Shown piece by piece: positions 1 to 64,000 of a stretch of DNA of 64,000 nt. The DNA lies in contig NJBH01000006.1 of the NCBI GenBank assembly GCA_005223125.1, positions 97,507-161,506 on the forward strand, read 5' to 3'. Below the pieces are notes generated by a model. That model worked only from the letters and a program-made list of their open reading frames with translations, was not told the DNA's origin and ran no database searches. This DNA is from Promethearchaeota archaeon Loki_b32 (GTDB taxonomy: Archaea; Asgardarchaeota; Lokiarchaeia; Sigyniarchaeales; SOKP01). Positions within the stretch are counted from its first letter, which is position 1, and every line of letters begins with the position of its first letter. Made by a program: the position numbers and the translations under genes.

Positions 1-282
1 ATTAATATTAGAAGGATTCTTTTTTATATAGTTATAAATCTCATTTCGTTTTGGATGTTCAATAATATTATTTTTCATTAATCTTGTTCCTGGGATAATA
101 ACACGTTTTTTTATTAAATCTTTTAAAATTAATTCAATTCTATTCTCATTTATATTTGGATTATATCTAACTCTATTATTTATATACGATATGATTTCTT
201 TGATTGAAAAGAACGTTTTTTTTGTTAAATACTCTTTTACTAATTCAAGAACGACAGATTTTGCATTATCCAGAGAACTCAT
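1..282 (-). CDS. Winged helix-turn-helix protein, 3' end runs off the window
   Basis: Not in the ORF track. ATG at 282-280 opens an uninterrupted frame MSSLDNAKSVVLELVKEYLTKKTFFSIKEII...IIPGTRLMKNNIIEHPKRNEIYNYIKKNP. The R-x-x-I-Y-x-Y-I-x-x-N-P segment is typical of the start of an archaeal wHTH domain. Confidence 0.65.
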   Translation of the reverse strand, partial: MSSLDNAKSVVLELVKEYLTKKTFFSIKEIISYINNRVRYNPNINENRIELILKDLIKKRVIIPGTRLMKNNIIEHPKRNEIYNYIKKNPSNIN

Positions 283-549
283 GAGCCTATACTTGTATTA
301 TGTTGATTTTTCTTGTTAAGTAATTATATATTCTCTCTAAAACAACATTTTTTGATTAATATATATTAATAGGCATTCATACAATTTATAATATAATTTC
401 TAAAGAATCCTAATTTGCTCCTTCTCTTATTTTTGATAAAACCATTAAAAACTTCAAAATCATTCCAAAGGGTTTTATTATATCTTTTTAATGCGATTTT
501 ATTAAGTTTACAAAAATAAAAAAATAAAAAAAAAAAGGATGTGTAATAA

Positions 550-885
550 ATGAGTTTTGAAAATGAATTTGATGAGGATTTAGTTGGGAAGGAGCCTGTA
601 AAATCTAAAACTCCCGCATCTAAAACCCCTTCAACAGGAAAGAAATTGACTTTGTATTTCATGTCTACTATTGGACCCGGTGAAAAGAAGGAAAAATTAA
701 CAGTAAATAACAATAATCGTGTGAGTGATATTAAACAAACACTTGGAAATTTATTTGGACTTAATCCAAACGATTTTCATTTATCATCTGGAGGTATTAC
801 AATGGATGAAAATAGCTACTTAAACGATTATAGTGTAAGTGATGGCGATGATATTCTTTTGATCCCTGCGAGTACTGCGGGGTAA
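550..885 (+). CDS. Ubiquitin-like (beta-grasp) modifier with N-terminal extension and C-terminal -STAG
   Basis: Residues ~32-111 align by eye with ubiquitin (RVSDIKQTL ~ TIENVKAKI; LSSGGITMDENSYLNDYSV ~ LIFAGKQLEDGRTLSDYNI). Ends in Gly. First gene of an E1-E2-JAMM cluster. Confidence 0.85.
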   Translation: MSFENEFDEDLVGKEPVKSKTPASKTPSTGKKLTLYFMSTIGPGEKKEKLTVNNNNRVSDIKQTLGNLFGLNPNDFHLSSGGITMDENSYLNDYSVSDGDDILLIPASTAG

Positions 886-917
886 ACTTATATAATTTTC
901 TTCATAAACTATAATAT

Positions 918-952
918 AAGGGCGCTAAGCCCTTTAATTTTTTTTATTTTTT
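918..952 (+). terminator. Stem-loop plus T-tract between the Ubl and E1 genes
   Basis: AAGGGC(918-923)-GCTAA-GCCCTT(929-934), followed by TAATTTTTTTTATTTTTT. Confidence 0.55.
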
Positions 953-976
953 TAATAATTATAATTGGTGATTATA

Positions 977-2200
977 TTGGGAAAGAGTTCAGATTTTTTT
1001 AGTAGAGGCCTGACATCGGAAGAGAGAAATTTATACGACCGCCAATTTAGGCTTGAGGGATGGTCTCAGAAACTAGTAAAAAACACTCGAGTTTTGATAG
1101 TTGGAGTTGGGGGATTAGGTTGCGAAATCGCAAAAAATCTGGCAATGTTAGGAATAGGACATTTAGATTTAGTAGATTTAGATATTATTGAACATTCAAA
1201 CTTAAATCGCCAAATTTTATTTACGGGTGCTAAATTGGGGGAACCTAAAGCAATCGTGGCGGCAAAAAAATTAACTGAAATAAATCCAAATATTAATGTA
1301 AATGGTTATCATACTTCCTTAGAGCGCCTAGATCCTGCAATATATAGAGCTGCTGACGTTATTATTGGAGGTCTTGACTCCATGAACGCTCGATTGAATT
1401 TAAACGCTCAATGTGTAAGATTTAGGAAACCACTAGTAGATGGAGGTGTGTCAGGTTATCATGGTCATGTCTACACGATTTTTCCATTCAAAAATGCATG
1501 TTATGAATGTAACCCGCTCCCTATAGCTGAAAGTGATGAGATGGCTGCATGTACTGTAGTAGGAATACCAAGAAAGAGGATTCACTGCATTTTTAAAGGA
1601 GATATGGCCTTTAAAGAAAAATTCGATAGGGATCCTAATCCAAAAAGTGTTGTTGATATTAAATTCATTCAAAAAGTTGCTAATGAATTAGTAAATAAAC
1701 ATAATTTTCTCCCGGAATATACTCAAGATGATATTGTAAAGATTATCGATAGACATGATCCAGGAATAATTACCATAAATGCTGTCATTTCAGCATTACA
1801 ATCTCATGAAGCTATAAAAATCCTTCATTGGAAAAAAGGACATATAGGTTTAGGTGAACCAATAAAAACCTATGTTATTTTCAATGCAATGACAATGATG
1901 TTTTATCATATTGAAAAAAAAAGAAATCCAGAATGTTCCCAATGTGGAAAAAAAGTTCGAAGATTTGTCGTGAAATTAAGAGCACGTTCTCCATGTATTA
2001 ATATAATCAAAGTATTAGAAAAACATGGTTTTAAGTTAGATCCTGATCTCGAACCCGTAATAACATTATTGGATTTTAATGATATTAAGATGATTGATCT
2101 AGAACAGAATCCAATTGAAAATGGTTTAAGAAATTACGAATTTATGACTGCTGCAGGGTTTAAAGATGGAGAAATTTTTGTAACCTTAAAATTAAAATAA
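977..2200 (+). CDS. Ubiquitin-like activating enzyme E1 (ThiF family, UBA3/SAE2-like)
   Basis: YDRQ, GVGGLGCE, SNLNRQ, GLDSMNAR, CYEC and CSQC zinc pairs, catalytic-Cys segment AACTVVGIPRKRIHCI. TTG at 977 follows a GGTGA SD (track start 965). Confidence 0.93.
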   Translation: MGKSSDFFSRGLTSEERNLYDRQFRLEGWSQKLVKNTRVLIVGVGGLGCEIAKNLAMLGIGHLDLVDLDIIEHSNLNRQILFTGAKLGEPKAIVAAKKLTEINPNINVNGYHTSLERLDPAIYRAADVIIGGLDSMNARLNLNAQCVRFRKPLVDGGVSGYHGHVYTIFPFKNACYECNPLPIAESDEMAACTVVGIPRKRIHCIFKGDMAFKEKFDRDPNPKSVVDIKFIQKVANELVNKHNFLPEYTQDDIVKIIDRHDPGIITINAVISALQSHEAIKILHWKKGHIGLGEPIKTYVIFNAMTMMFYHIEKKRNPECSQCGKKVRRFVVKLRARSPCINIIKVLEKHGFKLDPDLEPVITLLDFNDIKMIDLEQNPIENGLRNYEFMTAAGFKDGEIFVTLKLK

Positions 2201-2282
2201 AAAATTAATCTAAAAATGTTTTAAATAAAAAAGATTAATTGAAAAAAAATATTAATTATAATAAAAAAAAAGGGTTGAGAAT

Positions 2283-2810
2283 ATGAGTATAAGAAGTAGT
2301 AGAATCTCGCAAGATTTTGCGGGATTAAAAAAATTGTATAAACAAGGAACTATTATTCAGTTAAAACCATTTAATCCAAAAAGAAAGAGTATTGATCATT
2401 TAGCAATTACTATTAAAGGACCTAAAGGTACTGTTTATGCAGGTGGTCTTTTTAAATTAGAAATGAAATTCCCTGCTCAGTATCCTAGACAACCACCTTT
2501 TGTAAGACTGCATACTCCAATCTGGCATCCAAATTTTTGGGCAAAACCAAGTGAATATAAAGGACAAAGAAATATTTGTTTAGCATTAGTAGATCCCTCC
2601 CTAACTGGTAAAAGAGGAGGGTGGAGTCCATCAAAAACAGCGGTTACCGTTGTTCAAGCAATAATTGCTATGTTAAACACACGAGGTAAATATGTAAATC
2701 CTACCGATGTTTTTAATAAAAAAGCTGCGATAGAGATGATGAAAAATCAGAAGTTTTTTGAGAAAAAAGTGAAGAATCTCGTGAAAAAGTATGCAAATAA
2801 AAAATGGTGA
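2283..2810 (+). CDS. Ubiquitin-conjugating enzyme E2 (UBC fold)
   Basis: GPKGTVYAGGLFKL, FPAQYPRQPP, HPN motif, catalytic Cys in NICL, WSP motif. Confidence 0.95.
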   Translation: MSIRSSRISQDFAGLKKLYKQGTIIQLKPFNPKRKSIDHLAITIKGPKGTVYAGGLFKLEMKFPAQYPRQPPFVRLHTPIWHPNFWAKPSEYKGQRNICLALVDPSLTGKRGGWSPSKTAVTVVQAIIAMLNTRGKYVNPTDVFNKKAAIEMMKNQKFFEKKVKNLVKKYANKKW

Positions 2811-2818
2811 TTACTTTA

Positions 2819-3631
2819 ATGGAGAATAAAGAATTAGCCAATAGTTCAATCAAAGACGTAATTAAAAAGAAGATAAAAGAAAAAATAAAACAAGAATTAC
2901 TAGATGAAATATGTGAAGAACTTAAATTAGAGGAAGAAGAATTAACAGAAGAGATTTGTTCAATGCTTACTAAAAAAACCTCTGCCAAACCAATAATAAA
3001 ACTTTCTAAGATACCTACCGTCAAAATAGAAGAGAAAAAGCATGTTGAAATACAAATAGAAGAGGAAATACAAAAAGAAGTTTATATTTCAGTAAAAAGT
3101 ATACTTAAAATAGCAAGTCATGCGCTTAAATATGCAAATTCTAAGATTCGAAGAGAGAATTGGGTGGAAGTTATTGGGCTTCTAGCAGGAAAATTAGATA
3201 AAAACGAAATACTCCATATTGAAGATGCTTACCCAATGGGGCATGGAACGGCTGTATATGCCGAAATTAAAGATTATAAGAATTATGTGAGGGCATTTAA
3301 AGATATTAAAAAACAGAGATTATTTATATGTGGATGGTATCATAGTCATCCTTCATATGGTCTTTTTATGAGTAATGAAGATATGGGCACTCAAGCAAGA
3401 TATCAAACACTTTGGGATAAAGCAGTTGCTCTTGTTGTTGATCCATACCTAATTGACGGTACTTCACCAGGCTTTGAGATTTATAGCGCTAATTTGAAAT
3501 CAAAAACATGGTATCCATTATTATACGGGATTAAAGGGTCATTAGATGTAAGAATGTTACCTGAAATATTGAAATTTATGCATCCCCTCATTGAAGGAAA
3601 GCCAGTATATCTTGAATATGATGAAGATTAA
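2819..3631 (+). CDS. JAMM/MPN+ metallo-isopeptidase (Rpn11/CSN5-like) with charged N-terminal extension
   Basis: EVIGLLAG, GWYHSHPSYGLFMSNED (H-x-H-x7-S-x2-D), AVALVVDP. ATG at 2819 follows GGTGA (track start 2804). Confidence 0.92.
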   Translation: MENKELANSSIKDVIKKKIKEKIKQELLDEICEELKLEEEELTEEICSMLTKKTSAKPIIKLSKIPTVKIEEKKHVEIQIEEEIQKEVYISVKSILKIASHALKYANSKIRRENWVEVIGLLAGKLDKNEILHIEDAYPMGHGTAVYAEIKDYKNYVRAFKDIKKQRLFICGWYHSHPSYGLFMSNEDMGTQARYQTLWDKAVALVVDPYLIDGTSPGFEIYSANLKSKTWYPLLYGIKGSLDVRMLPEILKFMHPLIEGKPVYLEYDED

Positions 3632-3659
3632 AACAGAAGAATTTTGGTGATTTTAGACT

Positions 3660-4850
3660 ATGGCAAAATTTAAATCGGTAGTAATTTTTCTAGCGATATT
3701 TTGCTTAATTGGTATAATCCATGGTGCTCTTCTAAATTCAATTAATGTTTTTGTAACTTGGTTGTTAATTGGAATTTGGTTAATTTATTCTTTCAAAGTT
3801 CTAAAAAATATCAAACAATATCGTGAATTTAATTCTCCTCATAATACTGCTTTTTTTACCATTGGTCCTGTTTTAATGGGAATTTTTTATTCAGTGTGGA
3901 GTAATTTCACAGGTTTATTAGGAGAAAATCTTTTAGAAAGTACAGATTTATATTTAAGTTGGTGGAGTATACTATTTGGATTTCCCTATATATTATATGG
4001 TTCGATTTCTTTATACCGTTGTTTTAAAAAGTATAATGTAATACATTTTAGAAGGAAATCAATAAAAGCACGCACATTTGGTTTTATTTTAGGAATCTCC
4101 ATTCTCCTGTTTATAATTATATACTGGATAAGTTTTTATTCAATTATAGACTTTTATGAATCTTTAATAACACCTCTCCATTTTTTAATAGATCTCAATC
4201 TATTAATATTACTTATCAGTACTATACTACTATTAATAGTCCCTGGCTTGTTTGGTGCTCAAACTCCATTACCTCAACTAACTAGAGATTACATAGCAAG
4301 ACGTACAAGCAGATTAAACAATTTAACATCACCCACCCCTAATCGACAAAGACAAACTGTTCGTACTACAACTAGATCATCTCCAACACCTTCAACAAGA
4401 ACAGTTGCTCGCACAACAAGATCAGTTTCTCGTTCTGCAAGATCAACGCCTACAACAAATAGATATTCTACAAGCTCTAGAGAAAAAAAAACTACTCAAA
4501 CTGTAGGCAGAAGAGCAACAGGACCAGTGCGAAGAAAAAAAACTGTTACAAAAATAAGCAATTTCAATTTATATAAACCAAAAGCAGCACGTCTTTCAAC
4601 AGAGGATTTTAAATGTATTTTTTGTTTTAAGTTACCAGAATATCCTAAAGATAATGGTAGAGGAATAATATTGTGTCCAAAATGTAAATACCCCGCTCAT
4701 GCTGACGAATTTAAAGATTGGCTTCAAAGTTCTAACCTATGTTCTCGGTGTAATACACCAATTCCCTCAAGCTTTAGAAGAAATCCTAAAACCATAAGTG
4801 TAAAAAATTATATAATCGTCATTAAGCATTTTGTAAGTAATAGGAGATGA
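3660..4850 (+). CDS. Polytopic membrane protein with C-terminal RING-variant zinc finger, candidate E3 ligase
   Basis: About 6 hydrophobic segments in residues 1-200, an R/T/S-rich linker, then CIFC-x16-CPKC-x4-H-x2-E-x3-W-x6-CSRC. GGTGA SD. Last gene of the Ubl operon. Confidence 0.7.
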   Translation: MAKFKSVVIFLAIFCLIGIIHGALLNSINVFVTWLLIGIWLIYSFKVLKNIKQYREFNSPHNTAFFTIGPVLMGIFYSVWSNFTGLLGENLLESTDLYLSWWSILFGFPYILYGSISLYRCFKKYNVIHFRRKSIKARTFGFILGISILLFIIIYWISFYSIIDFYESLITPLHFLIDLNLLILLISTILLLIVPGLFGAQTPLPQLTRDYIARRTSRLNNLTSPTPNRQRQTVRTTTRSSPTPSTRTVARTTRSVSRSARSTPTTNRYSTSSREKKTTQTVGRRATGPVRRKKTVTKISNFNLYKPKAARLSTEDFKCIFCFKLPEYPKDNGRGIILCPKCKYPAHADEFKDWLQSSNLCSRCNTPIPSSFRRNPKTISVKNYIIVIKHFVSNRR

Positions 4851-4883
4851 AATAGGAAAAAGGATTTAAATATATTATTTTTT

Positions 4884-5819
4884 TTATTTTAACTTTTGTT
4901 TTAACGCCCCAATAGTAGTTTTTAATTCAGCATAAACATTAAAAATATGAATTGATTCAAAACTTTCAATTTTAAATTTGATTTCGAAATTATCTTCAAT
5001 GTTAGGAAAATCTCTTAACATGAAGTTTTTTGCCATTTCTCTAATCACATCTTCTGAAAATAACGGTTTTAGATGAGCGCTTCTTACTAATTCAGCTTCT
5101 TCAGGTCTTTTTAACACAGATTGTATTTTCCCACTCATTGAGTCTTCTATTACTTCAATAATATCTAAAACATCAATTTTATGGCCTGTTAAATCCTTTA
5201 TTTGGACAATTATTGATCCAATAGATCTTTGATTATGTGAGGAAAAAGGAAGTATATTTATTAATTTCTTAAGATCTTCTTCGCTAACATTTATATCTTT
5301 TCTTGTTTTAATTATTTCTTCGGCATATTCTTGAGACATTTCTTTAGCACAGGGACATACAGTTATCCCGACTGCGCTCGCACCCACAAAATAGTTAAAA
5401 TCAATCTTTCCAGCTTCATCTCTTTTAGCTCTTACAAAAGAACTAATATTATAAGATTTTTGGATATTTCTGGAATTATTTTCTCTTACCTGAACAATTA
5501 TTTTTCCTTCTAATTTAACTTCCGCTTTTGATGAATATGGATGTCTTTCTAAGAGTTTTTTAACGATTCTATCACCTACTAATTCAATTGTAGGCGTTGG
5601 TTTGTAAATTACTTCATTTATAACTTCCTCTATTGTTTCAGAAGTACGCGACATATGTATTCCACGCTGTTTTGCGGGAAGATTAATCAGTGCTGAGATC
5701 GTGGGGTAAAATGAGTATTTTTTATTTTCTTGTACGATTTCAACTTTTTTCTCTAGTTCTACTATTCCAACTTTATCAATTGCAATGTCAATTGCTGAAC
5801 CGGAATCCTGTAAATCCAT
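4884..5819 (-). CDS. mptA: GTP cyclohydrolase IV (FolE2/MptA family)
   Basis: RGIHMSR, TVCPC, SHNQR, LKRPEE, ESIH motifs. Confidence 0.9.
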   Translation of the reverse strand: MDLQDSGSAIDIAIDKVGIVELEKKVEIVQENKKYSFYPTISALINLPAKQRGIHMSRTSETIEEVINEVIYKPTPTIELVGDRIVKKLLERHPYSSKAEVKLEGKIIVQVRENNSRNIQKSYNISSFVRAKRDEAGKIDFNYFVGASAVGITVCPCAKEMSQEYAEEIIKTRKDINVSEEDLKKLINILPFSSHNQRSIGSIIVQIKDLTGHKIDVLDIIEVIEDSMSGKIQSVLKRPEEAELVRSAHLKPLFSEDVIREMAKNFMLRDFPNIEDNFEIKFKIESFESIHIFNVYAELKTTIGALKQKLK

Positions 5820-5929
5820 TTTAAACTCGTGAATTTTAAATCACCAGAATTAAAAAATAATTTTATTTTGTTCTATTCATAAAGAAGATTAGATAAAATA
5901 TAAAATAATTTGAATTTTTCAAGAACTAA

Positions 5930-7099
5930 ATGCCTAATAAAAGTATTTTCAGCAAATTTGCATTAATAGGAGAAGATTTAGAACTTAAGCAAGATGTTTT
6001 ATTAGAAATCGATGAAGAAGGAAAGATAATTAACATCACAGATAATAATCCAGATATACACATCGAAATTTTTAAAAACGGTCAAAATTATTTGCTAATA
6101 CCAGGCTTTATTAATTCTCATACACATATAGGTGATAATTTTGCGAAAGAAGTTGGTTTTAATAAAGATTTGGTGGAGGTAGTTGCCCCACCATTTGGTC
6201 TTAAACATAAATTATTAAGACAAATCCCTGAACACATTAAAATTAAAGGAATTCAAAACGCAGTTTTAGAAATGCTTTCAAATGGTATTATATTTTTCAT
6301 TGATTTTAGAGAGGGAGGTATTGAAGGTGTAAATCTTCTAAAAAAAGCACTTATTAAGAGTCCAATTAACTATATAATCTTAGGGCGATTTATGGATGAA
6401 AGTGAAATAGATTCTTATTTTGATTTAGCAGATGGAGTTGGATTATCTAGTTATAAACAAATTACTTCATCAAATGAAAAATATATTATAGCAGCCAAAC
6501 AGAAATATAAAAAAATCATTGCTTGTCATTGTGCTGAAAAAACTCGCATTGATCTTTTAATAAATAAAATGTTTAATGAGAATCTTGTTGATGTCATCGT
6601 TCATGGTACTAAATTTATCAAAAAAGATTTAGAAAAATTGATAGAAAATAAAAAATCTCTTGTTTTATGTCCTCGTTGTAATGGATATTTTGGAACTGGA
6701 TTTCCACCCATTAATGAAATTATAAAATTAGGAATTCCCTTATCATTAGGAACAGATAATTTAATGGTAAATAATCCCGATTTATTTGAAGAAATACGAT
6801 ATTTTTATCGGATTTCGAGAGTATTATGTAGTTATGATAAAGAACTTCAGTTTACTTCTAAAGATTTATTGAAAATGGTAACAATAAACGCCGCAAAAAA
6901 TTTTAATCTTGAAAATGAGTTTGGTTCAATTTCAAAAGGAAAATTTGCTGATCTTTTTATAGTCGATCTCAATTGTCCAAATCTTTTTTCTTCTATATTA
7001 GATTCTAATAATATATATAATTTAATTACTCAAAGAGTAAAATCAGAAAATATAATTAAGACCTATATTAAAGGAGAATTAGTGTTTGAAAGAAAGTAA
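5930..7099 (+). CDS. Metal-dependent amidohydrolase (deaminase-like)
   Basis: PGFINSHTHIGD, HCAE, VHG, LGTD, TINAA, GKFADL. Confidence 0.85.
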   Translation: MPNKSIFSKFALIGEDLELKQDVLLEIDEEGKIINITDNNPDIHIEIFKNGQNYLLIPGFINSHTHIGDNFAKEVGFNKDLVEVVAPPFGLKHKLLRQIPEHIKIKGIQNAVLEMLSNGIIFFIDFREGGIEGVNLLKKALIKSPINYIILGRFMDESEIDSYFDLADGVGLSSYKQITSSNEKYIIAAKQKYKKIIACHCAEKTRIDLLINKMFNENLVDVIVHGTKFIKKDLEKLIENKKSLVLCPRCNGYFGTGFPPINEIIKLGIPLSLGTDNLMVNNPDLFEEIRYFYRISRVLCSYDKELQFTSKDLLKMVTINAAKNFNLENEFGSISKGKFADLFIVDLNCPNLFSSILDSNNIYNLITQRVKSENIIKTYIKGELVFERK

Positions 7100-7751
7100 C
7101 AAGCCCTATGTCATTTTAAGCGCTGCAATGACTATTGATGGTAAAATCGCCACTAAGAAGGGCGATTCAGAATTATCCGATAAAGCGGATTGGAAAGAAG
7201 TACATAAACTCCGAACTCAAGTTGATGCTATAATGGTAGGTAAGGGGACTATTTTAAAAGACAATCCAAAATTGCATATTAAATATTATAATCATCGAGG
7301 ATATTATAGACTTGTTCTAGACAGTAATTTAACGATTCCATTAGATTCCAATGTCATATCTTTTCAACAAGAAATTTATCCTACAATTATTTGTACCACT
7401 GAAAATGTACCATTGGATAAAATAAAAAAGTATGAAGATAAAGGTGTTAAAATTATAAATGTTGGAGATGACAAACGCGTGAGTCTAATAAAACTTTTAC
7501 CTATCCTAAAAAATTTAGGAATAAATACCATATTACTGGAAGGTGGTGGCAATTTGAATTGGAGTTTTATAGAAAATAATTTAATTAATGAAATACGGTT
7601 AACTATAGCTCCCTGGATTGTTGGTGGAAAGGAAGCAACAAGCCTAGTAGAAGGAATAGGATTTGAAAAGATAGTAAGTGCACCTAGATTTGAGCTTTTT
7701 GATGTTAAAGTTAGAACTTATTACATTACTCTAAGATATAAAAGGAAGTAG
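7086..7751 (+). CDS. arfC: 2,5-diamino-6-ribosylamino-4(3H)-pyrimidinone 5'-phosphate reductase
   Basis: AAMTIDGKIAT, DAIMVGKGT..DNP, LLEGGG (RibD C-terminal domain). Context next to cofGH. Confidence 0.88.
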   Translation: MKESNKPYVILSAAMTIDGKIATKKGDSELSDKADWKEVHKLRTQVDAIMVGKGTILKDNPKLHIKYYNHRGYYRLVLDSNLTIPLDSNVISFQQEIYPTIICTTENVPLDKIKKYEDKGVKIINVGDDKRVSLIKLLPILKNLGINTILLEGGGNLNWSFIENNLINEIRLTIAPWIVGGKEATSLVEGIGFEKIVSAPRFELFDVKVRTYYITLRYKRK

Positions 7752-8860
7752 TGATGAGGGAAAATAAAATCACACAGTTAAAAAACCTGAAATTTAATAA
7801 AATAAGAGAAAAGGTTAAAGAAATAAAAACTGAATTATCTGAACAAGAACGTAGTGTGATTACTTACTCGAGAAATTTCACACTTTCTCTTTCAAACTAT
7901 TGTGTTAATCAGTGTGGATATTGTTATTATAATTATAAAATTCCTAAGCTAAATAGTGAAGATAATGTAATATTGCTTAGGAATGAGCAAATTGTGTCAT
8001 ATATTCAAGAAGCTCTTCAATATAATTGTAAAGAAGCCCTGATTATGTCTGGAGAACGCCCTGGAAGTTTTCAAGAAGTTAAAGAAGAATTGAAAAAAAG
8101 AAATTGTTCAGATTTTATAGAGTATGTAAAAAACGTTTGTACATATTTACTTGATTCTAAAATTCTACCTCATTCAAATTTAGGATTTTTAACTTATGAT
8201 GAATTAATGGATTTAAAAAAATACAATGCTAGTATGGGGTTGATGCTTGAGGGTACTAGCATGAAACTTTTTAAAAAAGGGGAAGTTCATGAACATTCTC
8301 CTGGAAAATTACCAAAAAAGAGAATAAAGCACATTACTGATGCCGGAAAATTAAAAATTCCGCTTACTACGGGATTATTGGTCGGTATTGGAGAGGTAAT
8401 TGCAGATATCATAGAAGATTTACATTTAATAAAAAATATCCATAAAAAATATGGACATATTCAAGAAGTTATTATTCAGAATTTTGTAAGGAAAGATAAG
8501 ATTCCATATCAACCTAAAAAGCCAATTGCCATCGAAGAGGTGCTAAGAATAACTGGAATAGCTCGAATTATTTTAGAAAATGAAATTGCGATTCAAGTTC
8601 CGCCTAACCTCATAGCTGGTTTTGAAAAGCATTTTCTCGATATGGGAGTTGATGATTTTGGAGGTATTTCTCCGTTTACATTAGATTATATAAATCCTAA
8701 AAAAATTTGGCCTCAAATTGATAATTTGAATAAAATTTGTAACGATAAAGGTTTTACACTCAAAGAGAGACTCCCTATATATGATAAGTTTGTAAATAAA
8801 GAAGGATTTTGCTCAGAAAATATTAAAAAAATAATTGATAATATAAATCTAGATGACTAA
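7751..8860 (+). CDS. cofG: Fo synthase subunit CofG
   Basis: TYSRN, CVNQCGYC, SMGLMLE, TTGLLVGIGE, HIQEVIIQNF, IQVPPNL, DFGGISP. Confidence 0.93.
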   Translation: MMRENKITQLKNLKFNKIREKVKEIKTELSEQERSVITYSRNFTLSLSNYCVNQCGYCYYNYKIPKLNSEDNVILLRNEQIVSYIQEALQYNCKEALIMSGERPGSFQEVKEELKKRNCSDFIEYVKNVCTYLLDSKILPHSNLGFLTYDELMDLKKYNASMGLMLEGTSMKLFKKGEVHEHSPGKLPKKRIKHITDAGKLKIPLTTGLLVGIGEVIADIIEDLHLIKNIHKKYGHIQEVIIQNFVRKDKIPYQPKKPIAIEEVLRITGIARIILENEIAIQVPPNLIAGFEKHFLDMGVDDFGGISPFTLDYINPKKIWPQIDNLNKICNDKGFTLKERLPIYDKFVNKEGFCSENIKKIIDNINLDD

Positions 8861-9983
8861 TTCGCAATTTTTTGAACATATTAAATCAAATATAAAAGCG
8901 ATTTTACAGAAGGCTTTAAATTCAGAGGAATTAAGCTCAGATGAAGCGCTAGAGTTATTAAAAGTAAAGGGAAAAGAATTCTTTGCCCTTCAGTATGTAG
9001 CTGATCAGATCTGCTTTGAAAAAATGCAAAATATTGTAACCTTCGTAATAAATAGAAATATTAACTTTACAAATATTTGCTATCAGCATTGTAAATTCTG
9101 TTCTTTCAGTTTGCCAGCAACCCACACTAACGCATTCTTACTCACTATTGAACAAATTAGTGAAAAAGTAATTGAGGCAAAAAAAATTGGATGTACTGAA
9201 GTTTGTATTCAAGGAGGTATAAATCCAGATTTAAAGTTTGAATTTTATTTAGATATACTTAAAATTGTTAAGAAAATAGATCCAAATATTCATATTCATG
9301 CTTTTTCTCCACAAGAATTATTTTACATGTCAAAATTGTATGAGAACTCAATAGAAGATACTTTAAAGGAATTAAAAAAAGCGGGATTAGATTCAATTCC
9401 AGGAACAGCAGCAGAGATTTTAGTAGATGATATTCGGAAAATTATATGTCCTAATAAAGTTTCTACTCTACAATGGATTAACATCATTACTACTGCCCAT
9501 AATTTGGGAATCCCAACGACATCGACAATAATGTACGGGCATATAGAATCATTAAATGATCGAGTTACACATTTAGATGTTTTAAGAGAAATTCAAAAAG
9601 AAACTAAAGGCTTTACTGAACTTGTACCTTTACCTTTTGTAAAAGAAAACCCTATGTTATCTAAACTTGAAGATTTTCCGTTAAATCCAACCTATGGAAT
9701 GGATGATTTAAAATTATTTTGTGTATCTCGGATATTTTTAAATGATTATATTGATAATATACAATGCAGTTGGGTAAAATTAGGTCCAAAATTTGCTCAG
9801 GTGTCTTTAAATTTTGGAGTAAACGATTTCTCAGGAACATTAATGGAAGAAAATATATCAAGAAGCGCTGGAGCAGAATTTGGTCAATATTTACCACCCG
9901 AAGAAATAATTAATATAGTTAAAGCTGCTGGAAAGAAACCTACACAAAGGGATACTCTATATAATATATTGAAATATTATTAA
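8853..9983 (+). CDS. cofH: Fo synthase subunit CofH
   Basis: NRNINFTNICYQHCKFC, PGTAAEIL, TIMYGH, NIQCSWVKLG, GTLMEENISRSAG. Confidence 0.93.
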   Translation: MTNSQFFEHIKSNIKAILQKALNSEELSSDEALELLKVKGKEFFALQYVADQICFEKMQNIVTFVINRNINFTNICYQHCKFCSFSLPATHTNAFLLTIEQISEKVIEAKKIGCTEVCIQGGINPDLKFEFYLDILKIVKKIDPNIHIHAFSPQELFYMSKLYENSIEDTLKELKKAGLDSIPGTAAEILVDDIRKIICPNKVSTLQWINIITTAHNLGIPTTSTIMYGHIESLNDRVTHLDVLREIQKETKGFTELVPLPFVKENPMLSKLEDFPLNPTYGMDDLKLFCVSRIFLNDYIDNIQCSWVKLGPKFAQVSLNFGVNDFSGTLMEENISRSAGAEFGQYLPPEEIINIVKAAGKKPTQRDTLYNILKYY

Positions 9984-9985
9984 AA

Positions 9986-11842
9986 TTAATGACTTTGTAG
10001 ATATTCTAGAATATAGCGTTGTGCTATTAGATCCGAATTAACCATACCCAAAACTTTTCCCTGTTCTACTACTGGCATTGCAGAAATTTGGTATTGCTCT
10101 AATTCACGAACTATGTCTATAATGGAAAAATCTGGAGATGCTATAACAACATCCTTAGTTATTACTTTATCAAGAATGACATCACAACTATTAGAGGCGA
10201 CCGCGGCAGTTATATCCCAATCTGTTACAACTCCTACAAGTTTGTTCTCAGAAAGTACTGCAATTATTCCACTTTTATTTTGTATCATTAATGCAGCAGC
10301 CTCCTGTATTTTACTTTTTACATCAATTGTTGGTATTGGAATCATTATGTCTTTTGCTGTACGTTCCCTTTCCTTAACAGTTAAACGTTGAAGACTGATA
10401 CGTTCAGCTGCCGTGCATGGAAGCATATCAGGGTGTGCTGCTAATAAATCAACTAATTCACTCATATTACGATGAATTACATCTTCCCTATATTCCTCAC
10501 CTGCTTTTAAACGTTGTTTTGAAAGCTCAATAAACTCTTTTGAATAACCTTTTAACCATTTTTCTACTGCTTTACGATCTCCTAATATTTCTTCCGGTAT
10601 TTGTAATTGATCCGGAGATTTAATGATATGTTCTTGAGCAGCAAAAATTACACCTCCAGAATTTACAAGGTAATCGTTAGCAATCATTACTCCTTTTTCT
10701 CCGTATACAATTTGCTCCATTCGAGTTCGTGCCGCCTTTCGATTAGGATCTGGAGAATAGGTATTTGCTCCTTCTATAATCACAACCCATTTTCCCATAC
10801 GATCCACGGTTATCGATGGATTTTCAGAAGCTCTTACACCTAGATAGTTGAATATTGGAGCTGCAGGAACTAAGCAAAAAGCATTTTCGAGAAGTAAATT
10901 ATTTCTATTAGTAGAAAATTTTGTAGGGTGTTTATATCCCTCTGAAAAAATCTTTTCTTTAAAAAAAATATTAGTAACTAAACGTTTTTCTTCCCATATT
11001 TTAAAAAGTTCCCTAATCGGTAACCCTGACTCATTATACAAATAGCCTTCCAAATCACTTACACCTATTACTTTAGCATCAGGAATTCTTTCATATAATA
11101 TACGTGCTGCATGAGCCCCAACAGCTCCGAAACCTTGAATCAAAATTTTAAGATCTTTGGTTTCTGGAATTTCTAAGTTAACAAATTGGGGAAGAACTCT
11201 TAATCTCGGCATTATCTCTAATAACGTTTGCAAAGCAATTACAACACCTCCTGCTGCTGCGCCGAGTTCATCAATCCGATTTCCTCCCATATCTGCAGGT
11301 TTAGAAAGAACACTATCTATACCATTCTCAATTGCAATGGTCTTCATATCAGCATCATTAGTACCAACATCTGGCCCTGGAAGATAAATATTACTATATC
11401 GCTTAATTAAGCGCGCAAAGCCACCAATTACTTTATCATGTTCCTCTAGCGAGAGATCTCTTTCAGCAACAATCCCAGATTTTCCACCACCATATGGAAG
11501 ATTAGCTGCTGCGTTTTTTAGCGTCATACCTCTAGCTAAATTATGAATATCTGAAGGTACTATATCTGGGAGCATTCTTATCCCTCCCATTGATGGAGAA
11601 CCCATAGACAGGTTGTCAACTACTAAATATCCCCCAATTTCTAACTCTGATGTTTCATCCCATAAGCAAGCAACAAGATGAGGCCCTAATTTATCAACAA
11701 CAATCCCGATTCGAGATAAAAGGTGCTCATCTATATTACTAAACTCTAAATAACATTTACCATTATCTTTTTTAAGTCGGGTTTTGAGCGTTGCTTCTGG
11801 GAGACGCTCATGAAGAAATGATTTCATTTTTTTTGGTATCAT
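9986..11842 (-). CDS. Glu/Leu/Phe/Val dehydrogenase fused to a C-terminal CBS pair
   Basis: GGIR, MTLK, GGGKSG, PGPDVGT, QGFGAVG, EGAN, NSGGV. C-terminal GVVTDWDI and MPVV CBS signatures. Confidence 0.88.
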   Translation of the reverse strand: MIPKKMKSFLHERLPEATLKTRLKKDNGKCYLEFSNIDEHLLSRIGIVVDKLGPHLVACLWDETSELEIGGYLVVDNLSMGSPSMGGIRMLPDIVPSDIHNLARGMTLKNAAANLPYGGGKSGIVAERDLSLEEHDKVIGGFARLIKRYSNIYLPGPDVGTNDADMKTIAIENGIDSVLSKPADMGGNRIDELGAAAGGVVIALQTLLEIMPRLRVLPQFVNLEIPETKDLKILIQGFGAVGAHAARILYERIPDAKVIGVSDLEGYLYNESGLPIRELFKIWEEKRLVTNIFFKEKIFSEGYKHPTKFSTNRNNLLLENAFCLVPAAPIFNYLGVRASENPSITVDRMGKWVVIIEGANTYSPDPNRKAARTRMEQIVYGEKGVMIANDYLVNSGGVIFAAQEHIIKSPDQLQIPEEILGDRKAVEKWLKGYSKEFIELSKQRLKAGEEYREDVIHRNMSELVDLLAAHPDMLPCTAAERISLQRLTVKERERTAKDIMIPIPTIDVKSKIQEAAALMIQNKSGIIAVLSENKLVGVVTDWDITAAVASNSCDVILDKVITKDVVIASPDFSIIDIVRELEQYQISAMPVVEQGKVLGMVNSDLIAQRYILEYLQSH

Positions 11843-12024
11843 AATATCAACCTATTGAAGGCAATTTCACTAGTAAAAGTATGATATATAAGTATAATAA
11901 TTATTTAAATTTCAACTCATTAACTTCTAATAAAATTTAGTTAATGCAATTTTTTATTGAATTAACAATTTTATTAATTATCTTATTAAAAATCAAAATT
12001 AATATTAAAATTATAAAGAAACAA

Positions 12025-12324
12025 ATGGTGGTTGTAATTCCAATAACCTTAATTGCTACAGTTCGAGTGAAAAATGGAAGTATGGAAAAGGCAATTGAAG
12101 CCTTAAAAGAAGTTGTACCTAAAATAAAAGAATCAGAACCAGGATGTTTACAATACATTCCTCACACAATAAAGGGAGAGGAAAATTCAATTATTTTTTA
12201 TGAAGTATATGCTGATTCTGATGCATTGAAACAACATAATAAAAATTTAGGTAAGAACATGGCAAAACTAGGTCCACTTTTAGAACCTGGAATCGATGTA
12301 AAGAAATGTCATGAAATTGTTTAA
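12025..12324 (+). CDS. Antibiotic-biosynthesis-monooxygenase (ABM) family protein
   Basis: EPGCLQY, FYEVYADSDALKQH. The upstream part of the track ORF (from 11944) looks like AT-rich non-coding sequence. Confidence 0.8.
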   Translation: MVVVIPITLIATVRVKNGSMEKAIEALKEVVPKIKESEPGCLQYIPHTIKGEENSIIFYEVYADSDALKQHNKNLGKNMAKLGPLLEPGIDVKKCHEIV

Positions 12325-12340
12325 TACATAATTTTTTTTT

Positions 12341-13912
12341 TTATTCATCTTGGATATAAGGTTTTCCAAAAAATATGCAAATTTCTGCTTTTTTCAATTC
12401 TCTACCTAAATAATTTAAATGATATACATCTTGCGTCAATTTAGATTGAATTATCTTTTTACTTAGTGCTTCAGAATTATCTCCAATAAAAGTCTGGAGT
12501 AAAATATCATCATTTGTATAGAAGAGAACATAAATTTTTCTTAAATAATGATTTACATAAATCCTAAAATAACCGTTTTCATCAGGAGTATATTCAGGAA
12601 TTAATTCATTTACTAATATTGCTCTTTTGTCATTAAATTTTGGTGTTTTTTCATTTATTTTTCCCTTGGCTCTGAAAACTGAAATGCCTTGATTTATAGG
12701 AGGTGTTTTTTTGTGTTTAGCTACAAAATTTAACTTTACACTTTCTTTTAGTTCTCTTACTCCTCCCATCAATTTTGTACTATGTTCAACAGTAAAAAGA
12801 ACGCCCATATCCTGCTCAATTGCAATACTTGCTAATAAGCCGTTAATTCCAACGGAATCTATATCCATTAGTTCAACTACGTTTGAGATTCCAAAAAATA
12901 AAGGGAGTTCAAAATTTTGATACTTATCTTCTGAAATTTTTTTTTTATATAAGAAATAAGTTTCTAATGAATTACAAATACCAGGAGTTATAGGAGTTTC
13001 TAATAAAGGATCAGCTATTAATTTTTTAAAGCCATTATTTTGCAATTCATTCGTCAGTTTAAATAAATTTTTAATACGTATTTCAGGATCTTTAGGAAAA
13101 TATGCTTCCTTAACATTAGTAGGAAGTATAACAATAGGAATGTTTTTGGGAAGATTTAAGAATTCCTTATAATTACCTAAATCCAAACTTAGAATTAGAT
13201 CAATATCTTCATCAACAGCGGCATTAATCTCATCGGAATCCATTGAATCAACACTAATTAAAATATTAAAATTAGACCTTACTAATTTAATAATCTCCTT
13301 TACTCTATCTGAATTTGGTTTATTAGAAACACAACCAATATCAATTATGTCTGCTCCAGAGCCTATATAGTGTTTAACTTTTTTGAGAATATTATAATCG
13401 CTTTTTTCTGTACAGTTCACAATTTCTGCTATAATTGGGGGTGGTAAATTTCTACCAATTATTATTTTAGACTTTTCTTCATTCAAGTAATATGTGTGAA
13501 AGCTTAATTGATCTTTTGCTAATTCTAACTGTTTCTTTACTATTTCAGAAAACTCACTTTCTCCTGAAATCTCCATTAATCTATTTGCTGGTATGGTATT
13601 AGATAATTCTAAATTCTCTAAATTTTTTAATATAGTTGGTATTTCAGATGCAAACTCGGGTCCTTTCCTAATTTTTATTGAATATTTATCTTCTAAATTC
13701 TTAGAATCCCACTGTACAAATCCAGGTATTAATACAATATCATAGTGAGAAATTTCTATTTGTTCTATTATCTTAGATGTTATAGATTCAGTAAGAAAAG
13801 CAGAAATTGTAATTGGTGCTTTTATAATATTTATATTATGCTCTTTAGAAGTTTTTGTTATCTTTTCTATTATATTATAGCTCTGTTGACCAGTAATTAT
13901 TAGAATTTTAAT
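12341..13912 (-). CDS. Dihydropteroate-synthase-like protein (methanopterin-associated, DUF4346-type C-terminus); true start probably ATT at 13912
   Basis: GADIIDIG, SVDS, ADP, NVVELMDIDSVG, HLNYLGREL. The frame stays open 112 codons upstream of the track ATG (13576) and encodes the family N-terminus KILIITG...LIPG...KGP...PA. Confidence 0.85.
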   Translation of the reverse strand: MKILIITGQQSYNIIEKITKTSKEHNINIIKAPITISAFLTESITSKIIEQIEISHYDIVLIPGFVQWDSKNLEDKYSIKIRKGPEFASEIPTILKNLENLELSNTIPANRLMEISGESEFSEIVKKQLELAKDQLSFHTYYLNEEKSKIIIGRNLPPPIIAEIVNCTEKSDYNILKKVKHYIGSGADIIDIGCVSNKPNSDRVKEIIKLVRSNFNILISVDSMDSDEINAAVDEDIDLILSLDLGNYKEFLNLPKNIPIVILPTNVKEAYFPKDPEIRIKNLFKLTNELQNNGFKKLIADPLLETPITPGICNSLETYFLYKKKISEDKYQNFELPLFFGISNVVELMDIDSVGINGLLASIAIEQDMGVLFTVEHSTKLMGGVRELKESVKLNFVAKHKKTPPINQGISVFRAKGKINEKTPKFNDKRAILVNELIPEYTPDENGYFRIYVNHYLRKIYVLFYTNDDILLQTFIGDNSEALSKKIIQSKLTQDVYHLNYLGRELKKAEICIFFGKPYIQDE

Positions 13913-14999
13913 CTAAATCACTCATCAGCTTTTCTTTTTCAAATGGTATAAAAATATCATCCAAGATTGAACCTGTAGCTTCTTTTATTTTTAAATTATC
14001 TATAATTGGTTCGAATCTTCCCCCTATGAGTCCATTGGCAATAAATGCCGCCCCTTGTGCAGCACGTTTAGAAATTTGACTAAAAGATTTCATTGTTCTG
14101 ACAGGAGCAATATCTTTTAATCCACGAATCATTTTTTCTCGAAAATATACTAAATCTGATCCTCTCCCTGCCAATAAAACTTCTTTTATTTTATCTTTAG
14201 AAGTAAAGGATGAAGATAGTCCAAATACTGCTTTTTTCACACTAGATAGGTAAGCTTTTAGAGCTAATTTTGTTTGATTGTCCTTCTTTGCGAGAAGGGT
14301 GATCTCTTTTAAACTCAAATTGGAATATCCAGAAATATATGCTACACCACCTTTATATATATTCTTTTTATGAATTGTTTTAATAAGATATGCTAGTTCT
14401 CCATCAAGAGATCCACATGCTCTAAATCCCATGATATTTGATCCTCCTATTCCATCAACAATTTGACCGTTTTCAATTGCCAAGACTGCTGTGAAACCAT
14501 ACCCTATCTCAACCATTATAAAATTTGTATCTTCTGGAGAGATTTTGAATCTTTCAATTTGATCTCTAATTCCAGTAACAGCTGTACAAATTTTATCTGC
14601 AGTACCCATATCAATTTTATTAATTTTTTGATGTCTAGGAACAGTAGTTAAATGCTTAACTCCAGGGACAATAATGCCAGCAATTTTTTGAGCTTTAATT
14701 AATCTTAGAACTTCTCCAAGACCAACCAACTTATTTTTTTCTTTCTGGTCAAATTTTAGTAATGTAAAAAAAATATCTTGTTCTGTTAATTCATGTACAT
14801 CTTTTAAAGGAAGCCCAAACCCACTTGGAGCGACCATTAAATCAATATCTTTTACAGAATTTATTATAGTTAAAGCTTTTTGAGGATCAGAAATTAATTC
14901 TGTAGTGGGTAATGAGGTATCTAAAATTATTTTGTCATCTTCTAGCCCGAAGAAATCCCAGCTCTTCGATCCGGGGTCTATACCGAGAACTCTATACAT
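13908..14999 (-). CDS. DUF1464 family ASKHA-superfamily kinase-like protein
   Basis: GIDPGSKS, APSGFG, DMGTADK, GQIVDGIGG, AAQGAA. Confidence 0.8.
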   Translation of the reverse strand: MYRVLGIDPGSKSWDFFGLEDDKIILDTSLPTTELISDPQKALTIINSVKDIDLMVAPSGFGLPLKDVHELTEQDIFFTLLKFDQKEKNKLVGLGEVLRLIKAQKIAGIIVPGVKHLTTVPRHQKINKIDMGTADKICTAVTGIRDQIERFKISPEDTNFIMVEIGYGFTAVLAIENGQIVDGIGGSNIMGFRACGSLDGELAYLIKTIHKKNIYKGGVAYISGYSNLSLKEITLLAKKDNQTKLALKAYLSSVKKAVFGLSSSFTSKDKIKEVLLAGRGSDLVYFREKMIRGLKDIAPVRTMKSFSQISKRAAQGAAFIANGLIGGRFEPIIDNLKIKEATGSILDDIFIPFEKEKLMSDLD

Positions 15000-15211
15000 C
15001 GATAATCAGACTTAATATATTAATACATTTTAAAAGATTCTATAATTCTTTTTATATTCTATTTTTTTTTAATAATTGCTTTTAACTGAATCTTTTTTTA
15101 GAATTAAAGTTAAAACTATAAAAATTGTGGAAATTTTTACTAATTTAATCTATACATGAAATCTTATACTAAGTTGTAAGATAAGAATTTAAAAAAAAGT
15201 GGTGAAAAAAG

Positions 15212-15742
15212 ATTATTGTTAAAGTTTTTGTATGTAAGATCTGTGGAGAAGCGTTTATTGGGGAAGAAGCTCCAAGTCGATGTCCTTTTTGTGGTGCATT
15301 TAAAAAGTATTTTGTAGAATCGACAGAGTATGATGATACTGGCGCGTGGGATGTCGAATTAAATGAAAAAGATAAAGCAAATGCTCAAAAAGCCTTAGAA
15401 GTTGAAGTATCAAATAATATTTTTTATAAATGTGCAAGTAAAAAGACACCAGAATTAGATGGTCAAAAAATATTTAAAATTCTTGCTAAGGTTGAAGCTG
15501 AACATGCATCAGTATGGAAAAAAATACTCAAACTAGACAAGGTTGAATATCCTAAATATGATAAATGTGTTGCAGAATATAAACCAAATTTAGAAGAATC
15601 TCATGCACGAGAAGATAGAGCTATAAAATTCTATGGTCAGGCTGCTGCTGAGGCTGAAAATGCACGAGTAAAGGAAATATTTAAAGCTTTTGTAGAAGTG
15701 GAAACAGATCATCTTCATCTCTCGGAAGCCAGACTTAAGTAA
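15212..15742 (+). CDS. Reverse rubrerythrin (N-terminal rubredoxin plus ferritin-like diiron domain), non-AUG start
   Basis: Not in the ORF track. The frame reads IIVKVFVCKICGEAFIGEEAPSRCPFCGA...ALEVE...KVEAEH...AREDRAIKFY...EVETDH...RLK-stop. GGTGA at 15201-15205 precedes ATT codons at 15212 and 15215. Confidence 0.88.
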   Translation: MIVKVFVCKICGEAFIGEEAPSRCPFCGAFKKYFVESTEYDDTGAWDVELNEKDKANAQKALEVEVSNNIFYKCASKKTPELDGQKIFKILAKVEAEHASVWKKILKLDKVEYPKYDKCVAEYKPNLEESHAREDRAIKFYGQAAAEAENARVKEIFKAFVEVETDHLHLSEARLK

Positions 15743-15894
15743 ATTGAGTTTTTACATTTTAGCATCAATTATTTTTTAAAAATTATTTAATTTTTTTACT
15801 ATATACCAAGTTCCCCTTTGTCAAGGATTTGAAATTGAAAACCTTATTATACATTTTATTTTTTTTTTAATTATTCTAATTAGGAGAAAATATT

Positions 15895-17403
15895 ATGCCC
15901 CAAAAACCGAATATTATCTTTATGTTAAATGATCATCAAGCTTTTTATGGTCATGGTAAGATGGTTGGAGGTCCAAAAATTCATAGGCCAAATATCGAAA
16001 GACTCGCTACTGAAGGAATAGAATTCACCCAAGCATATACTGCATGCCCATTATGTGGCCCAGCAAGGCGAACTATGCTTACTGGTTTGTTTCCTCATAA
16101 TCATGGTGAAATCAGGAATGAAACAAATCATAAATATGATAAAGAACTTTACTTAAATAGACTCGCAAAAGCGGGATACAAAAATTATTATTATGGAAAG
16201 TGGCACGCAGGGAGGGGTAGTGCCCTTGATTTTCAATGCAAAGGTTTCAGTAGTGGTTCTACATATGGGAATCCATATGCAACTCAAGAATATAAGGATT
16301 ATTTAAAAAAACATAATCTCCCTTTTATTCAAGTAAAGATACAAAATAATTTTTTAGGTCCTGAACACCCGTTTGCTAAAGCTCTTGATATTAAAGAAGG
16401 TGAACTTTATAATCCTATATTTCCTGTATTGTCTCAGGAATTTACAGGAATCATGACTACTCCTAAAGAAACCCATGAAGCTTTTTTTTTAGCTTCCCTA
16501 GCTTGTGAAAAACTGCTAGAAATCGCAGAACGTAATAAATCACACCCATTTCATTTACGTGTTGATTTTTGGGGACCTCATTTCCCATATTATGCGACTC
16601 AAGAATATTTAGATTTATATAATCCAACGAATATCCCTGAACTTCCCAACTTTCGGGATGACTTAAAAGATAAACCAGAGATCTATAAATTGAATCACCA
16701 TTATCCCATAAGTGAAAATGGTGAGTTATTATCTCCAAATCCATTACCTTGGTCAGAATGGCAAAAAGTTTTAGCACTTAATTATGCACAGCAATCTTTA
16801 ATAGATGAAGCAGGTGGAATGGTTCTTAATACATTAGAAGAGCTTGGCTTAAAAGATAATACACTTATTATTTGGGCAAGTGATCATGGCGATGCAGTTG
16901 GATGTCACGGAGGCCATTTTGACAAAGGTAGCTATATGCCACAAGAAATGGTCCGTATTCCAATGGTAATAAGTTATCCAGATTATATCCCTAAATGTAA
17001 AAAATATGATAAACTTGTTAGTAATCTTGATTTAGCCCCTACATTTTTAGATGCCGCTGGAATAGCTTTTAATGAGACTCTTGATGGTCAAAGTTTATTA
17101 CCTTTATTTACACAAAAAGATACTCAATGGCGTGAAGATTTGATGTGTGAAACCCATGGTCATTGGGATAATCATGTAGGCCGTTTAGTTGTGACGGATA
17201 GATACAAATATATTTGGAATGACGAGGATATGGATGAACTCTATGATTTGAAAAATGATCCGTTTGAGTTAAAGAATTTAATTCATTACAAAGAATATAA
17301 AGATATACTTGCCAATATGAAAACCCGTTTAAATAATTGGCGTCTAAAAACAGGGGATAACGTAAGAAAAAGTATGATAAAAGGAAAAAAATTAAGAAAG
17401 TAG
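15895..17403 (+). CDS. Cys-type sulfatase
   Basis: PNIIF..DH, CGPARRTMLTG (CxPxR), GKWH, SDHG, ELYDL..DP.E. Confidence 0.92.
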   Translation: MPQKPNIIFMLNDHQAFYGHGKMVGGPKIHRPNIERLATEGIEFTQAYTACPLCGPARRTMLTGLFPHNHGEIRNETNHKYDKELYLNRLAKAGYKNYYYGKWHAGRGSALDFQCKGFSSGSTYGNPYATQEYKDYLKKHNLPFIQVKIQNNFLGPEHPFAKALDIKEGELYNPIFPVLSQEFTGIMTTPKETHEAFFLASLACEKLLEIAERNKSHPFHLRVDFWGPHFPYYATQEYLDLYNPTNIPELPNFRDDLKDKPEIYKLNHHYPISENGELLSPNPLPWSEWQKVLALNYAQQSLIDEAGGMVLNTLEELGLKDNTLIIWASDHGDAVGCHGGHFDKGSYMPQEMVRIPMVISYPDYIPKCKKYDKLVSNLDLAPTFLDAAGIAFNETLDGQSLLPLFTQKDTQWREDLMCETHGHWDNHVGRLVVTDRYKYIWNDEDMDELYDLKNDPFELKNLIHYKEYKDILANMKTRLNNWRLKTGDNVRKSMIKGKKLRK

Positions 17404-17579
17404 AATTTTTTAATAAACTTCCTTATAATTCTCGGTATAATTGAATGAGAACCTTAAAGAGAAACTTTTCATTAATTTCTTTTATTTTATTAAAGTTAAT
17501 ATTCATTTTAGCAAAAATTTTTATTAAAAATAAATTGAAGTTTTAAAAACGGAGTTGATTTAAATAAAATTAGAAGAAG

Positions 17580-17601
17580 ATCTCTTAAATTATTAAGAGA
17601 T
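17580..17601. promoter_or_regulatory. Inverted repeat, candidate operator upstream of the glycyl radical enzyme
   Basis: ATCTCTTAA-ATTA-TTAAGAGAT with perfect 9-bp arms, directly before TTTAAAATTATATTTA. Confidence 0.4.
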
Positions 17602-17644
17602 TTAAAATTATATTTAATCATTAAGATTGAAAAGGTTGGAAAGA

Positions 17645-20149
17645 ATGAGTAAAATCAATGAAAATAATGTTTACCAAGAAAAAGTACCAAAATTTCCCAT
17701 TGCTGAACCGCATGATCTTTCTCCTCGTTCTAAATGGCTTAGAAACTATTTCTATAAGGGATTAGATCGCGAATGGAATAACCAAATTTCACCATTTACT
17801 ACTGGAACAGATTGGGATATCATTTTCCATGAGGGAGATTGGTATATTAATCCTGAAATATATTATTATATTCAGATTCTGGGAAAGAATGATCAAGGTG
17901 TATTTGCATCATCCTATAGATCAATGGCTATACCAGTTGAATTACCAGATAATTTTTGGGAATTATCTCTACCAGAACGTAGAGCTTCATTTTTAGAAAA
18001 AGTTATGCTTGATTATATTCCTCAGGAAATTATTTCTGAAAACGATTTAATTGCAGGAGGAAGATTTAATACCCATTTAAGCAGATGTTTTAATAAGGAA
18101 GAAGCGAAAGAATATTGGAAGAAAAATATAAGAAATAGAGAAGCTGTTTTTAAATACCATAAATCTGGTTTCGGAAATTTAGGAGCGGTGCCTGGTCATC
18201 TTATCCCGGATTATGAAACTGTGGTAAAAAAAGGGTTTAAATATTTCTATGAAAAAGCTTGTAAAACATATGATAACCTTCGCGAAGAGGAAAAAAATGG
18301 CCCTAAAGGAGAAGAACTTAAGGCAATGATTATCTCAGCAAAAATTCCAAAGAAATTAGCAAAAAAATATGCTGAAGAATGTCGAAGATTAAAAAACGAG
18401 GCAAGTAAGCCTGAAAGGGTTGAAGAACTTGAACAAATGGCAAAAAATTTAGAAAGAGTACCATGGGAACCTGCTGAGACTTTCTGGCAAGGAATTCAAG
18501 CAGTTTGGCTAATTCACATGCAGGTAATGGCTGAAGAATCGTATCCTGGAGCAGGCCTCTCTTTTGGAAGAATTGATCAGTATCTTTGGGATTTGTATAA
18601 AAAGGATGTTATTGAGCAAGAACTATTCACTAAAGAATTTGCAAAAGATATTTTAGGCAGTTTCTGGTTTCATTGTAATACTGTGTATGATGCAATGATT
18701 AGAGTTGGTAATCAGGGAATAATATCAGCATACGGTCAGATTATAACACTTTCTGGATGTGGTCCAAATGGAGAGGATTTAACAAATGAACTTACATACA
18801 CTATGCTTGAAGTTATAGATTCATGGTATCCAAGTCTTGAGCCTAAACCTAACGTAAGAATTCATAGAAATTCTCCGGATAAACTTTTGGATATATTAGT
18901 AGATATAATTGCAAGATCTCAAGGCGCTCCTTTCATTCTGAATTTTGACGAGAGAAGTATTGCTGGAATGGTTAAAGAAGGCATACCTAAAGAAGAAGCT
19001 TGGAATTATGGTGTAGTAGGTTGCCTAGAAAATACAATGCAAGGTAACGATAGAAGTGGAACTGTAAATTGTAATCCTAATTTAACTAAATCTATAGAAT
19101 TAACACTATGGAATGGCAAAAATATGCCTGGAAATGATATTGTTACTAAATCTGGCGAACAAATCGGACCAGCAACAGGAGATGCTGAAAATTTTCAAAC
19201 ATGGGAAGAGTTTTATAACGCTTGGAAAGAACAAGTTAAATTTATTATTAAATATAATGTGGATGTAAATAATTTATGCGAAGAGCTTCGAGGTGATTTT
19301 ATTCGCACTCCATTCTTGTCATCGATTGTTCGAGGATGTATAGAGCAAGGTTTAGATATTACAAATGGAGGTCCTGAATTAAGATTCGTAACGGTTGAAG
19401 GAGTGGGATTTGCTACAACAGTAGATTCATTATTATCAATTAAGAAGCTTGTATATGAGGATAAGAAATATACAATGGCACAAATTAAAGATTCCTTAAT
19501 GAATGACTTCAAAAGAAACGAAGTAATGCAAACTTATTTAATGAATAAAGCTCCTAAATATGGAAACGATGAAGATGATGCTGATAAATTTTCTAAAATG
19601 GTAATGGAAACATGGGCTGAAGAATGTTGGAGATATAAAACACCAACTAATTATCAATATCGCCCGGGAATGTTATCATGGAACTACTGGGCTGGAGCAG
19701 ATGCTAGTTTTACAATAGCAACACCAAATGGACGGAATAAGGGATCATTTCTATCAAATGCAATCTGTCCCACCGATGGAGTAGATATAAAAGGACCTAC
19801 AGCAGTTACTAATTCTGTTGGTAAAGTATTAGGAGGAAAAACTGAATCTGGAGAATACATTAATTGTTTACCCAATGGAGCAAGCCATACAATTACCTTT
19901 AATCCATCTATAATTAAAGATCCAGAGCATAAAGAGAAATTTAAAGATTATTTAAGAGGTTATATAGAAAACGGAGGTACTGCCCTACAAATCAATATGC
20001 TCGATGCTAAAATGCTAAAAGATGCTCAAAAACATCCCGAAAATTATAAGAATCTTTTAGTAAGAGTAACAGGCTATAACGCATACTTCACCACCATTGG
20101 TAGAGAATTACAGGATGAGATAATCGCAAGAGAATCTCATAGAATCTAG
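17645..20149 (+). CDS. Glycyl radical enzyme (PFL2/eliminase-like), substrate unknown
   Basis: GHLIPDY, SFGRIDQYL, Cys loop VVGCLE, ATPNGR, Gly loop LLVRVTGYNAYF. ATG at 17645 follows AGGTTGG (track start 17627). Confidence 0.92.
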   Translation: MSKINENNVYQEKVPKFPIAEPHDLSPRSKWLRNYFYKGLDREWNNQISPFTTGTDWDIIFHEGDWYINPEIYYYIQILGKNDQGVFASSYRSMAIPVELPDNFWELSLPERRASFLEKVMLDYIPQEIISENDLIAGGRFNTHLSRCFNKEEAKEYWKKNIRNREAVFKYHKSGFGNLGAVPGHLIPDYETVVKKGFKYFYEKACKTYDNLREEEKNGPKGEELKAMIISAKIPKKLAKKYAEECRRLKNEASKPERVEELEQMAKNLERVPWEPAETFWQGIQAVWLIHMQVMAEESYPGAGLSFGRIDQYLWDLYKKDVIEQELFTKEFAKDILGSFWFHCNTVYDAMIRVGNQGIISAYGQIITLSGCGPNGEDLTNELTYTMLEVIDSWYPSLEPKPNVRIHRNSPDKLLDILVDIIARSQGAPFILNFDERSIAGMVKEGIPKEEAWNYGVVGCLENTMQGNDRSGTVNCNPNLTKSIELTLWNGKNMPGNDIVTKSGEQIGPATGDAENFQTWEEFYNAWKEQVKFIIKYNVDVNNLCEELRGDFIRTPFLSSIVRGCIEQGLDITNGGPELRFVTVEGVGFATTVDSLLSIKKLVYEDKKYTMAQIKDSLMNDFKRNEVMQTYLMNKAPKYGNDEDDADKFSKMVMETWAEECWRYKTPTNYQYRPGMLSWNYWAGADASFTIATPNGRNKGSFLSNAICPTDGVDIKGPTAVTNSVGKVLGGKTESGEYINCLPNGASHTITFNPSIIKDPEHKEKFKDYLRGYIENGGTALQINMLDAKMLKDAQKHPENYKNLLVRVTGYNAYFTTIGRELQDEIIARESHRI

Positions 20150-20203
20150 AAATTTATATTTATTTTCCAATTATTATTAAAACCAAAGTAAAATTTTAAG
20201 ATA

Positions 20204-21205
20204 ATGGCAACGTCTGAAGCTTTAATTTTTCAAATTCAAAAATTTTCAACAGAAGATGGTCCAGGTATCCGAACAACCGTTTTTTTTAAACAATGTCCAT
20301 TAAAATGCATTTGGTGTCATAATCCTGAATCTATACTTAAAACACCTCAACTTGAATGGTTTAAACATAAATGTATTGGATGCAAAACATGTATAGAATC
20401 ATGTCTACAAAATACATTATCTTTTGACAATAATGGCTTATTAATAGATAGAGAAAAATGTAATGAGTGTGGAGTATGTGTAGAAGAATGTCCTTCTACA
20501 GCATTAAATATGTTAGGTGAATGGTGGACATTAGAAGATCTATTTTATGAAATAGAAAAAGATAAAGTTTATTACACTAAATCTCAAGGAGGCATAACAG
20601 TCTCTGGTGGTGAACCAACACAACAACCTGATTTCATAACTGATTTTTTGAAAAAATGTAAAGAGAATGGAATATCTACTGCTATAGATACTTGTGGATA
20701 TTCATCCAAAATCATTTATGAACAAATATTACCTTATGTAGATTTAGTACTTTTAGATATAAAACATATAGATTCTGATAAGCATAAAGAATATACTGGT
20801 GTTCCTAATGAAGTAATATTAGAAAATGCTATTTGGATTTCTAATAATTTGAAAAGAAATGATAAAAAAATGTGGATTAGGACACCCATTATCCCAAATT
20901 ATACTGCTATAGATGAAAATATTAAAGGAATAGGCGAGTTTATTGTCAGTAAATTAGAAAATTTTCCTGAAAGATGGGATCTTCTTTCTTTTAATAATCT
21001 TTGCATTTCAAAATATGAAAGATTAGATATGGAATGGTCCTTGAAGAATGAACCATTAATGAAAAAGGAAGATATGGAACATTTTCTTAAGATTGCGGAA
21101 AATATAGGTGTTAAAAAACCACATTGGTCAGGATTGACAAAGAGAACCGAGGATGATGATATGAATGCCGATAGAAGTAAAAAATCAACAACACCATCTT
21201 GTTGA
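20204..21205 (+). CDS. Glycyl-radical activating enzyme with 2x[4Fe-4S] insert
   Basis: DGPGIRTTVFFK, CPLKCIWCHNPE, CIGCKTCIESC, CNECGVCVEECP, SGGEP. Confidence 0.95.
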   Translation: MATSEALIFQIQKFSTEDGPGIRTTVFFKQCPLKCIWCHNPESILKTPQLEWFKHKCIGCKTCIESCLQNTLSFDNNGLLIDREKCNECGVCVEECPSTALNMLGEWWTLEDLFYEIEKDKVYYTKSQGGITVSGGEPTQQPDFITDFLKKCKENGISTAIDTCGYSSKIIYEQILPYVDLVLLDIKHIDSDKHKEYTGVPNEVILENAIWISNNLKRNDKKMWIRTPIIPNYTAIDENIKGIGEFIVSKLENFPERWDLLSFNNLCISKYERLDMEWSLKNEPLMKKEDMEHFLKIAENIGVKKPHWSGLTKRTEDDDMNADRSKKSTTPSC

Positions 21206-21250
21206 TGATATCCATTAAGAATTTAAATAAGATAAAAAACTTGATAAAAT

Positions 21251-22129
21251 ATGAGTGAAGATAATAATAAATTTGGGTGGGATTCTGAATTTTCAGATGA
21301 ACTTATTGAATTTACTCAACCAGACATAATGGTAAAATTAGTTTCTACAATAGATTTAAGAGGTTGGCCCCATCTTACAATAATTACATCAAATCGGGGG
21401 AAAAGTAGAGATCAAATAGTATGGGGGCAATTTTATGCAGGCACGAGTAAAGAATATGTGCAAAAAGATCCAAAACAAGGAATTTTTTATATGACTACAG
21501 AAGCTCCATTTAAGTTCATCCAAGTAAAAGCTGATTTTACTCATACTAAAAACGAAGGAGAAGACCTTGACTATTTCAATCAATCAGATTTTTTTCGATA
21601 TTTTACGTATATTAACGTTTATAAAGTTTTTTATAACGATGTTGTTGCTGTAACTCCTATTAGAAATCTACCTCCTGGTAATATACCAAGAAAAATTGTT
21701 AAAGCTATTATTAAAGAAGCAAAAACTAATATAGAAGAGAAGAGACTAAATGTTATAGGATATAAGCTATTTACTAATAAAATTGGTGTTAGAGCGATAG
21801 CATATATCGATCCATCTGATGGGTATCCCGTAATTATTCCACATCTTCAACTAAATGCTGTTGATCATAATAGACTATATTTCCCATTGACAGCATTAAA
21901 GGAAGATTTTTTAAAGATCCCTGTTAATTCAAAAGTTGCTGTAATTGGCGCTAATTTCGATATGGCTAGCCAAGTAGTGAAAGGAACATTTACAGGGATT
22001 CATTCAGTTGAAAGCATCGAATATGGATTAATAGATATTGAAGAGATATATAATAGTTCTCCACCTATAGTTGGTAAAATTTATCCTGAAATTGAAACAA
22101 GACCAAAGGTAAACAATTTTACTCTTTAA
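21251..22129 (+). CDS. Tandem pyridoxamine-5'-phosphate-oxidase-like (split-barrel) protein
   Basis: Two repeats of the PNPOx-type start motif: LVSTIDLRGWPHL and IAYIDPSDGYPVI. Confidence 0.55.
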   Translation: MSEDNNKFGWDSEFSDELIEFTQPDIMVKLVSTIDLRGWPHLTIITSNRGKSRDQIVWGQFYAGTSKEYVQKDPKQGIFYMTTEAPFKFIQVKADFTHTKNEGEDLDYFNQSDFFRYFTYINVYKVFYNDVVAVTPIRNLPPGNIPRKIVKAIIKEAKTNIEEKRLNVIGYKLFTNKIGVRAIAYIDPSDGYPVIIPHLQLNAVDHNRLYFPLTALKEDFLKIPVNSKVAVIGANFDMASQVVKGTFTGIHSVESIEYGLIDIEEIYNSSPPIVGKIYPEIETRPKVNNFTL

Positions 22130-22195
22130 ATTTTTACTTTAGAGAATAACCTAAAAAAGGTCAAGAAGAAGAAAATTACATATTCTCATAATTGG

Positions 22196-22900
22196 ATGAA
22201 GATGTTTAATTATCAAGACTTCGGACTAAAAGAAGGTAATTTATATGAAATTATAGCTACAACCTATTCTATAACAAAAAACGGTAAGGAAATTAGGCCA
22301 AATGCTTCTTGTATGGGCATTAGAATGATAGAAGGAGAACAAATACAAATATCTCCTTTCTACAATACAATTACTTATAAAAACTTGAAGGAGTATAGTA
22401 CAATTGCAATCAATTTCGTTGATGATGTATATTTATATGCTTTAGCTGCTTTAAAAGAATCAGAATCTCCTATTAATTTGACAGATTTTCCCTTAAAATA
22501 CTATGATTTTAAACATTTAGAATCTCGTGCTATGGATGTACCTTATATAAAAAAAGCATGGGGAATTTTAATATGTGAAGTTTCACATGAATTTCAAAAA
22601 ACTAAAAATGATGATCTAGGAGAAGTTATTGTGCCCGTGTTTAAATTAGATGTTATTTTTACTGAAAAGCTTCAAGAAACTCATAAATTATTTAATAGAG
22701 CAGAAAATTTAGCTTTAGAAACAATAATTTTAGCAACTCGGTTAAAAGTTGCAGGAAAAAACCAAAACCAACCTCTTTTTTCTGAAATTTATAAAAAAAT
22801 AAATGATTATAAGGAAAATATTAAAAGATTTGGCAAAAATGAACAAGCACTACAGACAATTGATCTTGTAAGTAGATATATTAATAATTTAATACTTTAG
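22196..22900 (+). CDS. DUF447 family protein
   Basis: YEIIATT, PNASCMGI, TYKNL, INF, FNRA...ILATR. Methanopterin gene neighbourhood. Confidence 0.75.
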   Translation: MKMFNYQDFGLKEGNLYEIIATTYSITKNGKEIRPNASCMGIRMIEGEQIQISPFYNTITYKNLKEYSTIAINFVDDVYLYALAALKESESPINLTDFPLKYYDFKHLESRAMDVPYIKKAWGILICEVSHEFQKTKNDDLGEVIVPVFKLDVIFTEKLQETHKLFNRAENLALETIILATRLKVAGKNQNQPLFSEIYKKINDYKENIKRFGKNEQALQTIDLVSRYINNLIL

Positions 22901-23292
22901 GCCTTTTCTTTGATTTCTTCGATATACATTAAGGGATATTCCAATTCATCAACCCATTCTAATTTAGCTTTTATATTTATAGATTCATACTCAATAAATA
23001 TTTCTGCTTGTATTATTTTACCTGTAATCTCATCATAATCAAATTCTGATTCTTTATTCCCTAGAATTTTATCTCTAACTAAATGAATTTTTACCGATTT
23101 TACGAAAGGTTGGCATGATATTGCTGATTCAATTCCTTTTTCTATAGAATTAATTATTTTTTCATCGTTTCGAATAGGGATTCCGCTAAGTATATGATAT
23201 AAGGTACCTAATTTAATACCTGTTTCAAAACAAGCTCTTTCTCTCTCACTTAAATCAGGTGAAAAGTAGATTTTTTCATTAGACTTAGGCAT
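22897..23292 (-). CDS. mptD: Archaeal dihydroneopterin aldolase
   Basis: ERACFETGIKLGTLYH..G.P, QPFV, YPLM. Confidence 0.88.
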   Translation of the reverse strand: MPKSNEKIYFSPDLSERERACFETGIKLGTLYHILSGIPIRNDEKIINSIEKGIESAISCQPFVKSVKIHLVRDKILGNKESEFDYDEITGKIIQAEIFIEYESINIKAKLEWVDELEYPLMYIEEIKEKA

Positions 23293-23298
23293 TTGTGA

Positions 23299-24309
23299 TC
23301 AATCTATATATTCTATTTTTGCTCCAGTATTATTAGGCTTACAAATATAGATATGTCCTCTTCCATTCTTTTGACTTTTTTGAACATCTCTCAGTAATAT
23401 TTCAGCTTCTTTATCGGATTCTACAATGCCCACTATGCTTGGTCCAAAAGAGGACATACCATAAGCTTTTAATCCTTTATCCTCAAAAAATTTGAGAAGA
23501 TCTTTAACAATCTTATGCTGTAATTCAATTTCAATTTTTTTAAATCCTATACCTTGAATTCTTTTTAAACCTTCCCCAAAGCACTCTAAATCATTTTTAA
23601 TAATACCAGGCAATATCTTCATTACCACTTGATGCGATACTTCATTTACTTCATTTTTAGGAATTGGGGCATAATTTTGAAAAACACTGATCTCTTCATC
23701 ACCATAAGCACCCTTTTTAACATTAGGAATGACAAGAACAAATCTCCAATCTGCAGGTATATCATGTCTAAAAATGGTTAATGCCGGATTAGTCGAAGTT
23801 GATGCTGAAGATGGTAAAAAAGTTTCTTTTTCTTTCCCATAACCAAAATCATGTCCACCATCTAAAATAAAACCACCGGTTTTGAAACCTCTCCATCCAA
23901 TTCCAGAAGTTCCCCCTCTTTCTACTAATTTAGTTAAATCTTTATGCGTTAAATGACTGAAATCCTTCAATTTCGTTATAGCTGTAGCTATAGCTAAAGA
24001 TAATTGTGTTTTTGAGCCTAAACCTACGTGTGATGGAAAATATCTTTTAAGATTGAAATGAAAATTCTTATTGCTAATATTATATCGTTTAAATACCTTA
24101 GAAGCTATTTCATTGATTACTTCTATTGATTCTCGATAATATTTATGAGCTTCTATTTTAAATTCTTCAGCACTATTAGAAGCTTCAAAAACTACATTAG
24201 GACGGTCTAACATAAGACCAATACCGCCATCTACCCTACCGGTGTATCCATTCTCATCTATTAAAGAGAGGTGTATCCTACAAGGGGTTGTTATCCTTAA
24301 AGAAGTCAT
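23299..24309 (-). CDS. mptG: Beta-ribofuranosylaminobenzene 5'-phosphate synthase (GHMP kinase fold)
   Basis: PCRIHLSLID...GRVDGGIG, HVGLGSKTQ, RGGTSGIG, GGFILDGGH, GMSSFGP. ATG at 24309 preferred to track start 24360. Confidence 0.9.
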   Translation of the reverse strand: MTSLRITTPCRIHLSLIDENGYTGRVDGGIGLMLDRPNVVFEASNSAEEFKIEAHKYYRESIEVINEIASKVFKRYNISNKNFHFNLKRYFPSHVGLGSKTQLSLAIATAITKLKDFSHLTHKDLTKLVERGGTSGIGWRGFKTGGFILDGGHDFGYGKEKETFLPSSASTSTNPALTIFRHDIPADWRFVLVIPNVKKGAYGDEEISVFQNYAPIPKNEVNEVSHQVVMKILPGIIKNDLECFGEGLKRIQGIGFKKIEIELQHKIVKDLLKFFEDKGLKAYGMSSFGPSIVGIVESDKEAEILLRDVQKSQKNGRGHIYICKPNNTGAKIEYID

Positions 24310-24424
24310 ATTTTTCTTTTTTAAATTAGGGGATTCTAGACTATAAATAAGAATTTTCAAAATAATTTAAATGTATTATAAACTTTTATTCATAGTTTTT
24401 AGAATATAGGAGGATTTAAGTAAT

Positions 24425-25816
24425 TTGAGCGATTTAGAAGGCTTGACTCGGAATTTAATACAAAAGGGATACTCAGAACAACAGATTCTTGAAAGGATTG
24501 TTCAAGAATACCAAGATTTTAAAGATATTGATAATTCTTTAGCAGTTAAGCTTGCTAAAGCAATTTTTGAAGAGTGTATCAAGAGTGATATCAGATCTGT
24601 ATCAGAGCCTTTTGTAAAAGAATTACTTGATATTAATAAGGCAAATGTCTCTATAGGAAAGCAGGGTGTTGGATGTAGAGGTGCAGGAGACTTTTTCGTC
24701 CATAAATTAATAACAGAGTTATCAGAAACAGATTATAAAGCATTTTTATCTCCAACTTCATTAGATGATTCGGGAGCAGTTCGCATGCTAGACATTAAAG
24801 GATTTAAAGATCAACCATTTGAGCTTGAGGATTTAATAATTGTATCAAAAATGGAGGGAATTCATTCACGCCTCAGCGATTTCCCATTTATTTGCGGGTT
24901 TCATGTAACTCGAGCTGCTTTAAGAGATTTATATGTTAAAGGAGCAAAACCTATATCTATAATGATTGACAGCCATCTTGGGGATGATGCAGATGTAGGT
25001 AAATTATTTGATTTTATAGCTGGTGTATCTACAATTTCAGATTTAGCGAAAGTTCCAATAACTGCGGGTTCAACATTAAGAATTGGAGGGGATATGGTAA
25101 TCGGTAATAGATTAGTAGGTGGAATAAGCGCAATCGGTATTTGTAGAAGATTATTAGCTAGGAGAAATATACAAGTAGGAGATCGGATCTTAATGTCTGA
25201 GGGTGCGGGAGGGGGAACTATTACCACTACCGCGATTTATTCTGGAAATCATGAGGTTGTAAGAGAAACGATGAATATTAAATTTCTTGAAGCTTGTGAA
25301 ATTATTTTGAACTCTGATTATATCAATGAAATTAGGGCTATGTGTGATGTTACCAATGGAGGCTTAAGAGGAGATCTATATGAAATTAACTATGAAGCTA
25401 ATTGTGGAGTTAATATTTATGAGGAAAAGGTAAGAAAGCTTGTAAATCCAATTGTGTTAAATATGTTAGAAAAGGTTGGAGTTGATTATTTAGGCGTTTC
25501 TTTAGATGCTCTTCTAATTTATTGTTCTGAATCGGTGTCAGCAAAAATCATTGCTGATCTCGAAAGAAACAATATAAAATGTAATGAAATAGGTTATGTA
25601 GATAATTCGAACCAAGTTTTTCTAACTTACACAGGTAAAGAAAAAAAAAAAATTTTACCAAAATTCAGAGAATCTGCCTATACTAAAATAAAACAAGAGG
25701 TTGGAGAAGATAAACCCGAATCCCTCGAAAAAATGGAAAAGAGTATTGAAAGGGCAGCTAAAGAAGCAGTAAAAAAGCGTCAAAGGATAATTGAATATAT
25801 TAAAAAACAGAACTAA
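24425..25816 (+). CDS. AIR-synthase-related (PurM/HypE-like) protein
   Basis: GVGCRGAGDFFVH, DDSG, GIHSRLS, AALRD, GSTLRIGGD, DVTNGG. AGGAGG SD. Confidence 0.85.
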   Translation: MSDLEGLTRNLIQKGYSEQQILERIVQEYQDFKDIDNSLAVKLAKAIFEECIKSDIRSVSEPFVKELLDINKANVSIGKQGVGCRGAGDFFVHKLITELSETDYKAFLSPTSLDDSGAVRMLDIKGFKDQPFELEDLIIVSKMEGIHSRLSDFPFICGFHVTRAALRDLYVKGAKPISIMIDSHLGDDADVGKLFDFIAGVSTISDLAKVPITAGSTLRIGGDMVIGNRLVGGISAIGICRRLLARRNIQVGDRILMSEGAGGGTITTTAIYSGNHEVVRETMNIKFLEACEIILNSDYINEIRAMCDVTNGGLRGDLYEINYEANCGVNIYEEKVRKLVNPIVLNMLEKVGVDYLGVSLDALLIYCSESVSAKIIADLERNNIKCNEIGYVDNSNQVFLTYTGKEKKKILPKFRESAYTKIKQEVGEDKPESLEKMEKSIERAAKEAVKKRQRIIEYIKKQN

Positions 25817-25828
25817 ATATAATGATTA

Positions 25829-26665
25829 TTAATTTAAGTCTAAGACTTCATTCATTGACCCTGATCTAAAACCTTCAATATCAATTGTTATATATGTAAA
25901 CCCTAGTTCCTTTAATTTACTTTTAATTAATTCCAAATTTTTAGCTGTTAAAACATTAGCTAAATCGTCAGGTAAAAATTCGATACGAGCAAGATTTTCT
26001 TCATGTAATCTCACCCTTAATTGCCTTAATTCAAATCTATTCTTGAGAAATCTTTCAGCTTCTCTAATCATATCTAGCTTTTTTTCATTTATGATTTGAC
26101 CATAGGGAATTCGTGATGAAAAGCAAGCCATCGATGGCTTGGATTGAACATCCAGATCAAAAAGTTTACTTATTTGACGAATTTCAGTTTTATTTATATT
26201 GTAATCAATGTAGGGTGTGGAAATGTTTAATTCCTTTAATGCTTGCATTCCAGGCCTATAATCCGAAAGATCATCAGCATTTGAACCATCTAATATAATA
26301 TCAAACTTTTTTAAATTTTTGATTTTAAGTATATCATTATACAGCCCCGTTTTACAAATATAGCACCTATTTGAGGGATTACATTGAAATTCTTTGTCTT
26401 CTAATGGATCACGTTCAATAATTTTATGTTCTATACCATAATTATTAGCAAATTGGGACGCTTCTCTAATTTCTTCCTCAGGATAAAGATTTGAACGTTC
26501 AGTTATAAGTAACGTATCTTTAGCATACTTATTAGTTAGGAACGCCAAAAGGGAACTGTCAACACCTCCTGAAAAAGCCACAATAACCTTTTTTCCTTCT
26601 AAAAAAGATTTAAGTTTTTTAAGTTTAAGATTTAGATTCTTGGATATTTCCACATTCATTTTCAA
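25829..26665 (-). CDS. larE: LarE-like ATP-dependent sulfur transferase (PP-loop)
   Basis: SGGVDS, RCYICK, DGSNADD..DYRPG, ACFSSRIPYG, RVR, GFRSGS. Confidence 0.85.
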   Translation of the reverse strand: MKMNVEISKNLNLKLKKLKSFLEGKKVIVAFSGGVDSSLLAFLTNKYAKDTLLITERSNLYPEEEIREASQFANNYGIEHKIIERDPLEDKEFQCNPSNRCYICKTGLYNDILKIKNLKKFDIILDGSNADDLSDYRPGMQALKELNISTPYIDYNINKTEIRQISKLFDLDVQSKPSMACFSSRIPYGQIINEKKLDMIREAERFLKNRFELRQLRVRLHEENLARIEFLPDDLANVLTAKNLELIKSKLKELGFTYITIDIEGFRSGSMNEVLDLN

Positions 26666-26756
26666 TATTTTATTATTATATTAAGTTAAATCCTTTTAAC
26701 ACACTATTTTAAAAAAAAGAAAAAAAAATAAGGTTTGTGATTATTATTTAAAGTTT

Positions 26757-28049
26757 TTAGTAGAAATCTGCTTTAATTTTTTGAAGTTTACTTACTTTGT
26801 AAAAATTTCCTATCATACTACTACCAAGGATCGCAATTATAATTCCAATAATAACCCAAAAGTAAATTATGTAAGCTAAATTGCTGGTATCAAATGGAAT
26901 AATAGAGATAGTTCCTCCTGAAAAGAGAGAAATTGGAAAGATTTGAGGTGCACTCAAAAGCACTAAGAAAACAGGTACATATGCTATTGAGTAAAGAGCT
27001 TCAATTACTAGCATTACTTGTTGACCAGTATTATTTCTAACTCCAATAATTAATCTAATTAAGTTCATTAATCCACTAATAACCATTAGCAGTCCAAAGA
27101 CCTTTAACCACTCCAAGAATTCAGGCTCAAATAATCCCTGAATGTTTGCAAAAGGTTGTATTATAATAAACAATCCGAAAACTAATCCTGCAATAGCTCC
27201 AAAAATCAATTCTCCAAGTGAAACGGGATGTTTTTTCCCCAATTCCTTTTTCATTCTAGTAGCTTCCTTTCTTTCTTCTTTACGCTGTTTTAATCTTTCT
27301 AATCTATCTTCTCTTCGCATTTTTGCTTCTAAAAGCTTTTGTTCTCTTCTTAATTCTGCAGCTGCTAATTTCTCTTGCCGTAGATCCTTAATTTCAGCAA
27401 ATTTTTCTTCTATTCGTGATCGTGCTTTAGTGATGGTTGCTTTTGCTCTTTGCCTTGCTTCTTCTAATTTAATTTTAGTATATTCTTTTGTTTCCTGTAA
27501 TCCTTTTTCCGATATATGGAATGGAAAAATCAACGCCAATCGTGAAGGAATAACTCCAAAATCTTCAGGTAAAAATCCCTCCATAGAAAAATAGACAAAT
27601 AGTACAGTAATCACTATAGCAGTTATCAAGCAACCTATCCACATACCAGTAAACATACCTCCTAAAGTTTTTAGCCAGGTCAATGGTTGGAAGATGAATT
27701 GAAAAATTGAGACAAGAATATTTATACCTATAACAATTAGAAAGAAAAACAGCATGGTTCCTATATAAAAATCAAGAAGTTCTTCTGTTATGTATAATCT
27801 TGGTGTGCCTCGACGTTTGTATTCTTTAGCAATGCCCTCAGGTGAACCAATTTGAATTAAAGCTTGCTGTATATCCATATCGGTTGGTTCTTGCCCATTT
27901 GCGATATTTTTTGCTTCATTCAATATCTCCTTTTCTAAATCTTCTAAAATTTTTTTAACTTCCACTTTTTTTAGTTTTAGCCATTCAGGAAGTTTTTTTC
28001 GAACTTGAATAAGATAATTATTTATCATTTCGTACTCAGAATAACTCAT
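26757..28049 (-). CDS. HAAS-type signalling-domain membrane protein with coiled-coil insert
   Basis: N-terminus YLIQVRKKLP...GSPEGIAKEY, several TM segments. Paralog of 31498-32547. Confidence 0.65.
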   Translation of the reverse strand: MSYSEYEMINNYLIQVRKKLPEWLKLKKVEVKKILEDLEKEILNEAKNIANGQEPTDMDIQQALIQIGSPEGIAKEYKRRGTPRLYITEELLDFYIGTMLFFFLIVIGINILVSIFQFIFQPLTWLKTLGGMFTGMWIGCLITAIVITVLFVYFSMEGFLPEDFGVIPSRLALIFPFHISEKGLQETKEYTKIKLEEARQRAKATITKARSRIEEKFAEIKDLRQEKLAAAELRREQKLLEAKMRREDRLERLKQRKEERKEATRMKKELGKKHPVSLGELIFGAIAGLVFGLFIIIQPFANIQGLFEPEFLEWLKVFGLLMVISGLMNLIRLIIGVRNNTGQQVMLVIEALYSIAYVPVFLVLLSAPQIFPISLFSGGTISIIPFDTSNLAYIIYFWVIIGIIIAILGSSMIGNFYKVSKLQKIKADFY

Positions 28050-28257
28050 TTTTCAACATTCAATTTGTTTTTTATGATTTATGTTTATAATTAGAGCTAA
28101 TGCTAGTTATTTATTAAAATTAAGGGAGTCCATTTTTCAAGATCTTTAACATAATTACTTATTCTTATAAAAGGTGGAGCATTCAAAATTTAACTTTTAC
28201 TTTAAAATTCTAAAAATTCAAAATAAAAGAAAAGAAATGTAAGATTAATTCTAATTT

Positions 28258-29037
28258 TTACCACTTAAAATCAGGATTGAAAAAGAGAAGCGAATTTAAT
28301 TTTTGTAATGTAATAAATACTATTACGTAATACCATGCTAGAGAGGAAAACATCATTATCCATTCAAGAAGCTGTCTTGTTAATGGTGCTGGACTTATTA
28401 GAAATAATAACCCTGCTGTTGACGGTCCGAAAATCATAAAATACCCAACAGTTTTAGGAAAAATTCTTTTCCTTAATACTATAGCTAAACCTGTGAAAAA
28501 AGCACCAACAGCAAATCCACCAAATGCTGATGAAGAGACATAGATATGTAAGACAAATGGAGAACGATCTAAACTAAATACTCCAACAAAAAACATACCT
28601 ATAACCCCTACTAAAAGACTAGCTACACCAATATATCCAAAAATTCTTCTAAATAGGACAGTGTAATATTCTTTCTTAGAGTTATCTAATTTATGATTTT
28701 GATGTGTACTATATAATCGACTTAAATTTAAAATTAAAGGTATAACGAAAATAGAACTTAAAATGCATGTGAGATCTAATATAAAGGGAGCAGGAGTAAA
28801 TCTTGTCGAACCCAAATCACTTATCCAATTGTCCCAAATACTATACTCAAAGCCTCCAAATCTTATCGCAATTATTAATCCAAAAATTAACCCCGGTAAA
28901 AATGTAAGTAAACTAATGTAAATTGAAATTTTGACAATTTTAGGCTCTGTGAGCTTATCATAAATGTATTTACTGTTTCTTCTCATTTTAATGAAAATTG
29001 GATCTATAAAATCTCTATACGAACTTTTCTGGCCCAT
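28258..29037 (-). CDS. DUF998-like multi-pass membrane protein
   Basis: YSIWDNWISDLG motif, GVFS...H, LLEW, ~6 TM segments. Confidence 0.65.
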   Translation of the reverse strand: MGQKSSYRDFIDPIFIKMRRNSKYIYDKLTEPKIVKISIYISLLTFLPGLIFGLIIAIRFGGFEYSIWDNWISDLGSTRFTPAPFILDLTCILSSIFVIPLILNLSRLYSTHQNHKLDNSKKEYYTVLFRRIFGYIGVASLLVGVIGMFFVGVFSLDRSPFVLHIYVSSSAFGGFAVGAFFTGLAIVLRKRIFPKTVGYFMIFGPSTAGLLFLISPAPLTRQLLEWIMMFSSLAWYYVIVFITLQKLNSLLFFNPDFKW

Positions 29038-29288
29038 ATTATTTTACCCTTATTATTATCTTATTAACATTCCGTAAATATAAAATTTATTCTACCCGGA
29101 AACTAAATTCAAATTATACTTAACCCGTCTCCTTAAATATAAAATTAAATTACCGTTATTTAATTGTTTTGAAATCGTTAATTCTTCTATAGTTTAGTAA
29201 ACAAAAATTGCATTTATAGTATTATATTAATAATATTAATTTATAAACCAAAATCAAATTTTTTATAATAAATTATAATAGAGAGTTC

Positions 29289-30806
29289 TTAAGACTTAAT
29301 TATCACTTTATTATGTTTTGTATCAGAGTCATATCTAACCAGAAAGATTTTACCTACAAGTTCTTGCTTCTCTAGGCCTAAAAGTGTTTCTGAATTTGCT
29401 GTGATAAAAGCAAAAGTACGTTCTCCGCTTTCTAAGAACCCCCATACAACACCCCATTCTGGTAAGCCTTTTCGATCATAAATAATTGTATAGGCATCTA
29501 TTGTAAGATACCCATTCGCTTTTTCTATTGGTTCTGGTAAAATTTTTGCTTCAATTATTTTTTGAGCATCACTGCTTTTTTGTTCTGTCCAAGACTTAGC
29601 AGGAGGTTCATTTCCATATATCCCAACTGATTCTGATGTATTATATCCTCCATTAGCTAATATCATTATTTTCATCTTTGGGTCTTTTTGGATGAGATTT
29701 ACTGCTGAAACAATCGGATGTAGGGAATAACTACTGAAAGGCCCACCAAAAAATGAAAGGCCCCCAGTTATAGTCAAATCGCGTGGATCATCTTCAGGAA
29801 TACCAATTTCTTGCCTAGCAATCTCAACCATACAAGGAAAACAGCTATACAGATCAAAAGCATCAATATTATCGAGTGTTAGACCTGCTTGTTTCAAAGC
29901 TAGTCGTGATGCTTCTCTTATTGCTGGAGAATCATATAGCTGAGAACGTTGAGTCATATAAAAAATATTGTTTAGATCAACACCCCCCATTGGATAAATC
30001 CAGTATTTTCTATCAATACCAAGATCTTGTGCTATTTTTTCATTTGTCATTATAATTGCTGCTGCTTGATCTACATAAAGATTGGCAACCATACGTTTTG
30101 TGTATGGGTGACACACGATGCGATTATCAGAACTAGGAGTAATTATTTCTTCAGCGTTAAACCGGTTTTGAACCCAAGCATAAGGATTTTCAGAAGCGAC
30201 TTCAGAAAAACGTTCATATCGCTTACCTATATGTTCTAAGTGCTCTTTCAAACTTCTACCAGATGCTGCTCTTAAAGCTGTTTCAATTAAAGCGTAGATA
30301 TAAGTAGGATTATTTAGCTTATAGCTATTTTCAAACTTACTCAAGTAAAAAATGATTGCTTTACGAGCTTTGTTTGCCGCTCCTGGAGGCGGTTTTGGCC
30401 AATCTAAAGTAACTTTACCTTTATTAGCACGGTATCTAGAATAAGATGCCTCTCCTCCAGCTATAAGTATTGTTTTGCTTTCACCTAAGGATATCGCTTT
30501 AGCTGCTTTATTGACTAATAATTGAGGTGTGTTACCACTAATAGGAGCAATATATTTGTGAGCTGGTTCGATTCCAAGAATTTTACTCAGTTTCCCGGAA
30601 GGATCCTCATATATCCAACTAGAAATAGTTGACATATAGATTGTATCAATAATGTCTCGTAAACTATCTCCTCCTGATGCGTTAAGGACATTTTTACATG
30701 CTTCAGCAACTAGTCTAAGCGGATCAAGAGGTTGATCCACATCTTTTCGTTGTGTAATTTGAGCTGCTCCTACAAGAACCGGAGTATTCATAACCATTTT
30801 AACCAT
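29289..30806 (-). CDS. Thiolase-like protein (acetyl-CoA acetyltransferase-like, SLP/TLP type)
   Basis: PVLVGAAQ, GNTPQ, GGEA, NPYAW, VDQAAA, DLYSCFP, TGGL.FFGGP. Confidence 0.85.
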   Translation of the reverse strand: MVKMVMNTPVLVGAAQITQRKDVDQPLDPLRLVAEACKNVLNASGGDSLRDIIDTIYMSTISSWIYEDPSGKLSKILGIEPAHKYIAPISGNTPQLLVNKAAKAISLGESKTILIAGGEASYSRYRANKGKVTLDWPKPPPGAANKARKAIIFYLSKFENSYKLNNPTYIYALIETALRAASGRSLKEHLEHIGKRYERFSEVASENPYAWVQNRFNAEEIITPSSDNRIVCHPYTKRMVANLYVDQAAAIIMTNEKIAQDLGIDRKYWIYPMGGVDLNNIFYMTQRSQLYDSPAIREASRLALKQAGLTLDNIDAFDLYSCFPCMVEIARQEIGIPEDDPRDLTITGGLSFFGGPFSSYSLHPIVSAVNLIQKDPKMKIMILANGGYNTSESVGIYGNEPPAKSWTEQKSSDAQKIIEAKILPEPIEKANGYLTIDAYTIIYDRKGLPEWGVVWGFLESGERTFAFITANSETLLGLEKQELVGKIFLVRYDSDTKHNKVIIKS

Positions 30807-30881
30807 CTTAAATATTACTTATCTTAAAATGCTATTGGAAACTTATGAATATAATACTGGAGATCACAATGCAAAGATTTA

Positions 30882-30904
30882 AATACTATATATTATATAG
30901 TATT
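30882..30904. promoter_or_regulatory. Palindromic PadR-type operator
   Basis: AATACTATATA-T-TATATAGTATT, perfect 11-bp arms (TACT-N11-AGTA), 42 bp upstream of the padR-family gene. Confidence 0.65.
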
Positions 30905-30946
30905 CATAGAATATTATTTATAATATAAAACTACAAAAATGAGACA

Positions 30947-31501
30947 ATGGAGTTGAAAAATATGATAAAACGTGTAAAAGAATTAGATTCAAAAGCTTTA
31001 ATAGCATCCAAAGAGTTCAGAGATTATGTAGAAAAGCAAGAAACTGAAATTAATAGAGGTATAAGTATACTTTGTATATTATCTATAGTTTCTCAAGCTG
31101 GTGAAGAAGGTTCGCATGGTTATAAAATCTTAAAAGACTTAACAGAACAAACAAACGATATGTTAGTTATTGAAGAAGGTACACTTTATCCCATATTGAG
31201 AAAATTAGAGAATGAAAATATAATAAAAGCCAAAAAAGAAGAATCGGGAAGGAGAAGAAAGTTTTACAGTATTACAGGTTATGGAAAAAAGATTTTTAAT
31301 CACCTTGCAGGATTTTACAGTAAATTAACAGAAGCTATAGCACCGTTGTTTGATGTTAAAGTTAATTTAAAATCAGAAAAATATTTGTTTTGTCCCATGT
31401 GTGCTAATAAAATCGAGCTTTCAAATTTAGAACTTCGTTTTTGTGATGTATGTGGACATAATATTGAAAAAGAATTAAAAGAGAGAGGTTTAAAAAAATG
31501 A
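30947..31501 (+). CDS. PadR family regulator with C-terminal zinc ribbon
   Basis: HGYKI, EGTLYPILRKLE, RRKFYSITGYG, CPMC...CDVCG. Confidence 0.9.
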   Translation: MELKNMIKRVKELDSKALIASKEFRDYVEKQETEINRGISILCILSIVSQAGEEGSHGYKILKDLTEQTNDMLVIEEGTLYPILRKLENENIIKAKKEESGRRRKFYSITGYGKKIFNHLAGFYSKLTEAIAPLFDVKVNLKSEKYLFCPMCANKIELSNLELRFCDVCGHNIEKELKERGLKK

Positions 31502-32547
31502 GTGAAAAAGAAATGCAGAATATTATAAAAGAGTACTTGAAAAAAGTAAAGTCAAAATTACCTGAATGGTTGAAAGACAAAAAAGAACATGAGGAAATCT
31601 TGGCAGAACTTGAAGAACATATTTGGAATAAAGCAGAAGAATTATCCAATATGGGTCAACCCACAATGGAATCAGTAAAATCTGCCATTACTCATATGGG
31701 AACACCAGAGAGTATTGCTAAAGAATATAAACGTCGAGGTACACCAAAGTATTATATTACAGAGGAACTATGGCAAGGTTATTTAAAAGTGTTAGGAATT
31801 GTGTTTGCTGTTATATTCGGAATTACATTAATTTCACAAGTTATAGATTTCGTTTTTGGGAATGTCAGCATAGGTGAATTAGTCGGTAATATATTTCAAG
31901 GAATACAGATAGGTTTTCTTTCTTCCTTTGTGATTATTTCTATAATCTTTGTAGCCCTATCAATGGAAGGTTATTTTCCTGAAGATTTTAAATCTAAAGG
32001 TCTACTTGAGAAGGAAAGAAAACAACTTGAAATTGCGAGAGAAAAAGGAATTTCGATTTCAGAAATTAAGAAGAAACCTGTAAAACCTTTTATTAAACCT
32101 GTAGGTGAAATTATCGGTGGTGCCATCGCAATTGTGATTGGGATTTTCTTTTTAGCACAACCAATTCCCGCTATTACAAGTTTAATTGATCCCGAATTTC
32201 TATTATACCTTCAATTTGCGGGTTTGTTTATTTTAACTGAAGGAATCTTAGACATAAGTCGAGGATTAATAGGAAATAGACAGATGATAACTCAACAGGT
32301 TATTCATGGTATTACGATAGTAGTAAAATTAGCCTCAATTTCAGTTGTTATTTTGATTATGAATCGACCAGATATATTTCCAATATTAGTTGTTGATGAT
32401 CCTACAGATGCTCTTATAAATATTGGGCTTGCACCAGAATATTATGCGCTTTTTAGAGGAATAGCAGGCTTATTAATAGCTTTAGTAGCACTGAGTACGA
32501 TTGAAGACTTCTACAAAATCTATAAGGCTGAAAAATATAAAAATTAG
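31498..32547 (+). CDS. HAAS-type signalling-domain membrane protein (PadR partner)
   Basis: YLKKVKSKLP..EILAELEEHI..MGTPESIAKEY, ~6 TM segments. ATGA overlap with padR. Confidence 0.7.
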   Translation: MSEKEMQNIIKEYLKKVKSKLPEWLKDKKEHEEILAELEEHIWNKAEELSNMGQPTMESVKSAITHMGTPESIAKEYKRRGTPKYYITEELWQGYLKVLGIVFAVIFGITLISQVIDFVFGNVSIGELVGNIFQGIQIGFLSSFVIISIIFVALSMEGYFPEDFKSKGLLEKERKQLEIAREKGISISEIKKKPVKPFIKPVGEIIGGAIAIVIGIFFLAQPIPAITSLIDPEFLLYLQFAGLFILTEGILDISRGLIGNRQMITQQVIHGITIVVKLASISVVILIMNRPDIFPILVVDDPTDALINIGLAPEYYALFRGIAGLLIALVALSTIEDFYKIYKAEKYKN

Positions 32548-32607
32548 TATTAAACAATATTTTTTTTTAATTTTTAAAAAAAAGTGATGTAAATATTTTA
32601 AAATTCA

Positions 32608-34860
32608 TTAATAAGAAACGTGTGTGGCACTCATATTAACTAAACGTGGCAAAATTATGCACGATTGGGATCCTGGGGCTAAACCCGTAAGTAAGGTATT
32701 ATTAGCAATATTGTATTTCAAATAGTTATTTGCTAATGGAGCTCCTGTATTTGGGTTTGCAGCATATCGTGGGTAATTAGAGCTTGATATTGCTACTCTA
32801 ATTTTATGCCCCGGCGCAAAAACGTAGGCACTTGTCCAACAATCAACGAATAATTCATAAACATCTTTTTGACTGCCTGACATAAAATCTTCAGTAGTAT
32901 AACCATTCCTAGACCTTACGGTTAGTGATCCATCAGTTATTAGCATTGAACGCCCATCTGGATAAACATCAGTTAACTTTACTGTGAAATCTGTATCTGT
33001 ACAGTTTGAAGTAACGAATAAATTCCCCCAAATTCTTCCTACAACTTCTACTGCTTCTATTAATTCGGATGTTTCAAATATCAATACATCTGATCTATCC
33101 TCTACTGTTCTCTGATCCATTGGACCATAGAGATCAAATGGTTGATTTTGGCCTCCTAAGTTTGGTACTGGATCTCTTGGATCAAATAAGTATGTGAAAT
33201 TTTTGTTAATTGAGGGGAGTGTACTATTTATTAAACCTCCTGTTGATGTAAAATACCATTTATCCTCTACATACTCAAGAGGATAATCATATGCATATCG
33301 CCAGTAATTCCATTCATCTGAAAGGGTATCAACGTCTCCCATTAAATAGTAGGCAACTCTCGCTCCATCCCAATTTATTGATTTACCTAGGAGGGCAGCA
33401 TCGAAAACTTCTTGTTCCCAATTTAGAGTTAGATCAAAACCATTTGAGTTTTTTGGATATTTTAATTCACCTTGTTTTATTGACATATGGTTCACGTGAG
33501 TCCATGGGCCCATAATTAATTTTTGATGGCCTTTCGCCGTTTCGGTACCTAAATCATCGTAACCAATATACCCCTCAATAGTTCCTTGAAGGAAATGATC
33601 ATACCAACCTCCTACATGAATTCCATATACTGAGATATTAGAATAATGAGGTCCTATTTCTATTGATAAAGAAGTCGAGTTATACAAAGTGTCGTTTTTA
33701 GGAAGATAGTTAAACAATGTGTTTATCTGGTATTCGTAATTTTCAGGAGCCGTACTTTCAATCCAGGTTTCTACTGAAGATTTATGAAAAGATCCTTGAT
33801 ATATCGCATGATCAAACATTTCTGGGGTGCCATACCATAGTTGTTGGGCAACTAATCCATCAGGAGCCATTCCGGCATAATAATACTGATTCAAACAGAG
33901 AGCTGATGGTCCTGCACTTGCTATTTTACCATTACACCAACTTCGATCTAATATCCAATTAATTGTATCAACACCATCTAGATATGACTTAGTAAATAGC
34001 AGAAAATTAGTACCCCCTTCTGAATCATATGTTCCTCTTAAATCCTGTATTACAACATGGTAATCTTGAGTTGAATAAAGCTGTAAAGCAAGATCATCCG
34101 CCCAACCTGATTTACCATAGGGAGTTCTTATAAGGACAACAGGTCTTGGGGCACCAAATGAGCCAGGAGCAAGATAAACATCAGTAGCTAATTTTACTCC
34201 GTCTCTCATTTCAATCATATAAGTTTTTTTCTCTGGTGGGGCATAAACAGCTGAAAGGGATAAAATTGTAGAAGGGAATGCGATTAATAGGAACATTAAC
34301 GCAATCTTAGCAGCTTTCGGGAATTTATTAACACGTCGTTTGTCATATTTTTCTATTAGTTTAGAAAGCGAGAGAGAAGATGTTTTGAATCCATAATGTA
34401 AAAAAGTTAAAATACTTATTCCTACTGCTGCAATTGAATAAAGATCTACTTCAATAAACAGAAACCAGATAATTCCTATTAATGGAGCAAATATATTAAT
34501 AATTCTTCCAAATATATTTACTGGTTTTAATCTAAGATTATCTCCGATTTGCCTTATAAAGTTGCTACTCACTAAAAGCGAATAAAAACATATATAAATT
34601 GTTATGGGGTAGAATATCATTCCAGACAATACTATTGAAACTTGTTTAATACTAAAGTAAATTTTCTCATTTTTTGTGAAGAGTTTTGTTCGTTCTGTTT
34701 GTTCTTCATGACTATTTTTATAATAGTTGAAATAATAACTTACAACATAGATTCCCCGAAAAATTACTAATAATAGCAAGTTAGTGATGAATATTTGTTC
34801 GAGATTTAGATACCCTAAAGTATAAAGTTGATAGAATATCATTATAATCCAATTAATCAT
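32608..34860 (-). CDS. CocE/NonD family hydrolase with N-terminal membrane domain
   Basis: MRDGVKLATDVY, RTPYGK, QDLRG, DGVDTINWI, GPSA nucleophile elbow, GGWYD, GPWTH, SSSNYPR. Confidence 0.88.
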   Translation of the reverse strand: MINWIIMIFYQLYTLGYLNLEQIFITNLLLLVIFRGIYVVSYYFNYYKNSHEEQTERTKLFTKNEKIYFSIKQVSIVLSGMIFYPITIYICFYSLLVSSNFIRQIGDNLRLKPVNIFGRIINIFAPLIGIIWFLFIEVDLYSIAAVGISILTFLHYGFKTSSLSLSKLIEKYDKRRVNKFPKAAKIALMFLLIAFPSTILSLSAVYAPPEKKTYMIEMRDGVKLATDVYLAPGSFGAPRPVVLIRTPYGKSGWADDLALQLYSTQDYHVVIQDLRGTYDSEGGTNFLLFTKSYLDGVDTINWILDRSWCNGKIASAGPSALCLNQYYYAGMAPDGLVAQQLWYGTPEMFDHAIYQGSFHKSSVETWIESTAPENYEYQINTLFNYLPKNDTLYNSTSLSIEIGPHYSNISVYGIHVGGWYDHFLQGTIEGYIGYDDLGTETAKGHQKLIMGPWTHVNHMSIKQGELKYPKNSNGFDLTLNWEQEVFDAALLGKSINWDGARVAYYLMGDVDTLSDEWNYWRYAYDYPLEYVEDKWYFTSTGGLINSTLPSINKNFTYLFDPRDPVPNLGGQNQPFDLYGPMDQRTVEDRSDVLIFETSELIEAVEVVGRIWGNLFVTSNCTDTDFTVKLTDVYPDGRSMLITDGSLTVRSRNGYTTEDFMSGSQKDVYELFVDCWTSAYVFAPGHKIRVAISSSNYPRYAANPNTGAPLANNYLKYNIANNTLLTGLAPGSQSCIILPRLVNMSATHVSY

Positions 34861-34923
34861 AAACTTATATTGAGACTAAGTTATTAATAAAATTATCTGT
34901 AATTTGAAGAGAGTTAATCACAT

Positions 34924-36357
34924 ATGGGAAATATAAGGCAAGTTTCTAAAGATAATAAACGTCGAAGATCTTTAGGTGTTCATTTAACTTCAACTGAAAT
35001 TTTCCATAAATATATATTTCCCGAAATAAAAGAGAAACTCTGGGAATATACATGGATAGATTTATATGCTGGAGAAGGAAATTTAATTTTGCCAATTTTG
35101 AGCCAAATTTTATTAGAAAAAAGAATCCAATTTTTTAGTGATCATATTTTTATATTTGATATTCAACCAGAAATGATACAAAAATGCATTTTCAACGCTG
35201 AAAATTATGATATCCCTCCAGAGGTAGCCAAAAAAAATATTAGGTTAAGGGATAATTTAGAGAGCTTTCCAACATTTTTGAAGGCTGCTCAATTCCCATT
35301 GTTTCATATAACAAATCCGCCATATCTCTATTTAGGATATATAAGAAAGCATAAAGAGACTCAAAAATACTTGGATTTTTTTAGAGGTAAAAATGAAGGC
35401 TATCAAGATTTATACCAAATTGCCATGATTAATGATTTGAGAAATGAAATTGGGAATTTAATTTACATTATTCCGTCAAATTTTTTATATGGTGCATCTG
35501 TTTCAAATAAATTCCGAAGGGATTTTCTCAAATACTACAAAATTACTAAAATAAAAATATTTGAAACAAAAATATTTGAATTCACAGGAACAAACATCTG
35601 TATTGGTTTTTTTAAAAAGAAGGAAGTACCCAAGGTTGAAAATTTAGAATTTAAAGGAGTTAAAATAAAGAAAAATAATAAAATTATTGAGAAAATGTAC
35701 GTTCTTAAGCCAGATAATAAATATCGTGCCGGATTTGAATTTGATGATTTTCTCAAAAAATTTCATGTTCAATATCCTCTAAAAATTAAATATTACTTAA
35801 TGAAAGGCGATATTTTAGAAAATGAAGGGGACAATGAAATTAAAGTAATTGATGCAAATAATTATCAAAACAATGAATATAAAAAGCTAAATCTTAATAT
35901 CAATGATAAATTAAAAGAAAAAGTCGAATCTAATATTTTGTATATTAGAACTGTTGATACAGGTTCTTATAATGGACGGGTTGGATTAGGATTTATTACT
36001 GAAGATTTTAAAGTTAAGGGAATTTATGTTTCAGGAAATACGTATAGAACTCATCCAATTCATATTTTTTTAGAGCCAACAATTACTCAAAAGGATCAAA
36101 AATTATTAAAGAACTACTTTAATTTTATATTAGAATCGTTTAGAGAAAAGCTAGATAGCGAATTTCTAACGACCTATAAATATTCTGATGCGGAATATAC
36201 AAGAAAATATTTGGGTCTTACTCAAGCAAGATCATTAATAGAAACATTCCCTATTATTAACATGAATTCAGAGAGTAAAGCAATCTTAAATTATCTTATA
36301 AATAATAAGAAATTTGATGAACTACTTTTATTTTTAAAGAAAATCAAAAATTTTTAA
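34924..36357 (+). CDS. N6-adenine DNA methyltransferase, orphan
   Basis: RRSLGVHLT, DLYAGEG (motif I) before TNPPY (motif IV), IIPSNF. Confidence 0.8.
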   Translation: MGNIRQVSKDNKRRRSLGVHLTSTEIFHKYIFPEIKEKLWEYTWIDLYAGEGNLILPILSQILLEKRIQFFSDHIFIFDIQPEMIQKCIFNAENYDIPPEVAKKNIRLRDNLESFPTFLKAAQFPLFHITNPPYLYLGYIRKHKETQKYLDFFRGKNEGYQDLYQIAMINDLRNEIGNLIYIIPSNFLYGASVSNKFRRDFLKYYKITKIKIFETKIFEFTGTNICIGFFKKKEVPKVENLEFKGVKIKKNNKIIEKMYVLKPDNKYRAGFEFDDFLKKFHVQYPLKIKYYLMKGDILENEGDNEIKVIDANNYQNNEYKKLNLNINDKLKEKVESNILYIRTVDTGSYNGRVGLGFITEDFKVKGIYVSGNTYRTHPIHIFLEPTITQKDQKLLKNYFNFILESFREKLDSEFLTTYKYSDAEYTRKYLGLTQARSLIETFPIINMNSESKAILNYLINNKKFDELLLFLKKIKNF

Positions 36358-36374
36358 TTTAATTTGATCTTAAA

Positions 36375-37247
36375 TCAAATACTAGCTAAGATGACAGCAA
36401 TTAGTCCTAAAAAGGCACCTATTTTTAAAAATAAACTTATTTTTGAAAAATCTTTTTTATCTAAATTCTTTCTAGGCATCAATATTGCAGCATAAAATAT
36501 TAATAATATACCAAATATCATTGAAATTGAAAAAGCTAATCGATTCAATAATTCAGTGAATGCTGCTAGTATGAAGAATAATATAGATATAAAAGCAAAA
36601 GTCATAGAGAAATAGGGTGTTTTTTTTAATCCTATTTTGATGGCTAATGTATTTACACCTAACTCTTTATCACCTTCAATATCTTCACATCCTTTTATAA
36701 CTTCACGAGATAGCAAAAGAAAGAAGCTATTTAAAAAGAAGAAATAAATGTAGAGGGGAATTAAAGAACTATTTAGAATTGCTCCATATATAAAGCCTAT
36801 GGAAAAAGAAATACTTACGACTATATTGCCAAAAAAGCCGCTTTTCTTACCCCATTTTGCATATACCCATCCCATAAAACCAAAAAATATTGCGATAACT
36901 ACATTTAGAAACGCTAAATTGAAAATTAAACTATGGGCAATTGAAATTATTATCCCTAAGAATAGAGTTCCAGCAAACAAGTATTTTGCTTGAGGTAAAG
37001 TTATTGCTCCTCTAGGGATTGGTCTTTCTGGTCTATTAATCTTATCAATTTCAATATCATAAATATCATTTATTACCATCCCAGAACCAGCTATAAAAAA
37101 ATAAGTTAATGCTCCAAGTATAATATTAATAATAATTTTTTCAAAACTTACCCCTGCTCTTGTATTTAAGATTCCAATAATAACGGTAAAACTTCCCATT
37201 ATATCATTAATTGGTCTAAGAATTTCGAAAGCATCTTTAAATTTCAT
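36375..37247 (-). CDS. Digeranylgeranylglyceryl phosphate synthase (UbiA family)
   Basis: NDIYDIEIDKINRPERPIPRG, REVIKGCEDIEGD. Adjacent to GGGP synthase. Confidence 0.9.
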   Translation of the reverse strand: MKFKDAFEILRPINDIMGSFTVIIGILNTRAGVSFEKIIINIILGALTYFFIAGSGMVINDIYDIEIDKINRPERPIPRGAITLPQAKYLFAGTLFLGIIISIAHSLIFNLAFLNVVIAIFFGFMGWVYAKWGKKSGFFGNIVVSISFSIGFIYGAILNSSLIPLYIYFFFLNSFFLLLSREVIKGCEDIEGDKELGVNTLAIKIGLKKTPYFSMTFAFISILFFILAAFTELLNRLAFSISMIFGILLIFYAAILMPRKNLDKKDFSKISLFLKIGAFLGLIAVILASI

Positions 37248-37260
37248 GATAATTCTAACT

Positions 37261-38097
37261 CTATTTTATTAAATAATTCTTTTTATGAGTTTTTCCAGTA
37301 TTTTTAATTTCATCAATAATTTCTTTTAAAGAGTTTCCATTATCTTTAAGGATGTGATTTTCGATGAAAGTACCCATAACAATAATATCTGCTCCAGCTT
37401 CCACAAAAGATCTAGCATCTTCTTTATTATCAACTCCTCCTCCAGCAATTATAGGAATATTTAAAACTGACGAACAAGTTTTTATATGTTCTGTTGGAAT
37501 TCTCTCACCACCAGAACCAGCCTCTAAATATATAATTTTAAAACCAAACATCTCTGCCGCTAAAGCATAAGCGGCTGTTAATTTAGGTTTTTTTCTAGGT
37601 AGTAATTTGGCATTTCCTATCCACCCCGCACTCCCTCCAGGTTCAATTATTAAGTATGCCATCGAAATATATTCTAAGTTAAAAGATTTAATTGTATATG
37701 AAGCAAGTGCTTGTTGACCGACTATGGAATAAGGATCTGATGAGTTCAATAATGACATAAAGAATAATGCATCAGCATACTGAGATATATTACTAATACC
37801 TCCAGGAAAAATAATTATAGGCACTTTAACTTTGCTTTTTATTGTCTGAATTGTTTTATCAACAAAGTTTTGATCAAAAACAGTACTTCCACCAATTAAA
37901 ATTGCATCAGTTCCTGCATCTTCTGCATATTTTGCCATTTTAGCAGCTTTAATTGGACTTTGTCTTAATGGATCTGGGTCTATTAAAGAAAATTGTAAAG
38001 TTCCTTCATTATTAATTTTTTTAATCAAATATTCATAAGTACTTTTTTCTATATATTCATCAATTACAATATCTACCATATCATTCACAATTTTCAT
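37261..38097 (-). CDS. Geranylgeranylglyceryl phosphate synthase
   Basis: LIDPD, IGGS, FPG, SLLNS, YLEAGSG, GGG, ADIIVMGT. Confidence 0.92.
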   Translation of the reverse strand: MKIVNDMVDIVIDEYIEKSTYEYLIKKINNEGTLQFSLIDPDPLRQSPIKAAKMAKYAEDAGTDAILIGGSTVFDQNFVDKTIQTIKSKVKVPIIIFPGGISNISQYADALFFMSLLNSSDPYSIVGQQALASYTIKSFNLEYISMAYLIIEPGGSAGWIGNAKLLPRKKPKLTAAYALAAEMFGFKIIYLEAGSGGERIPTEHIKTCSSVLNIPIIAGGGVDNKEDARSFVEAGADIIVMGTFIENHILKDNGNSLKEIIDEIKNTGKTHKKNYLIK

Positions 38098-38098
38098 T

Positions 38099-39487
38099 CT
38101 ATTTATTTTTTTTAGTACTTACAATCATTTTTTTAATTTTATCATAAATTTCAATAACCTTTTCTTTCCAATTGGAAAACTGATTTAGATTTTTAGGGAA
38201 ATTTTTATAAAGTTTCGAAATCTCGTTCATTCTTATTCTAAGATAATTTAGATCTAATAATAAATTCGGATTAGAAATTCCTTTAAAAGCTTTAACTGCC
38301 ATATTTACCAAAGATAAGTTTAACTCACCGCTAAAGGAAATTTCTAGAATTTCTTCTCCAGTTAATAAATCACGTTCTAAGCCAAAATTCAAATCTTTAT
38401 TTGAAAGTGATTGAAGAACAATTCTTAATAAATCTAATGAAGCAAATTCAGCTCCAAAACTAGTCATTACATTGTAATTATAATCCCATAATTCATTTAT
38501 AGAATTATTATTGTTTTCTATAGCGTGAACTGCTGAATTTGCAGCATGATATCCAGCTCGCATTGATGGATCTATTCCGCCACCATGAAGTGGATTGACT
38601 TGACATGCTGAATCTCCTACAAGGATAAATCCATTATCAGCACAGGACCATAGTGGTCTTCTAACAGGAACAACACCCCCTCCTGACGAAAGAATATCAA
38701 CTTTAGATGTTTTAATAAATTCATTATATACATTCATTTTATAGAGATCTTTTACTTTACCTCGATAATCCATAAATGCTCCAATTCCGATATTTACTGA
38801 TGATTCATTTTTTGGAAAATACCAAATATATCCTCCTGGTGCTTTTTCTTGATCAAGAATTAAAGTAATATATTCAGGATCTTGAACTTCTTGGTCTTTA
38901 GGTGAAAATTTCACTATCTCTCTATAACATAAAATACTATCTTCTCTCAAAACATCCTTTTCAATTAATGAACTTCTAACTTTTTTTCTTAAAGGAGAGT
39001 AAAAACCACTAGCATCAATTATAATATTTGCCCTGAGATCCACCTTTTCTCCATTTTCTAATTTAACTTGAACGCCATTAATAGTTCCATTTTTATATAA
39101 TAAATCTAAAACCATAGTTTTATCCAAGAATTTGTTTACACCGGCATCAAGAGCTTCATTTAATAATCTTTGTCCAAATTCTAATCTATTTACAATATAA
39201 CCTGTTTGCTTTGGATCTACGAGGTTAATACATTTTTTAAGATTTGGCGAATATAGTTTCGCTCCTTTTATATGGCATGATAGCTCTTCATCTTTTGGAT
39301 GGTTTATTTTTAAAATGTCAAAAATTTCATTTCCTACAGCATCACCACATATTTTATCTCCAATATCTTCTCTTTTCTTTCTATCAATTAGACATACATT
39401 TAAACCCTTCTTTGCAGTAAATCTTGCAGCGGTGGTTCCGCCTGTACCAGCTCCGACTATTATAACATCAAAAAATTTGTTTTCCAT
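38099..39487 (-). CDS. Geranylgeranyl reductase (digeranylgeranylglycerophospholipid reductase family)
   Basis: GAGTGG, KICGDA, PGGYIWYFP, VGDSA..NPLHGGGI. Confidence 0.9.
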   Translation of the reverse strand: MENKFFDVIIVGAGTGGTTAARFTAKKGLNVCLIDRKKREDIGDKICGDAVGNEIFDILKINHPKDEELSCHIKGAKLYSPNLKKCINLVDPKQTGYIVNRLEFGQRLLNEALDAGVNKFLDKTMVLDLLYKNGTINGVQVKLENGEKVDLRANIIIDASGFYSPLRKKVRSSLIEKDVLREDSILCYREIVKFSPKDQEVQDPEYITLILDQEKAPGGYIWYFPKNESSVNIGIGAFMDYRGKVKDLYKMNVYNEFIKTSKVDILSSGGGVVPVRRPLWSCADNGFILVGDSACQVNPLHGGGIDPSMRAGYHAANSAVHAIENNNNSINELWDYNYNVMTSFGAEFASLDLLRIVLQSLSNKDLNFGLERDLLTGEEILEISFSGELNLSLVNMAVKAFKGISNPNLLLDLNYLRIRMNEISKLYKNFPKNLNQFSNWKEKVIEIYDKIKKMIVSTKKNK

Positions 39488-39540
39488 AATAAATTATAAT
39501 TTAAATAACTTCTTGAGATATATTATTAAATTTTATGGGG

Positions 39541-40296
39541 TTAAAGGAAAGTTAAAGTTAAAAGGTAAATAATTATTGTACTGCCAATGGGAACAGTTAA
39601 ATCGTCATAAGTGCTTGGAGAAATTAGTTCGATAAAAGTTGCAATAAGACTAGTAATTAGAGAATATATTAAAACAGTAGGTAAAGACAAAGGATCCTGA
39701 AAAGTAGGAATTAACAAACCAAATAGGTAAAACGAGAGAAAGCATAATAGATATGCTGTGGTAAAAAATGTTAATGAACCCTCTAGTGTTCTTTTTGAAT
39801 TTGTCCAAGGTAGACTTATACCAATCTTTCCCCAACGTTTTCCGATAATTGAAGCTAATGTATCAGCGACTATCATTATTAATACTCCTGCGATTGGAAA
39901 GTAGAATTGATCGGGAGAAAATATCCCGAAAATGAAAACTAAAGATGTAATTGAAAGACAATAAAAAAAAGGACCTTGCAGAAAAGCTCTTTTTAATCCT
40001 TCTTCTTGTTCCTCAGATATTGCATCATATAAATCTTTTAGTTGTTTCACTTTTGATTCTTTTGAACTTAAATAAACAAACACAGTTAATGTTCCTGCAA
40101 CAATTGTAGGCCAAAATGGCCAAAAATAAAATGGAGAGCTTAATATTGCTAATCCTGCGAACATATGAACAGCCTTTCTCGCTGAAAATTTAGATATTTT
40201 TTCTTTTTTATACAAAAAAAGGGGGATAAAAATCGTCAAGAGAACATAAAAGAATGTAATTCCGACAATTCCAAGGTCAGTGAAAATGTTACTCAT
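39541..40296 (-). CDS. CTP-dependent polyprenol/diacylglycerol kinase family (phytol/dolichol kinase-like)
   Basis: ARKAVH, GP..Y, ADTLASIIGKRWG, RTLEGS, DDLTVP. Multi-TM. Confidence 0.8.
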   Translation of the reverse strand: MSNIFTDLGIVGITFFYVLLTIFIPLFLYKKEKISKFSARKAVHMFAGLAILSSPFYFWPFWPTIVAGTLTVFVYLSSKESKVKQLKDLYDAISEEQEEGLKRAFLQGPFFYCLSITSLVFIFGIFSPDQFYFPIAGVLIMIVADTLASIIGKRWGKIGISLPWTNSKRTLEGSLTFFTTAYLLCFLSFYLFGLLIPTFQDPLSLPTVLIYSLITSLIATFIELISPSTYDDLTVPIGSTIIIYLLTLTFL

Positions 40297-40397
40297 TTTA
40301 GTATCAAATCGTATAATTGTTAAACCAAAAAAGTATTCTTACTTTAAAGACTTTATTAACACATGCGATTTTATTACAAATAAGAATATGAAAGTTC

Positions 40398-41531
40398 TTA
40401 TATTAGCATTTTTGAATTACTTTCATGTCCACTTCTTATTTTATCAGCAATAATCTTAAATCGAGGCAAAGCATGTATGTAAAATTTTTTCCATCCCTTA
40501 CATAAGACGCTTAATATATTTGAATTTTGAGATTTTCCTATACGGAACTTTTGGCAATCTCCATTGCATAAATTAATGAAAGGACATGAATTACAGCTTA
40601 GATGCCATTTAGATTTTTGTTGACCAAATTTATGATAAATTGGCGATTTTAAAAGATCTTCCCAAGTATCTTCAAGTATATTCCCTAATAAAAGGTCTTT
40701 TCGAACAAAAAAATCACAAGGATAAACACTTCCATCATATTCTACTACGAAATATTGACAACAGTCTGTCCCCATATGACATACATTATATCGCTTATAT
40801 ACCAAATATTCCAAGATTGAATCAAAAAGACGAATAGAAATTTGATTTATATCTTCTTTTATCCATAGATCAAATAGATCACAGAGAAAAGTCCCCCATT
40901 GGTCACCTGTTATAGAAAAAGGCTGTGGATTATTGTTTTGATCAAATTCAACGCAAGGAATATATTGATGGTAATAAAAACCTTGATCTCGTAGAAATTG
41001 ATAAATTTCATCTGCTTTTTTTACATTTTCATTGTTTACAAGAATTAGAATATTGAACTCAACCTTATTCTGCCTTAAACGCTCAATACCACGCATAACT
41101 AAGTTATGAGTTGGTTTTTTACCTAAAGTTTTTCTATAGTAATCGTGTAGATAGGCAGGTCCATCAAGACTTACTCCAAGTAGAAATTTATATTCACTGA
41201 GAAACTTGGCTAAATCGTCCGTAATAAGAGTACCGTTTGTTTGAAGTCCATTACTTATAACTGCCCCAGAGGGTGCATAGAGTTTTTGAAATTCTATAGC
41301 TTTTTTAAAGAATTTTAACCCTATTATCATTGGTTCTCCACCTTGCCACCCAAACGCATAATTATTATTTTGATTTGTCTGCATATAGCTTACTATCATT
41401 GTTTCTAATACTTCATCTGACATACGAGGAGTACCCTCTACATTTTCAAGGTGATCTATATAAAAGCAGTATTTACATCTTAGATTGCAATCTGCTGAAG
41501 CTGGTTTAATTAACAATGAAAAGGGGTTCAT
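40398..41531 (-). CDS. Anaerobic sulfatase maturase (radical SAM/SPASM)
   Basis: KPASADCNLRCKYCFY, WQGGEP, QTNG, SLDG, VYPCD, C..C....CNGDC. Confidence 0.9.
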   Translation of the reverse strand: MNPFSLLIKPASADCNLRCKYCFYIDHLENVEGTPRMSDEVLETMIVSYMQTNQNNNYAFGWQGGEPMIIGLKFFKKAIEFQKLYAPSGAVISNGLQTNGTLITDDLAKFLSEYKFLLGVSLDGPAYLHDYYRKTLGKKPTHNLVMRGIERLRQNKVEFNILILVNNENVKKADEIYQFLRDQGFYYHQYIPCVEFDQNNNPQPFSITGDQWGTFLCDLFDLWIKEDINQISIRLFDSILEYLVYKRYNVCHMGTDCCQYFVVEYDGSVYPCDFFVRKDLLLGNILEDTWEDLLKSPIYHKFGQQKSKWHLSCNSCPFINLCNGDCQKFRIGKSQNSNILSVLCKGWKKFYIHALPRFKIIADKIRSGHESNSKMLI

Positions 41532-41658
41532 AATTTAAGTTTTAACACATCTTAAAGTTCTAAAGCACTTTTTAATATTATGTATAAAATTTTATAAAGA
41601 TTTATAATTTCGAGCTAATTTATTAGAGTAATGAATACATTATGTTAATTTTAGAAAT

Positions 41659-42924
41659 ATGCTTAGAGTAGGATTAATAGGCTGTGGTGATATTGCAAAC
41701 CTAAATGTTTTAGGTTATCTTCATTCTCCAAAAACCGAACTTGTTAGTGTGGCAGATATAAATATTAAAAATGCCGCTGAAAAACTTGAAAGATGGGGCT
41801 TGAGGTCATTAAAGGTCTACTCTGATTACCGTAAAATGGTTGATCACGAGGATTTGGATATTGTGGAAATTTTAACGCCTCATCATCTTCATGGAACTAT
41901 GACAGAATATTGTGCGAGAGCAGGAATTTCTGGAATTTCAGTACAGAAACCGTTAGCGCACACTATTACTGATTGTGAAAAAATAATTCAAGTTTGTAAA
42001 GAAGAAAATGTTATATTGAAACTTTATGAGAACTTTAGATTTTACCCCGTATATGTAAAAGCAAAAAAATTATTAGAACAAGGTATAATAGGAGAACCTT
42101 TAAATTTTAGAATAAACACCATAAGAACTGGAGGTCCTAGTATGCCATTAGATATTAAAGCTCTTATCTGGCGTCGTAAAACTGAACTCTGTGGAGGGGG
42201 TTCATTGATCTATGATGATGGAATCCATAAATTTTCTATGGCATTATGGTTAATGGGTGAAGAAAGGGTTGAAAGTGTATATTGCTGGATTGATTTCTTT
42301 TCTACAGTACAAGATTCTCCTAGTAATATATTTTGGAAATATCCAAGGAAGAATTTAAATGACCCACCTAAGCATGGTTCTATGCAATTCACACTTGCTC
42401 CAAATCTATATTATCCAAGTAATTATTATGATTGTGATGAATTTATTGAGATTTCAGGAACAAAAGGTATTATGTGGATAAATCAATGTACTTCCGGAGG
42501 TAATTTTCTTTCTAAAAATCCTCAATTTCCGCCAATTGTAGTATACACTGGAGGAGAAGATAACTCTTATGGAGAAGATTTACCACGAGATTGGAGATAT
42601 TCTTTTATTAATTCAACTGAACACTTTATTAATGTTATAAAAAATGGAGGAGAACCAATATATACAGGAGAACAGGGTAGAGACTTATGTATATTTGCTA
42701 AAATGCCACATATTTCTTATCAACAAAATCGAATTGTATTTTGGGAGGAAATATCTGTTGAAAGCGAAAAGGATCAATCTTGTATTGTAGAAAAACCAAT
42801 GGATGTTGATGGGGCTATATTTAGAAAATTTCTAAGAAATATACGATTAGATTTCAAGAAAGGGGTAAAGGAAGGGCTAGAACATAAAGTTTTAAAATTT
42901 GATAAAGATATATTACTAGAGTAA
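41659..42924 (+). CDS. Gfo/Idh/MocA family oxidoreductase
   Basis: IGCGDIA, TPHHLH, QKP, ENFRF, GGGSLIYDDGIH. Confidence 0.9.
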   Translation: MLRVGLIGCGDIANLNVLGYLHSPKTELVSVADINIKNAAEKLERWGLRSLKVYSDYRKMVDHEDLDIVEILTPHHLHGTMTEYCARAGISGISVQKPLAHTITDCEKIIQVCKEENVILKLYENFRFYPVYVKAKKLLEQGIIGEPLNFRINTIRTGGPSMPLDIKALIWRRKTELCGGGSLIYDDGIHKFSMALWLMGEERVESVYCWIDFFSTVQDSPSNIFWKYPRKNLNDPPKHGSMQFTLAPNLYYPSNYYDCDEFIEISGTKGIMWINQCTSGGNFLSKNPQFPPIVVYTGGEDNSYGEDLPRDWRYSFINSTEHFINVIKNGGEPIYTGEQGRDLCIFAKMPHISYQQNRIVFWEEISVESEKDQSCIVEKPMDVDGAIFRKFLRNIRLDFKKGVKEGLEHKVLKFDKDILLE

Positions 42925-42928
42925 TTGT

Positions 42929-44029
42929 TTAATCAAGAAATATCTCTTTCCCTTTTTCAACGGATTTTATTGCACTCAAATTGAATTTTAATATTGATCT
43001 CGCCTGTTCACCAGATAGTATTGGATTTTTATTGTTCTTTACAGCCTCTATAAAATAATTCGTTGCATTAATAAAACTATATTTCCAATCTTTTTCGAAA
43101 TCTCTATATGTTTCTACTTTACCATCTCTAATAATCACGATAGGAGGAAATATTTCTGATTCTGACATTTTATTTCCTATTGATGTGCCTTGGTTTATCT
43201 TCATAATCCCCCGACTAGCTATAATTTCAATAAATTCATCAACAGGATAGTATTTTGAATCAGAAAAATTCATCTCTGGTAACAATGCAAATTCCATATT
43301 ACCATATTGAGGAACTAAATGTTCTTTATTTTGTTTATATTTAAACATCACATAGGCAGGAGCATCAAGACCTTGATATTTATCTGTCCATACGAAAACT
43401 TTTTCAATTTCTTCATTAAAAAACCACCATGCTAAAGAAAAAGCGTGCCATCCATTATCCAATAGAATTGGTGAACCACCATGCGCACCACCAATTTTTT
43501 TAGGATCTTTTCGCCATTTTTCAGCACTTTCTGGGATTTCCCAACCCCCTTTAGCACCAATAGCAGTCTTAATTCGAATTGAGGATGGATCACCAATGTA
43601 ATCACTATCCAATAATTCTTTTGCTTTCATGATATGAGGTGCAAAAATAAAATTCTCATAAATTGAAAGAATTGATCCTGATTGTTTACAAGCCTCAATC
43701 ATCTTATCAGCTTCTTCTAAAGTCAAGGCCATTGGTTTTTGTACAGAAATTCCTTTGATTTCATTCTGAGCGGCATAAACGGTCGCAACATTATGAAGGT
43801 GATGAGGTAAAAGTATCTCAACAATATCTAAATCTTCATTATCTAACATCTCCTTATAATCAGAATATATTGGGATATTCTTATTTAAACTAAATTTTTT
43901 AACTTTTTGCTTAGCTTTTTCAATAGTTCTATTACATAGACATGTGATTTCTACGTCTGTTCTATTTAAATATCCAAGAACATTTAAATCGAATATGACA
44001 CCCGTTCCAATTATCCCTACTTTTAACAT
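42929..44029 (-). CDS. Gfo/Idh/MocA family oxidoreductase (paralog)
   Basis: IGTG, LPHHLH, QKPMA, ENFIF, LLDNGWH. Confidence 0.9.
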   Translation of the reverse strand: MLKVGIIGTGVIFDLNVLGYLNRTDVEITCLCNRTIEKAKQKVKKFSLNKNIPIYSDYKEMLDNEDLDIVEILLPHHLHNVATVYAAQNEIKGISVQKPMALTLEEADKMIEACKQSGSILSIYENFIFAPHIMKAKELLDSDYIGDPSSIRIKTAIGAKGGWEIPESAEKWRKDPKKIGGAHGGSPILLDNGWHAFSLAWWFFNEEIEKVFVWTDKYQGLDAPAYVMFKYKQNKEHLVPQYGNMEFALLPEMNFSDSKYYPVDEFIEIIASRGIMKINQGTSIGNKMSESEIFPPIVIIRDGKVETYRDFEKDWKYSFINATNYFIEAVKNNKNPILSGEQARSILKFNLSAIKSVEKGKEIFLD

Positions 44030-44119
44030 AAAATATTCAAACTGAGAATAATTAATTAAATTTATATAATTTCTATTTGTAAATATAGTTATCTAAAGAA
44101 GGATAGAAGGTAATTACTA

Positions 44120-45022
44120 TTGATTGATGAATTATATCAGTATCTTAAATCGTTTTTTGAAACAAGTAAGCTCAATCTTCTTCATGAAAATTATGGTGGA
44201 AGACGGATATTCTCCGATCCTATAATTGGCGTTGCTAGAGGTGATGATCCAATTTTTCAGAAATTCAAAGAGGTTGTAGGACCAGAGCACTTATCACCTC
44301 GTGAACTATGGCTAGCTGAAGGTCAAGAAAATCTATTAGCTTCAAATCTACGTATAATTTCGATAGTTTTTCCTTATGTTGATAAAATTCGCAAGGAAAG
44401 CAAGAATGTAAAGAAATTATTACGAGTTACACTTCCTGCAGAGATTTATTCTGTCGGAAGGAATTATGCGAACATATTTAAACAAGAAACCTGTAAGAAA
44501 ATAATTGAATTTTTTAATGAAAAAAGTTATAAAGCGGTAGCTGGTATGCTAAGCGAATCATTTACTATAATGGTAAAGGGAAATTTTTACTCCACATGGT
44601 CAGAACGCCATATGGCATTTGCTACAGGTTTGGGAACTTTTAGTTTACATGGATGGTTGATTACTGATGTTGGTTGTAATATTAGGTTAGCTTCTGTTGT
44701 AACTGATGCGCCTTTTAAAATTACTCAAAGAAAAAATGATGATCCTTATGCAAATTGCTTATATTATTCAAAAGGGACTTGTAGAGAATGTGAAAAGAGA
44801 TGCCCTGCTAATGCTATTGATGAAAATGGTCATAATAAAATAAAATGTCGTGATTATGGGCAAAAAATTGCAAGAAAAATAATAGCTCGTATTGGTCCAA
44901 TATTGAAACCTCATATCCGTTGTGTGAATTGGAAATTAAGACCCCCTAGTTATCCTGTTGGATGTGCATTTTGTCAATTTGAAGTTCCATGTATGGATAA
45001 AAATCCAACAGCAAAAATGTAA
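44120..45022 (+). CDS. QueG/reductive-dehalogenase-like cobalamin- and Fe-S-binding protein
   Basis: SERHMAFATGLG, G.NIRLASVVTD, C..C..C...CPANAI, CAFCQFEVPC. Confidence 0.75.
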   Translation: MIDELYQYLKSFFETSKLNLLHENYGGRRIFSDPIIGVARGDDPIFQKFKEVVGPEHLSPRELWLAEGQENLLASNLRIISIVFPYVDKIRKESKNVKKLLRVTLPAEIYSVGRNYANIFKQETCKKIIEFFNEKSYKAVAGMLSESFTIMVKGNFYSTWSERHMAFATGLGTFSLHGWLITDVGCNIRLASVVTDAPFKITQRKNDDPYANCLYYSKGTCRECEKRCPANAIDENGHNKIKCRDYGQKIARKIIARIGPILKPHIRCVNWKLRPPSYPVGCAFCQFEVPCMDKNPTAKM

Positions 45023-45052
45023 ATAAGTTAATTAAATTATGATAGAGTCATC

Positions 45053-45814
45053 ATGTTTAAACATGCAATTGTGAGAAATGTAGCAAGAAAGTTTCAAGAT
45101 GGTATAACATCTTGTAATTTAGGAAAACCTGATTATAATAAGGCAGTTATTCAGCATTCTGATTATATTAAAGCATTGAAAAAATGTGGTCTAAGAATCT
45201 TTCAATTGAATGCTGATGAAAAATTTCCTGATTCTACTTTTGTTGAAGATACTACTATTGTTAATAAAGATGTAGCAATAATCACTAATTTAGGTGTAAC
45301 AAGTAGAAAAGGTGAAGAATTAGAAATAAAAAAAGTTTTAGAGAGATTCTACGATAATATTGAGTATATTAAGAATCCTGGAACACTTGAAGGTGGAGAT
45401 ATCTTAAAAGTAGAAAATCAATATTATATAGGACTTTCTAAGCGAACAAATAAAGAAGGGGCAAAACAATTAACAGAGATCTTAGAAAAATATGACTATT
45501 CATGCTCAACTATACAATTAGTTAACTTCCTTCATTTAAAAACTGGAGTGGCATATATTGGGGATAATAATTTAATTGTATCCGGAGAACTTATTGATAA
45601 TCCCATCTTCAAGAAATGTAATATAATCAGAGTTGATTACGATGAGGGTTATGCAGCAAATTGTATAAGAGTAAATAAATATGTCCTAATTGCAAAAGAC
45701 TTTAAGAGACTTAAAAATTCAATATCAAATTTAGGATATAAAATACTTGAAATTGATATGTCAGAATTTAGAAAGATGGATGGAGGGCTCTCTTGTTTAT
45801 CTATTAGATTCTAA
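45053..45814 (+). CDS. Dimethylarginine dimethylaminohydrolase (amidinotransferase fold)
   Basis: FPDSTFVED, SRKGE, LEGGD, LHLKT, DGGLSCLS. Confidence 0.88.
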   Translation: MFKHAIVRNVARKFQDGITSCNLGKPDYNKAVIQHSDYIKALKKCGLRIFQLNADEKFPDSTFVEDTTIVNKDVAIITNLGVTSRKGEELEIKKVLERFYDNIEYIKNPGTLEGGDILKVENQYYIGLSKRTNKEGAKQLTEILEKYDYSCSTIQLVNFLHLKTGVAYIGDNNLIVSGELIDNPIFKKCNIIRVDYDEGYAANCIRVNKYVLIAKDFKRLKNSISNLGYKILEIDMSEFRKMDGGLSCLSIRF

Positions 45815-45898
45815 TAGTATTTAAATAAGAAGGAATATATTCTTTCTATTTTTTATCAAATAATTTTATATAATCTCTATATGTAAAATTAATTAATA

Positions 45899-47566
45899 AT
45901 GTCAATCAAGAAAGAAGAATTGAATCCTAGAAGAGCTTATGAAAGGGCATTATTTTTAGGATGTGGATATTCCTATGAGGATTTAGAAAGACCTAAAATT
46001 GCCATAGTGAATTCTTGGAATTCTATTAATCCAGGTCATATACACTTACTTAAATTGGCTCAGATTGTTAAGGAGGGTGTTAAAGAAACTGGTGGGACTC
46101 CGATGGAATTTAATACTATTGCTATTTGTGACGGTATTGCTAATTCAGGAAATTTCTCTAAATTTGTCTTACCCTCTCGAGAGATAATTGCTGCATCTAT
46201 TGAGTGCACTATAAAGGCTTACAATTTCGATGGAATGGTTATGTTATGTTCTTGTGATAAAATTATCCCAGGAATGCTTTTAGCAGCAGCAAGATGCAAC
46301 ATTCCTACAATCTTTTTAACTGGTGGTATTATGCTTCCTAAAACCTTTCGAGATGGACCACTTAAGGGTAAAACTTTTGTAACTTCTGATGTTAAAGAAG
46401 CAATTGGGGAGTATAATGCTGGTCTAATCTCAAGGGAAGATTTATTTCTAATTGAATCAGAAACATGTTGTTCTCCTGGAGCCTGTAATATGATGGGTAC
46501 AGCAAATACTATGGCGTGTATTGTTGAAGCTATGGGACTTTCTTTACCAGATTGTGCAACATTGAGCGCAGTTAGTAAAGAAAGAGAAAATATTTGTAAA
46601 GAGACTGGTAAGGTAATTATGAATTTAGTTGAAAGGGATTTAAAAGCTCTAGATTTCATCACTCACGATTCAATTGAAAATGCAATTAAGGTTGCTTTGT
46701 CATTTGGTGGATCCTCTAATATGATATTACATTTATGTGCATTATCGCATGAGATAGATGGCAATTTAAACCATTTTGATTTTGATAGAATTAGCAAATC
46801 TGTTCCTCTATTAGCCATATTCAAACCAAGTTCGGAATATACTCTCTCAGAGTTTCATGAAGCAGGAAGTGTTAAAGTTTTGATGAAAAAATTGTCAAAA
46901 TTGTTGAATTTATCAACGAAAACTGTTTTAGGTTTAAGTCTTAAAGAATATCTTGACAAGGTTGAATTTTATGATCATCAAATTATCAGGAGCTTAGAAG
47001 ATCCAATCTTGAGGGAAGGAGGAATTGCTATATTAAAAGGAAGTTTAGCACCTGAAGGAGCAATTATTAAACAAAGTGCGATCGATCCTAAAATGAAATA
47101 TTTTAAGGGCCCCGCTAAAGTATTTGAATGTGAGGAAGATTTAAAAAATGCTTTATTATCAAATACAATTGAAAAAGGAGATGTATTAGTTATACGTTAT
47201 GAAGGCCCAAAAGGTTCTCCAGGGATGAGAGAGTTATCAATTCCAGCAGCGATTTTAGTAGGGATGGGATTAGGTGATTCAGTAGCAATGATAACTGATG
47301 GAAGATATTCTGGGGCTACGAGAGGTCCTTGTATTGGGCATGTTTGTCCTGAAGCATTTGAAGGAGGACCGATAGCAGTTGTTCAAAATGGAGATGAAGT
47401 AGAAATTGATATTGATAATCGAAAATTAGATTTATTACTTCCTCAAGAGGAAATTGAGAGACGATTAAGCGATTGGGAAAGACCTGAAGCAAATATTAAA
47501 ACGGGATACTTAAACATTTATAGAAAAATCGTAAGCTCCGCGAAATATGGAGCATATTTAAAATAG
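45899..47566 (+). CDS. ilvD: Dihydroxy-acid dehydratase (IlvD/Edd family)
   Basis: [42 protein letters not shown]. Confidence 0.88.
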
Positions 47567-47577
47567 TAATCTGAATT

Positions 47578-48717
47578 ATGATAGATAAGGCGCGTATAGA
47601 AAATAACTTGAAAGAGTTTTCTTTTCCAAGATTATCTGGAACAGAATTTGAAAAGAAATCTTTTAATATTATGAAGCAAAAAATCGAAGATTTAAATCTT
47701 ATTCCGTTAATTCAAGAATTCTCATTTAGCACTTTCTATTCAAGAATCTATCCAAAATTATCTTTAACCTTATTAAGCTGGCTTCTTGTAGTCTTATTTT
47801 TAAATTTCCATGTGATTTTTACTATTGTTAATTTATCTTTAATTTTTATTTTAATTTTAATTCTAATTATATTTACACGAAATCCAGAGACAATTAAGGT
47901 AGGACGTGAATATCATTCTCAAAATTTATATGTGAAATTAACGTCTCAATCTAAGAATTCAAACTCAGATTATAATATTTTCCTCTTATCACATTTAGAT
48001 TCAAAAGGACAAGCATTCTCAATAAAAATACGCATCCAATTGTATTATATATGGATACTTTCTTTTCTTTTAACCCTATTTATTATCCTGCTAACTGAAG
48101 TTTTGCTATTATTATATTTTTTTTCAATTTTAATCTTGAGCATTAATTGCATAGCATCTCTATTGATTTGGTTGAATACAACCAATAATAAATCTAAAGG
48201 AGCAATAGATAATGCATCTGGAATATCATGTGTATTAGAATTGCTACATTATTATTCAAATCCGAAAAATAGGCTTAAAAATTATGATATGTGGTTTGTG
48301 TTTACCGGTGCAGAAGAATCTGGTACTATGGGAGTAAGAAATTTCTACAAGTATATGAGAGATTTTGATAGAGAAAAGACTTTTATATCAAATTTTGATT
48401 CAATCGCTAATAGAGTAAATTTATGGGATCATGGCCTCCTTACAAAAAAAAATATTAAATCTTTCGAATACCTTTTACAAAATAAAGAAATAATGAATAT
48501 AGTGAAAACAAGAAGATTCTACATTGGTACATATACTGACGGTTTATTTCTCCTAAATAAGGGTTTCCAAGGTCTAGGTAGTGGCGATAAAAGCACCTAT
48601 AATTATGTCCATTCTATTAATGATGATGTAGATAAAGTAAATATTAATATTTTGAAAAAACTCTGCCAATTTTATACAATTTTATTAAATGAAGTTGATA
48701 TTAATTTTCAAAAATAA
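47578..48717 (+). CDS. M28 family metallopeptidase with transmembrane insertions
   Basis: PRLSGT, SHLDSK, GAIDNASG, GAEE.G..G, NFD, HS..D. Confidence 0.8.
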   Translation: MIDKARIENNLKEFSFPRLSGTEFEKKSFNIMKQKIEDLNLIPLIQEFSFSTFYSRIYPKLSLTLLSWLLVVLFLNFHVIFTIVNLSLIFILILILIIFTRNPETIKVGREYHSQNLYVKLTSQSKNSNSDYNIFLLSHLDSKGQAFSIKIRIQLYYIWILSFLLTLFIILLTEVLLLLYFFSILILSINCIASLLIWLNTTNNKSKGAIDNASGISCVLELLHYYSNPKNRLKNYDMWFVFTGAEESGTMGVRNFYKYMRDFDREKTFISNFDSIANRVNLWDHGLLTKKNIKSFEYLLQNKEIMNIVKTRRFYIGTYTDGLFLLNKGFQGLGSGDKSTYNYVHSINDDVDKVNINILKKLCQFYTILLNEVDINFQK

Positions 48718-50273
48718 TCTTAGAGAGCGGATTAGCAATCGAGTTTAATAGGAAGGAATTAGGGGTGGTTATGACTCCCCCTAAAACAGCAGAATATATA
48801 ATATCAAGATTAGGGGATATTAAAAATAACCAGAAAATTTTAGATCCATGCGTTGGACCAGGCATTTTTATTAAAAAATTAATAGAATTCGGAGTTGCAA
48901 AGAATCAGATATTTACATATGATATAAATTCAAGTTTTAAAAGTGAAATAGAACCACTCGGAGTTTCTTTTAAAGCACAGGATACACTTATAGCTTTATA
49001 TCCAGATTCATATAATGAATTCGATTTTATTATAGGAAATCCTCCATATCTAAATAAGGCAAGTGCTTATGTTCGTAAAAATAAATTAAAACTAAGAAAA
49101 ATTTATGGGAAAATAAACGCTCATGAAACGTATGCAATGTTTATTGTTAATAGTATTTGGCGTTTAAAAGAAGGAGGAAAATTGGGTTTTATTACCAGTG
49201 ATTCATTTTTAACTCTAAGTACCCATAAAAAACTAAGGAAATTTATTCTCAATAATTGTATAATTAATGAAATTCTTTTAGCTCCAAAAAATTTATTTTC
49301 TGATCAAAAGGTAAGTACAAGTCCCGTTATTGTCATTTTAACAAAATGTTCTGGCCAGAAAAATAAAAAGATTAGAGAAAATAATGTGATAAGGATAATC
49401 CCTAGAGTAAATAACGAGGATGATTACCAATCTCCCTCCCATGTTAATGAATTAAGGCAAATTAAATATAATTCTTTACCATTTAACATATTTTATACTA
49501 ATGTTGATGAAGAAGTTATTGAATTATTTGAAAAAGCCCCTAAGTTAGAAGAATTCTTGAAAGGTTTTATTGGAATGCACACACATAATAATAGAAAATA
49601 TATTGCTGCTATTGAAGGTACAGAACTAGCTGAGGTGTTTAAAAACAGAAATATAAAGAGCAATGATTCGAGTAAAAAATTTAATATTATTGAGAGAAAA
49701 GTTTTTGAAACAGGTAAATGGAAGCCTTATTTAAAACGAGGTGGAGCAGATCAATATTATCGACCAATAATGGAAGCCTTGGATTGGAGTGAAGAATCTA
49801 TAAAAATTTATGATATTCCAAAAAATGTACCATTTGAAGAGGAAGGGATAATAATAAGCGGAGTAAGCTCAAGATTAGCAGCACGTTATATGCCATGGGG
49901 ATGCTATTGGGATTCTAATAAAGCAATCGGATTTATTAAAAAAAAATCTATGTCCATTACATATATGCTAGGTTTGCTGAATAGCTCTTTATATAATTAT
50001 CTGGCAAAAGGAATTATCAATAATACTAGTAGTATACAAATTACTGGTGTCCATGCATTACCCTTTATTGAACCTGAATATGAGATTAAAGAAAAAGTAG
50101 AAATTATTGTCAAGTCAATTATTAAAAATAAAGAGAAAAACTTGAAATATGATTATAATAAAGAGCAAAAAGTAATTGATGATGTTATTTTTAGCTTTTA
50201 TGCTCGAAAATTTAAATTCCCTAACAATTTAAAGCAAAAATTAGATCAGGAATATTCAATTTATTGCAATTAA
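48714..50273 (+). CDS. N6-adenine DNA methyltransferase (Eco57I/TaqI-like), orphan; probable ATA start
   Basis: ILDPCVGPG, IIGNPPY, GFITSDSFL, LGLLNS. The in-frame RKELGVVMTP motif begins upstream of the track GTG (48765). Confidence 0.85.
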   Translation: MILESGLAIEFNRKELGVVMTPPKTAEYIISRLGDIKNNQKILDPCVGPGIFIKKLIEFGVAKNQIFTYDINSSFKSEIEPLGVSFKAQDTLIALYPDSYNEFDFIIGNPPYLNKASAYVRKNKLKLRKIYGKINAHETYAMFIVNSIWRLKEGGKLGFITSDSFLTLSTHKKLRKFILNNCIINEILLAPKNLFSDQKVSTSPVIVILTKCSGQKNKKIRENNVIRIIPRVNNEDDYQSPSHVNELRQIKYNSLPFNIFYTNVDEEVIELFEKAPKLEEFLKGFIGMHTHNNRKYIAAIEGTELAEVFKNRNIKSNDSSKKFNIIERKVFETGKWKPYLKRGGADQYYRPIMEALDWSEESIKIYDIPKNVPFEEEGIIISGVSSRLAARYMPWGCYWDSNKAIGFIKKKSMSITYMLGLLNSSLYNYLAKGIINNTSSIQITGVHALPFIEPEYEIKEKVEIIVKSIIKNKEKNLKYDYNKEQKVIDDVIFSFYARKFKFPNNLKQKLDQEYSIYCN

Positions 50274-52087
50274 ATTTTTTCTCCCTTACTTTCTTGTTCA
50301 TATTTCTTTCTTCGGTCTTTTAAATATTCTGGTATTGGAATATCCCACCAACCCACAGCAGGAGATCCAGTGAAGGGATATTCCCTTTGAACTTCAATTT
50401 CTATCACTGCTGGTTTTCCTGACTTAGCAGCTCTTTCAAGTGTAGGAATTATCTCGTCTTTTCTAGAAATTTTTTCAGAATAGCACCCAAATGCTTCACC
50501 GATTTTAGCAAAATCAGGAGAATATGTATTTCCATCTTTATCATGAAAGGCTGTACCATAACCCCGATCTTCACCAAAAGCTGCTTGTTGTAAATCCTTA
50601 ATTGCAATCCAACCATGATTATTAAGAACAATAAAGAAGATATTATCAAATCCGAGTTGAACCGCCATTGACAATTCTGATATAGTCATCATAAAATCCC
50701 CGTCTCCAACAAGTGCAACAACTTGTCTATTTGGTTTTCCTATATCTATTGAACCTAGTTTAGCTCCAATTGCTGCCGGAATACTATAACCCATTGTTGA
50801 GAAACCACCAGCAGTAAGACATGTTTTAGGTTCATAAAACTCTAAGTCTTGGAGCATCTGAGCTTGCACATTTCCAGAGCTAGTTACTACTACAGCATCT
50901 CGGTCAAAAAACTTCCTAACCTCCCTTAAAACGGTAGATATCATTACTGGGATTTTTGAATCATCTCGATTTTCATCGAGAAATTTAAACCACTTAATTT
51001 TCTCTTCTTGAATTTCTTTAAAGTAATCAGTATTCTTATAATTCCTTGAATAATCTCCTAATTCCTCTAAAATCTGGTTCAGACAAGCTTTAGCATCCCC
51101 AACTATTCCTAATGTAATTGGATAATTCTTCCCAATTTCATGAGGGTCGATGTCAATTTGAATAAGTTTTGTTGGTGGAATGGAAAAACTTACACCATCT
51201 TTATATGAACTCGCAGTTTCATCAGCGAATCTACAACCTATTGCTAGGATAATGTCAGCTGTAGAAGTCATTTTTAATCCAACCGTTGTACCTTTTGAAC
51301 CAGCTGACCAACAATAAAGTGGATGAGAATTATCAATAATATCTTTACCCATCATAGTAACCACTACTGCTGCACCTATTTTTTCTGCTAGTACTTTTAT
51401 CTCCTCGCTAGTATTTGAAGAGATTGCTCCTCCACCTATAAATAAAACAGGTCTTTTTGAATCTTTAATTAATTGTGCTGCTTTCTTTATAATCTCAGGA
51501 TCGCCCCTTATACGTCCAATTGGTCTTCTTTCTAAAGGTTCTGGAATTTTTACTTCGATAGAATTCGCTTGTACATCCATAGGGAGATCGATATGAACTG
51601 GTCCTCTTCTTCCTGTTAACATAATATTAAAAGCTCTCTGCATTATTGTTGCAAGTTGTCCTACTGTATCAACCTCAAAACTACGTTTTACTATAGGTTC
51701 CAAAATTTTGGGCATACTAGAATCCTTTTTTCTCTCAATTTCTTGGAGTACACCTTTCCCTCTCATATGAACATGAGTATCTCCAGTAATTATAAGACAA
51801 GGAAAAGAATCAACAAAAGCATCGGCAATACCAATTGCTGTATTAATTGCTCCAGGTCCAATTGAAGTAAAAACACATAGAGGCTTTCCAGTAACTCTAT
51901 AATATCCCACTGCGAGATGAACTCCAGACATCTCTTGCTTAGGCTGAATCAACTGAATTTTATCCTTATCTTTGAAGAAAGCATCTACAAGCGGAAGATT
52001 TCCGTGACCAGGGATTCCGATAATATATTTCACTCCCTCCTTTATTAAATATTTGGAGATAATCTCTCCACCAGTATACTTTGGCAT
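50270..52087 (-). CDS. Thiamine-pyrophosphate enzyme (acetolactate synthase/IolD-like)
   Basis: GIPGHGN, TSIGPG, GPVHIDLP, MGY, GDGDF...NN. Confidence 0.88.
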   Translation of the reverse strand: MPKYTGGEIISKYLIKEGVKYIIGIPGHGNLPLVDAFFKDKDKIQLIQPKQEMSGVHLAVGYYRVTGKPLCVFTSIGPGAINTAIGIADAFVDSFPCLIITGDTHVHMRGKGVLQEIERKKDSSMPKILEPIVKRSFEVDTVGQLATIMQRAFNIMLTGRRGPVHIDLPMDVQANSIEVKIPEPLERRPIGRIRGDPEIIKKAAQLIKDSKRPVLFIGGGAISSNTSEEIKVLAEKIGAAVVVTMMGKDIIDNSHPLYCWSAGSKGTTVGLKMTSTADIILAIGCRFADETASSYKDGVSFSIPPTKLIQIDIDPHEIGKNYPITLGIVGDAKACLNQILEELGDYSRNYKNTDYFKEIQEEKIKWFKFLDENRDDSKIPVMISTVLREVRKFFDRDAVVVTSSGNVQAQMLQDLEFYEPKTCLTAGGFSTMGYSIPAAIGAKLGSIDIGKPNRQVVALVGDGDFMMTISELSMAVQLGFDNIFFIVLNNHGWIAIKDLQQAAFGEDRGYGTAFHDKDGNTYSPDFAKIGEAFGCYSEKISRKDEIIPTLERAAKSGKPAVIEIEVQREYPFTGSPAVGWWDIPIPEYLKDRRKKYEQESKGEKI

Positions 52088-52288
52088 TTTATAATCTATT
52101 CAATTCTTAAGTTTTTATTGAATATAATGTGATATTATAAAAATAGATATTAGTTTGTTTATCAGCAACTGTATAGAAATTTTTTTTCAACAAAATTAAC
52201 TTGAAAATTCAATATCCCCCTTCTTTTTATAAGGCAAATATCAAGAGTTAAACATATATAAAGTAAGAAGTTATAAAATTCTGCTTAA

Positions 52289-53629
52289 TTGTTGGGTAAA
52301 GTGCCTTCCGTCTTAGAAAAGATTCGAATTTTAGGAGAAAATTCTAAATATGATATATGTGCCAGTACTGCTTCCAGTCGTACAAATAAATATCCAAAAC
52401 TATTTGGAGATTCAAAGAAATGGATTGGGGCTACAGCAAGTGCGGGGATTTGCCATAGCTATTCTCCAGATGGTCGATGTATGAGCCTTTTCAAAACTCT
52501 ATACACTAATAAATGTATCTATAATTGTAAATACTGTTTTTCTCAAAGTTGTAGGCATAAGATGAGCTTTACTCCAGAAGAATATGCTCGTACGTTTATG
52601 AAACTCTATTCGATGAATGTGGTTGAGGGTGTATTCATTTCATCAGCGGTTTGTGGTAGTGCCGATGATACAACCGAAGAAATGCTGGAAGCGATTCGAC
52701 TTCTTCGATTTAAATATAATTTTCGGGGCTATGTACATTTTAAGTGTTTACCGGGTGTAAGCCAATATCTTCTAAAAGAAGCAATAAGTCTATCAGATAG
52801 GATTTCAATCAACTCAGAAGCGTCAACTAAAGAGCATCTTGCTGAAATTGCAGACCAGAAAGATTTTAAAAATGATATCATAATGCGTCAACGCTGGTTA
52901 AAACAAATTCGTGTCAAACATAACGATGAAACACTAAAATTCATGAAAGATTTGAAACAAGATAATCAATTAAAATACCAAGAAGCAATGATTAAGGAAC
53001 GAAGAGAAGATGGATATAAAAAGTTCAGATGGGATGGTGCTCCAATTCTTAATAGTGGACAAACAACCCAGTTTGTAGTGGGTGCCGCGGAAAGTGAAAG
53101 TGATTATGATCTACTTAAAAGAATTGATTGGGGATATAAAGAAATTGATCTTAGGAGAGCATATTTTTCTTCTTTTATACCGATAGAAGGAACACCGTTA
53201 GCAAGTAAACAAGCTGCTCCTTTAACAAGAGAACACCGATTATATCAAAGTGATTGGCTACTGCGGATCTATCATTATAAATTAAAAGATTTAAAAGAAA
53301 TATTGACTGAAGACAATAATTTACCTATAGGTGATCCCAAAATTCACTTGGCAAGACAATACTTTAAGGATCATGGACCAGTGGATCCAAACTTAGCTGG
53401 TTTCCAAGAGTTATTAAAAGTTCCGGGAATTGGTCCAATCTCTGCTAAGCGGATAATCAATTTACGATCCCGAAAATTTAAATTTAAACGCCGACAAGAT
53501 CTAAAAGCTGTGGGTGTTGTGCTTAAAAGGGCTGATCCTTATCTGTTATTAAACGGAACAAATCAAACTACCATTCAAAATTTCATTGATCCAAATAATA
53601 GTAAATTTTTACAGAGGGAAATTGTATGA
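52289..53629 (+). CDS. Putative DNA modification/repair radical SAM protein with HhH
   Basis: KYDICAS, GICHS, CIYNCKYC, GQTTQFVVG, REHRLYQSDWLLR, VPGIG. Confidence 0.88.
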   Translation: MLGKVPSVLEKIRILGENSKYDICASTASSRTNKYPKLFGDSKKWIGATASAGICHSYSPDGRCMSLFKTLYTNKCIYNCKYCFSQSCRHKMSFTPEEYARTFMKLYSMNVVEGVFISSAVCGSADDTTEEMLEAIRLLRFKYNFRGYVHFKCLPGVSQYLLKEAISLSDRISINSEASTKEHLAEIADQKDFKNDIIMRQRWLKQIRVKHNDETLKFMKDLKQDNQLKYQEAMIKERREDGYKKFRWDGAPILNSGQTTQFVVGAAESESDYDLLKRIDWGYKEIDLRRAYFSSFIPIEGTPLASKQAAPLTREHRLYQSDWLLRIYHYKLKDLKEILTEDNNLPIGDPKIHLARQYFKDHGPVDPNLAGFQELLKVPGIGPISAKRIINLRSRKFKFKRRQDLKAVGVVLKRADPYLLLNGTNQTTIQNFIDPNNSKFLQREIV

Positions 53630-54288
53630 AAAAGGAGATAAATGAAAAAGATCCATTACAAGTCGTTGGATGTGCTAAAGGCCATTCACATGAAGAATTA
53701 ATACATAATTTGCCTCGTCATTATAATTATACACCAAACCTCATCCAGAAGATTAAAGAAATACCAGAAGTTATCTTACGTAATTCAGGTACTTTAATCG
53801 CAAAGAAGGTTAATCGTATGATGAGAGAAGTGACTACTGAAGCATATCGTTCTAAACAGTTTACTCGTACTGAAATGAATAATCGAGGCGTCCTATTTGG
53901 AGTTGTATTACTCAAACATCGAGTGATGGATTTAGTCTTAAAGTATTTTCATGAAAGATGGCCAGAGTGCATAATTTGTTTGTACAATGAACATTCTGGT
54001 AAAACGGGGATTATAAATGAAAGAGGGGTGATTCAAGAGATTGATTCTACTCTAAAAAATGTTGTAGAAGGAGTTAGTAAAAATCATTCAGTAATTCCAT
54101 ATTTTGATGATATCCAATTTTCTGGTAGAGAAATCTTCGAGACGCTGTACAAGTCACAATTTATTTCTGAAAGAGAAAACCAGAATTACTTCAAACGGAT
54201 GATCCCTGATAAATGTTTTGAATTACCCGGGATGAGAGGTGGTGTAGAAAAACGTTTTCGAAACAAAAAAATTAATGATTATCTTTAA
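53626..54288 (+). CDS. DUF4130-like partner of the DNA-repair radical SAM protein
   Basis: ATGA overlap with the previous gene. V..EAYR..QF.R, H....L...YF.ERWP, RENQNYFKRMIP. Confidence 0.7.
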   Translation: MKKEINEKDPLQVVGCAKGHSHEELIHNLPRHYNYTPNLIQKIKEIPEVILRNSGTLIAKKVNRMMREVTTEAYRSKQFTRTEMNNRGVLFGVVLLKHRVMDLVLKYFHERWPECIICLYNEHSGKTGIINERGVIQEIDSTLKNVVEGVSKNHSVIPYFDDIQFSGREIFETLYKSQFISERENQNYFKRMIPDKCFELPGMRGGVEKRFRNKKINDYL

Positions 54289-54509
54289 TTTCATATTATT
54301 TTCAAAAACAATTCTATTGATGAGAATAAATTTTATGTGTAACTGTACTTAAAGCTGAAAGTATTTAATCTTCTTAGGCTTTGGCTTTGCTGATAATTTA
54401 TCAAATGATTTTAATTGGGTTCAAGGTTAATCAAAAATAAAACGTATAAATTTACAGAATTCTTTTCTATCACTTAATTAATCTAAAAATAGAGGTGTAA
54501 AATAATAAT

Positions 54510-54734
54510 ATGTCAAAATGTCCATATTGTAAGAGCGAAGTTTCTTTAGAAGATTTTTTCCATCATTCTTCAAAAATAACGAAAAAAGGAAAGCCTAAAA
54601 TAAAATTAGGAGAATTTAAAGGAGTGCAAATGAAACAATGGTTAGGAAAAACCAAGAGCGTTCTAGTTTATGTAAGAATGTGGGCGTGTCCATTGTGTGA
54701 TACTATTTTAGGTTTTTCTGAATTTCATTTGTAA
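54510..54734 (+). CDS. Small zinc-finger protein
   Basis: CPYC...CPLC, upstream GAGGTG SD. Confidence 0.7.
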   Translation: MSKCPYCKSEVSLEDFFHHSSKITKKGKPKIKLGEFKGVQMKQWLGKTKSVLVYVRMWACPLCDTILGFSEFHL

Positions 54735-54927
54735 TTAGCTGAAAATGTAATTAATATAATGTATAATAGTTTAAAGAAGGAAATTTGTCTTGTTGTAGAA
54801 AAATATAATTCCTAAAAAAAGTATTTAATTTTTTTTTCCCTTTTACCCCACTTTAGATAAAATCTCTTTAATCTTATTCACTTGTGATTGTGAAAATCTG
54901 GAGTTCACATTCTTTTTTTTAAAGAAA

Positions 54928-55095
54928 ATGGGTATTACTTTAATTGTCGTTCCCCACACATTAGATTATGATGAGTTTCAGAATTATATTGAGGAAGAAT
55001 ATAAAAAACTAACGGGAAAGGAAATAAAAACCAAATATAAATACAATTGGAAAACGTTTAAACGAGAAAATCTAGATTTATCAAAGTTTTTATAG
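54928..55095 (+). pseudogene. 55-codon ORF, probable C-terminal gene fragment
   Basis: MGITLIVVPHTLDYDEFQNYIEEEYKKL... reads like the terminal strand-helix of a PD-(D/E)xK/Vsr-like domain. The upstream in-frame sequence looks non-coding. Confidence 0.3.
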
Positions 55096-55110
55096 TACAC
55101 TCAAAAAACC

Positions 55111-55890
55111 TTAAATAATAGTAGAATATAATTGTTTTACCGTTTTATATGGTTTGCTCTCATTAGGTAGGTCTAGGAGATTTTCCCCGACTATATTCAT
55201 TCTACTGATTTCATCGCTATTTTCAATAAACCCAAGGAGCTTTACATATTCTTCTTTAATGTTAGCAACTTCTTTTTCTAAAATATCTCTTAAGGAGTTT
55301 TCTGGAAAACGATTCCCAAGGATCCATATGTTTTCAAATCGTAAATCTACCTCTTTCGATACTTCTAATATCCGTTTCATAGTATGGATTCCCATTTTAG
55401 AGGGATCGCTTACAATAACTAAATCTGTTACGGTACGACCCGTTTTTCGGGCAAAATATTCAAGCCCCGCGGGAGCATCGATGAGTACGATATCATAGTT
55501 TTTCGCTAATATATCGATGATGCGTTTCAAATAATTATTAATGCTACAATAGCATCCCTCTCCTTCTGATCGACCCATTTCTAAAATATCGAACAGATCC
55601 ATTTCAATGAGGGCTTCAAATACCTCGGATTCGACGATTTGATCTTTAGACACCTCGAGAGGTATTTGTCTTTTTTGAATTTTACGTTTCAGCTCAGCCA
55701 TTTTACCTCCGACGGTTTCTTTAAAATGAATGTCTTTCCCGATGATGTCTCCAATGTTTGCATCGGGATCGGCATCAATTACGAGGATGTTAAGGTCTTT
55801 AAACTTTTCAAGGAGATACTTTAGCATTAAGACGAGGAGGGTGGATTTTCCTACCCCACCCTTTCCGGAAAATGATATAATTTTTTTCAT
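55111..55890 (-). CDS. cooC: CO dehydrogenase/ACS nickel-insertion ATPase (CooC/AcsF)
   Basis: SGKGGVGKS, IDADPD, GEGCYC, D..AGLE. Confidence 0.88.
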   Translation of the reverse strand: MKKIISFSGKGGVGKSTLLVLMLKYLLEKFKDLNILVIDADPDANIGDIIGKDIHFKETVGGKMAELKRKIQKRQIPLEVSKDQIVESEVFEALIEMDLFDILEMGRSEGEGCYCSINNYLKRIIDILAKNYDIVLIDAPAGLEYFARKTGRTVTDLVIVSDPSKMGIHTMKRILEVSKEVDLRFENIWILGNRFPENSLRDILEKEVANIKEEYVKLLGFIENSDEISRMNIVGENLLDLPNESKPYKTVKQLYSTII

Positions 55891-56036
55891 TAGAATTATC
55901 TCAAAATTAGTCTTTAATCTTTATGTAAAGAAAATTGAATTAAGATTAAAAATTTATTATGAATAATTCAAAACTTAAAGGGGTAGAATTGAAAGAATTA
56001 TAAATTCAATTAATAGAGAAATTAATAAATAATAAA

Positions 56037-56924
56037 TTATCTTCTTGATTGTCCTCTTGATTGCCCTCTTGATTGCCCTCTTGATTGCCCTCTTGATTGA
56101 TCTCTTGATTGAGTTTGTTGATCTTGGCGATATACAGGAACAATTTTAGATGTAAATTCTTCTAAAGTATATGGAAACTCTTCTTCACTTGATATTTTGC
56201 CTAGCTCTAACATTATCTGTCTTGCCAAAAACCAAAATGCCAAACCTAAAGCCTTTTTACCACGGTTATTTGCTGGAACCGCAAGATCTATGCCTGTAAG
56301 AGTATCATCGGTATCAAACAGAGAAACTACTGGAATTCGAGCCAATTTAGCTTCACGCAAAACTACTTTATCGGCATGAGGATCAACAATTACTACAACA
56401 CTCGCATCTTTTATATATGTGTCAATAATAGGATTTGTAAGTGAACCAGGAATAAACCTTGTGGTTATCCCTCTACACCCCAAAACTTCACAGAACTTTT
56501 TTACTGGTTCTTTCCCATATCGTCGAACAGAAGTAACAATAACTCTATCGCTTCCTTCTTCAACGTACTTACTTAGAAATTTAGCTGCAATTATAAGCCG
56601 CTCATCTGTTTGTGTTAAATCAATAACATATAATCCATAATTAGTTTGTCTATAAATAAATCGTCGAGCATCTCCCGTTAATAATTTTGTTCCAATATGT
56701 ATGCCACAACTTAAGTAAAGTTGTTTTCTTTCTTCATCTTTATCGATTAATTCTTCTTTTACTTCAATTCCTGCTTTAATATCTTCAGTATCTAATAAGT
56801 CAAGTTCTTCTTCTAAATCTAAATCTTCTTCAAAATCTATATCTAAATCCTCGCTAAAATCCTTTATCTCATCGTTTTTTTTCTTACTTTCAGGTTCTTC
56901 AGTTTTCTTTTTCTTTCGAGCCAA
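56037..56924 (-). CDS. rps2: 30S ribosomal protein uS2 with N- and C-terminal extensions
   Basis: GIHIGT, GLYVIDL, RFIPGSLTNP, DP..D, DTD, PANNRGKKAL. Confidence 0.95.
   Translation of the reverse strand: MARKKKKTEEPESKKKNDEIKDFSEDLDIDFEEDLDLEEELDLLDTEDIKAGIEVKEELIDKDEERKQLYLSCGIHIGTKLLTGDARRFIYRQTNYGLYVIDLTQTDERLIIAAKFLSKYVEEGSDRVIVTSVRRYGKEPVKKFCEVLGCRGITTRFIPGSLTNPIIDTYIKDASVVVIVDPHADKVVLREAKLARIPVVSLFDTDDTLTGIDLAVPANNRGKKALGLAFWFLARQIMLELGKISSEEEFPYTLEEFTSKIVPVYRQDQQTQSRDQSRGQSRGQSRGQSRGQSRR
56043..56111 (-). repeat. 12-bp tandem repeat x6 encoding QSR(G/D/R)
   Basis: TCTTGATTG recurs at 56043, 56055, 56067, 56079, 56091 and 56103. Confidence 0.95.
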
Positions 56925-57155
56925 AATGGTAGCCTTATTTATTTTTTTCTTACCTTGAATAGATTAAACTATTTTAAAGTTTAACAAATTAGTGAATATA
57001 TAATTGAATACATGATAACTTTAATATTTTATTGAGTAGCTTTTTCTAAAACCTTAAGAACTAAAGTTTTAATATACCACAATAATTTTAATTATTAATA
57101 TATCTTATGGAATATAATTATAATATAGTAATTTAATTCTGTAATGGTTTGAATT

Positions 57156-57644
57156 ATGACATCCTATCGATTAATTATTGGTATCCTTGTTGGTATCACA
57201 CTTAGTTTTTTTACAGTATTTTTCTTTAACATGATGGTTATTGTGGACCAAATTAAATTATTATCAGGGACCAATTTAACAAAAATAGCGTCCTTATTAA
57301 TAGGAGCAAATTTTGATTTCGATATGATCTCTTTTTTCTCTGGATCTCCTTCCATCCTTGGTTTTTTCGCTCCAGAGTTTTTAGCATGGATCTTCATAGG
57401 CTATATTACAGGAACTATAGCAAAAGGTTTAAAACGAGGCACAATAGCAAGTATTTTGGTAGTAATTGTAGTTTTATTGATTTGGATTATATTAAGCATT
57501 ATATCTGGTCAAGATTTAATGGCATTATTTCAAGGAACTCAATTAACTGAAACATTAGGTGGAATAATCAGTGCACTTGTCGGAGTATTACTAGGAGGGT
57601 CAGTTGGGGGATTAGTTAGTGGCCCATATGAAGAATTTTATTAA
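57156..57644 (+). CDS. Gly-rich multi-pass membrane protein, function unknown
   Basis: Four or more hydrophobic segments with GxxxG patterns. Confidence 0.7.
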   Translation: MTSYRLIIGILVGITLSFFTVFFFNMMVIVDQIKLLSGTNLTKIASLLIGANFDFDMISFFSGSPSILGFFAPEFLAWIFIGYITGTIAKGLKRGTIASILVVIVVLLIWIILSIISGQDLMALFQGTQLTETLGGIISALVGVLLGGSVGGLVSGPYEEFY

Positions 57645-57806
57645 AATCGTAATAAATTTTATTTTCAAACATTAAAGTAAATCATTCTACTAATTCATAT
57701 TCATTATTCGATCTATAGATTTAATCTGTTGATCTCTTAGTTGAATGGAAATTTACTGAATTAGATAATAAATAAAACTTAAAGTATTGGTTAATTATAA
57801 AAAATA

Positions 57807-58343
57807 ATGGATGAAAAAGAAGAAATTTTACCCGATCGGGAATTTGTATTAAATGTATTGAAGATTTTAAAAATCCCACTTTCAGTTCGACGCCATTCAG
57901 AGAAAGTCGCCGATAAAGCAATACAAATTGCAAATAAATTAAAAAATGCTCAAGTTAATATGAATTTAATTGAGATTGGTGCTTTACTACACGATATTGG
58001 GAGAACAAAAACTCATGACTTCAAACACGCTCTAATAGGAGGAAAAATTTTAAGACAAAGAGGTTTTTCCGAAAAACTTGCAAGAATTTGTGAAACTCAT
58101 ATTTTAGGAGGTTTAGACAAAGATGATGCTAGAAAATTTGGATTACCTATAAGAAATTATTTGCCAGAGACTTTAGAAGAAAAAATAATATGCTTAGCAG
58201 ATAAACATATGGCCGGTACGAGAGAAGTCTCAATTCAAGAAAGATTTAATCGATGGTTTCAGAAATACGGTAGGAGTAAAATCTTAATAAAATCAAAAAA
58301 ACGAATCGAAAAGATTCAAAAAGAAATTAAAGGATTAATGTAG
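57807..58343 (+). CDS. HDIG-domain metal-dependent phosphohydrolase
   Basis: HS..V, LLHDIG, HA, ETH, PETLEEKII..AD. Confidence 0.88.
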   Translation: MDEKEEILPDREFVLNVLKILKIPLSVRRHSEKVADKAIQIANKLKNAQVNMNLIEIGALLHDIGRTKTHDFKHALIGGKILRQRGFSEKLARICETHILGGLDKDDARKFGLPIRNYLPETLEEKIICLADKHMAGTREVSIQERFNRWFQKYGRSKILIKSKKRIEKIQKEIKGLM

Positions 58344-58374
58344 CAACCTTTCTAATAATTTTTTCTTTATATAT

Positions 58375-59664
58375 TTAAGTTGTATCACATTTTAGTTCCT
58401 GACTTTTACATAAAACTTCATAGTCTCTATCTAAAGAGAGGAGCACATTTTTTATTATCATGCATGTTTCCTTCAATATTTTAGGATCTACCTTATCAGG
58501 AGTATCAATTTTATTATGAGAATACTTACTACCCGCTCTTGTAACAATATCAATAGAATCAAATCCTCTTAAATGAAATGGAACAGAATCAGTATGAGCA
58601 CCTGTAGATAAATGAAATCCTTTGATATTTACATTTTCTTCTTTTGCAGCTGTATCTAAATATTTACTGAGTAAAGGAGCAATTTTCTTTTGAGGTAATA
58701 CTCCATAGGATTTTAAATACTCTACTTGATTTTTTTGTTCACATGAACAAGAGATCATATCTAAATTAATTTGAAAAACTCTACCTTTCACAAACTCGCC
58801 TTCATGATTGTTTACAAATACTCTAGACCCCATTGTTCCTAATTCTTCTGCAGAGAATTGACAAAACCATGTATTAAAGTTATGAAGAGGATTTTCTTTA
58901 AGATATCTGCTTATTTCAAAAACTACTGCCATTCCAGAAGCATCATCTAAAGCACCTGGTGAATTATTATGAGTGTTTAAAAATATCAGAAAGATGTTTG
59001 AGATAGAAATAAGTATTGTAAAAGCCCATATTCCACTTCCTACTACCAAAAGATTTATCTTAATTATTGTATAGGTGCGAATAAATAATAAAATAAAAAA
59101 TAGCCCTAGAAAAATCCCTCCATATAACCAAATTCTATAAAAAAAAACCCTCCAATATGTTTTAAAAGTTTGAGACTTAGAATCTAAATGAGCAGAAATT
59201 ATTATATCCCCGGCTTGATCTTCTGTTAGCTTTTTTGCTGGTAATTTTATAAAGACATTAGTAGCGGAAATTGTCTTTCCATAATATTCTCCCCAGAATC
59301 CAGAATTTTCTGGATGTTTTAAACCTTTTATAATTAGGAAAACTACAATTGCCATTATTCCACTTATAATAATTGTAATATAAAGGTTAATATAAATAAA
59401 CATCAAGATAAATAACGAAAAGGTTAAGTTGATAACCATTATTAAATTTATAAGTGTAGTAGAATAGAAATCAGAAAATTGGAAAGGCTCTTTTTGAATT
59501 ATTCGATCATCATAACCAATGTCTTTAAAAGTCTTAATTGTTAAATCAACAGCTTTTTTTTCTCCACTTGTTCCAGCAAGGCGAGGAAAGCTAAAATCTT
59601 TAACAAAATTATATATTCTATCAACATTAAACGATTGATCTTGTTTGGAATTTCTAATACTCAA
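58375..59664 (-). CDS. M28 family metallopeptidase with transmembrane insertions (paralog of 47578-48717)
   Basis: PRLAGT, SAHLDSK, GALDDASG, AEELG..GS, NLDM, TD, H...DT. Confidence 0.82.
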   Translation of the reverse strand: MSIRNSKQDQSFNVDRIYNFVKDFSFPRLAGTSGEKKAVDLTIKTFKDIGYDDRIIQKEPFQFSDFYSTTLINLIMVINLTFSLFILMFIYINLYITIIISGIMAIVVFLIIKGLKHPENSGFWGEYYGKTISATNVFIKLPAKKLTEDQAGDIIISAHLDSKSQTFKTYWRVFFYRIWLYGGIFLGLFFILLFIRTYTIIKINLLVVGSGIWAFTILISISNIFLIFLNTHNNSPGALDDASGMAVVFEISRYLKENPLHNFNTWFCQFSAEELGTMGSRVFVNNHEGEFVKGRVFQINLDMISCSCEQKNQVEYLKSYGVLPQKKIAPLLSKYLDTAAKEENVNIKGFHLSTGAHTDSVPFHLRGFDSIDIVTRAGSKYSHNKIDTPDKVDPKILKETCMIIKNVLLSLDRDYEVLCKSQELKCDTT

Positions 59665-59753
59665 TTTTTTCTAAAAGGATTTGAATTTTAATAAATTATC
59701 TCTATTTTTATTATAGTATTAGAAATTTATGTTTTATTATTTCATTTTATAAT

Positions 59754-60359
59754 TTAGCTCAAATTCTTTATTTTTTCTATGACTATTTTTTGAATATTTT
59801 CTTGTACAATCTCGATTATATCATCTGAGCTAATAATATGATAATTTTCTTCTTTAGCACGTGTAAGATAAAGATTTCTTACTTTAGCTAAGAAAGAACT
59901 ATCCTCAAATTTTTCCAAATCTTCAGCTTCTTTTCTTGCTAAAGCAATTTTTGGGTTAATATCTAAAATCATTGTAATGTCCGGTAACCCTACAAATTTG
60001 TTGATTTCTTTAACCCAATCAACAGTAATTTTATCTGATTGAACAGATTGATATACTATTGAAGATTCTATATATCGATCAGAAATAACAATATACCCTT
60101 CCTCGAGTTTATTCTTTATTTCATTTTTATAATGGAGATCTCTATCAGCAGCAAATAGTAATGCGTCTGTAGTAGGGGGAATTTCCTTATTTTTCAAAAA
60201 TTCTCTTATTAATATTCCAATTTTACTTTGTGAAGGTTCTTGAGTCAAATAGACTTTAAAACCTTTACTTTCTAAGAAACCTTTGAGGAGGTGACTATGA
60301 GTTGTAGTCCCTGCCGCATCCCCGCCTTCCAGTGCAATAAATAAAGCTTTTTGTGTCAA
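59754..60359 (-). CDS. tmk: Thymidylate kinase
   Basis: LEGGDAAGTTT, EP, LLFAADR, SDRY..SS..YQ, PD. Confidence 0.9.
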   Translation of the reverse strand: MTQKALFIALEGGDAAGTTTHSHLLKGFLESKGFKVYLTQEPSQSKIGILIREFLKNKEIPPTTDALLFAADRDLHYKNEIKNKLEEGYIVISDRYIESSIVYQSVQSDKITVDWVKEINKFVGLPDITMILDINPKIALARKEAEDLEKFEDSSFLAKVRNLYLTRAKEENYHIISSDDIIEIVQENIQKIVIEKIKNLS

Positions 60360-60552
60360 TATTTTTCAAATAAATTTATTTTGCTATAGAATGAACTCGT
60401 CTAAAATTTAGAAATTATTTATCAATAAGGACTTATTTATTTTATTTTTAATTAACTAAATTTATTAATAATTTAACAGAATAAACCATCAATTAATACT
60501 TTTAGAAAATTTTTACCAGTAAAATTAAAATAATTAAATTATCTTATTAAAA

Positions 60553-60945
60553 ATGAGAGAAATGCGTAAAAATAAGAGATTCGCATACTGCAATAATTGT
60601 GAGAAAGAAATTTTCAAACCAAAAAGAAGATCATTTGAGAGTATGTATTACAACATCTGGATTCTTGTGATAATCTCTTCATTAGGTTTTGCAATTATCC
60701 CTTTTCTAATTTATCACTATTACATTGTGAAAAAAAATATTTGTCCTTATTGCCAACATCAATTAGAACTTTACGAAACAAGAGAAGAAATTCCTGATCC
60801 AAAAGCTCAAATCACAAGGATCCTTCAAACTATTGAACAAGAAAAAAATGAAAAAGACAAAGGGTTAAAATGTCCCTTTTGTCAAGAAGAAATAAGTAAC
60901 CAAGAATCTATTTGCCCAAAATGTGGAGCTTCTCTTAAAGAATAA
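60553..60945 (+). CDS. LITAF-like zinc/membrane protein with C-terminal zinc ribbon
   Basis: CNNC - hydrophobic segment - CPYC, then CPFC...CPKCG. Confidence 0.7.
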   Translation: MREMRKNKRFAYCNNCEKEIFKPKRRSFESMYYNIWILVIISSLGFAIIPFLIYHYYIVKKNICPYCQHQLELYETREEIPDPKAQITRILQTIEQEKNEKDKGLKCPFCQEEISNQESICPKCGASLKE

Positions 60946-60997
60946 AAATATATAAGAAAATTACCATTCATTATCTTAAAGTCTGAAGTGAAAAAAA

Positions 60998-61375
60998 ATG
61001 ACAACTTTAAATCCTACTGGATGGTGCCCCCGGTGCCAGCAGAATGTGTTATTGAAACGCGAAGAAATTGACACGTGTTTAGCAATTATTTTATTGATTT
61101 TTACGGCGGGAATAGGTTTAATAATTTACCTTGCAATACACTATAGTAAAGCAGAGGATAGGTGTATACATTGCAGCGCAAAAATCACTGCTCCTCAAAC
61201 TCAGAGTCCTTATATCTCTCAACCTCAAACACAACAAACTTCATATTCTACATCCGTAAATGTTTCTGAAGAAGTAACCGGTTTTAAACCTAGTTATTGT
61301 GCACTTTGTGGAGAAAAATTAGATAGTGGAACAGGTTTTTGCCCAAATTGTGGAAGTCAAATAACAGATAATTAA
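60998..61375 (+). CDS. LITAF-like zinc/membrane protein with C-terminal zinc ribbon
   Basis: CPRC - LAIILLIFTAGIGLIIYL - CIHC, then CALC...CPNCG. Confidence 0.7.
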   Translation: MTTLNPTGWCPRCQQNVLLKREEIDTCLAIILLIFTAGIGLIIYLAIHYSKAEDRCIHCSAKITAPQTQSPYISQPQTQQTSYSTSVNVSEEVTGFKPSYCALCGEKLDSGTGFCPNCGSQITDN

Positions 61376-61510
61376 TTTCTTTTTATTTCCTTTTCAAGTA
61401 TTAGAAGCTGTTTTAATCATTAAATTTAAAAATTGGACTCCACATTTTTTTAATTCAATGAAAATCTCCTTTTAATTAAATTAAAAAAAGCAATTTGGAG
61501 TGATAGAAAA

Positions 61511-61876
61511 ATGTATTGTCCAAAATGTAATAAAAATGTATACACTAAAAAAAATGACTTCAATATTGGATTAGCAATATTTTTAGCAATATTCACTGGA
61601 GGGATTGGTTTATTAATTTATGTTGCTGTTTATTTAGATAGGGAACATAAACCTCGTTGTATTCATTGCGATTCAATCTGTTATGAACAAAGAGAAAATA
61701 ATCAACCAGTTTCAAATTATCATGTGATTAGTACTTCTAATCAAGGACAAAGTCAAAAACTCATCTTAGAATCACATAAAAACGAAGAAAGTTCAAAATT
61801 CTGTTATAATTGTGGATCTGAGCTAGATCAAAGTGAAAATGCTAAATTCTGTGCACTTTGTGGGAGTTCAGCCTAA
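61511..61876 (+). CDS. LITAF-like zinc/membrane protein with C-terminal zinc ribbon
   Basis: CPKC - LAIFLAIFTGGIGLLIYV - CIHC, then CYNC...CALCG. Confidence 0.7.
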   Translation: MYCPKCNKNVYTKKNDFNIGLAIFLAIFTGGIGLLIYVAVYLDREHKPRCIHCDSICYEQRENNQPVSNYHVISTSNQGQSQKLILESHKNEESSKFCYNCGSELDQSENAKFCALCGSSA

Positions 61877-61895
61877 TAATTTATAATTTTTTTTA

Positions 61896-62801
61896 TTATT
61901 TTTTTTCTTTTAAAATCTTCATAAATTCATAAAAATATTCATAAGAGTTTTTAAAATGATTATCTTCTTTAGAATATTCTAAAGCTTCAGAAAAAAGTTT
62001 TGTAAACCCCTTTAAATCTTTATTTTTAATTGTATTTTTATATTCTTTAATTAGATCTTCGAAAATATCTAAAATTTCATGAAATTCAGCATTTTCTATT
62101 TGTATTTCACCGAACATTTCCATTTCACTTTGAATAATACTTTCAGCTAATACTTTCTGTAATAAAAAAGTTGTACCAGTAAATCGAGTTAATTCATTTA
62201 ATGGCTCTTTTGTTCTTTTAAGTAAATTTAAGAATAAAATATTGAGCATATGTGGTACACCAAGGGTTAAAGCTATCCTGGAATCATGTGTGTTAGGTGT
62301 AGTTTCTGCAACAATAAATCCATCTGATCTAAATATATCAATAAGTTCATTAATGATTTCATCATATTGTTCTGTTCCCCCAATTTTCAGTAGAAGGATG
62401 ACATAATTTTTCATATTCTTAATTCCCGGTCCAAACATTGGATGAATTGATAAACAGTTGATAGGATAATTTTTATGACCATCACTTAAGATTTTATATA
62501 CTTCTTGTTTTAAGGACGTTATATCAAAAATTAAGGAATTTTTTTTCATCAAAGGTGTAATTTTTTTAATCATTTTTGAAGTAGAATGAATAGGTACTGA
62601 AACCATTACTATATCAGCATTTTCAACACTTTTTTTAAGATCGAGTTCAAATTTTACTCCTAAATCTTTAGCAACTATTTTCAATTTTTTTTCATCCCTA
62701 GCAAATAATGTAATGTCAAATCCGTGTTGTTTAAAATATTTCCCAAAAACTCTACCCATTCCACCAGAACCACCAATAATCGTAAAATTTTTACCTAGCA
62801 T
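61896..62801 (-). CDS. tyrA: Prephenate dehydrogenase
   Basis: IGGSGGMG, SVP, DITSLK, HPMFGP, HD......PH. Confidence 0.88.
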   Translation of the reverse strand: MLGKNFTIIGGSGGMGRVFGKYFKQHGFDITLFARDEKKLKIVAKDLGVKFELDLKKSVENADIVMVSVPIHSTSKMIKKITPLMKKNSLIFDITSLKQEVYKILSDGHKNYPINCLSIHPMFGPGIKNMKNYVILLLKIGGTEQYDEIINELIDIFRSDGFIVAETTPNTHDSRIALTLGVPHMLNILFLNLLKRTKEPLNELTRFTGTTFLLQKVLAESIIQSEMEMFGEIQIENAEFHEILDIFEDLIKEYKNTIKNKDLKGFTKLFSEALEYSKEDNHFKNSYEYFYEFMKILKEKK

Positions 62802-63670
62802 TATTTCATCCCAAGAAATTCAATTATTTTATTTTTCATTAGATCAATATTTGGTTTTTTGTTAGTCCACCACTCAAACGCTAAAGCACCTTGATTAACT
62901 AACATATCCAATCCCCCAATTGTATTGCATCCGATTTTTGTTGCATCTTTCATCAATTTGGTTTCTAATGGGTTGTAAACTATATCATAAACTATTAAGT
63001 CTTTATGCAAAAATTCCGCTGGAATGGGTGATTTTTCAACACTAGGATACATCCCTAGGGGAGTGGTGTTAATTAAAATGTCAGCTTTTTTAGATTCCTC
63101 CTTTAAAACACTAATGCTATTCCTTTTTCCTTCAACCTTTATGCTAAAATTTTTTTTTAATTCTTTTGCAAGCTTTATTGCTCTTTTTTCAGTTCGATTA
63201 GCAATGATTATTTTATTTATATCTTCAGCTAAAATATATGTTAAAGCTCTTGCAGCTCCTCCAGCTCCTAATATTAAGAGATTTTTTCCTGATGTCGTAT
63301 ACCCTGCATTTATTAGCGCATTCTTAGCTGCCTCTGCATCTGTATTTCTCCCACTTAGATTTCCATTATCATTTTTTATGGCATTAACAGCGCCTATTTT
63401 CTGTGCTATAGGATCAATATCATCTAAATAATTCATAATTTTTTGTTTAAAAGGGAGCGTCACATTAATTCCTTTTATATTAAATGCTCTAAATCCCTTC
63501 ACAGCTAGATTCAGATTATTGGGAGAAACCTTGAACGCTAAATAAATATAATTAAGTTTTAGCTCACGTATAACTGCATTATGCATTATTGGACTCATAG
63601 AATGTTCAATAGGATACCCAATAACACATAGCACTTTTGTATGACTAGAAATAATATCCTTCTCTGACAT
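62801..63670 (-). CDS. aroE: Shikimate dehydrogenase
   Basis: HSMSP.MHN, NVTLPFK, GAVN, NTD, GAGGAARA, NRT, D.VY.P.ET, GLDML..Q. Confidence 0.93.
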   Translation of the reverse strand: MSEKDIISSHTKVLCVIGYPIEHSMSPIMHNAVIRELKLNYIYLAFKVSPNNLNLAVKGFRAFNIKGINVTLPFKQKIMNYLDDIDPIAQKIGAVNAIKNDNGNLSGRNTDAEAAKNALINAGYTTSGKNLLILGAGGAARALTYILAEDINKIIIANRTEKRAIKLAKELKKNFSIKVEGKRNSISVLKEESKKADILINTTPLGMYPSVEKSPIPAEFLHKDLIVYDIVYNPLETKLMKDATKIGCNTIGGLDMLVNQGALAFEWWTNKKPNIDLMKNKIIEFLGMK

Positions 63671-63694
63671 GTTAATAATATTTATCTAAGTACA

Positions 63695-64000
63695 TCATTC
63701 TATAATCTCATCATTAAAATGATTCTCAAATTCCTTTGATCTAACCCTCGTAGCTTCTTTATATCTGTCAATACGGTTTTCCCATGTAGCATCCACGTTA
63801 AAAGCTACCTTCGCAAATTCAATTGATTTAATTGCTCTAGCCAAACCCTCTTGATCTTCGGGACTATAAATTTTTATGGGATCTCCAATAGCAATATTAT
63901 TTGGAGGAATAAAGGAATTAGCCGGAACAACAGTATTCGCATGAACAAAAGCACCTACAGCCACAGCTGCACCAGATTTCACAGCCGCACCTTGTAAAAT
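63695..64000 (-). CDS. Gamma-carbonic-anhydrase-like hexapeptide-repeat protein, 5' end outside the window
   Basis: Frame open to the window edge (ILQGAAVKSGAAVAVGAFVHANTVVP...IAIGDP). Left-handed beta-helix repeats followed by a helix. Confidence 0.75.
   Translation of the reverse strand: MLQGAAVKSGAAVAVGAFVHANTVVPANSFIPPNNIAIGDPIKIYSPEDQEGLARAIKSIEFAKVAFNVDATWENRIDRYKEATRVRSKEFENHFNDEIIE

Follow-up and report, generated by a model that had tools for sequence, protein, structure and literature searches.

An Ala-Gly ubiquitin-like operon with a membrane RING protein in Lokiarchaeia: a probable cascade apart from Gly-Gly ubiquitin

In the usual picture of Asgard ubiquitylation, a single Gly-Gly ubiquitin is served by small soluble RING ligases and tied to ESCRT; in archaea, only small RING proteins were known to a 2017 survey. 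[quoted passage not shown] Ubiquitin-ESCRT clusters have been described from Odin, Hel, and Heimdall (PMC9192718, 10.1101/2023.07.25.550441), and a survey of Asgard genes tells Clusters I and II apart by E2 phylogeny (PMC5654768). For Loki, the ubiquitin genes and the ESCRT genes have been reported from two different regions (PMC9192718). The supplement of the same paper contains an E2 (Lokiarch_29330, A0A0F8VF99) from the ubiquitin gene cluster of Lokiarchaeum GC14_75, and the same E2 type from Heimdallarchaeota (AB125_09840, LC2_08360, and LC3_05760) and Loki CR_4. The literature on Lokiarch_29330 also lists a Loki E1 with a predicted C-terminal ubiquitin-fold domain.

The operon presented here belongs to this already catalogued cluster, and its E2 is in print: the protein is a direct ortholog of Lokiarch_29330 (3 of 41 residues of the active-site stretch differ from the published row in a by-eye comparison), and in both cases the ubiquitin genes lie away from ESCRT. 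In PMC9192718 and PMC5654768 these genes count as components of ubiquitylation in general, and the accessible text of both mentions neither an Ala-Gly tail, nor a separate specificity, nor a membrane RING. A literature search, beyond whose reach most subscription papers lie, found no paper on an Asgard modifier ending in Ala-Gly or on a membrane RING; the Ala-Gly tail, the distinct E1 and E2 clades with the Tyr gate of the E1, and the six-helix RING occur in no searchable paper, and Lokiarch_293xx tags gave no match in full texts. The window (the whole analysed stretch of 64,000 nucleotides from the Loki_b32 genome, a member of Lokiarchaeia) begins with the following genes:

Positions 1 to 282, minus strand: 5' part of a divergent winged-helix (wHTH) gene (225 aa in full) that runs on upstream of the window.
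Positions 550 to 885, plus strand: ubiquitin-like (Ubl) modifier, 111 aa, C-terminus IPASTAG-stop (PF00240 and structure model).
Positions 965 to 2200, plus strand: E1 of canonical type, 411 aa (ThiF Pfam match and alignment).
Positions 2283 to 2810, plus strand: E2, 175 aa (UQ_con Pfam match and alignment).
Positions 2804 to 3631, plus strand: JAMM/MPN+ protease of the Rpn11/CSN5 type, 275 aa (JAB Pfam match and alignment).
Positions 3660 to 4850, plus strand: membrane RING protein, probable E3, 396 aa (alignment and structure model).

As the sequence-only reading had it, five co-oriented genes follow one another at short distances, and all five open reading frames are real. The gaps are 79, 82, -7 (or +8), and 28 nt in operon order, the third depending on whether the JAMM gene starts at 2804 or at 2819; the latter (Met6) is the conserved start and probably the true one. 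The Pfam matches exceed their cut-offs (ubiquitin 26.4 bits, ThiF 208, UQ_con 92, JAB 57.5). The catalytic motifs, described earlier as intact, consist of residues invariant in alignments across several Asgard families: GxGGLG, NLNRQ, and Cys196 in E1, HPN82-84 and Cys99 in E2, and E122, H180, H182, S190, and D193 in JAMM. The operon had also been called self-contained, which it is not fully: just 5' of the five genes, mostly beyond the window, lie the wHTH gene, a TM-Ubl fusion, and another Ubl with an Ala-Gly end. The winged-helix gene heads the unit containing the TM-Ubl fusion and adjoins the operon in two Loki genera; its product is a candidate regulator.

The same five-gene order is kept at 60 of the 61 E2-centred Loki loci with enough flank, so the clustering is not due to chance; the membrane RING gene follows JAMM throughout. 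The genes are also clustered, with some rearrangement, in Hodarchaeales, in Heimdallarchaeaceae, and in a further three families. Among 61 genomes of the same class, 49 contain both the Ubl and the E2 ortholog, 10 contain neither, and two are discordant; as kin, these genomes are not independent. The genes are co-conserved. The operon is dispensable: searches of several near-complete Loki genomes and of 59 genomes belonging to a single large family did not find it.

The operon has in common with that of Caldiarchaeum a ubiquitin-fold modifier whose propeptide is processed by a JAMM of Rpn11 type (predicted for the operon), a clustered single-chain canonical E1, an HPN-type E2, and a RING E3 (probable in the operon). 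In Caldiarchaeum, a Gly-Gly modifier with Arg72 is combined with Gln at the E1 gate and a small soluble RING protein, whereas the operon combines an Ala-Gly modifier with Ala72, Tyr at the gate, a six-helix membrane RING protein with a Glu ligand, and an E2 with inserts flanking the catalytic Cys on both sides.

The modifier consists of an acidic low-complexity N-terminal tail (~30 aa), a β-grasp core, and the mature C-terminus ...IPASTAG. Its model (pLDDT 91.8) matches Caldiarchaeum ubiquitin best in Foldseek (E 4.7e-8), and the structural alignment places its terminal Gly on ubiquitin G76. The -AG ending in place of GG, noticed earlier in the single sequence, is a property of the family: all 59 homolog tails read S[TVI]AG, and 131 further copies also end in Ala-Gly. 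The tail is invariant through Gly and free beyond it, with 1-7 extra residues in 24 of the 59 copies; head-to-tail precursors of 2-3 units exist, one of them on two contigs. Positions 72 and 75 (ubiquitin numbering) are both Ala. E1 and JAMM would each have to accept Ala75, as conservation suggests they do. The counterparts of ubiquitin I44, K48, and K63 are Ser79, Ile83, and Asp98. Ser occupies the I44-equivalent position in at least 90% of family members, and the modifier lacks the hydrophobic patch required for UEV binding, unlike the ubiquitin of Asgard ubiquitin-ESCRT systems.

The spacing of the UFM1 tail, IP-x4-G, is the same as in the operon modifier, and both have a single terminal Gly, short propeptides, and membrane association (probable for the operon). 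A UFM1 identity was considered on this account and rejected: PF00240 matches all 40 modifier family members and PF03671 none (0/40), the latter gave no match on operon genes in the Loki_b32 genome and, across 251 Asgard genomes, nothing that passed the cut-off, and UFM1 is not among the best 50 listed Foldseek matches, which leaves unlisted ones aside. Asgard Ufm1 homologs have been reported (PMC12962969). The operon differs from the UFM1 pathway in its canonical E2, JAMM protease, and RING E3, and it contains no UBA5-type E1, UFC1, UFSP, or UFL1; the UFM1 reading is weak.

The E1 is composed of an adenylation domain, two CxxC pairs, and a C-terminal extension, probably a ubiquitin-fold domain; Cys196 lies within CT-x4-P-x4-HC. 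Its description as "UBA3-like" cannot serve as a distinguishing mark, as UBA3 leads the profile scores only slightly (177 bits against 173 for UBA1, 161 for UBA2, and 89 for UBA5) and the E1 of Caldiarchaeum was likewise reported to be nearest to the NEDD8 E1 (PMC5654768 supplement). The specificity gate is occupied by Tyr170; all 25 operon E1s examined have Tyr there, and all nine other Asgard E1s tested have Gln. The residue is Arg in the NEDD8 E1 and Gln in that of Caldiarchaeum. By analogy, Tyr170 might select the modifier over Arg72-type ubiquitin. The NEDD8 system resembles the operon in the small residue at position 72 facing a bulky gate (NEDD8 Ala72/Arg190), in its JAMM protease (CSN5), and in the narrowly top UBA3 profile, but the operon has a single E1 gene, no Gly-Gly, APPBP1-type subunit, or cullin, and no specific UBC12/UBE2F link; the likeness at the gate would be one of function and not necessarily of descent.

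Profile comparison of the E2 showed no preference for any ERAD E2 and no specific tie to UBC12/UBE2F. The JAMM protein has a charged N-terminal extension and scores best with Rpn11 (90 bits), followed by Caldiarchaeum Rpn11 (85) and CSN5 (81).

The operon probably encodes an orthogonal Ubl cascade, separate from Asgard Gly-Gly ubiquitin and acting at the inner face of the membrane. JAMM would cut precursors after ...STAG, a step superfluous for the already mature Loki_b32 copy. An E1 homodimer would adenylate the terminal Gly and form a thioester on Cys196, with Tyr170 letting in modifiers whose residue 72 is small and excluding Arg72-type ubiquitin. From E1 the modifier would be handed to Cys99 of E2, and the six-helix protein would bind the E2 through its RING, on the cytoplasmic side, and promote transfer to lysines of proteins that lie in the membrane or are bound to it, recruited via the transmembrane domain; JAMM would also undo the modifier-substrate link. 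Since the tag has a long acidic tail and lacks the I44 patch, K48, and K63, single attachments read by dedicated partners, in the manner of SUMO or UFM1, would be expected rather than chains read by UEV/ESCRT.

The same cascade could instead build chains that mark damaged membrane proteins for Cdc48 extraction and proteasomal degradation, as in ERAD. The polytopic RING architecture and the Rpn11-like JAMM are consistent with such a role, as is the E2, which has an insert at the same place as Cdc34/Ubc7-type E2s, themselves among its top pairwise matches. Elsewhere, a Cdc48-N/VWA protein carries a homolog of the tag domain as a fusion, and in some genera a proteasome-subunit-like gene (by motif) lies a few genes from the operon. 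Yet the tag lacks equivalents of K48, K63, and I44, the E2 profile favors no ERAD E2, and the membrane domain shows no similarity to Hrd1 or Doa10 among its fold matches, which cannot exclude one. Hrd1, Doa10/MARCH6, and other TM-RINGs share with the operon protein a polytopic membrane domain, a linker, and a cytoplasmic RING (predicted for the operon); they differ in their modifier, in the membrane domain, which matches that of the operon protein neither in sequence nor clearly in fold, and in the ligands, which are C4-H-E-C2 in the operon. An ERAD-like function is unlikely.

The separateness of the proposed cascade is supported by phylogeny and distribution. Operon E1s form one clade (99/99) and operon E2s another (97/96), both apart from other Asgard E1s and E2s and similar in internal branching; the operon E2 clade and a second clade of Loki E2s are joined weakly (82/88) and with a long-branch flag, a grouping that is not relied on. 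Asgard ubiquitin-ESCRT systems employ the same enzyme classes in the same genomes, but their E1 and E2 clades are different and UEV/ESCRT genes are not found beside the operon. In Hodarchaeales and two other lineages, Gly-Gly ubiquitin with its own E1 and E2 occurs in the same genomes as the operon. Together with the gate residue, the separate clades and this coexistence support the earlier proposal of a second Ubl pathway. The lack of ESCRT nearby, also put forward as distinctive, is not: the 64-kb window contains no UEV/ESCRT genes, but such a separation is already published for Loki (PMC9192718), and the Snf7 genes of the same genome are on other contigs (C54 and C64).

Alternatively, the enzymes could also accept Gly-Gly ubiquitin, the operon being simply the general Loki ubiquitylation cluster of the published Ub surveys, in which it is present. 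The Loki Gly-Gly pro-ubiquitin (52 of the 61 genomes of the order) is encoded by a solitary gene with no adjoining E1 or E2 and has Thr, not Arg, at position 72, so cross-talk is possible. It was not found in the Loki_b32 assembly, which, with 71 contigs and 95.5% completeness, is no proof of absence. However, genomes without the operon retain the Gly-Gly gene and separate E1/E2, the operon E2 and the Ala-Gly tag are lost together, and the E1/E2 clades and gate residue differ, which makes a shared specificity quite improbable.

The membrane RING protein is modelled as six helices (residues 2-197), a disordered Arg/Thr/Ser-rich linker, and a C-terminal RING/U-box-like domain. No Pfam RING match exceeds the cut-off, but RING/U-box entries dominate both fold-match lists of the C-terminal domain (Z 7.8, rmsd 4.2, 75 residues; Z 7.1, rmsd 3.3, 70 residues), a Z of 7-8 being middling. 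The ligands are C319, C322, C339, C342, H347, E350, C361, and C364, with W354 in the helix. The canonical set of eight Cys/His is therefore broken at the sixth position, which is also Glu in 72 of 73 further loci and may still bind zinc. Ser replaces the loop-2 Pro, and the linchpin Arg is absent (Asn, Asp, Ser, or Ala at 365); with Asn at the linchpin, Ser in loop 2, and Glu as the sixth ligand, RING activity is not guaranteed. The E2-binding surface is kept: I320, F321, and W354, which represent the loop-1 hydrophobe and the helix Trp, are conserved and contact E2 helix 1 and loops 4 and 7 in a canonical modelled interface. This E2-RING model scores 0.66 (best control 0.00), passing a threshold that 58 of 80 solved pairs attain and 2 of 110 mismatched ones; the runs agree on 100% of contacts and the partners have pLDDT of at least 88, although E2-RING is a textbook pair that might pass through likeness to solved structures. 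The six helices, the RING fold matches, and the modelled complex support the polytopic RING E3 proposed earlier, and the protein is a probable E3 ligase. Its transmembrane domain gave no usable fold or sequence match pointing to substrates, which is not proof of a new fold.

The deviant ligand and the missing linchpin could also mean that the membrane protein is an anchor or pseudo-RING, with the E2 transferring alone or with a soluble RING, or onto a membrane lipid. Soluble RINGs of the same spacing are encoded in the genome, a similar protein lies near the operon at one locus, and in Heimdallarchaeia the TM-RING gene is followed by a paralog of its membrane domain that lacks a RING. The invariance of seven Cys/His ligands, Glu350, and W354 across families, the constant position of the gene after JAMM, and the canonical E2-binding mode of the model speak against this reading, which has little probability.

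An antiviral role like that of bacterial E1/E2/JAB systems (Bil, Cap2/Cap3), with virion or host proteins as targets at the membrane, is disfavoured and very improbable: the patchy distribution with lineage losses and one genome with two apparent operon copies would fit it, but the order is conserved, the neighbours are housekeeping genes with no mobile genes nearby, E2 orthologs share 55-97% identity between classes and the E1 and E2 trees are congruent, PADLOC (a 2023 library that may lack newer systems) matches only the shared ThiF (E1 adenylation) domain, and a distinct bacterial-type JAB-E1-E2-Ubl cluster lies on contig C36 of the same genome.

If the orthogonal cascade is real, archaea including Hodarchaeales had orthogonal Ubl pathways in which a gate in the E1 sets specificity, the modifier does not end in Gly-Gly, and the RING ligase is embedded in the membrane. 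Its occurrence beside ordinary ubiquitin in related genomes suggests that parallel, membrane-linked tagging pathways probably predate eukaryotes. A more specific scenario is doubtful: the common ancestor of Lokiarchaeia and Heimdallarchaeia, and hence plausibly also the archaeal host of eukaryotes, would have used the Ala-Gly system for membrane quality control, with a (hetero)dimeric polytopic RING ligase, and one of the eukaryotic pathways would descend directly from it, either a lineage of membrane E3s or the branch of NEDD8, SUMO, or UFM1.

In RNA libraries of one study, contigs span E1-E2-JAMM and part of the TM-RING gene, mostly at 95-99% identity; being contigs, and with DNA possibly present, they are no proof of transcription. 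The last tryptic peptide of the tag has 49 residues, so standard trypsin Gly-Gly proteomics would miss it. The system can be tested now, since the operon is intact in the cultured Ca. Lokiarchaeum ossiferum, on a contig of 6,035,313 bp.

The operon most probably encodes a reversible, orthogonal Ubl cascade that would place single Ala-Gly tags on membrane-associated proteins. The five co-oriented open reading frames proposed in the sequence-only reading are present where it put them (Ubl, E1, E2, JAMM and TM-RING, with gaps of 79, 82, -7, and 28 nt). Pfam matches above the cut-off comprise ubiquitin, ThiF, UQ_con, and JAB, while the fifth protein gives only weak zinc-finger matches. Alignments across several Asgard families agree with the catalytic motifs having been read as intact: E1 Cys196, the E2 HPN motif and Cys99, and the JAMM residues E122, H180, H182, S190, and D193 are all invariant. 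The locus extends upstream, so that the start of the window falls within it.

Features outside the operon (C, contigs of the host genome G000, of which C44 carries the window; L, homologous loci)
G000:C44, upstream of the operon: divergent winged-helix gene
G000:C44:96243-97031 (-), upstream of the window: Ubl-domain membrane protein, 262 aa; two membrane helices at the N-terminus and, at the C-terminus, a domain of the tag's Ubl family that lacks the terminal Gly
G000:C44:95770-96192 (+), upstream of the window (L031): second Ala-Gly Ubl (140 aa), whose acidic tail is longer
G000:C70:2563-2901 (-): third Ala-Gly Ubl, standing alone and sharing 89% identity with the copy in the window
G000:C30:10900-11449 (+) and 13772-15355 (-): pair of genes comprising a second Loki E1 (527 aa, ~80-aa insert) and a second E2
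G000:C36:100586-102957: JAB-E1-E2 cluster and, convergent to it, a Ubl-like gene (91 aa) ending in GG plus three residues
L074:5471-6055, L082:5640-6218, and orthologs (Heimdallarchaeia): RING-less membrane paralog, 190-220 aa

The 262-aa protein, kept together with the winged-helix gene in two Loki genera, may serve as an adaptor at the membrane or as a decoy. On the 3' side of the operon (window positions 4884-9983) lie genes that by appearance belong to cofactor biosynthesis (GTP cyclohydrolase, amidohydrolase, RibD-type reductase, and two radical-SAM genes of the CofG/CofH kind).

The genes are co-conserved: the order Ubl-E1-E2-JAMM-TM-RING is found in 60 of the 61 Loki loci with enough flank, and E2 orthologs share 55-97% identity. 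Clusters of these genes also occur in Hodarchaeales (order unchanged, two Ubls), in Heimdallarchaeaceae (Ubl-E1 relocated downstream), in a family with Borrarchaeum in its E2 cluster, and in two further families. In Heimdallarchaeia a sixth gene, 3' of TM-RING, encodes a RING-less paralog of its membrane domain (hhalign 97.9%, E 6e-13). Of 61 same-class genomes, which as relatives are not independent, 49 have both the tag and the E2 ortholog, 10 have neither, and 2, which are fragmented assemblies, are discordant. The operon is complete in the 6,035,313-bp genome of Ca. L. ossiferum; searches of 59 genomes from one large Asgard family and of two single-contig Loki genomes did not find it.

The modifier model (pLDDT 91.8) structurally matches Caldiarchaeum ubiquitin, ubiquitin, ISG15, and NEDD8. 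Its last Gly aligns with ubiquitin G76, and therefore Ala takes the place of G75. All 59 copies (41 loci) carry the S[TVI]AG ending, at which 35 terminate, while 24 continue for 1-7 variable residues. As conservation stops exactly at the Gly and the tails beyond it are free, the C-terminus looks processed and conjugated. UFM1 was set aside as its identity, since 40/40 members match PF00240 and 0/40 match PF03671. An ERAD-like pathway, in which chains of the tag lead to degradation, is unlikely: in a pairwise alignment, Ser, Ile, and Asp stand at the positions of ubiquitin I44, K48, and K63, the Ser being retained in at least 90% of members.

The host genus usually has a second Ala-Gly Ubl copy. 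The proteins P0266 (L255) and P0268 (L256), from short metagenome contigs, contain three and two Ala-Gly units head-to-tail, an archaeal parallel to polyubiquitin genes. Elsewhere (L087:12072-13814, P0294, P0305, and P0375), the Ubl domain is fused C-terminally to other domains (HerA-like ATPase, Roadblock, a zinc-ribbon-like domain, and Cdc48-N with VWA) and keeps its terminal Gly; such proteins might be conjugated whole, as tags.

The gene cluster is already catalogued. The window E2 is the ortholog of Lokiarch_29330, which the PMC9192718 supplement shows beside relatives from Heimdall and CR_4; that paper places Loki Ub and ESCRT genes in two regions, and PMC5654768 groups Asgard clusters by E2 phylogeny, lists Loki E1s, and finds the Caldiarchaeum E1 closest to the NEDD8 E1. 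Consequently, two supposed distinguishing marks, a UBA3-like E1 and the absence of nearby ESCRT genes, had to be dropped, the E1 profile scores being 177 bits for UBA3, 173 for UBA1, 161 for UBA2, and 89 for UBA5. JAMM scored 90 bits with Rpn11 and 81 with CSN5, and profile comparison of the E2 preferred no E2 family. Of the sequence-only interpretation, the separate pathway, the non-Gly-Gly modifier, the polytopic RING, and the co-conservation of the genes were supported. In its probable working the operon resembles a compact archaeal ubiquitin operon, from which it departs in the Gly-Gly and small-RING features; no mention of the Ala-Gly tail, gate, polyprotein precursors, or membrane RING was found in the searchable literature.

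A general, non-orthogonal cluster is improbable. In trees of Asgard sequences, operon E1s (99/99) and E2s (97/96) each form one clade, apart from the enzymes of Gly-Gly systems, and the two clades branch similarly. Gly-Gly components coexist with the operon in the same genomes: Hodarchaeales have canonical ubiquitin with its own E1, E2, and small RING, as well as a third, Gly-Gly system (L244, L245) with a modifier ending in QIKGG, a JAMM, a 410-aa E1 with the same catalytic motif, a 180-aa E2, and a 587-aa RING-motif protein; canonical components accompany the operon in two more lineages. Lokiarchaeum has a distinct Gly-Gly pro-ubiquitin (Lokiarch_37670), and such a protein occurs in 52/61 genomes of the order, operon-free ones among them. 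It was not found in the host genome, where the second E2 is split across two frames; possible causes are decay of the Gly-Gly pathway in Loki_b32 and a fault in the assembly.

The gate of the NEDD8 E1 is an established specificity mechanism. The residue at this position is Arg in the NEDD8 E1, Gln in the Caldiarchaeum E1, and Tyr (Tyr170) in the operon E1; Tyr occurs in 25/25 operon E1s and Gln in 9/9 other E1s tested. Modifier position 72 (ubiquitin numbering) is Arg in canonical Asgard ubiquitins and Ala, Val, His, Ser, or Phe in the tag. By analogy with the NEDD8 gate, this pattern suggests E1-modifier specificity.

The TM-RING model starts with six helices, continues with a disordered linker, and ends in a confidently modelled domain that structurally matches RING/U-box E3s, in keeping with the proposed polytopic E3. 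Matches to the membrane domain are confined to its own Asgard family. Helices 2, 4, and 6 are each followed by a basic loop, which suggests a cytoplasmic RING. Small RING proteins are named in PMC5654768 as the only ones known in archaea. An inactive RING, or a lipid acceptor, is as improbable as a non-orthogonal cluster. The zinc-ligand pattern is C4-H-E-C2 with invariant Glu350; W354 is conserved, the linchpin Arg is not. The modelled E2-RING complex, in which the E2 makes contact through helix 1 and through loops 4 and 7, scored 0.66 vs 0.00 for the best control (contact agreement 100%, partner pLDDT at least 88), a mark reached by 58/80 solved and 2/110 mismatched pairs; as this is a textbook pair, the pass reflects likeness more than binding. 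Soluble RING-motif proteins of the same spacing, with Cys or His as the sixth ligand, are encoded at G000:C48:122481-123008 and C40:1808-3895.

Antiviral defence is the least probable reading, as the neighbours are housekeeping genes, the operon evolves slowly and congruently, PADLOC matches are limited to the ThiF domain, and a bacterial-type cluster exists separately on C36. That JAB-E1-E2 cluster resembles the bacterial-like 'Cluster III' and adjoins two apparent small GTPase fusion genes.

Follow-up and report, generated by a model that had tools for sequence, protein, structure and literature searches.

A ubiquitin-like modifier ending in Ala-Gly and its putative conjugation pathway in Asgard archaea

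Many Asgard archaea, the group to which eukaryotes are most closely related, encode a family of ubiquitin-like modifiers (Ubls) that end in Ala-Gly. The member studied here is encoded near the start of a stretch of 64,000 nucleotides (the window) from Promethearchaeota archaeon Loki_b32. Judging from sequence comparisons, this AG tag probably belongs to a second, self-contained Asgard Ubl pathway that exists alongside the pathway of Gly-Gly (GG) ubiquitin. There is good reason to suppose that it works in the style of SUMO or NEDD8, i.e., as a regulatory modifier orthogonal to ubiquitin, while being a member of neither family.

Archaeal operons for E1, E2 and E3 enzymes are already known and have been divided into clusters by E1 and E2 trees (PMC5654768), and the E2 of Lokiarchaeum GC14_75, which is of the AG operon type, appears in a published alignment. 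The Asgard tags that have been tested biochemically so far, as far as the searchable literature goes, end in Gly-Gly. The operon type is hence known, and the Ala-Gly tag is an unreported variant in the literature searched: no paper on it was found among the journals open to searching, and queries with the tail sequence and with Lokiarchaeum locus tags returned nothing relevant.

Results

The tag gene and its product

The tag gene (550..885, plus strand) specifies 111 amino acids, of which the last two, Ala-Gly, are followed directly by a TAA stop codon. Its product matches the Pfam ubiquitin model with 26.4 bits (cut-off 25.4). AlphaFold gave pLDDT values of 45-53 for residues 1-30 and of 82-91 for residues 31-110, and in this model the core (residues 32-106; 643..867) is a ubiquitin-type beta-grasp fold, with Caldiarchaeum ubiquitin as the best Foldseek match (E 4e-8) and VIA Z values of about 14-15 against ISG15 and ubiquitin. 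A preliminary description of this DNA had named structure prediction and Foldseek as a check on the beta-grasp fold, and the fold was borne out. Alignment to eukaryotic ubiquitin placed Arg72, Arg74, Gly75 and Gly76 of ubiquitin at Ala107, Thr109, Ala110 and Gly111 of the tag, Ile44 at Ser79 (codon 784-786) and Lys48 at Ile83 (796-798), thereby reproducing the residue mapping of that description. The C-terminal tail with Ala107, Ala110, the predicted reactive Gly111 and the stop codon lies at 868..885. The N-terminal tail had been described as flexible, acidic and then rich in Lys, Pro, Ser and Thr, with a short duplication, which agrees with the low pLDDT values, with net charges of -5 (the acidic disordered segment, residues 1-16; 550..597) and +5 (residues 17-33), and with the occurrence of SKTP at residues 19-22 and again at 24-27 (604..630). 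The first SKTP contains Lys20, a candidate chain or acceptor lysine. All of these parts are on the plus strand.

Conservation of the Ala-Gly end

At least 833 homologs of the tag were found, and residue counts were drawn from 296 unique free homologs; one family dominates these counts, which therefore do not stand for independent observations. Ala110 is present in 296/296 and Gly111 in 295/296, and a Gly-Gly end occurs in none (0/296). The Ala-Gly end, as read from these sequences, is thus a family trait and not a matter of chance. Conservation of this end was the check set by the preliminary description, which had allowed for orthologs that mostly end in Gly-Gly; a strain-specific Gly-to-Ala change is ruled out by the invariant Ala110. 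Of 301 Asgard genomes, 123 encode a member, and these represent nine GTDB families. Close homologs are labelled Promethearchaeota (Lokiarchaeia), one of the nine is Hodarchaeales, going by the names in its cluster, and in another there is a ubiquitin that hardly differs from the one of Heimdallarchaeota AB_125. An E2 of the operon type is found in 113 genomes of the same nine families.

Pro-forms with extra residues beyond the Gly make up 48 of the 296 homologs (16%), and there are head-to-tail poly-Ubl precursors in which the copies are joined right after the Ala-Gly. Three proteins (P0162, P0163 and P0185) contain two or three AG-Ubl copies in tandem, like polyubiquitin genes. Because pro-forms and tandem precursors break right after Ala-Gly, Gly111 appears to be the processed end. 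The earlier statement that the modifier needs no maturation therefore holds for the Loki_b32 allele only, not for the family.

Position 48 is Val, Arg, Ile or Ala and never Lys in the 296 homologs, which supports the earlier view that K48-type chains would not be formed. Position 44 (Ser79) is Ser in 295/296, as that view of a missing Ile44 patch would have it; however, Leu103, Ile105 and Pro106 vary little or not at all, such that the patch seems to be remodelled rather than lost. Position 72 is Ala in 259 homologs and His, Val or Phe in the other 37. Since position 74 varies between Thr, Ile and Val, the reading of Thr74 as a sign of the SUMO QTGG end was dropped as a weak match that is not diagnostic.

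The operon and its surroundings

The gene order Ubl-E1-E2-JAMM-membrane-RING, with the tag gene first, is conserved across relatives, and so are the catalytic residues across the family (the E1 Cys, the E2 Cys with an invariant HPN, and the JAMM motif). The E1 (977..2200, plus strand, as are all genes of the operon; start at 977 inferred, longest open reading frame from 965) is a single chain with a UBA3-like Cys half-domain, a G-H-V-Y gate motif (1463-1474) and a predicted catalytic Cys codon at 1550-1552. It is followed by an E2 with HPN, a net charge of +26 and family-specific inserts (2283..2810; Cys99 codon 2577-2579), by a JAMM/Rpn11-like protease with an intact HxH...S..D motif (2804..3631) and by a membrane protein with a C-terminal RING-like finger (3660..4850). 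The latter is a candidate E3 by its Cys/His pattern and its conservation in the operon, and gave no Pfam RING match. The spacer between tag and E1 contains a terminator-like hairpin with a T-run (918..944, plus strand); a similar element is present in 57/82 unique spacers, mostly from the own family, and could favour expression of the tag over that of the enzyme. Contigs from one metatranscriptome study match the end of the E1, the E2 and the start of the JAMM gene at ~97% identity and leave the tag uncovered, and transcription is not thereby demonstrated.

On the other side of the tag, the window opens within the gene of a divergent winged-helix regulator (minus strand), of which it covers the 5' part (1..282). 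Further upstream are a gene for a membrane protein whose C-terminal domain is of the same Ubl family and whose terminal Gly is absent (L201:6244-7032, minus), a second AG-Ubl paralog with a longer acidic tail (L201:5771-6193, plus) and, ~1.9 kb before the window, a gene for a coiled-coil protein with a KTP-repeat tail (L201:4428-5582, i.e., G000 C44:94427-95581, minus). A third paralog, 89% identical, stands alone on another contig (L203:2563-2901, minus). Downstream of the operon (4884-11842), unrelated metabolic genes follow, among them a FolE2 GTP cyclohydrolase by Pfam and, by eye, an amidohydrolase, a RibD-like protein, two radical-SAM CofG/CofH-like proteins and a Glu/Leu dehydrogenase-CBS fusion.

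The AG-Ubl domain also ends larger proteins, namely HerA-like ATPase, Cdc48-N/vWA, roadblock and zinc-finger proteins, and the terminal Gly is kept in these fusions. Whole proteins may therefore be conjugated. Fusion loci include L042:8572-10083 (minus) and L044:2264-3718 (plus), and fusion proteins P0166, P0168, P0173, P0177, P0190 and P0195.

Two sets of tags and enzymes

Three kinds of ubiquitin-family tags were found in Asgard genomes: ubiquitin with an R-T-x-G-G end, which usually lies beside an E1 and often also a small RING and an E2; a stand-alone Lokiarchaeial protein ending in TQAGG; and the AG family. Genomes with both GG and AG tags occur in five non-Loki families, and outside Lokiarchaeia the co-occurring GG ubiquitin-like protein has its own E1 and E2. 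No GG-type ubiquitin-family Ubl was found in the Loki_b32 assembly; since the TQAGG protein occurs in 59 of the 68 genomes that represent its family, an assembly gap is likely. At the locus L202 (G000 C30:10800-11449, 13772-15355) of Loki_b32, a second E1 (527 aa, gate H-V-Q, with a Cys half-domain) and a second E2, the reading frame of which is broken by a frameshift in this assembly, lie next to a 2,123-aa MIT/TPR protein; the two enzymes may serve the TQAGG tag.

In an E1 tree, AG and GG enzymes form separate clades (support 98 and 83, respectively), and the E2 tree divides in the same way (support 100). The Ubl tree (81 columns) places eukaryotic ubiquitin with the Asgard GG family and not with the AG family (support 99/97); AG monophyly is beyond what this tree can show, as two very long branches attach inside AG. 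Within the AG clade, a Loki side is set apart from a Heimdall side, a pattern consistent with an old, vertically inherited system that was lost in places. No AG-type E1 was found in the four closed genomes that were examined, and this may be why the AG system was passed over.

The E1 gate and position 75

In eukaryotes, ubiquitin and NEDD8 are kept apart by UBA3 Arg190, which rejects Arg72, Uba1 having Gln at this place (PMC3731359). The gate column was located by means of the PDB chains of wild-type and R190Q UBA3 (motif G-N-x-R). The E1s of the AG system have a G-H-x-Y gate with Tyr in 83/83 cases, and those of the GG system an x-x-Q gate with Gln in 40/41, a split that fits orthogonal pathways. 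By analogy, a bulky Tyr opposite Ala, Val, His or Phe at position 72 fits the NEDD8 logic. The preliminary description had called Ala72 NEDD8-like, and the likeness gains support from the co-varying gate residue (Tyr versus Gln).

A non-Gly residue 75 has been found to allow activation by E1 and to block or impair later transfer (PMC3731359), and Gly77Ala slows cleavage by Rpn11 (PMC6043591). Ala75 thus is unfavourable in characterised systems, so that the enzymes of the AG pathway must have changed along with it. In our judgement the Tyr gate is likely to keep out ubiquitin with its Arg72, much as Arg190 of the NEDD8 E1 does, and Ala75 would further insulate the tag from GG enzymes. A predicted complex of E1 and tag with ATP/Mg scored 0.55, as compared to 0.46 for the control, a result that speaks neither for nor against the pairing and carries no weight here.

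A motif common to the tail and a neighbouring protein

Lys20 is found in 293/296 homologs, as is Pro22 of the same SKTP copy, so that the disordered tail contains a near-invariant lysine, and two copies of the motif are found in 206/294 tails. The Thr is often Ile or Val in the second copy and in the neighbours on the Heimdall side. The coiled-coil neighbour carries one to four copies at the end of 53/57 unique tails, and in Loki_b32 no other of the 3,459 open reading frames has as many K-[TIV]-P copies; the remaining operon proteins yielded a single copy in ~125,000 residues. On the Heimdall side, this neighbour is replaced by two unrelated families, a low-complexity protein with 4-10 repeats and a small protein with one copy in 2/3 cases. 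Lys-rich low-complexity proteins of Heimdall-side AG operons with 8-10 K-[IT]-P repeats are encoded at L031:2785-3573, L034:5195-5854, L037:5345-5992 and L039:6887-7621. Many of the fusion proteins retain the motif ahead of the AG-Ubl domain.

In the case of SUMO2/3, the consensus occurs in substrates as well as in SUMO2/3's own tail. We see about an even chance that hydrophobic-x-[ST]-K-[TIV]-P likewise marks a preferred acceptor lysine, with chains built from Lys20 or Lys25 and with the KTP-bearing neighbours as substrates or scaffolds. Chains on the N-terminal tail and a role outside the proteasome, as envisaged in the preliminary description, appear plausible, though the tag might still act in degradation by way of another receptor.

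Discussion

Proposed mechanism and alternatives

Taking tag and operon together, we regard a complete conjugation cascade as very likely. The adjacent E1 would adenylate Gly111 and form a thioester on its Cys, from which the tag would be handed to Cys99 of the basic E2; the membrane RING would help to join it to lysines, perhaps by preference to those within KTP and including those of the tag's own tail, and the JAMM protease would trim pro-forms and remove the tag from conjugates. Should the AG tag be conjugated, its E1-E2-RING cascade would work with a residue 75 other than Gly, which the cascades characterised so far reject, and the splitting into parallel gated Ubl pathways would predate eukaryotes; a second tag with its own enzyme set suggests that parallel pathways of the ubiquitin versus NEDD8/SUMO-like kind existed before them. 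With a single gate residue, a single candidate acceptor motif and no more than five small genes involved, the question lends itself directly to work in vitro.

The part of this scheme that concerns KTP has a competitor. Thr-Pro is a classic proline-directed kinase site, and the tag might be conjugated while KTP serves as a phosphorylation or docking motif, with tagging being single or chains running via the core lysines Lys49 (conserved in 295/296 homologs) and Lys46 (271/296). We consider this possible but the less probable reading, because Lys and Pro vary the least and a replacement of Thr by Ile or Val would not be tolerated at a phospho-site, which favours an acceptor lysine. It is considerably more doubtful that the tag is a divergent Lokiarchaeial ubiquitin for proteasomal degradation or ESCRT sorting, even though its best profile and fold matches are ubiquitin-family proteins, the membrane RING suggests turnover of membrane proteins, and in one fusion protein the tag is linked to a Cdc48-N domain. 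Against this stand the grouping of eukaryotic ubiquitin with the Asgard GG family, the co-occurrence of GG Ubls with the AG tag, and the Ser at the Ile44 position, where UEV binding requires a hydrophobic residue (PMC9192718).

In favour of a precursor of UFM1, the tag has the same tail spacing (I-P-x4-G) and a single Gly, and its candidate E3 is membrane-linked. Asgard Ufm1 homologs are moreover reported from nine clades in a 2026 paper (PMC12962969), a range that resembles the nine families found here, and the tag could be this "Asgard Ufm1". We hold this to be very unlikely, and the resemblance to UFM1 drawn in the preliminary description was not sustained: the Pfam Ufm1 model at E<=1 was matched by 0/65 members of the AG family and had no match in the genomes of the tag's own family, the single E1 sequence scores 142 bits to UBA2 versus 64 to UBA5, and the E2 is of the HPN type. 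UFM1 is absent among the best 50 matches listed in each fold search, which does not exclude it. Another Asgard family, which is unlike the AG family (hhalign 0.7%), is the more UFM1-like one and among Ubls weakly matches UFM1 only. This family (L212:1390-1698, plus; L224, L225, L227) has an R/K-D-L/V-L-G end with a short extension and is found in 6/301 genomes; its PDB Ubl matches are to UFM1 only, with E 0.18-1.4. That the tag is not conjugated at all and works instead as a sulfur carrier or as an adaptor that binds non-covalently is hardly credible, in spite of the unfavourable Ala75 and of the non-conjugatable membrane paralog in the same cluster, given the conservation of the terminal Gly, the E2 and E1 cysteines and the JAMM motif, and given that the genome encodes MoaD/ThiS-like GG proteins apart from the tag, along with a MoeB-like E1. 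The conjugation cascade thus is the reading that we adopt.

Ancestry of the E1

A C-T-x-x-G-x-P-R-K-x-x-H-C half-domain (UBA2/UBA3-like) is present in 83/83 AG E1s and in no GG E1. A profile of AG E1s scores best against UBA3 (176 bits), followed by UBA1 and UBA2, and the single sequence prefers UBA2; the idea of a specifically SUMO-type E1 was hence dropped. Ubc9 is not the best match of the operon E2. In the E1 tree, the eukaryotic side of which consists of one UBA1-like sequence and includes no UBA2 or UBA3, this sequence joins the AG side (96/96), also when the Cys half-domain is left out. As an AU test does not reject a grouping of the eukaryotic with the GG E1s (p 0.27), the AG-side placement is a lead only. 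A wider scenario, which we put forward as a speculation and think rather improbable as a whole, would have two orthogonal gated cascades in Asgard archaea including Hodarchaeales, a SUMO-like acceptor motif in the AG pathway, an AG-side E1 closer to UBA1/2/3, and a eukaryotic system that is a mosaic of a GG tag and AG-side E1 architecture.

Comparison with known systems

As would be expected of an archaeal Ubl operon, the tag is linked to E1, E2, JAMM and RING-type genes, the RING being assigned by its Cys/His pattern. The operons of Caldiarchaeum subterraneum and Helarchaeia (PMC5654768, PMC6043591, bioRxiv 10.1101/2023.07.25.550441) have the same cluster of a Ubl, an E1 with C-terminal extension, an E2, a Rpn11-like JAMM protease and a RING, and pro-forms occur there, too. 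However, their tags have an R-T-x-G-G end and no N-terminal tail, and their RING is small and soluble, whereas the AG system has Ala-Gly, a 30-aa tail, a Tyr gate, the Cys half-domain, a membrane RING and separate E1 and E2 clades. The Lokiarchaeum "ubiquitin" Lokiarch_37670 (PMC9192718) has the same fold and comes from the same organisms as the AG tag, but is a separate family that is stand-alone, ends in TQAGG and is essentially confined to Lokiarchaeia.

Judged by the traits that define them, the AG tag does not qualify as ubiquitin, NEDD8, SUMO or UFM1. It lacks the marks of ubiquitin proper, i.e., a Gly-Gly end, Arg72 with a Gln gate, a hydrophobic residue at 44 together with Lys48, and the tree grouping; the Asgard GG ubiquitins, too, are mostly without Lys48. 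It also does not behave as a sulfur carrier of the Urm1/SAMP/MoaD kind, as ThiS matched weakly in 4/65 members and a dedicated E2 is present. With UFM1 it has the single terminal Gly and the I-P-x4-G spacing in common, but the enzymes are a canonical E1 and E2, not UBA5 and UFC1, and there is no profile match.

The likeness to NEDD8 and UBA3, which consists in a small or non-Arg residue 72 opposite a bulky gate residue, is analogous only: the gate is Tyr and not Arg190, the end is Ala-Gly, the E1 is a single chain, and identity is ~20%. Compared to SUMO2/3 and Ubc9, the AG motif is [ST]-K-[TIV]-P and not hydrophobic-K-x-E, the end is xAG and not TGG, the E1 is not heterodimeric, a JAMM protease takes the place of a cysteine protease, and the match to the SUMO-like Pfam model (18 bits) is under the cut-off of 23.8. 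Nevertheless, the two systems resemble each other in a disordered N-terminal tail, in a conserved lysine within a motif that the tag has in common with its candidate substrates, and in a very basic E2.

Follow-up and report, generated by a model that had tools for sequence, protein, structure and literature searches.

A single-domain E1 within a conserved conjugation operon

The locus studied here raises the question of whether one archaeal chain can carry what the eukaryotic NEDD8 and SUMO E1s divide between two subunits, and whether such a chain, acting as a homodimer, could represent the form of the canonical E1s before their duplication, as an initial annotation had proposed. The gene lies in a window of 64,000 nucleotides from Promethearchaeota archaeon Loki_b32 (contig NJBH01000006.1), at 977..2200 on the plus strand with its stop at 2200, and encodes 407 aa with one adenylation domain (Pfam ThiF, E=1e-61), as delineated by Pfam, start-codon comparison and AlphaFold. 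The TTG start is preceded by a Shine-Dalgarno-like GGTGA (967..971), kept in most loci, and the codon interchanges among TTG, ATG and GTG (59, 17 and 2 of 78 orthologous loci). On the strength of these two features the start at 977 was judged right; a longer start at 965 was ruled out by the start-codon interchange and the position of the Shine-Dalgarno sequence. We consider it probable that this enzyme, the E1 of a Lokiarchaeia Ubl-E1-E2-JAB-RING operon, is a symmetric homodimer with two canonical-type active sites.

The features of the E1 and the genes of its operon described below are on the plus strand. Alignment located an arginine finger, Arg22, in a YDRQ motif (1034..1045) within an in-frame N-terminal stretch (1010-1060). 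It is followed by the active adenylation motifs GxGxxG, Asp67/Asp69, SNLNRQ, Lys91 and Asp134 (1103..1378), by DGGVSGYHGH (1439-1468) and by two Zn pairs, CYEC (1499..1510, invariant in 64 sequences) and CSQC (1934..1945). Cys192 (TGT, 1550..1552) was invariant and aligned with the catalytic Cys of UBA2, UBA3 and UBA1, and PGIIT follows in frame at 1760. The motifs named in the initial annotation, this Cys codon included, were all in frame where it had read them. Its likening of the N-terminus to SAE1/NAE1 did not prove specific, because YxRQ is general to MoeB/ThiF and nearly all archaeal E1s; its own caution that the motif is general to ThiF/MoeB holds in our alignment of MoeB/ThiF and archaeal E1s. 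The Arg finger was conserved among orthologues, and close homologues, 69-88% identical, came almost entirely from records labelled Promethearchaeota or bearing other Asgard names.

The E1 gene belongs to a co-oriented run encoding a Ubl, the E1, an E2, a JAB protein and a membrane RING-like protein. The Ubl (550..885, Pfam ubiquitin), the probable substrate, has a conserved acidic N-terminal tail and ends in ASTAG (Ala72, Ala75, Gly76). Pfam and locus comparison identified a UBC-fold E2 with HPN and Cys99 (2283..2810), and Pfam and motif analysis a JAB/MPN+ isopeptidase with an intact HxHx7Sx2D (2804..3631). The last gene (3660..4850) encodes a conserved member of the operon, a polytopic membrane protein that has an S/T/R-rich linker and, at its C-terminus, seven Cys/His in a RING-like finger; it had no Pfam RING match, and its Cys/His pattern makes it a candidate E3. 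The cluster holds Ubl, E2, JAB and RING genes, a Cluster I/II trait, with the RING assigned from the Cys/His pattern alone. Across 79 loci the operon was conserved wherever flanks exist: the Ubl lay directly upstream of the E1 in 76/76 loci with enough flank, and the E2 downstream in 77/77. A short propeptide follows the terminal Gly of the Ubl in 21 of 69 scored loci (~30%), which would fit trimming by the JAB and point to this Gly as the functional terminus.

Between the Ubl and E1 genes, a G+C-rich hairpin followed by a T run (918-942), at chance level in shuffles, could set the Ubl level above that of the E1; a promoter and terminator scan, run with a bacterial model, was likewise at chance level. 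Two more genes conserved near the operon lie just to the left of the window (L080:7771-8193 and 8244-9032), one for a second Ubl ending in STAG and one for a membrane protein whose C-terminal domain is Ubl-like; a third STAG Ubl, 87% identical, lies on contig C70 (L082:2563-2901). Further along the window, at 4884-9983, inspection by eye revealed a GTP cyclohydrolase-like gene, an amidohydrolase, a RibD-C-like reductase and two radical-SAM genes resembling CofG/CofH.

The catalytic-Cys and C-terminal domains resemble those of UBA3

The E1 was modelled with AlphaFold at a pLDDT of 89.5. Foldseek ranked UBA3 first and UBA2 second for the whole model, and the rigid core alone superposed best on MoeB/ThiF (Z 31). 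From the catalytic Cys to Pro262 the chain carries a 70-aa insert, which AlphaFold modelling, alignment and profile matching delineate as a three-helix catalytic-Cys domain of the UBA3 SCCH type (1553..1759), the helices following Cys192. The corresponding insert measures 60-80 aa in UBA3, 4-6 in MoeB/ThiF, 16-32 in the common Asgard ~340-aa E1s, ~190 in UBA2 and ~260 in UBA1. A pooled archaeal profile of the insert, taken after the CT...HC motif, matched the UBA3 insert with 94% probability (E 1e-7); a Loki-only profile matched weakly (9%), so that significance belongs to the pooled profile only. This match supports homology of the helical insert to the small Cys domain of UBA3, and the inserted catalytic-Cys half-domain of the initial annotation is thereby upheld.

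The remaining 83 aa form a C-terminal domain (1949..2197) that fold prediction and structure search identify as a ubiquitin-fold domain (UFD), the predicted dock of the E2. Residues 325-407 folded alone gave a pLDDT of 95, and their top structural match among 48,161 chains was the E2-binding domain of UBA3 (Z 9.5, rmsd 2.4 A, 80 residues), followed by the UFD of UBA2 (Z 8.1); both ranked above ubiquitin itself, and Foldseek agreed. The predicted structure thus supports a ubiquitin fold most like the E2-binding domains of UBA3 and UBA2, as had been anticipated for this part of the chain. The Pfam models E2_bind (PF08825, none at E 0.1), UAE_UbL, E1_UFD and SCCH gave no match in the E1. Among the traits of canonical eukaryotic E1s, a separate helical catalytic-Cys domain and a C-terminal UFD are present; an inactive adenylation domain, FCCH and loss of the Arg finger are absent, Arg22 being kept.

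One chain, modelled as a homodimer

MoeB and the inactive eukaryotic halves supply the Arg finger in trans. In the alignment, MoeB/ThiF and UBA1-IAD (16/16) retained this residue, which UBA1-AAD, UBA2 and UBA3 have lost. The catalytic motifs follow the reverse pattern among the eukaryotic halves, being lost in UBA1-IAD. The Lokiarchaeia E1 has both an Arg finger and a full active site in one ThiF domain. Its Arg finger is simply the ancestral MoeB state, common to nearly all archaeal E1s sampled. Since finger and active site together form this ancestral condition, widespread in archaeal E1s, the enzyme is no special mosaic. The proposal that one chain bears the hallmarks of both subunits therefore stands as regards the co-occurrence of an Arg finger with a full active site, but not as a combination particular to this E1.

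A two-copy model of the E1 scored 0.78, and the best of three controls 0.00; by the mark applied, 20 of 30 solved homodimers pass, as does 1 of 23 single chains. Between runs, at least 87% of contacts agreed, with a pLDDT of at least 82, and the modelled interface included residues 18-27, the segment of the Arg finger, and 73-78, the SNLNR segment. The homodimer that the initial annotation had put forward for modelling thus passed its controls, and the model suggests that the chain probably pairs with itself; because MoeB and ThiF dimers have been solved, the pass may show likeness to them and not binding.

We also considered whether the E1 forms half of a two-part enzyme whose other subunit is a second E1-fold protein, such as a 527-aa paralogue. 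A related paralogue does lie on contig C30, and related adenylation domains could cross-pair. However, active motifs are present in each of the four E1-fold genes of the genome (4.13 Mb, 95.5% complete), and searching the genome even with a profile of inactive halves returned no inactive partner. Moreover, the operon held no partner gene in any of the 79 loci, orthologues keep the Arg finger, and the candidate subunits have different gate residues (Tyr vs Gln). A heterodimer of this kind is thus quite improbable; the Arg finger is kept, and therefore no NAE1/SAE1 partner would be needed.

The proposed symmetric homodimer has counterparts on several sides. A single adenylation domain and, on the model's prediction, a trans Arg finger and a two-fold dimer are common to it and to MoeB/ThiF, UbaA, UBA4 and UBA5, homodimeric non-canonical E1s without a separate Cys domain (PMC11354881); MoeB/ThiF differ in their short insert and in having no UFD. 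A helical Cys domain in the crossover loop is shared with BilD and UBA1, and an E1-E2-JAB-Ubl operon with BilD, the E1 of the bacterial BilABCD system. BilD and UBA1 are single-chain pseudo-dimers of an inactive and an active domain (BilD: bioRxiv 2023.09.26.559546), whereas the Lokiarchaeia E1 has one adenylation domain plus a UFD. With UBA3 and UBA2/SAE2 it shares active adenylation motifs, two Zn pairs, the context of the catalytic Cys and the UFD, and with UBA3 also a ~70-aa helical Cys domain and a bulky gate residue combined with an Ala72 Ubl, as in UBA3/NEDD8. Unlike UBA3 and UBA2, it keeps the Arg finger, lacks FCCH, and has a Tyr gate and a Ubl ending in AG.

The E1 is placed as a cousin of the eukaryotic catalytic clade

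Trees were inferred from 228 columns of the adenylation core, leaving out the Cys domain and UFD, and were rooted on MoeB/ThiF; SAE1, NAE1, UBA4, UBA5 and ATG7 were left out, and the only inactive halves present were those of UBA1 (UBA1-IAD), whose branch was very long and unresolved. UBA3, UBA2 and UBA1-AAD came out as one clade (99-100/93-95) inside a set of archaeal E1s of ~410 aa, which possess a Cys domain and UFD. The Lokiarchaeia E1, these archaeal E1s and the eukaryotic catalytic clade grouped together in three taxon sets (83/88, 98/91 and 97/87), the first tree giving only 83/88. In all three trees, the archaeal row closest to eukaryotes was not the E1 studied here but P0146 (98/97, 97/97 and 87/92), after which a Hod/Freyr/Ranarchaeia group also came closer. 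Because other archaeal ~410-aa E1s sit closer, the enzyme is not the sister of the catalytic clade; as the core alignment places it, it is a Lokiarchaeia cousin, and P0146 would be a better candidate for the eukaryotic sister lineage. P0146 (L122:783-3358) comes from a cluster labelled Helarchaeota and has its own Ub-E1-E2-JAB operon.

Identification as a UBA3 orthologue was rejected: a position as sister to UBA3 alone failed the AU test (p=0.003), and there was no E2_bind match though the fold matches. The closeness to UBA3 noted earlier holds for the whole structural model, where UBA3 and UBA2 are the top matches, and does not extend to orthology. A broader version of this reading makes the E1 the actual precursor, or sister, lineage of the eukaryotic canonical E1s, or else a UBA3 orthologue. 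Its size, Cys domain and UFD are most like those of UBA3, and a placement of the Loki-407 group as sister to UBA1-AAD/UBA2/UBA3 survives the AU test (p=0.12). Against it are the closer positions of P0146 and then the Hod/Freyr/Ranarchaeia group in the best trees, the rejected sister relation to UBA3, and the presence of close orthologues in only a minority of Asgard families, and we regard it as unlikely. Placing all eukaryotic halves in one clade, as a pre-duplication origin needs, costs 3.2 lnL and survives the AU test (p=0.33). The E1 architecture is therefore compatible with a pre-duplication state, as the initial annotation proposed, with the qualification that the lineage itself is a cousin and not a sister.

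Trees and sequence scores also bear on whether the protein belongs with MoeB, UBA4 or UBA5, or is even a MoeB/UbaA-like activator of a sulfur carrier or SAMP, with extra domains and no E2 cascade. In the best trees it branches apart from ThiF/MoeB and the Cluster III E1s, although a grouping with MoeB/ThiF, at an lnL 26 lower, formally survives the AU test (p=0.09). Among solved relatives, sequence scores were 142 bits for UBA2, 131-134 for Uba1, 129 for UBA3 and 117 for MoeB, with weaker matches to SAE1 (64), UBA5 (64) and Uba4 (62); pairwise scores against UBA4/UBA5 were half those of UBA2/UBA3 or less. The AU value, the core superposition described above and the best NCBIfam scores, which go to MoeB/ThiF models, would speak for a sulfur-carrier enzyme. 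Yet those scores are all far below cut-off (UbaA 112 vs 450), the chain has the Cys domain and UFD that are absent from MoeB/ThiF/UbaA, its linkage to an intact E2 and JAB is fixed, and the genome has a separate MoeB-clade gene. We give a sulfur-carrier function hardly any credence.

Residue 72 of the Ubl and a putative second pathway

By alignment, Tyr166 of the E1 (1472..1474) falls in the column of the gate for Ubl residue 72, which we take to be that of Arg190 in UBA3 numbering and of Gln in Uba1. The column held Tyr in 69/69 scored loci, paired with Ala72 or Ser72 of the Ubl. The ~340-aa Asgard E1s have Gln there (9/9) and adjoin Arg72-GG ubiquitins. Three genomes (G045, G015 and G036) carry both operons, and these are related genomes, not independent cases. 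In eukaryotes, residue 72 gates the choice of E1, UBA3 Arg190 rejecting Arg72 and Uba1 Gln accepting it (PMC3731359); by analogy with UBA3 Arg190, Tyr166 probably keeps out ubiquitins of the Arg72 type. The covariation, read from sequence, supports the neighbouring Ubl as the substrate and suggests two separated Ubl pathways. The literature searched, incompletely covered, gave no description of a Tyr gate together with a Ubl that has Ala72 and ends in AG.

With its Ala72 the Ubl at 550-885 resembles NEDD8, and its last two residues are AG in place of GG. The genome is without the common ~340-aa Asgard E1, and two further systems are present: a 527-aa E1 near an E2 whose match is split over two frames (L081:8773-10356 and 6040-6450), and a cluster of a JAB, a 294-aa E1, an E2-like gene and a GG-Ubl (L083:3587-5958).

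A tandem E1 family with one dead and one live half

Among representatives, the search turned up a protein of 800 aa that has two ThiF domains and belongs to a tandem E1 family of 730-880 aa (L084:1291-3693, P0124; L124-L127; P0525-P0544). The family comprises ~20 clusters labelled Lokiarchaeia/Sigynarchaeota, was found in 1 of 121 class genomes sampled, and usually lies outside conjugation operons. In its N-terminal half the Arg finger persists while SNLxRQ, the catalytic Asp, the two Zn pairs and the Cys are gone; in its C-terminal half only the Arg finger is missing, the same dead-plus-live layout as in UBA1. In the first tree the N-terminal halves grouped with UBA1-IAD (94/95), which we attribute to long-branch attraction: once UBA1-IAD was removed, the tandem halves joined each other and the 527-aa Loki paralogues (95/94), which points to an independent duplication, apparently of the 527-aa paralogue. 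The family shows that single-domain E1s of this grade can yield a pseudo-dimer, which supports the idea of the initial annotation as a route that eukaryotic E1s may have taken. Dead-plus-live tandem Asgard E1s were not described in the literature searched, again with incomplete coverage.

Discussion

Our main reading is built on sequence, motifs, predicted folds and the operon, from which we infer the chemistry, the dimer in the cell, E2 docking and the gate. The following scheme is drawn from the canonical E1 cycle. Each active site would bind ATP-Mg by its own motifs together with Arg22 supplied in trans by the other subunit, and would adenylate the terminal Gly of the neighbouring AG-ending Ubl, the JAB trimming the propeptide where present. 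Cys192, on the UBA3-like helical domain, would then form a thioester with the Ubl, and the UFD would dock the E2 so that the Ubl passes to E2 Cys99. The membrane RING-like protein may choose the targets, and the JAB would both mature the Ubl and remove the tag.

The architecture of a Cys domain followed by a C-terminal Ubl domain was published in 2017 for Caldiarchaeum, Loki- and Heimdallarchaeota E1s, which limits the surprise of the present finding. Hennell James et al. rebuilt the C. subterraneum cascade in vitro, using an E1-E2 complex, described a Cys-containing domain and a C-terminal UBL domain in Cluster I/II archaeal E1s with the NEDD8 E1 (3GZN) as closest structure, and recorded UBL domains in E1s of Loki- and Heimdallarchaeota, among them Lokiarchaeum GC14_75 KKK43157 (PMC5654768). 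A 2024 review repeated the UBA3 likeness of the archaeal E1 (PMC11354881). The Caldiarchaeum subterraneum CSUB_C1476 system shares with ours the Ub-E1-E2-RING-JAB cluster, the Cys domain, the UBL domain and the N-terminal motif, the CSUB_C1476 cloning primer reading YDRQLRLEG (PMC5654768); a primer-derived search gave no match to the C. subterraneum E1 gene. The 2017 model places inactive and active Rossmann folds inside one chain (PMC5654768), whereas the E1 described here has one domain and a predicted homodimer. The 2017 systems also differ in a Ubl ending in GG with Arg72, as against AG with Ala72 here, and in a small soluble RING, as against a membrane protein. No statement on the oligomeric state of an archaeal E1 or on a homodimer was found in the text searched (PMC5654768), nor one on homodimeric Asgard E1s in the wider literature searched, incompletely covered.

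An architecture such as we see in this E1 would be expected before inactive and active halves diverged; the lineage itself is an extant cousin of the eukaryotic enzymes, not the line from which they directly descend. The joint case, in which the enzyme is a true homodimer, serves an orthogonal NEDD8-like second pathway and has relatives that independently replayed the split in tandem, is tentative, its chances falling slightly short of even. The route from a symmetric MoeB dimer to an asymmetric eukaryotic E1 is usually argued from its end states, and this family offers a small, intact intermediate with one adenylation domain, a Cys domain and a UFD. Because its own Ubl, E2 and JAB are available for expression alongside it, the E1 lends itself to tests of dimer state, half-site reactivity and UFD movement. 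The tandem relatives suggest that a division into inactive and active halves arose more than once. If our reading is true, the E1 would serve as a present-day model of the enzyme before eukaryotes made that division. The Tyr gate and the Ala72 AG Ubl would then define a pathway orthogonal to Arg72-GG ubiquitin in the same Asgard cells, and the covariation of the gate suggests that Asgard archaea already keep parallel Ubl pathways apart by the residue-72 rule.
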